The notes below the pieces were generated by a model. That model saw only the letters and a list, made by a program, of their open reading frames with translations, did not search any database and had not been told where the DNA came from. The translations under genes were made by a program, and so were the position numbers. 64,000 nucleotides of DNA, taken from assembly GCA_964016885.1 (NCBI GenBank), contig CAXHJY010000276.1:20591-84590 (forward strand), in the 5' to 3' direction. Positions 1 to 64,000 of the stretch are shown here, piece by piece. Source of the stretch: Eledone cirrhosa. Its lineage: Eukaryota. Position 1 is the stretch's first letter; each line of letters starts with the position of its first letter.

Positions 1-17
1 CCTTCACAATATATATA

Positions 18-188
18 CAGTGAAATTCCGTTATAACGAACTTCACGGGTATAAAAACAATTCGTTGTTACGCAAAATTCTTTATAACAAGATCGACCGA
101 AACAAATCGAGCGTTTGTTTGTTATGACCGCGCGGAGTGAAAACAATTTCGTTATACTGAGAAATTCGTTATAACGGAATTTTATCTG
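18..188. mobile_element. Tc1/mariner (pogo/Tigger-type) MITE
   Basis: TA|CAGTGAAATTCCGTTATAACGAA ... TTCGTTATAACGGAATTTTATCTG|TA terminal inverted repeats; internal gttataacgaa subrepeats. Confidence 0.8.
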
Positions 189-1889
189 TATATATGATTT
201 TTTTTTTTGTTATATATATTTTTCGGAATTATACATGAGTAGTTACAAAAATATATATTTTCAATATTTGTTTTTCTGTGGGGGATGCCCAAGTGTCCAT
301 CCCGAAAGGAACGCCATTGGCAATTGCAATCAGATCAGTTGTATAAATTCTTTGTGCCTGGTCTTTTAGGATGCAAGTGGTGTGATTCTTTATGCAGCAG
401 TAAATGCTACAATTGATGGTCATATGACACTATAATTCCACAGTAGATGATGGTGTGAAGAAGGTACCGTTTATTTCCTTGTCTCTTGTACATACCTGTT
501 CCTTGGATGAAGATGGTATATGTAAATATGGTCTTCTGCATGACTTCCATGTGAGTTCAACAAATATTTACCATTTCTGCTTTCACAATTACTTTTTTTC
601 CAAATCCATTTAAAAACAAAAGGAAAGCAACTGATAGTCTCTACCCTATATTTACCAGATCACCATTTATTTTACAGAGTGTACTGGGTGCATTTTATTG
701 TGGCACCAACACTAGAAAGGTTGTCAGATACTTGACCGAACCAGAGTGTCCTCTTAGAACAATGTTGTGTTGTTCTGTTCACCCACCACTTTATCCTCCT
801 CCTCCCCCCAACAATGAAACTGGTTGAATTGTTAACCTTCGTCTGGCAGTGAAGAAGACAGAAAGTGTTGTCGCTTTTGTCACAACCTATTAAAGCATCA
901 ACATTCTTATATTTCTCATTCTTAGACAAAGAGCAAAAAACCCAAAATATTAGAATCGTTACTCCTCTTGGTAACTGAAGTTATAGAATTCTTATACGAA
1001 CTCTCCTATATATAAATTGGCAGGGTCATTACAGCGGCGGAATTCTGGCTCTTCCCAATCAGAGTTCAAATTCCGCTAAAGTTAAGTTTGCCTTTCTTCC
1101 TTTCTAGGTCGATAAATAAAGTATCACTCCAGTACTGGAATCGATTCTTCTCTTTCTCCTCCTCTCTTTCTTCCCCCTCTCTCTCACCCCAATTCCCTCC
1201 TCTCTCATACACATTCTGCCTGCCCCTTTCTGCACCTCTCTCTTTCTCTCGCACCTCACCTTTCTCTCTCTCTCGCTCTGAAACTTGTAGAATGGTCCTT
1301 GTCAGGTTTTGAAATGTTCAACAGATGTCATAGATCAGGACGACGAAGTTGCGACAAAGGACAATGCTAAGCTCAAGACCAAGGTCAAGGCCAATATCAG
1401 GGCTAATGTCAAGGACATGAACTGATTGCTGCTGACAGCGGCTATCAACAGCTTCTTGATATTTTGGATTTTACTTTAAACTCTTTTAGTTTCACATTCA
1501 GTGTTTCGAAGAAAGAATTAATGATGGAGGTCATGTGACGAACACATGTCACATATTACATTGGTAAGGCAGAGGAGGAGGCAGGGGAGAATTATGCTCG
1601 AAAACTAATTAATAGGCATTAATAACACGTGTGATAAGAAATAAAACAAACATTTGTTGAGTACTACTTAACATACGTTTTAGAAACTTTACATTTGCCT
1701 TCGATCCTTTCGTGGTCAATAAAGAAGGTACCAGTCTAGTACAGCAGTCGATTCTTTCTCAATATCTCTTTAGCACTTTCTCCCTCTCCCACTCTCAATC
1801 CTGTGGAAGAAATCGGCTGGAGAGGAGATGGGCTCGCCAGGCTTAAAATGCCCAAGAAACTACATTAGGAGTTACGGGACAACATCTCA

Positions 1890-3215
1890 CCATACCATAA
1901 CCACACAACACCATATCATACCACTCAATACCATACTATACCTCACCATACCCTACCATATCACACCATTCCATACTATAGCATACCACACCTCATCAAA
2001 CCATACCATACCACACGATACGATACGATACGATACCATTCCATCACATACCATATTGTACCATACCACACCATACCATACCATTCCACACCATACCATG
2101 CCATGGTATATCATACTATGCCTTCTATGTCATACCATACCACACCATACCACACCACACCACACTGCACCATACCACACCATACTATACCACACCATAC
2201 CACACCACATCACATCACACCCTACCATACCACACCATACGATACCATACCACACTACACCACACCATAACATATCATAATTGCCATGCCATACCATTCC
2301 ATACAACACCATACCACACCGTTCACCACCACACTATACACCACCATATCATGCCATAGTTCATCATACCATACCAGACCGTTCCACACCATACCATACC
2401 ACACCCTACCATACCATGCCGCAACAATACCATACCACACCATACACCACCATACCATGCCATAGTATATCATACTATGCCATGCCATTCCATACCACAC
2501 CATACCAGACTACACCACACTGCACCACACCATACCATACCATACCAAACCACACCATACCCCACCGCACCATACTATACTATACTATACCACACCACAC
2601 CATACCATTCCATACCACATGATACTATACCACACGATACTATATCACGCTATACCATACCACACCATACTATACCATACAACACCACACGATACTATAC
2701 CATACCACACCATACCATACCACACCATTCCATACCACACCACACCACACCATACCATCCCATAAAATACCAGACCATACCATACCACACCATATCATAC
2801 CACACCACACCATACCACACCACACCATATTACACCATACCACACTATACTCCACCACACCACACCATACCATACCACACCATATCACACCACACCCTAC
2901 CACACTACACCTTACCACACTATACTCCACCACACCACACCATACCATCCACACCACACCGCACCATACCACACCACACCATACAATACAATACCATACC
3001 ATACCACACCACACCATATAATACCACACCACACCACATCATACCACGCCATACCACACCATACCATACCACACCACATCATACCACACCACACCACACC
3101 ACACCACATCATACCATACCATAAGACACTACCATAACACACCATATTATACCATACCACATCACACCACACCACACCACACCACACCACACCACACCAC
3201 ACCACACCATACCAT
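1890..3215. repeat. degenerate pentanucleotide satellite (CATAC/CACAC)n
   Basis: Direct inspection. Confidence 0.95.
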
Positions 3216-3622
3216 CCCATATCTATTTGTTGGCTACTGATTCGATCACAAGAGGAGTTATTGTACCAATACATATTCAACATAGATTCAATACTCTGAA
3301 ATATGCAAAAGGCAATTAAATTTAAAAGAACATTGAAAGAATATATTCGAGGGTAGAATTTTATTACATTGCACCAAATAGAAATTTACACAGGGGAACC
3401 ATTACTTGTCATCAAATTAATCACGTGCACACACACATATATACAAACACACACGATACTCTTAAAATACACACACATTCACAAGTACACACTTATACAT
3501 ACATATACACACATATACACACACAAACATTTATAGTCTCTTTTTCAAAAATAGAAACACGTACAACAAAGAAAATAATAACATTTTGTATTTCTGTTCC
3601 TCCGGCTAGGCTTTACACACAC

Positions 3623-3729
<107 letters not shown>

Positions 3730-4351
3730 ATGACAATTACGAGACTCTACCACAAGACAGATACCACTCACTTGGACATCTAGACATGTGCAAACGATAG
3801 GACACCCAAATTCCAAGTCTTCTCACTTTATCTTTGCACTGACAGTACAACAGACCAAATACGAATAAATAAGGAAAATATGGTTATTCAAAATTGTAGA
3901 CCAGCATTAAATATAGTTTAATATACGTTAATATGTTAACAGCATAACATGTTAACGAGCCACACATACACACAAACACACATACATAACACCATTCTCT
4001 ATATTCGAAAATAAAAGACCAGAGCTAAATATATTTTAAAATACGTTAATATTTTAACACCTTAACATGCTAACCTACCCCCTCCCCCCACACACACAGA
4101 CATAACACCCTTCTTCATTTCTACTAATGGAATCATTTTTATTTCTATTATCAACACGGTAAACACACACACCCGCACACACAAACATATATATTTCTCT
4201 TTTCTACCCTGCCACCACTATCGCCGCCGCCACCACTATCGACACACATTCAATTTATTTTAATAGAAAGTCTGAATTTTGTCACCTCAGCACGACATCA
4301 GCCATACTCACTGAACCAGAACTATTTCTCCCCTCCCATTTCTTGACCATT

Positions 4352-4537
4352 GGTGTATTGGCAGTATCGGTAGAGAGTCGGACACCATGCTTTCCAGCAT
4401 AGTTACGTCCCTTTACAGTCTGAGTTCAAATCCCGCCGAGGTTTACTTTGCCTTTCATCCTTACGGGGTCAATAAAATAAAGTACCAGTAATACACTGAG
4501 TAATTGCTGGCCTTGTGCCTAAAGTAGAAACAATTAT
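4352..4537 (+). mobile_element. tRNA-derived SINE family A (representative copy)
   Basis: A-box-like TGGCAGTATCGG, B-box GAGTTCAAATCC, body cctttcatccttacggggtc.ataaaataaagtaccagt, AT-rich tail. More than 20 full or partial copies, e.g. 15045-15245(-), 45608-45773(+), 55470-55680(-), 56640-56850(-). Confidence 0.85.
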
Positions 4538-4892
4538 CTTTTGTTAGCCACAAAACTTTCTATGACAAACCATCATTCTCTGGCACTTATATTATATGGC
4601 CAATCATGTGACTGTGAAAATGGTAGTAAAGAACTCTCAAAGTCAAACTGGCGCGAAATTTGATGTACTTATTCACGTGACAGACCCAACCTAATTGCAC
4701 TTATAAAAAAAAACAATTTGAGCCACATTTTTAAAGGCAAATACAATAAGAACTTTGGAACGCGAACTGGCGTGACAGTCATCAACCAACCAAATTAAAT
4801 AATTTAAAAACAAACAAAAAACAAAACAAAAAAAACACAGCAATTCGAGCCTCTCATTCCACATAAAACAGAAAGAACTTTCGAACACCAAC

Positions 4893-5090
4893 CAGATGCG
4901 AGAAAAACCACAAACCCTTCATCTCAATTCTACTTTTGAAAAGCATAAGAACTGTGAAACCGGTAAAGGAAATAAATAAATATTCTTAAAAAGACTCCAG
5001 TTGCATTTTCGATTTTTTTTCCTTATGCTTTAACCCGTGTAGGACATCTCGTTTTTTTATTAAAAAAAAAACTAATTTTCTTATATATAT
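4893..5090 (+). mobile_element. diverged copy of the 61-kb HHR element
   Basis: gatgcgagaaaaaccac...cttttgaaaagcataagaactgtgaaaccggtaaagga...gttgcattttcgatt...gtgtaggacatctcg aligns by eye to 61063-61274 and ends in TA repeats. Confidence 0.75.
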
Positions 5091-6229
5091 AGTGGCAGAA
5101 CACTGGTGGGTTATATCTGCAGTAGTAGAGCACTCAGTCCGTGGGACGAGTTTGGTAGAAGTAGTTCCACAACAATTAGTAAACCATTTCCGAGAACAAT
5201 TTGATTCATCAGCTCGGTTTAAATATCTGTGTGTGTGTGTGAGTAAGTGTTTATGTATGAGTGTGTGTGTGTTTTAAGAATATAGACAGGGCTCAGAAGC
5301 AGGGGGAGTATTTTCATATAAAGAATAGAATTAACAATTAAAAGTGGGTTATATAGAAGTAAATGAGCAAATGGTTAAATAAATTAGTAAAAAGGATCAA
5401 AGAAAATGAGGAAAATATAAGGGCTTAAAAACAGGCAATATGGGTTGGTAACCAGTGATAAAGTGTATGTACCATGTGTATGTATACTGCTTACTGGGGA
5501 GTTTTAGAAGGTTTTACATAGAAATACATGAATAAATGAATCAATTATTACTTTAATAAAAGAAATGGAGTGTGGTATAAAATTAGAGAGCAAATAAATG
5601 GGTAGATGGAAAGAGTGGGTGAAGTATGCACACACAGGCACAATCACATTCATACATGTACACATACATACTCGTGTGCACACATACATACACACACACA
5701 TTCATGCATATTGATATGCTTAAATGTACGCATGCATGCACAGTCAAGTACAAGCACATATGTATGCATATGCACATCCGTGCACAGTCTCACATGCAAT
5801 CACACACGCCCATGCATGACCATATGGGGAGCAGAGGTGGTAAAATTGTTTGCACACACGCACCTACATGTATCATACACATACACGCACATGTGTAGGT
5901 GCTACATTCATATACCCATACAAGAATCATGGAATAGGTTTTAAGGATTTCTGCTCATATACACATGGGAAGTACAGTATGTAAAAGGAAACTTACAGGT
6001 GAGTAGTGGTTGGTTGATGGTTCAATGTTGGTAATAGGTGGGTATATTAGGTGAGGGGTCTGGGCCCGAGGTTTCTGCATGTGGATTCCCAGGGGAGGTT
6101 GGGGTGCTTCGGCAGGAATGTTGAGTGGGGCTTAGTCCAGATACAGGTCGCTGCGCGGGTTTAAATGCCGAGTGGCTCAGTTTCCAGCGCTTGGTAGGTG
6201 TGGATCATTAGTCTCTAGGATCGTTTGGT

Positions 6230-6420
6230 AGTTTGAGGCATAGGTATTTTTATGTATGTGGAGCATACATTTGGTCACTAGTTCAGATCTTTTATTTATT
6301 AATGTGTCTCTGTCAACAATATGCATAGTGATTCGGTCGAGCACAAGTTTCAGCAGTCTCTTCGTCCTGAGTAGGGTAGGGCCCTGGTGATGGTGGTCCA
6401 GCGCAATTGGTCTATTCTTT
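6230..6420 (-). pseudogene. Penelope-like element C-terminal fragment
   Basis: DTLINKRSELVTKC..H resembles the PLE endonuclease-terminal LNKRSELxxxCxH motif. Confidence 0.6.
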
Positions 6421-6708
6421 ATTAAACATGCTCCCTCTAAGCCCTGTCTATAAATAGCCTTACCCCTCACCCCTCCACCCCTATTCCTATGACCATAATG
6501 CCTCTTCTAATCCTATTCCACTCATACACACTAACCATCCTACCTCCACCCATAGTACTTACTTCTGACCCCTTGCCCGTTCCGATACATTTACCCTTCT
6601 CTCCCCCACCATTTTCTCCATCAGACCAGTTTACTACTATGATAAATTCAATCAAAGTACTACCAAGACTGGTGACCTATTTTCTCACACCCTACAAATA
6701 TTACTACA

Positions 6709-6765
6709 CCCTTGAAAAAAGCTTGCTGAACACACAAGCCGAAACCGCTTGGCACTGCGGTAGGG
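6709..6765 (+). ncRNA. hammerhead-like motif (U3:A8 variant, full stem III)
   Basis: CCC-TTGAAAA-aa-GCTTG(ctgaacaca)CAAGCc-GAAA-CCGC(ttggcact)GCGG-TA^GGG; base of stem II is imperfect. Confidence 0.6.
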
Positions 6766-6772
6766 AATTTAC

Positions 6773-6915
6773 ATATCTCTATACCCACTCTACATCTCGC
6801 CATGCATTGAGTACTCCCATGATATATATATATATATGCGGTGCTGAGACCGAGGAAACCACTAATCATGGGAGTACTCAATGCATGGCGAGATGTAGAG
6901 TGGGTATAGAGATAT
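6773..6915. repeat. 51-bp perfect inverted repeat with a 41-bp spacer containing (TA)n
   Basis: 6773-6823 and 6865-6915 are reverse complements. Confidence 0.9.
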
Positions 6916-7115
6916 CTAGGGAGTGTAACTTGGAGTTACTGTAGGTTCGCCCGGGTGAGCACTTGATGTTTAGGTTCACTTCTGTGTCGAGGTGCGGATT
7001 ACAGAGTCGGGTAAGATCGATACAGATCGAACCTTGAGCTGATCAGTGGCGAAACGCGCGTCACCAACCAATAAATGTAATGAAGGAGTAACCAACCGTC
7101 CTTGTTATCTTTTCA

Positions 7116-7196
<81 letters not shown>

Positions 7197-7199
<3 letters not shown>

Positions 7200-7932
7200 T
7201 AGAATCTTGCAGTACGAGTGCCCTATTGTATGAGTAATTTGCTGTACGAGCCGAGGCCCGTGCGAATTTTTGTCTTGTAATACGAATGGAAATCTGCAGT
7301 ACGAGCGAGTTCCATACAAGTGACCGCTAGTCGGCGCTGAGCTCACGCTCTCCCAACAAATGCAGCCTCCGCTCCCTCAGTTCACGTGTTTTTCTCGTTT
7401 TCCTTTTTTAGTTTTGTTCGTTTTTTGCTATTATTTTATAATAATTAGTTGTGTTAGCACTGGGTCCTAAGAAGGTTAGTGCAAAGGACAGTGCTGGATG
7501 AAGAAAAAGGCTGATAAACATGATAGAGGAGTGCATATAGTGGACATAGCATGTCAATACGACCGGAGCATGTTGACAATCTGCACCATCCCGAAGAAAA
7601 AGGACGAGTTCAAGGCTGTTACAGCAGCAAAGGGTGTCTCCAGGCACTCCAAGCAACGCACATCTGTCCTCGAAATTAATAAAACCAGTTGGCATATTTA
7701 TTTTGCATTCTCTTTTATTATGTTTTATAATTGTCATTTTCCTTGTAACTGCACCTTTTCTGTTTTAAAACCAATAAAAAAGGATTTTTTGGTGGTTGGG
7801 GGTGGGGGTGGAACGGAGTAAGTATATTTTAATTAATTTCAATGGGAAAAATTGATTTGTAAAACGAGTAAATCGTAAAACGAGCTCAGTCATAAAACGA
7901 ATTAAACTCGTACTGCGAGGTATCACTCACTG
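7197..7932 (+). mobile_element. non-autonomous Tigger/pogo deletion derivative
   Basis: Termini tagtagaatcttgcagtacgagt and actcgtactgcgaggtatcact..ctg|ta; internal remnant GPKKVSAKDS and KHDRGVHIVDIACQYDRSMLTICTI.KKK resembles the psq-type HTH N-terminus of Tigger transposases. Confidence 0.75.
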
Positions 7933-8752
7933 TATAACATATTAAATTTAAGTGAAAAATCTCTATGAGAGTATAAGCCAGACAGATCAAAAACATTTAA
8001 AATTTATCTCACTTATATATCGATCCCCCTACCATGGTTTCATTTGTGGAAGAAGCAACTATTGGAAAATACCAATATTTGAAGAATTCACACATTCGTC
8101 AATTGAGTATTCTTCAGTTCAGAGACCATATTTATCATGAAATTCTACATATCAGTTGCCGATCCAGCATGTACAAAAACACGCTTTTTCTAGCAAATAC
8201 GTTATTCGCTCACTGTCCACCTTACTACCCTTCTATGACCACTGTATCATGTGTTAATTTCTCTCTCCGCCTCCCGAGAGATTCTCACTTGACACGTAGG
8301 AAACAGTCTCATTTTTTGGCCACAAATTCGCGTGTTAATTTCTCCCTCCGCCCCCAGAGATTTTCTCCTTTGCTACAAACGCGTCAAAAAACAGTCCTTT
8401 TTTCTGAAGGGGTCTCTTGATAAGCCGTATCAACCTCACAGCGATGATGCATTTTTATAGTGCAGATATCATTGTACACGGATCGGCGAAACTGCAGTCG
8501 GGACTTTGAAGAAAAATAGGTATATTTTTGTCTATTATTTCCTCATATTTTGTAATTTGATAAATAGCTCTGATTATTGAGTTATCTTAATTATTTTGAT
8601 TATTTTAGCTCTCTCGGTCATTGAGTAAAATTAGTTAAGGCGGACACAACACACACACATATACATATGAGTATGTGTGTGTGTTTCGTTATTATATATC
8701 TATATATATTTCAGTAACATGGTTTGACAAAATTCCAAGGTATAGATATGCA

Positions 8753-8804
<52 letters not shown>

Positions 8805-9100
8805 CACGAGCCCACACACATGCATATGTATATAGATATACATTGGAACCTTGTCAAAACATGTGTTACTGAAAGTTTCAAATCCTTAGACATAGTTTGA
8901 TTGTTCTTATCTCCTCCGCGTGCGAAGAATGTTGTTTTCCTTCCGTTTGCAGAGAACTCTGGGTGAAAGGGCCATAGACTGATTTATTGTGAAGCAGGCA
9001 TAAGGGGAGATTACTTTAGGGGAGCTGTTAGCAGGGACATCCATGAAGAAGGAGTTATATCTCTTGTTACGACATCTGAAATTACGCTGGACTATAAAAA

Positions 9101-9254
9101 TAATTGTTTCTACTTTTGGCACAAGGCCAGCAATTACTCAGTACATTACTGGTACTTTATTTTATCGACCCTGTAAGGATGAAAGGCAAAGTTAACCTCG
9201 GCGGGATTTGAACTCAGACCGTAAAGGGCGTCCGTCCCTCTACCGATACTGCCG
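9101..9254 (-). mobile_element. SINE family A copy
   Basis: Reverse complement of 4352-4537. Confidence 0.85.
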
Positions 9255-9679
9255 AGAAATGAAACAGTAGGATGAAATAATTAAATTAGAATTAAATAAA
9301 TTAAATTAAATTAGTGTTAAGGTAAAAAAAAAAATGCTGTTTTCTTTATCTAACATTAAATTATAAGCTACCTTTACCAATGACTGTGATAGCTAGAATG
9401 AATTGATCTATAGGTAGAAAACTAATGATACAAATGATCGTTGTGAGAATGGTAAATTAATAATGGGGTTTAGGTTGTGGTATTCCAATTCTATCAATAA
9501 GAACTCTAGAGAGGAATGTGTTAATAGTAAAATATAGGGAAAATTAAGAATATATATATATTGTTTTTTGTTGTTGGGTGGGGCTGGTGGAAGAATTATA
9601 AAAGTAAAGAATAAGAAAGTGAGTTAAAGAAAATTTTTGGTCAAAGTTCTGCTGAATGCAATGATTGTTTCATGGTGGT

Positions 9680-10820
9680 GGTGATCAAAACTTTAAAGTT
9701 TAAAATACGCGTATACTGGGTGCAGCAGTGTGGACAAGTACTGAACATCTTGCTGTTGGTGTTTAAACAAGCACCTATTTCTGGCGGGCATTTCAGTATG
9801 AGCTCCTCTCAGCAGTACAGATCATTTTCTACTCTTCCTTTAATATCTGCTTCTCTCAACGATCTCGAGATCTCTCTATTAATTACCAGATGTAACTTGA
9901 GAGCCTCGTTTCGTGTCGTTTTCTCAGTACCTAACAAATGTAGTGGGAATGTTAAACCTCGCCCACACTCCCATAATATCTATATAGCATTTTGGGCAGG
10001 TACTATAGTCCGGGTTCAACTAAATTCTGTTTTGTATCCGTTTATAAAACACATATCACCGTTTCTACAGGAACAACTGACATCGATAGGTGGAGTAGGT
10101 TTATACGAAATTATGTTTTTCCTGTTAGGAGAAGAACTAAAGTTTACCTTAAGATTATGCTTGCTAAACAATTCAAATGCGGAAGTTTCAAAGTCTAAAG
10201 TCTGTCTCAAGCCCGGAGGCTCACCAGGCCGGAGCCTATCCCAGTTTCCGTGCAGTTAACCGACTGAGCGTACAAGACTCTTCCTGGACAAGACGCCAGT
10301 CCATCACAGGGTTAAACCCCCAGCTATTGTTGGTACTCATTTTCAGCTGAATATACTGGAGCAACGTCAAATAAAGTGTCCCCCACTAAAAAAAAACAAC
10401 ACCTAACTCCGTAAAGGAACCGAACCCACGACATCATGATTGTAAGTCCAACACCTTTACCACTAGGTCACGCGCCTCTACAATTGGTGAGTGCTTATTT
10501 ATTAATTCTAAAAAGGCTTGGCGTAAGTTTTGATATTTAGTGAGAAGGGATAGGGTGTTTTCGTTTTTTTGTGGGGGTCTGGATTGTAGGTATAGCAAAT
10601 CCTATCTTTAAAGACGCTCGATCCTAGGGCGTCATTATAGTAAGGGGCCGTCCTGTTGAACATCTCTTTAATGAAGGAAAAATTAGAGATTCTTCTATTT
10701 ATATTTTCAACCAAAGTCTTAAAATAATAATACTTAACGTTTATATAGGCAAGTGTTTTGCTAGGTTTTCAAAGGAGGTTGTAAATCTAGGGTGATAGCC
10801 AGGAAGTGTATTATGGCTAA
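9680..10820 (-). pseudogene. degraded Penelope-like retroelement (RT C-terminal/thumb region to GIY-YIG endonuclease region), interrupted by a SINE
   Basis: Motifs INRRISN..FNRTAPYYNDAL, PFSLNIKT, FSKHNLKVNFSSSPN, CSCRNGDMC, TRLSSYIW and LNTNSKMFSTCPH occur in PLE order, with stops and frameshifts. Confidence 0.8.
10200..10482 (-). mobile_element. tRNA-derived SINE nested in the PLE relic
   Basis: Minus strand has a tRNA-like head (gaggcgcgtgacctagtggtaaagg...gggttcggttcc) and a cagctgaaaatgagtacc body; it splits the PLE reading frame. Confidence 0.7.
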
Positions 10821-11803
10821 ATTAGTTTCTATCTATAGGCATTTATAGTTTTTTCCATGGGCATGCTTTTATGTTTTTCGATGTATAGTCATTTTCATAA
10901 GTTTTTCCATGGGCATTCTTTTATGTTTTTCCATAGGCGATCTCTTATGATCTTTCTACGTACAAAGAGAATAACAAAATGTCCTTCATATTTGTTTAAA
11001 TATTTAAAGTAAGGTTTATAAACGTCTGAAAGACATTTACTCCAGTGCTTTAATGTTTCTGTCGTTCATTTGCCCCGTCATCTTTAAATGTATAGAGGAG
11101 AAAAAAACAAGAGATACCAGGGGTTTATACGCAGGTTGATGTAAGGTCGTTAACTCCCATGGAGTTAACGACCTTACAACAGGCAGAGTCCACCCTTCTT
11201 TAAGTAGGAATACAGCCAATTGTTTTGTGTGTGAAAGAGAATTGACCTTAGACCTGAAGTGGTGCTTTATTTATTGACTTTGAGAGAATGAAATGCAAAT
11301 TGACCTCTGCGGGATTTGAACTCAGAGTGCAGTGAGCGGGAGGGAACAAATACCGAAGCATTTTCAATCCAACACTCTAACTACTCTGACAGTTCGCAAT
11401 CATACACATGAAGAGTGCAGAGAAAGCTATGCGATTAAGATGTTTCCTTTGCAGCCACGTGCTCCCATGTTCAATACTCAGGCAAGTATGTATATTTTAT
11501 TGTAATCACGGGTTGGGCCTTGTTTCGGGAGTAAAATTTAGTAGGTTGTCGATTCGGCAGTCGTTAGAACATTGGGTACTTGCTTCAGGTTCCTACGTCC
11601 GAATTTCAAAGCCTACCGAGGTCTACTTTGTCTTTCGATTTCTTGGGGTAGATAAAGAAAGTAGCAACCGAGTGCTGATGCAACCCCCTCTCCTCCAGTT
11701 CTTACTGTTGCTGAATCAACAGAAGGAGAGTAGAGTCTGTCTATGTCTGCTCCTCGGTACATTACATACTACCAAATCATACTCGATTGCGAGTGACAGC
11801 CGT

Positions 11804-12990
<1,187 letters not shown>

Positions 12991-13326
12991 ATAATATAAG
13001 ATCAAAAGATGGTTAAAGGAGTTCCATGTATTTTATTATGCGCATTTCAAAAACAAACATTATCATGCAATAATATTTGTGTTTTCATCAGATAAAACAG
13101 GAGAACATGATATGAAGGCTAAAAAACACTTGTGGATAGTACAGTTTTAAATCAACATATGTTGATTTAAAACTGTACTATCCACAAGTGTTTTTTAGCC
13201 TTCATATCATGTTCTCCTGTTTTATCTGATGAAAACACAAATATTATTGCATGATAATGTTTGTTTTTGAAATGCGCATAATAAAATACATGGAACTCCT
13301 TTAACCATCTTTTGATCTTATATTAT
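12991..13326. repeat. perfect 336-bp palindrome between (TA)n arrays
   Basis: Centre at catatg (13158/13159); arms are reverse-complementary from ataatataag to cttatattat. Confidence 0.93.
13211..13296 (+). ncRNA. type I hammerhead ribozyme, second family (mirror copy on minus strand at 13021-13106)
   Basis: tgTTTTAT-CTGATGA(13226-13232)-long stem II-GAAA(13269-13272)-TGCGCA-TA^ATAAAAtaca; palindromic stem III ATGCGCAT; stem I extends gttc/gaac. Confidence 0.85.
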
Positions 13327-13415
13327 GCATACTCCAGTCCTACAAACTGTAGAGTGCTTCTTATCCGATATCTGCATTGCTTTATTGTACTACAATAAAA
13401 CTCACCTCCTACATT

Positions 13416-14623
<1,208 letters not shown>

Positions 14624-15687
14624 CATTAATGCACACATTTCAATTTGCGTTCCAAAATCGGTTGTTTTGTTTACTCCCATTATTTCTATTTTTTACTTTG
14701 ACTACCTTTTGTTTTCTGTATCTATCCTTTGTGATCCTGTCTCTATTTTTGTATTCTCGAAGAAGGGCTAAAGCCCGACACGTCTAACTTTCTTTCTCCT
14801 TTTCCATATAAAGCGTGAAAGTAATAAGATTTTTGTACATGTTTTGTTGTTATATATATATGTGTGTGTGTGACTGTGTGTGTGTGTGTAGCTGTGCTAA
14901 ACAATTATTTTCACACCGAAAAAGTTCAACTGAACAATTTGATAAAGATCGATAAAATAAATACCAGACTGAAATAAGTACTGTTTTGATTTGATTGACT
15001 AAATCTCGTGCATCAGCGTGACCGCAGTCCAATGACTGAATTTGGCACAAGGCCAATACTTTTTTGGGGAGGGGCAAGTCGATTAAATCGACCCAGTGCA
15101 TTACTGGTGCTTTATTCTATCGAACCCGAAAGGATGAAAGGCAAAGCTAACCTTGGTGGGATTTGAACTTAGAACGTAAAGGACCGTAACTCTATGCTGC
15201 AAAGCATAGAGCCTGATGCTCTACCGATTCTTCCAATCCGCCGCTCTTGAAGCCTCTAAAATAATGATTTCTGCTGGTCTTGTACTTGTAATAAAAAAAA
15301 TATCAATATCATTTCTAACACAAAAATAGTAAATATTTTCAACTGATGATTTAAACGAGATTTTAGTCAAGAGCCTACGTCTTGCACTACGATACATCCA
15401 GGTAATTTTAAAAAGGTAATCCTGTTTATTGCACTACTAGAAACAGATAAGTATTAAATATCTCGAGACAGTGACACGATGTGAATTTCTTATCTGTAAA
15501 CATTCGACTTAACATAAATTGCTAATATTCTTCAGAAAAAAATGTCGATAAAATAAAGTACTAGTAAAATCCTGTGGTCAACAAATCGATTTTCCTTTTC
15601 CCATAAAATATTGGTCTTTTAAGATGGGTGGTGGATTTCGGATAAAATGACGTTGCGGTTTTTGTTCCGTCTCTTTTGTAGTGCTAA

Positions 15688-15990
15688 TAATGGCTAGAGC
15701 ATCGAGCTTACAATCGTGAGGTTGTGAGTTCGATTCTCGGATCGGGCTTTGCGTTGTGTTCTTGAGCAAGACACTTCATTTCACGTTGCTGTAGAAATGA
15801 GTTGCGACGTCACTGGTGCCAAGCTGTATCGGCATTTCTTTGGACAACATCGGTGGCCTGGAGAGGGGAGCTGATGGGCGTTTGCTGGTCTTCCACAAAC
15901 AACCTTACCCGGGCTTGTGCTTCGGAGCAACTTTCTAGGTGCAAATCCCATGGTCATTTGGGACCGAAGGTTGGGAGGGGGGTCTTTACC
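15688..15990 (+). mobile_element. SINE family B copy
   Basis: Aligns to 57330-57650 (gagttgcgacgtcactggtg..aagctgtatcggc). Confidence 0.72.
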
Positions 15991-16691
15991 TTTTACCCTA
16001 GTGCTGACAATTAAAGGTAGTTGGTTGGTAGAGTCGTTTGAGCGTCGAAGTGAATGTGCTGTGATATTTATTCCGCTCCACTGTAGCTGAAATCAATATT
16101 TCCTTCCATCACTTTGGGGTCGATAAATGAAGTACCAGCCCCGAGCTGGTGCTGGTGCAGCCCTCTTTCTACTCCACTTCCTTCTGTCACATCCTGAATG
16201 TTCCAGCTCGAATCAACCCCAGCACGTGGCATCTTTTCACTACAGCCTCTGGGTAACTCAAGCCGTGTGAGTGAAATTGGATGGACTATACCTACAAATT
16301 AAAGATCTATACACGTTGCATACCGTCGGGTTGATTCTGCATGTGGATTATGTTAAGGATACATGTGTCTGTGGAATACTCAACTATTTACACATTAATT
16401 CAATAAGCAAGTAGTTCAGTTGATTATTGAACAACTGAATACTCATCACCGAAACAGACGGAGGTCTATTTACTCTAGAAAGGTACGAATATCTTAGAGA
16501 TTATGCCTCCCTTCTGATATTGTAAGTATTATTCAAACTTGGATAGGGACATAAAGTACAAAATAAGCTTCCAGCAAGCTTAAACTGACATGCCGTTTCA
16601 ATTTCTAGTTGTAGTGAATTCCACAATGGGACAGTCATATTTCACGAAGTTGCCACAATTGCTATCTCTCGTAATCTTTGATAAATATATT

Positions 16692-16855
16692 CCATAGTTG
16701 CCTCACATTGCTAAACACTACATCAGTTCATAGACACCATAGTTGCCTCATACTGCTAAACATCAAATAAATTCATAGACACCATAGTTGTTTCACATTG
16801 CTAAACAGCACATCAATTCATAGACACCATAGTTGCCTCACATTGCTAAACATCA
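16692..16855. repeat. 45-bp minisatellite, about 3.6 copies
   Basis: ccatagttgcctcacattgctaaaca... at 16692, 16737, 16782 and 16827. Confidence 0.85.
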
Positions 16856-19030
16856 CTATGAAATCCTAGATTTCTTCTTGAGGACCAGAAACTATTTCAA
16901 TCCTGTCTACACGGTTCGATTTTTATCTTTATTGGTTTGGTGTGGAGGAAAGGGTTGTGCTGATGGGTTTTCCAGGTCGTTCAAGATTGGCAGTTAATGA
17001 TTTTTTTTTCTTGGATAGTCACAAACTATTAGCTGCAGGAAAATTATGGACAGGGAAAAAGTTAAAAAGATCGAAGTTCGGAAGGAATGAGGGTAGATAA
17101 TGTGGTTAGTGTGGGGTCTGGTGTGAAGTTGACATTATGTTGGTGACAAGAAAAAGGGGACAAGACTAGGAAATCAACAGTGCATGACACGGAACAAGTA
17201 AGATCTGACGAGTAGAGACTATTTTAGTAGTGAAAGTCAGAGAGAGAGAGAGGGAGAGAGAGAGAGAAAGAGAGAGAGAGCGAGAGCGAGAGAGAGAGAG
17301 AGAGAGAAAGGAAACTACATATACCGACCGAAACTTGGAGTGTAATTGTTAGCGACTTCATGCCAATCAATTGAGAGCTTTTTGAATACAATCTAAGATA
17401 CGAATATGTATAATGGCTATACGATCCCATATAGCTTTCTGTGCAGTAGCAGCTCCACCGTTCAAGATGTGGGAGCAGTGCTCCATAGAGAGCCTTACCT
17501 GAGCTTTATAGATGGTTAGTAGTCGTTAGGGGCTGAAGTATTTTTTCTGGTTGTGAAGAGAAAGGTCAGCTTTTGAGATGCCGTGAGGGGATATGTTTCA
17601 CTAGAAGAGAGATACATAGTGATGTGATGGTGAGCAGAGGGATCTTTTGAGAGGGTTCTAGTTAAAATAGTGTTTGTGTTTAAGGGAAGGGGATGCGGTG
17701 TGATGACATGTTTTTGATTTGTGCAGGGTTTACGTCTTTCTGCTGTTGAGGGAGCTAAGAGTATCATGATCACATTGCAGGATATTTCAGAGTCCCTGTT
17801 CATAGAGTTAGGCAGCGAATTAGCAGTCGTTAGAACGTAGGTTAGAATGCTTTATGGTATTCGTTCCGGTTCTCTGCTCTCTGAGTTCAACTTTACCTTT
17901 CATCCTTTCGAGGTCGATAAAAAAGTACCAGTCTAGTAAAGGGGTCGATTATTTCTCTCTCTCTCTCTGGAAGAAATCTGCTGTATTCAGGCCTGGAGAC
18001 GGATGGGCTCCGCCATGCTTAAAATGTCCGAGACACGCCGTATGTCAATATGACACCCCTACGACTCTATCAGGAGTCAAGAGACCAGAGTTCATGGAGT
18101 TAGTGTAGATTTGCCTTCATGCATGTCTAGGTGACATGTGGATGACACTTGGATGCAGACATCATCCCCTATGTGATTGCCCCTCCTCCACTTCTGGGGT
18201 CCTTTGCTTTTCTTTCTTCCGGAATCAATAAAGTAAAGTACTAATTAAAAACTGTGTTTGATACAATCGGCTTTTCTCCTTCCTTCAAATTTCTGGCTTT
18301 GTGCCTATATTAAAAAAAGTTAAGGTTGGTGGATTGGTAGAATCGTTAGTGCATTGGATAAAATGCATTGCAGTATTTCGTCACTGCCATCTGCGTTCTG
18401 GTTTCAAATCCAGTCGAAATCAGTTTTGATTCAAGAAAATCTTAAATTGATATAACACTCTCCATTTAGTCTTTACCGATGAGGCTTAGAGATCATAACT
18501 CTGACATTATGGGCATGTGGTTAGGTTGTCTCAGGAAAGAATCGTTTGACAGATTTTACAGGCAAAATCAACCGGCAGTATAATAAGGGGCAGACCCTGA
18601 GCAAGATGGTATAACATCCATGAGCTCGGCTGGTTTCACTTCGGGATCCAGTCGGAAGAATTCGAGATGATTGTTTCTGACAGGGCCTGCCGAAAGGTGT
18701 GTTTGAGGATTCTGCCCCCCCCCCTCACCCTCCCAGGAATAAGTGGGCGAAGAAGAAGGAAAAGAAAACTCCCCATTTACATATACACCCACGTACACAC
18801 ACACATGCACAAACACTCACACATGCAGATACACACACATTAGTATGAATGCCATTGGTAGTGTACAGAATAATATATTAATAAAGTATATTTGTCAAAA
18901 GAAGTAATATGATATGACTTCCCTTTTAATAAGAATCCCTCTTTTAATAAGAATATTAATAGTTCTGAGAGTGGGATAAGTACAGAATGTTTCTTTTCGT
19001 CTTTGTTTGCCATTGGCATAATCAAATAGT

Positions 19031-19072
<42 letters not shown>

Positions 19073-19300
19073 TGTTTCATATGAAAGGAGTTAACCGGAT
19101 CAACCATGTTCAAACATCGATAAGATTCTGGGTTTTTTCCCTTTTTTTTGTCTTTTTATTTATCTTTCTGTTTTTCTTTCCTGTAATTCAAAGTAAAAAC
19201 AAACTAAGCAACATAACTAAAACAGGAAATATATATCAGTTTGTCATTATTGTAGCAAGGGGAATAAATGTTGCCAGAAATAATAACCGAAGAAGAAATG

Positions 19301-19306
19301 TTTATT
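19301..19306 (-). promoter_or_regulatory. candidate polyadenylation signal of Dmbx1
   Basis: AATAAA on the minus strand about 45 nt after the stop codon; AT-rich context makes this weak. Confidence 0.3.
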
Positions 19307-19350
19307 GAACTAGATAACTTATGGTCCAACAGTTTGGGCTGAAATAAAAT

Positions 19351-19829
19351 CTAGAATAATCCTAAAGATGCCGTATGTTGCCGAGCTCGGTAACGTAAAT
19401 TTTCGATGCTCGAAGATAATATGGCGTCTTTTTGACCACTGACGTCACCAGAAGTAGCTGCTGCAGCTGCAGCTGCAGCTGCCGCGGCTGCGGCCGCAAC
19501 TGGAGACACAGTTTGTAGGTTAGTACTTTGGCTTGAAGTGTGTTGAAGTCCAGTCTGAAATGTGTCGCTTGCCAAGGTAGACAACTGCGGTAAAGACGCC
19601 GGTATATAATAAGGCCAACCAGAATAGGCTGCCGTCAGAGCTCCGCTTGGGTTGATTTGTAAAATACCCGAACCCGTGTTGCTTGGTCCCGGGGTGGTGT
19701 GAGCGAAAGGTTTGTGTAGCAATGATGTAGCTGCGGCCAAGGTCTGGTGGTGAACATTGAGCAGTCCGAACTGATGGTAGGGGGAGGAGAAAGTCAGTGG
19801 AGCTCGACTGTAATTTGGAGACGATGAAT
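19351..19829 (-). CDS. Dmbx1: DMBX1-like terminal coding exon (poly-Ala tract, OAR motif)
   Basis: Acceptor tttttctattgcag|AT; open frame to TAG; 14-Ala tract (19456-19497); ends SSSIENLRYRARQHTASLGLF (OAR motif). The four exons total 1203 nt = 400 aa + stop. Confidence 0.92.
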
Positions 19830-19859
19830 CTGCAATAGAAAAATAAACAATAGTAAAAA

Positions 19860-20272
19860 ATGATGGTGATGATGGTGATGATGATGATGATGATGATGGC
19901 GGTGTTGGTGGGGGTAGTGTTGATGGTGGTGATGGTGATGATGGCGGTGTTGGTGGGGGTAATTGTGATGGCGGTGATGGTGATGATGGCGGTGTTGGTG
20001 GGGGTAGTGGTGATGGTGGTGATGGTGATGATGGCGGTGTTGGTGGGGGTAATTGTGATGGCGGTGATGGTGATGATGGCGGTGTTGGTGGAGGTAATTG
20101 TGATGGCGGTGATGGTGATGATGGCGGTGTTGGTGGGGGTAGTGGTGATGGTGATGATTATAATGGTAGTGGTGATGATGCTGATGACACTGATTATAAT
20201 GTTAGTGATGTTGATAATGAATGATTCTGATGACGATGGTAATGAATGATTATGGTGAAATGATGATGATGG

Positions 20273-20310
<38 letters not shown>

Positions 20311-20321
20311 GTGATGATGAC

Positions 20322-20355
<34 letters not shown>

Positions 20356-20500
20356 ATGGTGATATTGATGGTAATGTTGGTGTAGATGGTGAGGTGATGA
20401 TTATGGAAGTGGTAATGATTACGGTGGGGGTGTTGATTATGGCGGTGATGATGGAATTGGTGATGATAAAAGTAGGTGTGATGATGATGGTGATAATGAA
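19860..20500. repeat. (GAT/GGT)n compound repeat next to the exon 4 acceptor
   Basis: Direct inspection; higher-order units gatggcggtgttggtgggggta. Confidence 0.9.
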
Positions 20501-20854
20501 GAAAATGAAGAGAAGGAAGACTAAAGTAATTACTTTAATTATAACAAAGATATCGTAGAAATACTATTTAGTGTTTAGTACAATCCAATATAATACAACA
20601 GAATAAACAATGTTGTGAAATGGTTTTTAAGCGACTAATTTGAGGGAAAAATAAGGAGAAACAGGTGCACGGATAGTACACGGGTTGTGCGTTTGTCATT
20701 TGCCGGGAAACTAGTTCCTCATTAGGTTTTATAACTCCTGCTATTCTAATTTCTCGAATTATTTATACATCTAGAAGTTGCACCGCCATTTTACGTGCAA
20801 CATTTACAACATTCAAGTAATATTTTCTTGATATAAAAAAAGAAATAAAGAAAA

Positions 20855-21325
20855 GGAAAGGAGCCAATCTTCAGATAGAACCAAGGAAACGATGTTTCCA
20901 TTGGTCTTTCCATTACTGATACTATCTGCTGGTCTCATTTCTTAGCAGAAAAAAGGAGTCAATCAGTTTGGACCAAGGAAACTATGTTTCTGTTGGTCAT
21001 TTTATTACTGATACTATCTGCTAGACGCAACTGCTGGCAGAAGAAATAAGCCTATGGCCAGATCAGACCAAGAAAACCATGTTTCTGTTAGTTATTTTAT
21101 TGCTGATACTATCTGCTAGACGCAACTCCTGGCAGAAGAAATAAGCCGATGGCCAGATCAGACCAAGAAAAGTATGTTTCTGTTGGTTTTATATTGCTGA
21201 TATTATCTGCTAGACATAACTTCTGCCAGAAGAAAGGAGCCGATCGTTAGATCGGACTAAGGAAACAATAGTTCTATTGGATTTTTCATTACTGATACTA
21301 TCTGTCAGTCATAACTCTTGACAGT
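20855..21325. repeat. about 94-bp structured minisatellite, 5 copies
   Basis: ctgatactatctg recurs near 20916, 21008, 21103, 21197 and 21292. Confidence 0.85.
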
Positions 21326-22248
21326 TCTGGACTCAGAACTGACTTGTGGCTACGCAACAACAACGTCACAAACTTACTTTTATTCCGAGGTGATAAATAA
21401 GGGTCATTGATTGATGTTGATAGAGATCTTGAGACACCAGGACTCCCAACAAATTCTTCCTGAACTGATTCGTGGCCACCAACATCAATTGTAGGAGTTC
21501 CTTCTTTTACAAACGATGGTTTACATTCGTATTCACCTAATTAAATATAAAAGACAGAAATATATATTTATATATATATTGAAAGGTTGGGAGTTCGAAT
21601 CCTTTATTTTCATCTTGCTCCAGTTCAACGACTACTGGTCTTACACAAACATACCTTGTCATTCGTGACCTCCCCAAAAAGTGTGTGTGTGTGTGGGGGG
21701 GGGGGGGTTTACGACGAATAATACATCAAATCTTATCCATACACCCAATGATGAGAGAGACTCTTTCCATCAGAGTGGACGATTACGATAATATAGGGAA
21801 ATAGTATGAACAACATTAGGCTGTGAACATGTTACCTAGAATAATAGATAGCAACAACGAAAATCACACACACACACACACCTATATATAAATTCGCCCA
21901 CTTATTCTTGAGAGAGCTGAAGGGGCAGGGTCCTAGGTCCCATGGTTCTCTCAGTAATCCAGCTGGATCCAAAAGCGGTATCCAAACACCTTGCTAGTGA
22001 TCAGCTTCTGGATCTCTTGCTGGTTGGCCCGTAAAATTTGTCCTGCGATTATTTCCTTAAACAGTGAAAGCAGATTTTCGTAGCACCGGAGCTGTGATTT
22101 CTTGCTGCGGAGAAGTAACGACTCAGTGGCTGAAGGACCACCATGTTCAAACAGGAAGTTAAAGATACCATCTATACGAATACATACATTACATACATAC
22201 GTTTCACTATATATATACGTACGTTGCATTACACACTCATTACATTCA

Positions 22249-23911
<1,663 letters not shown>

Positions 23912-26900
23912 TTGGAATGAATGCTCTGAAATAGCGATATATATGTGAATATAGACACAGAATATTCGAAAATATTCTGTATGTTTATAATAAACATTTT
24001 GAAGACCTAATCGCTATAGAATAGAATACGTCACGTATTACAATTAGATTCTCGATAAAAGCAAGGGAAGTAAGTCTACGCGTTTCATTCTTGTTAGAAT
24101 TCATCAGGACTACATATCCAGTGCTTTCATCGAGAATGACACAGCTAGAGACTTATAGAATACTTAGCTGTGTACAGGAACTGGTTTGAAAGAGCGGTTG
24201 CCGGTCCGGCAGAAATTAGAAATTGGAATGAATGCTCTGAAATAGCGATATATATGTGAATATAGACACAGAATATTCGAAAATATTCTGTATGTTTATA
24301 ATAAACATTTTGAAGACCTAATCGCTATAGAATAGAATACGTCACGTATTACAATTAGATTCTCGATAAAAGCAAGGGAAGTAAGTCTACGCGTTTCATT
24401 CTTGTTAGAATTCATCAGGACTACATATCCAGTGCTTTCATCGAGAATGACACAGCTAGAGACTTATAGAATACTTAGCTGTGTACAGGAACTGGTTTGA
24501 AAGAGCGGTTGCCGGTCCGGCAGAAATTAGAAATTGGAATGAATGCTCTGAAATAGCGATATATATGTGAATATAGACACAGAATATTCGAAAATATTCT
24601 GTATGTTTATAATAAACATTTTGAAGACCTAATCGCTATAGAATAGAATACGTCACGTATTACAATTAGATTCTCGATAAAAGCAAGGGAAGTAAGTCTA
24701 CGCGTTTCATTCTTGTTAGAATTCATCAGGACTACATATCCAGTGCTTTCATCGAGAATGACACAGCTAGAGACTTATAGAATACTTAGCTGTGTACAGG
24801 AACTGGTTTGAAAGAGCGGTTGCCGGTCCGGCAGAAATTAGAAATTGGAATGAATGCTCTGAAATAGCGATATATATGTGAATATAGACACAGAATATTC
24901 GAAAATATTCTGTATGTTTATAATAAACATTTTGAAGACCTAATCGCTATAGAATAGAATACGTCACGTATTACAATTAGATTCTCGATAAAAGCAAGGG
25001 AAGTAAGTCTACGCGTTTCATTCTTGTTAGAATTCATCAGGACTACATATCCAGTGCTTTCATCGAGAATGACACAGCTAGAGACTTATAGAATACTTAG
25101 CTGTGTACAGGAACTGGTTTGAAAGAGCGGTTGCCGGTCCGGCAGAAATTAGAAATTGGAATGAATGCTCTGAAATAGCGATATATATGTGAATATAGAC
25201 ACAGAATATTCGAAAATATTCTGTATGTTTATAATAAACATTTTGAAGACCTAATCGCTATAGAATAGAATACGTCACGTATTACAATTAGATTCTCGAT
25301 AAAAGCAAGGGAAGTAAGTCTACGCGTTTCATTCTTGTTAGAATTCATCAGGACTACATATCCAGTGCTTTCATCGAGAATGACACAGCTAGAGACTTAT
25401 AGAATACTTAGCTGTGTACAGGAACTGGTTTGAAAGAGCGGTTGCCGGTCCGGCAGAAATTAGAAATTGGAATGAATGCTCTGAAATAGCGATATATATG
25501 TGAATATAGACACAGAATATTCGAAAATATTCTGTATGTTTATAATAAACATTTTGAAGACCTAATCGCTATAGAATAGAATACGTCACGTATTACAATT
25601 AGATTCTCGATAAAAGCAAGGGAAGTAAGTCTACGCGTTTCATTCTTGTTAGAATTCATCAGGACTACATATCCAGTGCTTTCATCGAGAATGACACAGC
25701 TAGAGACTTATAGAATACTTAGCTGTGTACAGGAACTGGTTTGAAAGAGCGGTTGCCGGTCCGGCAGAAATTAGAAATTGGAATGAATGCTCTGAAATAG
25801 CGATATATATGTGAATATAGACACAGAATATTCGAAAATATTCTGTATGTTTATAATAAACATTTTGAAGACCTAATCGCTATAGAATAGAATACGTCAC
25901 GTATTACAATTAGATTCTCGATAAAAGCAAGGGAAGTAAGTCTACGCGTTTCATTCTTGTTAGAATTCATCAGGACTACATATCCAGTGCTTTCATCGAG
26001 AATGACACAGCTAGAGACTTATAGAATACTTAGCTGTGTACAGGAACTGGTTTGAAAGAGCGGTTGCCGGTCCGGCAGAAATTAGAAATTGGAATGAATG
26101 CTCTGAAATAGCGATATATATGTGAATATAGACACAGAATATTCGAAAATATTCTGTATGTTTATAATAAACATTTTGAAGACCTAATCGCTATAGAATA
26201 GAATACGTCACGTATTACAATTAGATTCTCGATAAAAGCAAGGGAAGTAAGTCTACGCGTTTCATTCTTGTTAGAATTCATCAGGACTACATATCCAGTG
26301 CTTTCATCGAGAATGACACAGCTAGAGACTTATAGAATACTTAGCTGTGTACAGGAACTGGTTTGAAAGAGCGGTTGCCGGTCCGGCAGAAATTAGAAAT
26401 TGGAATGAATGCTCTGAAATAGCGATATATATGTGAATATAGACACAGAATATTCGAAAATATTCTGTATGTTTATAATAAACATTTTGAAGACCTAATC
26501 GCTATAGAATAGAATACGTCACGTATTACAATTAGATTCTCGATAAAAGCAAGGGAAGTAAGTCTACGCGTTTCATTCTTGTTAGAATTCATCAGGACTA
26601 CATATCCAGTGCTTTCATCGAGAATGACACAGCTAGAGACTTATAGAATACTTAGCTGTGTACAGGAACTGGTTTGAAAGAGCGGTTGCCGGTCCGGCAG
26701 AAATTAGAAATTGGAATGAATGCTCTGAAATAGCGATATATATGTGAATATAGACACAGAATATTCGAAAATATTCTGTATGTTTATAATAAACATTTTG
26801 AAGACCTAATCGCTATAGAATAGAATACGTCACGTATTACAATTAGATTCTCGATAAAAGCAAGGGAAGTAAGTCTACGCGTTTCATTCTTGTTAGAATT

Positions 26901-27997
26901 CATCAGGACTACATATCCAGTGCTTTCATCGAGAATGACACAGCTAGAGACTTATAGAATACTTAGCTGTGTACAGGAACTGGTTTGAAAGAGCGGTTGC
27001 CGGTCCGGCAGAAATTAGAAATTGGAATGAATGCTCTGAAATAGCGATATATATGTGAATATAGACACAGAATATTCGAAAATATTCTGTATGTTTATAA
27101 TAAACATTTTGAAGACCTAATCGCTATAGAATAGAATACGTCACGTATTACAATTAGATTCTCGATAAAAGCAAGGGAAGTAAGTCTACGCGTTTCATTC
27201 TTGTTAGAATTCATCAGGACTACATATCCAGTGCTTTCATCGAGAATGACACAGCTAGAGACTTATAGAATACTTAGCTGTGTACAGGAACTGGTTTGAA
27301 AGAGCGGTTGCCGGTCCGGCAGAAATTAGAAATTGGAATGAATGCTCTGAAATAGCGATATATATGTGAATATAGACACAGAATATTCGAAAATATTCTG
27401 TATGTTTATAATAAACATTTTGAAGACCTAATCGCTATAGAATAGAATACGTCACGTATTACAATTAGATTCTCGATAAAAGCAAGGGAAGTAAGTCTAC
27501 GCGTTTCATTCTTGTTAGAATTCATCAGGACTACATATCCAGTGCTTTCATCGAGAATGACACAGCTAGAGACTTATAGAATACTTAGCTGTGTACAGGA
27601 ACTGGTTTGAAAGAGCGGTTGCCGGTCCGGCAGAAATTAGAAATTGGAATGAATGCTCTGAAATAGCGATATATATGTGAATATAGACACAGAATATTCG
27701 AAAATATTCTGTATGTTTATAATAAACATTTTGAAGACCTAATCGCTATAGAATAGAATACGTCACGTATTACAATTAGATTCTCGATAAAAGCAAGGGA
27801 AGTAAGTCTACGCGTTTCATTCTTGTTAGAATTCATCAGGACTACATATCCAGTGCTTTCATCGAGAATGACACAGCTAGAGACTTATAGAATACTTAGC
27901 TGTGTACAGGAACTGGTTTGAAAGAGCGGTTGCCGGTCCGGCAGAAATTAGAAATTGGAATGAATGCTCTGAAATAGCGATATATATGTGAATATAG
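23912..27997 (-). mobile_element. retrozyme-like tandem array, left block (about 13.1 x 311 bp, HHR on minus strand)
   Basis: Exact 311-bp period (ttggaatg at 23912, 24223, ...). Each unit has the reverse complement of a type I HHR; 13 complete cores. The 3' end runs into (TA)n. Confidence 0.9.
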
Positions 27998-30618
27998 CGT
28001 AGACTTACTTCCCTTGCTTTTATCGAGAATCTAATTGTAATACGTGACGTATTCTATTCTATAGCGATTAGGTCTTCAAAATGTTTATTATAAACATACA
28101 GAATATTTTCGAATATTCTGTGTCTATATTCACATATATATCGCTATTTCAGAGCATTCATTCCAATTTCTAATTTCTGCCGGACCGGCAACCGCTCTTT
28201 CAAACCAGTTCCTGTACACAGCTAAGTATTCTATAAGTCTCTAGCTGTGTCATTCTCGATGAAAGCACTGGATATGTAGTCCTGATGAATTCTAACAAGA
28301 ATGAAACGCGTAGACTTACTTCCCTTGCTTTTATCGAGAATCTAATTGTAATACGTGACGTATTCTATTCTATAGCGATTAGGTCTTCAAAATGTTTATT
28401 ATAAACATACAGAATATTTTCGAATATTCTGTGTCTATATTCACATATATATCGCTATTTCAGAGCATTCATTCCAATTTCTAATTTCTGCCGGACCGGC
28501 AACCGCTCTTTCAAACCAGTTCCTGTACACAGCTAAGTATTCTATAAGTCTCTAGCTGTGTCATTCTCGATGAAAGCACTGGATATGTAGTCCTGATGAA
28601 TTCTAACAAGAATGAAACGCGTAGACTTACTTCCCTTGCTTTTATCGAGAATCTAATTGTAATACGTGACGTATTCTATTCTATAGCGATTAGGTCTTCA
28701 AAATGTTTATTATAAACATACAGAATATTTTCGAATATTCTGTGTCTATATTCACATATATATCGCTATTTCAGAGCATTCATTCCAATTTCTAATTTCT
28801 GCCGGACCGGCAACCGCTCTTTCAAACCAGTTCCTGTACACAGCTAAGTATTCTATAAGTCTCTAGCTGTGTCATTCTCGATGAAAGCACTGGATATGTA
28901 GTCCTGATGAATTCTAACAAGAATGAAACGCGTAGACTTACTTCCCTTGCTTTTATCGAGAATCTAATTGTAATACGTGACGTATTCTATTCTATAGCGA
29001 TTAGGTCTTCAAAATGTTTATTATAAACATACAGAATATTTTCGAATATTCTGTGTCTATATTCACATATATATCGCTATTTCAGAGCATTCATTCCAAT
29101 TTCTAATTTCTGCCGGACCGGCAACCGCTCTTTCAAACCAGTTCCTGTACACAGCTAAGTATTCTATAAGTCTCTAGCTGTGTCATTCTCGATGAAAGCA
29201 CTGGATATGTAGTCCTGATGAATTCTAACAAGAATGAAACGCGTAGACTTACTTCCCTTGCTTTTATCGAGAATCTAATTGTAATACGTGACGTATTCTA
29301 TTCTATAGCGATTAGGTCTTCAAAATGTTTATTATAAACATACAGAATATTTTCGAATATTCTGTGTCTATATTCACATATATATCGCTATTTCAGAGCA
29401 TTCATTCCAATTTCTAATTTCTGCCGGACCGGCAACCGCTCTTTCAAACCAGTTCCTGTACACAGCTAAGTATTCTATAAGTCTCTAGCTGTGTCATTCT
29501 CGATGAAAGCACTGGATATGTAGTCCTGATGAATTCTAACAAGAATGAAACGCGTAGACTTACTTCCCTTGCTTTTATCGAGAATCTAATTGTAATACGT
29601 GACGTATTCTATTCTATAGCGATTAGGTCTTCAAAATGTTTATTATAAACATACAGAATATTTTCGAATATTCTGTGTCTATATTCACATATATATCGCT
29701 ATTTCAGAGCATTCATTCCAATTTCTAATTTCTGCCGGACCGGCAACCGCTCTTTCAAACCAGTTCCTGTACACAGCTAAGTATTCTATAAGTCTCTAGC
29801 TGTGTCATTCTCGATGAAAGCACTGGATATGTAGTCCTGATGAATTCTAACAAGAATGAAACGCGTAGACTTACTTCCCTTGCTTTTATCGAGAATCTAA
29901 TTGTAATACGTGACGTATTCTATTCTATAGCGATTAGGTCTTCAAAATGTTTATTATAAACATACAGAATATTTTCGAATATTCTGTGTCTATATTCACA
30001 TATATATCGCTATTTCAGAGCATTCATTCCAATTTCTAATTTCTGCCGGACCGGCAACCGCTCTTTCAAACCAGTTCCTGTACACAGCTAAGTATTCTAT
30101 AAGTCTCTAGCTGTGTCATTCTCGATGAAAGCACTGGATATGTAGTCCTGATGAATTCTAACAAGAATGAAACGCGTAGACTTACTTCCCTTGCTTTTAT
30201 CGAGAATCTAATTGTAATACGTGACGTATTCTATTCTATAGCGATTAGGTCTTCAAAATGTTTATTATAAACATACAGAATATTTTCGAATATTCTGTGT
30301 CTATATTCACATATATATCGCTATTTCAGAGCATTCATTCCAATTTCTAATTTCTGCCGGACCGGCAACCGCTCTTTCAAACCAGTTCCTGTACACAGCT
30401 AAGTATTCTATAAGTCTCTAGCTGTGTCATTCTCGATGAAAGCACTGGATATGTAGTCCTGATGAATTCTAACAAGAATGAAACGCGTAGACTTACTTCC
30501 CTTGCTTTTATCGAGAATCTAATTGTAATACGTGACGTATTCTATTCTATAGCGATTAGGTCTTCAAAATGTTTATTATAAACATACAGAATATTTTCGA
30601 ATATTCTGTGTCTATATT
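27997..30618 (+). mobile_element. retrozyme-like tandem array, right inverted block (about 8.4 x 311 bp, HHR on plus strand)
   Basis: Reverse complement of the left-block unit; CTGATGA at 28282+311k for k=0..7; the 3' end runs into (TA)n. Confidence 0.9.
28276..28319 (+). ncRNA. type I hammerhead ribozyme (representative of 21 copies)
   Basis: gtAGTC-CTGATGA-ATTCT(aaca)AGAAT-GAAA-CGCG-TA^GACTtac: complete core, stem I agtc/gact, 5-bp stem II, minimal palindromic stem III (ACGCGT), GUA cleavage triplet after 28312. Confidence 0.9.

Positions 30619-64000: not shown

Follow-up and report, generated by a model that had tools for sequence, protein, structure and literature searches.

How did a tandem array of identical ribozyme-bearing repeats, which changes strand partway along its length, come to lie inside an intron of a homeobox gene? 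The array, found in a window of Eledone cirrhosa DNA (the whole stretch analysed here, 64,000 nucleotides; Table 1), represents a single insertion belonging to a young family of non-LTR retrozymes. An exact search for the 34-nt ribozyme motif gives eight copies on the plus strand, the first of them at 28282, and 13 on the minus strand, at a spacing of 311 bp, in agreement with the first-pass annotation of this DNA, which had described 21 identical type I hammerheads on a 311-bp unit with no long open reading frame and no differences between copies. Neither arm has a mismatch to a single unit, all 19 whole copies (19/19) are identical, and the longest stop-free frames in the circular unit are 59 aa (plus) and 54 aa (minus). 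The GC content of the unit, which we number from the base after the predicted cleavage site (position 1 = 28313), is 35%. The arms are made of the unit alone, with neither an LTR pair nor coding capacity, and both ends of the insertion fall within (TA)n, where target-site duplications, which exceed 4 bp in those non-LTR retrozymes that have them, are unreadable. A search of the assembly found no second or empty allele of the locus. The strand switch is the head-to-head junction at 27997, a feature that recurs across the family; the arm anatomy had been overlooked in the first reading.

Table 1. Features of the array, its ribozyme and its surroundings (positions in the window; unit positions as defined in the text)
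Feature	Position	Strand	Details
(TA)n target tract, left	22307..23910	.	TRF period 2, 822 copies
B arm	23911..27997	-	13.14 units, 13 ribozymes; 3' end at unit 166 (23911), 5' end at unit 123
35-nt 'tail' (unit 132-166)	23911..23945	-	only at the B-arm end of the insertion
Head-to-head junction of two 5' ends	27997	.	1-nt overlap; unit positions 123 and 307
A arm	27997..30618	+	8.43 units, 8 whole ribozymes; 3' end at unit 129
Type I hammerhead	28276..28320	+	core, stems; cleavage predicted after 28312
Stem I 5' strand	28276-28281	+	hammerhead part
Core CUGAUGA	28282-28288	+	hammerhead part
Stem II, loop AACA	28289-28302	+	hammerhead part
GAAA	28303-28306	+	hammerhead part
Palindromic loop CGCG	28307-28310	+	hammerhead part
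GUA and stem I 3' strand	cleavage predicted after 28312; 3' strand from 28313	+	hammerhead part
One monomer, cleavage site to cleavage site	28313..28623	+	311 nt; predicted linear/circular RNA
Conserved UUCG-loop hairpin shortly before start site A	28407..28434	+	candidate RT-binding element
Start site A (unit 129-140)	28441..28452	+	most (TA)n-like stretch of the unit
A-to-B segment, internal copy (unit 132-166)	28444..28478	+	start site B at 28478
(TA)n target tract, right	30613..30673	.	repeat finding
Last intron of paired-type homeobox gene, holding the array	19830..32705	-	exon translations, splice signals
Exons flanking this intron	about 33075-32706 and 19829-19351	-	translations, splice signals

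The surrounding gene, which we take to be Dmbx1-like, encodes a Homeodomain (PF00046, E 4.7e-14, at 35312-35488) and an OAR match that falls below the cut-off (E 0.0019). Before splicing, its transcripts would contain 13 ribozymes in sense orientation together with a double-stranded stem of 2.6 kb.

Each unit contains one type I hammerhead, exact in 21/21 copies. A scan for such motifs, suggested earlier as a check, finds them in the array and none in the remaining window, with 0-1 in each of 20 shuffles; the antisense strand of the unit has no ribozyme motif. Rfam returns no match at the gathering score and, below threshold, a weak HH9 alignment (17.8 bits versus a cut-off of 52, E 0.22), so that Rfam plays no part in our ribozyme call, for which we rely on the core, on the stems and on compensation across families. 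The first-pass annotation had named minimal type I hammerheads as typical of such retrozymes; the type stands and 'minimal' does not, as a short helix III with a palindromic loop defines the canonical metazoan type I (PMC4209133). The 10.1-11.1 pair is A-U or U.U here, in contrast to the conserved G-C noted in that work. Closing helix III in the monomer is computed to cost ~5.4 kcal/mol, whereas two ACGCGU palindromes would pair at -9.5 kcal/mol, energies that support, as a prediction, the dimeric cleavage put forward earlier. From its sequence, we consider it likely that the hammerhead cleaves RNA; in Xenopus, eight of nine retrozyme dimers showed no cleavage in vitro (bioRxiv 2026.07.22.740005). 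The label 'viroid-like circular RNA' is a prediction for this unit, which resembles viroids and viroid-like circular RNAs in size, hammerhead and predicted circular monomer but is genome-encoded (~18,900 DNA copies) and carries its ribozyme on one polarity only.

Genome-wide, a 32-nt core allowing up to three mismatches has 9,596 + 9,303 matches, which are not due to chance because the reversed control gave 0. The family comprises ~18,900 ribozyme copies in ~1,500 insertions and occupies ~0.2% of the genome (5.9 Mb) as long perfect inverted repeats. Together with 780 and 672 forward-strand end matches, these copies bear out the young, dispersed family surmised at first reading; a further search gave 496 matches on many contigs (37 scored among 203 candidates). 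TA-type repeats flank 18/18 arrays picked by similarity. Arms reach 45 units, A and B arms (defined below) show no length difference (medians 4.1 and 5.0 units, p 0.36), and the lengths of paired arms are uncorrelated (Spearman 0.15, p 0.27). An independent sequencing run (X1) contains the unit, the head-to-tail joint and an A-type end running into TA. Runs under three other organism codes (X4-X6) each gave one self-closing 340-nt contig at a depth of 18-34, which we dropped as evidence for circles; tandem DNA gives the same result, and trace DNA is likely. A 459-bp repeat in L119 was also rejected as a relative of the unit (score 48 versus 43 +/- 6 for shuffles, not significant).

The outer ends of these insertions follow a strict rule. 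In two-armed arrays the 5' ends of the arms abut, and the outer 3' ends fall into two classes with fixed places in the unit and a separation of ~35 nt: A, near 131-140 (modes 131, n=28, and 140, n=13), and B, near 166 (mode 166, n=37). Two head-to-head arms were present in 53/58 arrays parsed, with one further array cut by a gap, and all 53 have one A and one B end: 14/14 picked by similarity regardless of their ends (p = 6e-5 for randomly assigned ends) and 39/39 picked for a B end. The 35-nt tail between the modes at 131 and 166 is found at one end only in 53/53. Along contig C1 to 105.8 Mb, 40 of the 50 listed A ends are paired outward with a listed B end, and no A+A or B+B pairs occur among the listed ends; the other ten comprise eight single-armed arrays, one with an 11-nt B stub and one whose B-type end lies at a gap. 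Sites picked for an A end include a larger share of single-armed arrays, and A-only arms outnumber B-only arms by 11 to 2 among the loci seen, a hint that priming at A comes first. Many arms shorter than one unit still obey the A+B rule.

Site A is able to pair with (TA)n; site B is not TA-like (4/10) and is thus fixed by position. The fold of the UUCG hairpin beside site A is matched by one of 200 shuffles (z = -3.5), and two of its 11 predicted pairs are changed on both sides among 12 sequences. At the opposite ends of the arms, 3/106 5' ends fall at unit positions 1-10 (3.4 expected), and hence there is no pile-up at the cleavage site; their distribution over the unit is non-uniform (KS p 0.004), partly because short arms begin from 131-166. 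The retrozyme class is already known, and for its members we found no description of a two-armed, fixed-end insertion anatomy in the literature.

An older sister family, 188/311 (~60%) identical to the 311-bp unit, has ends at positions that align with the A and B sites, and eight of the nine loci for which both ends were script-classed are A+B. An 18-nt block (unit 138-155) is 17/18 identical between the families, the ribozyme core is kept, and the stems have changed yet remain paired. These older insertions have remained short, with no growth. Core conservation within the young family was discarded as a sign of selection, as its few fixed variants would spare the core by chance alone.

Sequence variants bear on the template of copying. 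The modal unit is the same in both arms of 33/37 arrays (arm-shuffled mean 3.7, max 11). Among 47 arrays there are 18 haplotypes and only 45 single-copy variants in 441 copies; 24/47 have no internal variant by a by-eye count, and array-unique variants are fixed in both arms of the window array and of L047, L094, L098, L101 and L117. These shared variants, the 45-unit arms and the missing 5' pile-up favour one-step copying of one template, and it is highly probable that the whole array was made at insertion. Three of the 47 arrays have variants that repeat at 7-, 7- and 4/2-unit spacing (L047, L094 and L095, respectively), and another (L106) switches allele in mid-arm, patterns that count against a pure monomer circle because such a circle does not yield them. 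On balance, we favour a circular over a linear RNA template, probably a monomeric one. The rolling-circle copying of a 311-nt circle suggested earlier is thus favoured, though inferred.

The insertion anatomy also makes a Penelope-like element (PLE) very likely as the source of the moving enzyme. PLE insertions include an inverted 5' copy, bear a tail of 30-40 bp on one side and are biased towards (TA)n (PMC8557442). The purified protein of a PLE can cleave both strands of AT-rich DNA and extend them, starting at two internal RNA sites that mark the limits of the tail (PMC11167929). Here, an inverted 5'-truncated copy adjoins the 5' end in 53/58 parsed arrays, and the A+B ends and one-sided tail lend the earlier proposal of a Penelope-like RT a structural basis. 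The likeness to EN+ PLEs (PMC8557442; Poseidon PAc, PMC11167929) extends to the targets, which are AT-rich or (TA)n, and to a pair of internal start sites lying 3' of a hammerhead; unlike them, the Eledone element has no ORF and consists of the tandem unit alone. Moreover, its arms use one start site each, without exception, a matter left unresolved by in vitro work, in which the start sites were alike between strands (PMC11167929).

The 311-bp unit contains no RT + GIY-YIG endonuclease ORF, and the genome is rich in autonomous PLEs (PF01541, 10,596 candidates, 150 scored), with RT + GIY-YIG ORFs present. PLEs that carry ORFs in the Eledone genome (L129, L188) likewise show the two-end pattern; in an insertion of another PLE family (L108), both arms end at the same site. 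Among the loci compared, we found no autonomous PLE with the same hairpin or tail and no tail common to the PLE 3' ends, and a survey of 42 GIY-YIG loci turned up, instead of a pLTR match, just a sister retrozyme that had inserted next to a PLE. Twenty loci with the conserved tail motif, considered as partner PLEs, all proved to be retrozyme relatives or fragments. The Hydra-like PLE L188 shares 25/28 nt of ribozyme core and stem II; its similarity to the whole unit is marginal (32/1000 shuffles), and its ~68-nt tail has no similarity to the unit's (598/1000 shuffles). A reading of unit 227-270 as a decayed antisense Hydra-like ribozyme was good locally and failed over the whole unit (130/1000 shuffles).

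We propose that the family is a young, non-autonomous non-LTR retrozyme that is likely mobilised in trans by a PLE. Arrays would be transcribed, and neighbouring hammerheads would pair via ACGCGU and cut after GUA to release 310-311 nt monomers for circularisation by a host ligase. A PLE RT-endonuclease, probably a dimer, could then bind the hairpin and the A-B segment and cut both strands of a (TA)n tract. Synthesis would be primed at site A for one strand and, for the other, at site B, 35 nt away on the RNA. Each RT would circle the template several to 45 times. Joining of the two cDNA ends, through microhomologies of 0-5 nt or by short fillers, would leave the arms head to head, with the tail on one side only. 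More tentatively, a single PLE RT dimer might grip one 311-nt circle at two sites, each subunit rolling around the same circle.

An alternative that retains the PLE machinery, which we regard as unlikely, replaces the circular monomer with an uncleaved linear multimer made by read-through or with a multimeric circle, the ribozyme being weak or dispensable. PLE RT takes unprocessed RNA in vitro, where such RNA is the main template and ribozyme cleavage is unneeded (PMC11167929); the missing pile-up at the cut site fits an uncleaved template as well, and the periodic variants and the L106 switch fit a multimeric one. However, array-unique variants in all copies would need a monomer bottleneck and then re-multimerisation, a multimer sits poorly with arms of up to 45 units, serial copying of whole arrays would have left internal variants in more of them, and the compensated stems of the sister family argue against a dispensable ribozyme. 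More doubtful still is satellite-type growth, the model favoured in bioRxiv 2026.07.22.740005, by which a short PLE-derived copy expands through local unequal crossing-over and homogenisation. The same end rule in sub-unit-length arms, the older insertions that are still short and the need for near-perfect homogenisation across an inversion at ~1,500 loci, with end and junction phases unchanged, outweigh what local exchange could account for, namely the periodic variants and the L106 block, and the uncorrelated arm lengths.

Were a LINE the mobiliser, twin priming of the kind seen in L1 5' inversions would likewise yield a minus-then-plus structure (PMC2837659), and site A could serve such priming by pairing with (TA)n. 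Yet poly(A) and a tail repeat are absent, both primings occur at fixed internal sites, B lacks complementarity to the target, and the ORF-bearing PLEs show the same two-end pattern, making a LINE very improbable. Least credible is an assembly artefact from fold-back reads or a collapsed repeat. The window's contig is not among the large ones, and consensus calling could affect both perfect identity and exact copy number, but the arms are unequal in length and end phase, the flanks are not mirror images, the structure occurs at 53 loci with differing haplotypes and junctions, and the independent run X1 contains the unit, its head-to-tail joint and an A-type end.

Compared with the retrozymes of axolotl, mussel and coral (Cervera and de la Pena 2020, PMC7229834), the PLE-mobilised family proposed here is alike in its non-coding tandem unit (170-400 nt and GC under 50% in that class), its one type I hammerhead per unit, its thousands of copies and its co-occurrence with PLEs; axolotl HHR_Amex1 has the same 1-bp helix III with a palindromic tetraloop. 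RNA and cleavage were shown for those retrozymes and are predicted for the Eledone family. It differs in its head-to-head two-armed insertions, fixed A/B ends and (TA)n targeting, and in the main text of PMC7229834 the words 'inverted', 'orientation' and 'AT-rich' are absent. Vertebrate retrozymes (Li, Clavereau, Pollet, bioRxiv 10.64898/2026.07.22.740005) are alike in PLE partnership and a ~310-340 bp unit. That study is based on co-occurrence and pLTR homology and suggests local amplification for tandems; by contrast, the Eledone case is based on insertion anatomy and favours arrays made at insertion.

More broadly, both the mover enzyme and the circle as template were previously proposed from co-occurrence and homology (PMC7229834, Discussion; bioRxiv 2026.07.22.740005). 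Because all two-armed insertions parsed bear the PLE footprint and the start sites are named exactly, both questions become testable in vitro with a 311-nt RNA, and the strict one-A-one-B rule provides an in vivo constraint on the origin of PLE tails and inversions. If the more tentative single-dimer reading is correct, a 2-15 kb palindromic array would be written in one event, by two-sided rolling-circle target-primed reverse transcription; the one-sided tail and inverted 5' copy of PLEs would be a general footprint of dimer geometry; and animal 'ribozyme satellites' would be single insertions rather than slowly grown satellites.

The first-pass annotation had reported an array of a 311-bp unit on both strands, with 21 intact hammerheads, identical copies and no long reading frame in the unit, and each of these features holds. 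The 21 whole hammerheads lie in two arms enclosed by (TA)n tracts, one on each side; all unit copies are identical, with a GC content of 35% and no frame longer than 59 aa. By the features tested, the element is a non-LTR retrozyme, neither an autonomous Penelope-like element (PLE) nor a viroid. The proposed candidate is a real, young, high-copy retrozyme of known class. Its host intron belongs to a single-copy homeobox gene with an OAR-like motif at the C-terminus, which we take to be Dmbx1-like. Elsewhere in the window, a degenerate 32/64-bp tandem repeat (45877-46241) has CUGAUGA in the majority of its units, and our scan detected no complete hammerhead there.

Features of the window array, its host gene and other ribozyme elements of the genome (L numbers, fetched loci; G000, the assembly; C1, a contig; the window is G000:C303:20591-84590)
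Feature	Position	Strand	Description
Minus arm	23911-27997	-	13.14 units of the 311-bp repeat
Plus arm	27997-30618	+	8.43 units of the 311-bp repeat
Array-bearing intron, last of homeobox gene	19830-32705	-	adjoining exons within the window
Paired-type homeobox gene	55.3-19.35 kb	-	exons near 55.0, 35.4, 33.0 and 19.6 kb
Hydra-like PLE family	L188 (G000:C1:41166800-41174199), L189, L126:6830-7010		17,809 ribozyme matches
Sister family	L049:2426-2870; L148-L167		unit about 314 nt, 60% (188/311) identical to window unit
Third tandem hammerhead family	L036, L082, L091, L128, L135		about 470-510 bp, palindromic loop CUAG, loop II mostly AACA
459-bp tandem unit	L119:5710-6625		long-stem II hammerhead, in TA tract behind PLE

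The core of the window ribozyme is complete; its stem II is 5 bp long and capped by AACA, its stem I has 4 bp followed by 2 more past a bulge, and its helix III consists of a single A-U pair closed by CGCG. Closing helix III in the monomer shifts the calculated fold energy from -4.7 to +0.7 kcal/mol, and two ACGCGU strands pair at -9.5 kcal/mol. Given these energies, a double-hammerhead form would be expected, which fits the earlier statement that a palindromic stem III allows dimeric cleavage. A one-pair helix III with a palindromic loop is the canonical architecture in PMC4209133, and an axolotl retrozyme hammerhead with the same helix III is mostly active as a dimer (PMC7229834). In the Rfam covariance search, a check of the kind that the first-pass annotation had proposed, the match stays below threshold. 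Variants fixed in arrays hit the free N7 position, loop II, the stem II base and stem I (as wobble or compensated changes) and never the invariant core, which alone is not significant with 22 variant sites. Better support comes from the sister family, which was found by homology outside the ribozyme and keeps an intact core at the matching place with three stems that, judged by eye, are changed yet paired. Pair 10.1-11.1 is A-U or U.U instead of G-C, which counts against high activity.

Dispersed copies, for which a genome-wide search had been suggested, are abundant. With as many as 3 mismatches allowed, the 32-nt core gave 18,899 matches, against 0 for the reversed control, in this 3.0-Gb, microsatellite-rich animal genome, and the family occupies about 5.9 Mb. 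Since the two end patterns have 780 and 672 forward-strand matches, each site being counted once, we infer roughly 1,500 insertions as a lower bound. The family is young, as originally claimed: 18 haplotypes and 45 single-copy variants occur across 441 copies from the 47 arrays that contain three or more whole copies. Haplotype 158C occurs in every window copy and in 0/46 other arrays. The longest array seen (L140-L141, G000:C1:97461500-97476480) spans 15 kb, with arms of 45.3 and 2.9 units.

Insertion ends were parsed in four sets: the window array, 17 arrays chosen for their similarity, the 40 B-end sites that come first on C1, and 14 further stretches. L090, L094 and L140 were entered by hand, and L078 was cut down to its outer arms. 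In two-armed arrays, the minus arm always comes first and the plus arm second, which brings the 5' ends together in the interior and leaves the 3' ends pointing into (TA)n. With unit position 1 set at 28313, immediately downstream of the predicted cut, the 3' ends form cluster A at unit 119-140 (131 in 28 arrays, 140 in 13) and cluster B at 164-171 (166 in 37 arrays). One A and one B end occur in 53/53 two-armed arrays, comprising 14/14 picked regardless of ends and 39/39 picked by B; six arrays in the end table lack two arms, one owing to a gap. Over the first 105.8 Mb of C1, 40 of the 50 listed A ends partner a B end and none an A; the other ten are eight single arms, one with an 11-nt B stub and one duplicate. 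Thirteen of 53 B ends there have no listed partner: ten were fetched (eight with a variant A end, one single-armed, one gap-cut) and three lie outside the fetched loci. One insertion is present twice beside a gap (L104 and L135), probably through assembly duplication, and L135 was excluded from counts.

Site A is the unit's most TA-like stretch; site B has no TA likeness. Sister-family ends align with A and B despite diverged sequence, and among 20 loci (11 with one classed end or none) the A+B pair occurs in 8 of the 9 with both ends classed, the ninth being rearranged. The best-kept parts of the unit are a hairpin directly before A (z -3.5; two pairs altered on both sides) and, in the A-to-B interval, an 18-nt block (17/18 kept in the sister family); together they form a likely protein-binding site. 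The two arms meet at points scattered across the whole unit, in most cases overlapping by 0-5 nt or joined through short fillers. At one junction (L095:1649-1920) lies a 272-bp foreign piece that shares 96-98% identity with a repeat concentrated at 19-24 Mb of contig C25 (39/40 scored matches), reflecting either template capture or later insertion.

This anatomy supports the Penelope-like reverse transcriptase proposed earlier. PLE insertions combine an inverted 5'-truncated copy, a 30-40 bp, often one-ended tail and a (TA)n bias (PMC8557442). A purified PLE protein, a dimer by prediction, cleaves both strands of AT-rich DNA and extends them, starting at two internal positions on the RNA that lie one tail length apart (PMC11167929). 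The retrozyme carries each of these marks, with a spacing of 35 nt, and internal starts would make a circle usable as a template despite its lack of a 3' end. Modal units are equal in both arms in 33/37 arrays versus 3.7 expected (the other four differ through single-copy or partial variants), and variants private to one array are fixed in both its arms, which points to one template pool. Moreover, 3/106 5' ends fall at the cut site, with no accumulation, and the longest single arm reaches 45 units. The simplest reading, whose rolling-circle element the first-pass annotation had also suggested, is that a monomer was copied by the rolling-circle route, starting from the two sides of a single break.

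Several observations pull the other way. Ribozyme cleavage is dispensable in the PLE assay (PMC11167929) and 8/9 Xenopus retrozyme dimers are inactive (bioRxiv 2026.07.22.740005). A variant recurs at multi-unit spacing in three arrays (7 in L047, 7 in L094, 4/2 in L095) and L106 switches allele within one arm, which counts against pure rolling-circle copying of a monomer and may reflect either templates that were multimeric or exchange at a later time. In L108, an insertion that belongs to another PLE family, the two ends are equal. PLE links of retrozymes were proposed in PMC7229834 and PMC7761336; bioRxiv 2026.07.22.740005 argues for one from co-occurrence and homology to PLE terminal repeats and leans to local amplification for tandems, and PMC4209133 suggests circular templates for PLE tandems. 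On balance, we consider it likely that a young non-LTR retrozyme is mobilized by a putative PLE partner through two-sided copying, probably from a circle. That a single PLE RT dimer makes the whole array in one event, from one 311-nt circle and two sites 35 nt apart, is a more tentative proposal, to which we give slightly less than an even chance.

Potential partners exist, since RT and GIY-YIG are found in several of this genome's PLE families. The Hydra-like family (assigned by motifs in PMC8557442, without a tree; RT-like clusters, 0.98 in Atlas; ORF divided between two frames in L188) has a stem II nearly identical to that of the window ribozyme and, in 3/3 two-armed copies seen, one short and one tailed end, but the tail, about 68 nt long, is not shared with the retrozyme. 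The sister family, which is older, has 118 ribozyme matches with no more than 2 mismatches and mostly short insertions; more related subfamilies occur in L172, L180, L186 and L187. The third hammerhead family is head-to-head in L082 and L091 and contains insertions of the 311-bp family. About ten further hammerhead families lie in TA-rich flanks (L037, L047, L057, L058, L102, L106, L121). In L037, L047 and L129, inspection by eye shows a short end opposite a tailed one. Overall, ribozyme elements are very abundant in this genome.

In our literature search, mostly of the main texts of open papers, neither cephalopod retrozymes nor retrozyme arrays arranged head-to-head and bearing PLE tails were described; term look-ups in the papers cited above and in PMC13282606 and PMC8490949 returned neither. 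This family or such structures may be listed in the supplements of PMC7229834 and bioRxiv 2026.07.22.740005. Retrozymes in general may share the A+B anatomy, which would then simply have gone unreported. For the host gene, the predicted pre-mRNA would carry 13 ribozymes in the sense orientation as well as a 2.6-kb inverted repeat. More broadly, these retrozyme insertions provide unusually direct genomic evidence of PLE-driven, two-sided and probably rolling-circle reverse transcription.

What the first reader, a model, noticed from the sequence alone, without database searches (positions are those of the whole stretch)
27985..28010. Foldback junction falls inside the ribozyme stem III, and the same holds in an unrelated family at 61063
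Seen: the inverted block starts at GCGTA^GACTT (27997), inside the ACGCGT palindrome and 5 nt before the cleavage site. At 61058-61063 the minus-strand partial copy starts at CCGGTA^AAGG, 6 nt before its cleavage site. In both cases the arms are head-to-head and both 3' ends run into TA-rich repeats. Inference: because (TA)n reads the same on both strands, both target strands could prime reverse transcription (twin priming), with one cDNA ending near the ribozyme-defined RNA end or at the stem III structure. This would be a repeatable insertion signature.
Basis: partly seen in the sequence, partly recalled or inferred. Interest (0 to 1): 0.82.

Follow-up and report, generated by a model that had tools for sequence, protein, structure and literature searches.

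The report
Two-armed retrozyme insertions; junction ignores ribozyme
A small non-coding repeat carrying a predicted self-cutting RNA motif sits in TA microsatellites as two back-to-back arms that end at two fixed points, likely because a Penelope-type jumping-gene enzyme copies one RNA from both sides of a DNA break, while the point where the arms meet is random and only by chance lies in the ribozyme here.

Summary
The coordinates are right, but the headline is a coincidence. The 27997 junction (5 nt before the cleavage site) and the 61063 junction (6 nt before) exist. In 87 mapped two-armed copies of the 311-bp family, 6 of 174 arm 5' ends fall in stem III (5.6 expected). A genome-wide count gave 26 hits there against 33, 54 and 79 in control windows. 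In the 61-kb family, 2 of 100 ends lie there and 63 cluster 57-76 nt upstream. A third family at 13158 joins 122 nt upstream.

Twin priming is supported and sharper than proposed. 93 of 100 loci are two-armed. One arm ends at +166, the other near +130, which is the Penelope 'tail'. Both arms share a haplotype (48 of 56; 6 by chance), and copying shows no pause at the cleavage site. The 61-kb family is the terminal repeat of a Neptune-like Penelope-like element.

Verdict: a non-LTR retrozyme with a Penelope-type two-start-site footprint. The scan noted the same layout before, in this genome and others.

The parts
23911..27997 (-). Family A long arm: 13.14 identical 311-bp units; 5' end at unit position 123, 3' end at +166 from the cleavage site (long start site)
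27997..30618 (+). Family A short arm: 8.43 units identical to the long arm's; 5' end at -5 (GCGTA^), 3' end at about +129 (short start site)
27997..27997 (.). Head-to-head junction with a 1-nt microhomology (G); its position in stem III is chance
28276..28319 (+). One of 21 type I hammerhead motifs (CUGAUGA core, 5-bp stem II, GAAA, short palindromic stem III ACGCGU); predicted cleavage after 28312
   Evidence: Rfam HH9 weak match E 0.07
22307..23910 (.). (TA)n-rich target, left flank
30619..30673 (.). (TA)n target, right flank; not a mirror of the left flank
60981..61063 (-). Family B short arm (-6 to about +78), terminal repeat (pLTR) of a Neptune-like Penelope-like element
61063..61274 (+). 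Family B long arm (-71 to about +142); hammerhead variant with UUGAAAA core at 61098-61140, predicted cleavage after 61133
61345..61558 (-). Separate family B single-arm copy in the adjacent TA tract (5 differences in 212 nt from the long arm)
12991..13158 (-). Family C short arm (-122 to about +46) of a third head-to-head hammerhead element in (TA)n
13159..13416 (+). Family C long arm (-122 to about +136); terminal repeat of another GIY-YIG element; junction 122 nt upstream of the predicted cleavage site

Best explanation
The 311-bp array is a non-coding hammerhead retrozyme inserted in (TA)n as two head-to-head arms with two fixed outer ends 36 nt apart, likely written by a Penelope-like reverse transcriptase/GIY-YIG endonuclease that primes cDNA from both cut target strands on one, probably circular, RNA. 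Shown by sequence: one arm ends at +166 and the other at about +130; both outer flanks are (TA)n; inner 5' ends are uniform around the unit; arm lengths are roughly exponential; both arms carry the same haplotype; junctions have excess short microhomology. Inferred: (1) a Penelope-like protein, possibly a dimer, nicks both strands of (TA)n; (2) one strand primes at the long internal start site and the other at the short one; (3) both enzymes run round the uncleaved or re-ligated template, past the ribozyme site, until they drop off at random; (4) the two cDNA 3' ends are joined by microhomology and filled in. On the linear RNAs of the autonomous families B and C the same process usually runs to the RNA 5' end (inferred transcription start at about -72 and -122), upstream of the uncleaved ribozyme. 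The ribozyme would act earlier, in making monomers and circles, and does not set the junction. The partner element that mobilises family A was not identified.
For: Two arms: 93 of 100 loci chosen by the long end (first 100 of 1034 matches, all on C1). The second arm ends at +119..+140 in 85 of 85 with a visible end and never at +166. Among loci chosen by unit homology only, 14 of 14 resolved two-armed loci (window included) have one long and one short end. TA-rich flanks: 77 of 87 long, 76 of 85 short. Same rule in B: the partner arm ends at +139..+143 in 45 of 50. In C: 17 of 17 adjacent pairs. Independent arms: short arm longer than long arm in 39 of 87; 5' phases not matched (7 within 10 nt vs 5.9 expected). 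One template: identical majority haplotype in 48 of 56 loci vs permutation mean 6.1 (max 14), 11 private to their locus; weaker in B (n=10, 0.6 vs 1.36 differences, p 0.001). Continuous monomer-type template: 858 passes of the cleavage site without excess stops; over 62 kb of arm overlap, 61 variants were private to one arm and in-register sharing occurred at one locus only. Microhomology mean 2.0 nt vs 0.75 expected. B is a pLTR downstream of a YLDD- and GIY-YIG-containing ORF (Pfam PF01541, E 3.4e-7). In vitro precedent: an anole Penelope-like protein cuts and extends both strands, starts at two internal sites that define the tail, is predicted to dimerise and uses uncleaved RNA (PMC11167929).
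Against: No RNA evidence here: expression, cleavage and circularity are untested. No autonomous partner with similarity to unit A was found. In the in vitro work start sites did not differ between strands, so the strict long+short pairing is not explained by it. L131 carries variants in register in the first two units of both arms, pointing to a multimeric template or arm-to-arm conversion; L104 has a variant in four units of one arm only, pointing to two templates or a switch. L246 in family B is short+short. B is often one-armed: 6914 long-end against 1923 short-end matches. Two identical RNA molecules from one source locus cannot be told from one molecule. A faint short-arm excess in stem III (6 of 87, p 0.06) was not borne out genome-wide.
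Confidence: 0.7

Rival explanations
1. One reading: twin priming in which one cDNA stops at stem III or at the ribozyme-made RNA end, giving a repeatable junction.
For: Two of the window's three junctions have one arm starting 5-6 nt before the site. Short arms of A: 6 of 87 in stem III+NUH vs 2.8 expected, one-sided p 0.06. About 6 of 23 genome-wide hits start at -3.
Against: 6 of 174 ends vs 5.6 expected, and 0 of 174 at -6..-4. Equal stop rate. Genome-wide 26 hits (3 are insertion variants, not junctions) vs 33, 54 and 79 (about 20 of the 79 from a variant subfamily) in equal-design control windows. Of those typed, 8 are long arms and 2 short. B: 2 of 100 vs 2.3 expected. C: 0 of 34.
Confidence: 0.04
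2. Single priming followed by fold-back: one cDNA, or an antisense RNA as proposed for rotifer Penelope elements (PMC3846280), self-primes to make the inverted arm, and the endonuclease then cuts at a fixed site to leave the tail at one end.
For: It explains the shared haplotype directly. Near-perfect palindromic junctions occur in B and C. The short site in all three families is followed by a TA-like motif that could be cut. Craig et al. attribute the tail to endonuclease-mediated resolution.
Against: A fold-back copy cannot be longer than the first cDNA or extend beyond its start, yet the short arm is longer in 39 of 87 (26 by more than a unit). Fold-back predicts matched 5' phases, seen no more than by chance. 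The palindromic junctions of B and C follow from both cDNAs reaching the same RNA 5' end.
Confidence: 0.08
3. Twin priming as in the best explanation, but on linear multimeric read-through transcripts or on two RNA molecules, with no circle.
For: L131 shows in-register shared variants in both arms and L104 an arm-specific haplotype run. B and C plainly use linear RNAs with a fixed 5' end. Uncleaved RNA is the main substrate in vitro.
Against: Arrays carry scattered variants (70 of 602 units differ from their arm majority), yet no single-unit variant was shared in register over 62 kb of overlap, as copying such arrays would predict. Arms reach 27-30 units with no length ceiling seen.
Confidence: 0.13
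4. DNA-level origin: single insertions expanded by unequal crossover (as discussed in bioRxiv 10.64898/2026.07.22.740005) and inverted later by repair or recombination.
For: Tandem arrays can expand locally; arm-to-arm conversion could homogenise arms.
Against: It does not explain two fixed, different 3' ends on opposite strands at 93 of 100 dispersed loci, the same rule in non-tandem families B and C, or non-integer unit numbers set by random 5' ends.
Confidence: 0.03
5. Assembly or sequencing artefact (fold-back chimeric long reads).
For: The arms are 100% identical, the window lies on a small contig, and the 27997 junction itself was not bridged by any listed contig piece.
Against: Flanks are not mirrored and the two outer ends differ. 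The layout recurs at 93 of 100 chromosome-scale loci. Contigs of public runs of one study show inversion joints at many unit positions (15 of 26 joints listed).
Confidence: 0.02

Closest known systems
Metazoan non-LTR retrozymes (PMC7229834; bioRxiv 10.64898/2026.07.22.740005)
   Same: Tandem non-coding unit of 170-400 nt, type I hammerhead in each unit, low GC (35%), short palindromic helix III, co-occurrence with Penelope-like elements; proposed circular RNA template copied into tandem cDNA.
   Different: The passages and Discussions read describe tandem copies only: no head-to-head two-armed insertions, fixed paired 3' ends or (TA)n targeting. Their supplements were not seen. Here these features are the rule (93 of 100).
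Penelope-like elements of the Neptune, Poseidon and Naiad clades: inverted 5'-truncated copy plus 30-40-bp tail (PMC8557442, PMC3846280)
   Same: Head-to-head inverted copy at the 5' end, tail at one end only, (TA)n preference, hammerhead in the pLTR; families B and C are such pLTRs.
   Different: Family A has no ORF and is a multi-unit array on both arms. Tails here are about 36 (A), 63 (B) and 90 nt (C). The published explanations are self-priming on an antisense template or endonuclease resolution; the counts here favour priming from both strands.
Anole Poseidon element PAc in vitro (PMC11167929)
   Same: Both target strands cut and extended, AT-rich targets, two internal start sites bounding the tail, predicted dimer, ribozyme cleavage not needed for insertion.
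   Different: That study saw no start-site difference between strands and did not tie the two sites to the two arms of one insertion; it tested a linear RNA of an autonomous element.
LINE-1 twin priming (recalled, no call)
   Same: Both target strands prime cDNA, giving a 5' inversion joined by microhomology.
   Different: In LINE-1 the second primer lands at a variable internal site and the two parts do not overlap. Here both starts are fixed, 36 nt apart, and the arms copy the same sequence.

Membership tests
Non-LTR retrozyme (family A) | Tandem unit of about 170-400 nt | tested here: met
   311-bp unit in the window; 609 of 694 units elsewhere are 310 bp
Non-LTR retrozyme (family A) | Type I hammerhead in each unit | tested here: met
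   21 motif matches with stems I-III and full core; Rfam HH9 only below gathering score, E 0.07
Non-LTR retrozyme (family A) | Non-coding, GC below 50% | tested here: met
   GC 35%; longest ATG frame 39 aa on a multimer; no element body in the arms of 117 fetched loci
Non-LTR retrozyme (family A) | Dispersed, mobile copies | tested here: met
   1034 exact long-end matches on both strands, 0 for the reversed control
Non-LTR retrozyme (family A) | Expressed as self-cleaved linear and circular RNA | not testable with these tools
   No RNA run available; circularity only inferred
Non-LTR retrozyme (family A) | Target-site duplication longer than 4 bp when present | tested here: inconclusive
   Both flanks are (TA)n, so a duplication cannot be read
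Penelope-like element insertion footprint (A, B, C) | Inverted 5'-truncated copy at the 5' end | tested here: met
   A 93 of 100; B 54 of 88 short-end loci, 19 more unresolved; C 17 distinct adjacent pairs among 30 loci
Penelope-like element insertion footprint (A, B, C) | Tail extension on one end only | tested here: met
   A +130/+166; B +78/+142; C +46/+136
Autonomous Penelope-like element (family B) | RT followed by C-terminal GIY-YIG endonuclease upstream of the pLTR | tested here: met
   L230 ORF piece of 382 aa with YLDD (RT motif, recalled) and Pfam GIY-YIG E 3.4e-7; this copy's ORF is in two frames; no Pfam RT hit
Neptune clade (family B) | CX2-5CxxC motif before GIY-YIG and phylogenetic placement | tested here: inconclusive
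   Motif present (definition from PMC8557442); no tree built, and Nematis shares the motif
Autonomous Penelope-like element (family C) | GIY-YIG ORF end upstream of the pLTR | tested here: inconclusive
   188-aa ORF end, Pfam GIY-YIG E 0.0053, below cut-off; 'Poseidon-like' is recalled from its CNC..CPL motif; RT part not fetched
Non-autonomous partner of family B or C (family A) | Sequence similarity of unit A to the partner's pLTR | tested here: not met
   No blastn match better than E 3.4 between unit A and the window's B and C pLTRs; other Penelope-like families not compared

The most novel reading that the evidence does not exclude
Penelope-like retrotransposition is intrinsically double-barrelled. 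A dimeric RT-endonuclease assigns one cut target strand to each of two fixed start sites on the same RNA molecule, so a ribozyme circle is rolled out in both directions from one break. This single rule would explain the inverted copy and the one-sided tail of Penelope-like elements and prove that they mobilise animal retrozymes through circular RNA.
Probability: 0.45. Interest if true: 0.72.

Novelty: new variant of a known kind. Interest (0 to 1): 0.5.

Why it matters
How Penelope-like elements make their head-to-head inverted copies and one-sided tail is stated as open in the papers read (PMC8557442), as is how retrozymes move (PMC7229834; bioRxiv 10.64898/2026.07.22.740005). About a thousand young, near-identical two-armed copies give countable footprints: paired fixed start sites, a shared template and no pause at the ribozyme site. 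They link the in vitro two-site, two-strand activity (PMC11167929) to genomes and define a small RNA substrate for a direct test. The negative result matters too: the ribozyme does not set the insertion junction. The element class and layout are known, and this scan has noted the pattern before, so the gain is mechanistic precision, not a new system.

Tried and rejected
Stem III enrichment was tested four ways and rejected. An apparent pile-up of junctions at unit positions 4 and 296-297 was an artefact of common unit variants (a 1-nt deletion at +3, a substitution at 296) and vanished with variant-aware mapping. The whole-window Rfam scan listed only microsatellite-driven miRNA hits among the 150 of 280 rows shown; the family B ribozyme has no Rfam hammerhead match. 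A short-end pattern count for A (1300) also matches an internal variant and was not used. Sequencing runs: no RNA holder listed; the 27997 junction was not bridged by a listed piece, which proves nothing either way. No solved-structure match for the family B ORF piece. No similarity of unit A to the B or C pLTR. The minimum-energy fold of the linear monomer does not form the hammerhead, although the unit folds better than shuffles (z -5.4). In one search, 19 of 34 'single' rows end at -241 or further upstream, many where chaining broke in simple repeats, and were left out as unresolved; 4 of 54 inverted rows whose outer end was not resolved were dropped before the count of 100 ends, and one locus of 89 lacked the pattern. 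In family A, 6 inverted loci failed automatic mapping (none has an end in 302-311's listing), 4 are single-armed and 3 unresolved. Literature searches: 'retrozyme'+'head-to-head' 0 papers; 'twin priming'+'Penelope' 3 papers, listing only, none on this mechanism by title; searches added no paper on two-armed retrozymes. The library lacks most subscription papers.
Full report
What is in the window. The finding lies at the centre of a 6.7-kb array of a 311-bp unit in a 3.0-Gb genome. A minus-strand arm runs 23911-27997 (13.14 units) and a plus-strand arm 27997-30618 (8.43 units); the units are identical. Each full unit carries a type I hammerhead motif (21 matches; Rfam gives only a weak HH9 match, E 0.07). 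Numbering from the predicted cleavage site, the plus arm starts at -5 and the minus arm at +123, sharing one G. The outer ends differ: +166 on the left, about +129 on the right, both running into (TA)n, and the flanks are not mirror images. At 61 kb, a minus arm (-6 to about +78) and a plus arm (-71 to about +142) meet at 61063, and a third, separate copy lies tail-to-tail beyond the next TA tract.

Is the junction tied to stem III? No. A pattern for the long end of family A matched 1034 places (control 0). I fetched the first 100, all on contig C1. 93 have an inverted second arm, 4 are single-armed and 3 unresolved. In the 87 mapped with variant-aware matching, 6 of 174 arm 5' ends fall in the 10 nt of stem III+NUH (5.6 expected) and 0 of 174 at -6..-4. 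Ten equal bins do not depart from uniform (p 0.17). The arms pass the cleavage site 858 times, and the stop rate in that 10-nt stretch (7.0e-4 per nt) equals the mean (6.5e-4). Short arms alone showed a faint excess (6 of 87, p 0.06), so I counted junctions genome-wide with patterns of equal design. The cleavage-site window gave 26 hits, 3 of them insertion variants, against 33, 54 and 79 in three control windows (about 20 of the 79 are a variant subfamily). Of the 26, 8 could be typed as long arms and 2 as short. In family B, 89 loci chosen by the short end (89 of 1923 matches) gave 50 clean two-armed copies. 63 of their 100 5' ends lie at -76..-57 and 2 at -10..-1 (2.3 expected from the remainder). 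In family C, 0 of 34 ends in 17 adjacent pairs lie near the site; short arms start at -119..-122 (long arms there are biased by the full-length query).

What is repeatable. The outer ends are. In A the second arm ends at +119..+140 in 85 of 85 loci with a visible end and never at +166. The spread comes from an internal ATATATAT that blends into the target and from variants near the end. Because those loci were chosen by the long end, I also used 17 loci found by unit homology alone: with the window, 14 of 14 resolved two-armed loci have one long and one short end. B follows the rule (partner arm ends at +139..+143 in 45 of 50; one short+short case), and so does C (17 of 17). The offsets are about 36, 63 and 90 nt. 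This is the Penelope 'tail', described as a 30-40-bp extension often present at only one end, next to an inverted 5'-truncated copy (PMC8557442, passages; PMC3846280, passages; PMC8969392, passages). Family B is the terminal repeat of an element whose ORF ends in YLDD, a CX4CXXC motif and a GIY-YIG domain (Pfam E 3.4e-7), hence Neptune-like; no tree was built. C follows a weaker GIY-YIG ORF end (E 0.0053).

How the two arms arise. The arms behave as two separate cDNAs. The short arm is the longer one in 39 of 87 loci, the two 5' phases are not matched (7 within 10 nt vs 5.9 expected), and lengths fit an exponential, with a modest length correlation (rho 0.31). A fold-back copy could not exceed the first cDNA, which argues against self-priming, the explanation proposed for rotifer elements. 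Junctions show excess microhomology (mean 2.0 nt vs 0.75; 65 junctions with 0-6 nt overlap, 21 with inserted letters of which some are mapping slips at nearby variants). Yet both arms come from one template: the same majority haplotype in 48 of 56 loci (permutation mean 6.1, maximum 14), 11 of them private to their locus; B agrees more weakly (n=10). Over 62 kb where the arms overlap, 61 variants were private to one arm and in-register sharing occurred at one locus only. That fits repeated copying of a monomer circle better than copying an existing, slightly mutated array. Against a simple picture, L131 switches haplotype in register in both arms and L104 in one arm only. Two identical RNAs from one source locus cannot be excluded.

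Mechanism. Shown: the geometry and statistics above. Inferred: a Penelope-like protein cuts both strands of (TA)n, each strand primes at one of two internal start sites, both enzymes run through the ribozyme site and drop off at random, and the cDNA ends are joined by microhomology. The anole element PAc does the first steps in vitro: it extends both strands, starts at two sites that bound the tail, is predicted to be a dimer and does not need ribozyme cleavage (PMC11167929, main text read; supplements not seen). That work found no start-site difference between strands, so the strict long+short pairing is new information and unexplained. In B and C the 5' ends pile up well upstream of the ribozyme, at what is likely the transcription start, which again implies uncleaved template. 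Short palindromic helix III and dimer-dependent cleavage are ordinary for these ribozymes (PMC4209133, passages), so the ACGCGT and ACCGGT palindromes need no special role at the junction.

Artefact check. The layout recurs at chromosome-scale loci, flanks are asymmetric, and contigs of four public runs of one study contain inversion joints at many unit positions. The 27997 junction itself was not bridged by a listed piece.

Comparison and novelty. Family A meets the sequence criteria of metazoan non-LTR retrozymes (PMC7229834, passages and Discussion; bioRxiv 10.64898/2026.07.22.740005, first part, passages and Discussion); expression and circularity could not be tested. Both papers name Penelope-like elements as likely mobilisers and leave the mechanism open; neither text read mentions two-armed insertions, though their supplements were not seen. 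Searches for such a description found none. Earlier notes of this scan report the same two-armed layout for this family and others. My reading was set before I saw them, and they are not independent evidence. Verdict: the finding as titled is a coincidence (interest low); the underlying footprint is a real, well-quantified variant of known elements that makes an open mechanism testable (interest 0.5).

Noticed in passing
L079, L211, L246, L268 (family B) and L279 (family C), at the inner junction: Short reiterated copies of the element's own 5'-most bases (for example TCTCACA repeated) lie between the arms, as if the enzyme re-primed repeatedly at the RNA 5' end, or repair made templated insertions.
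   Followed up: no
family B about -73..-69 and family C about -122, e.g. window 61063 and 13159: Sharp 5'-end clusters, also in single-armed copies flanked by TA on both sides; likely transcription starts inside the terminal repeat.
   Followed up: partly
runs X4, X5, X7, X11 laid on window 28002-28623: Runs of four other organisms in four studies each hold one 340-nt contig covering just over one 310-nt unit (95-99% alike, depth 10-410, no flanks). Trace contamination from a very abundant repeat is most likely; a shared or travelling circle is not excluded.
   Followed up: partly
L061:4288-6143 and L072:4109-5973: Single-armed family A copies of exactly 6.0 units that start at the internal ATATATAT (position 133) with (TA)n on both sides, suggesting completion by annealing of the second target strand to that tract.
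   Followed up: no
L086, L161, L163: Junctions with 16-44 nt overlaps that use the unit's own inverted repeat (positions about 14-30 and 250-266), consistent with annealing of the two cDNA ends.
   Followed up: partly
L131 and L104: Haplotype switches within arrays: in register in both arms (L131) or in one arm only (L104).
   Followed up: partly
window 4640-5080: Older, diverged relative of family B (about 80% to the pLTR) with the same UUGAAAA hammerhead variant at 4930.
   Followed up: partly
window 59836-59946; related copies in L054: Another short element of about 110 bp in (TA)n, seen as inverted pairs in L054; no hammerhead found by my scan.
   Followed up: no
window 45877-46241: 32-nt tandem repeat (11.4 copies) containing CTGATGAG but no complete hammerhead core.
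   Followed up: partly
window 4350-4540, 9100-9230, 44710-44900, 45600-45780, 54120-54320: A dispersed 130-190-bp repeat, 89-95% alike between copies, on both strands; SINE-like, not examined.
   Followed up: no
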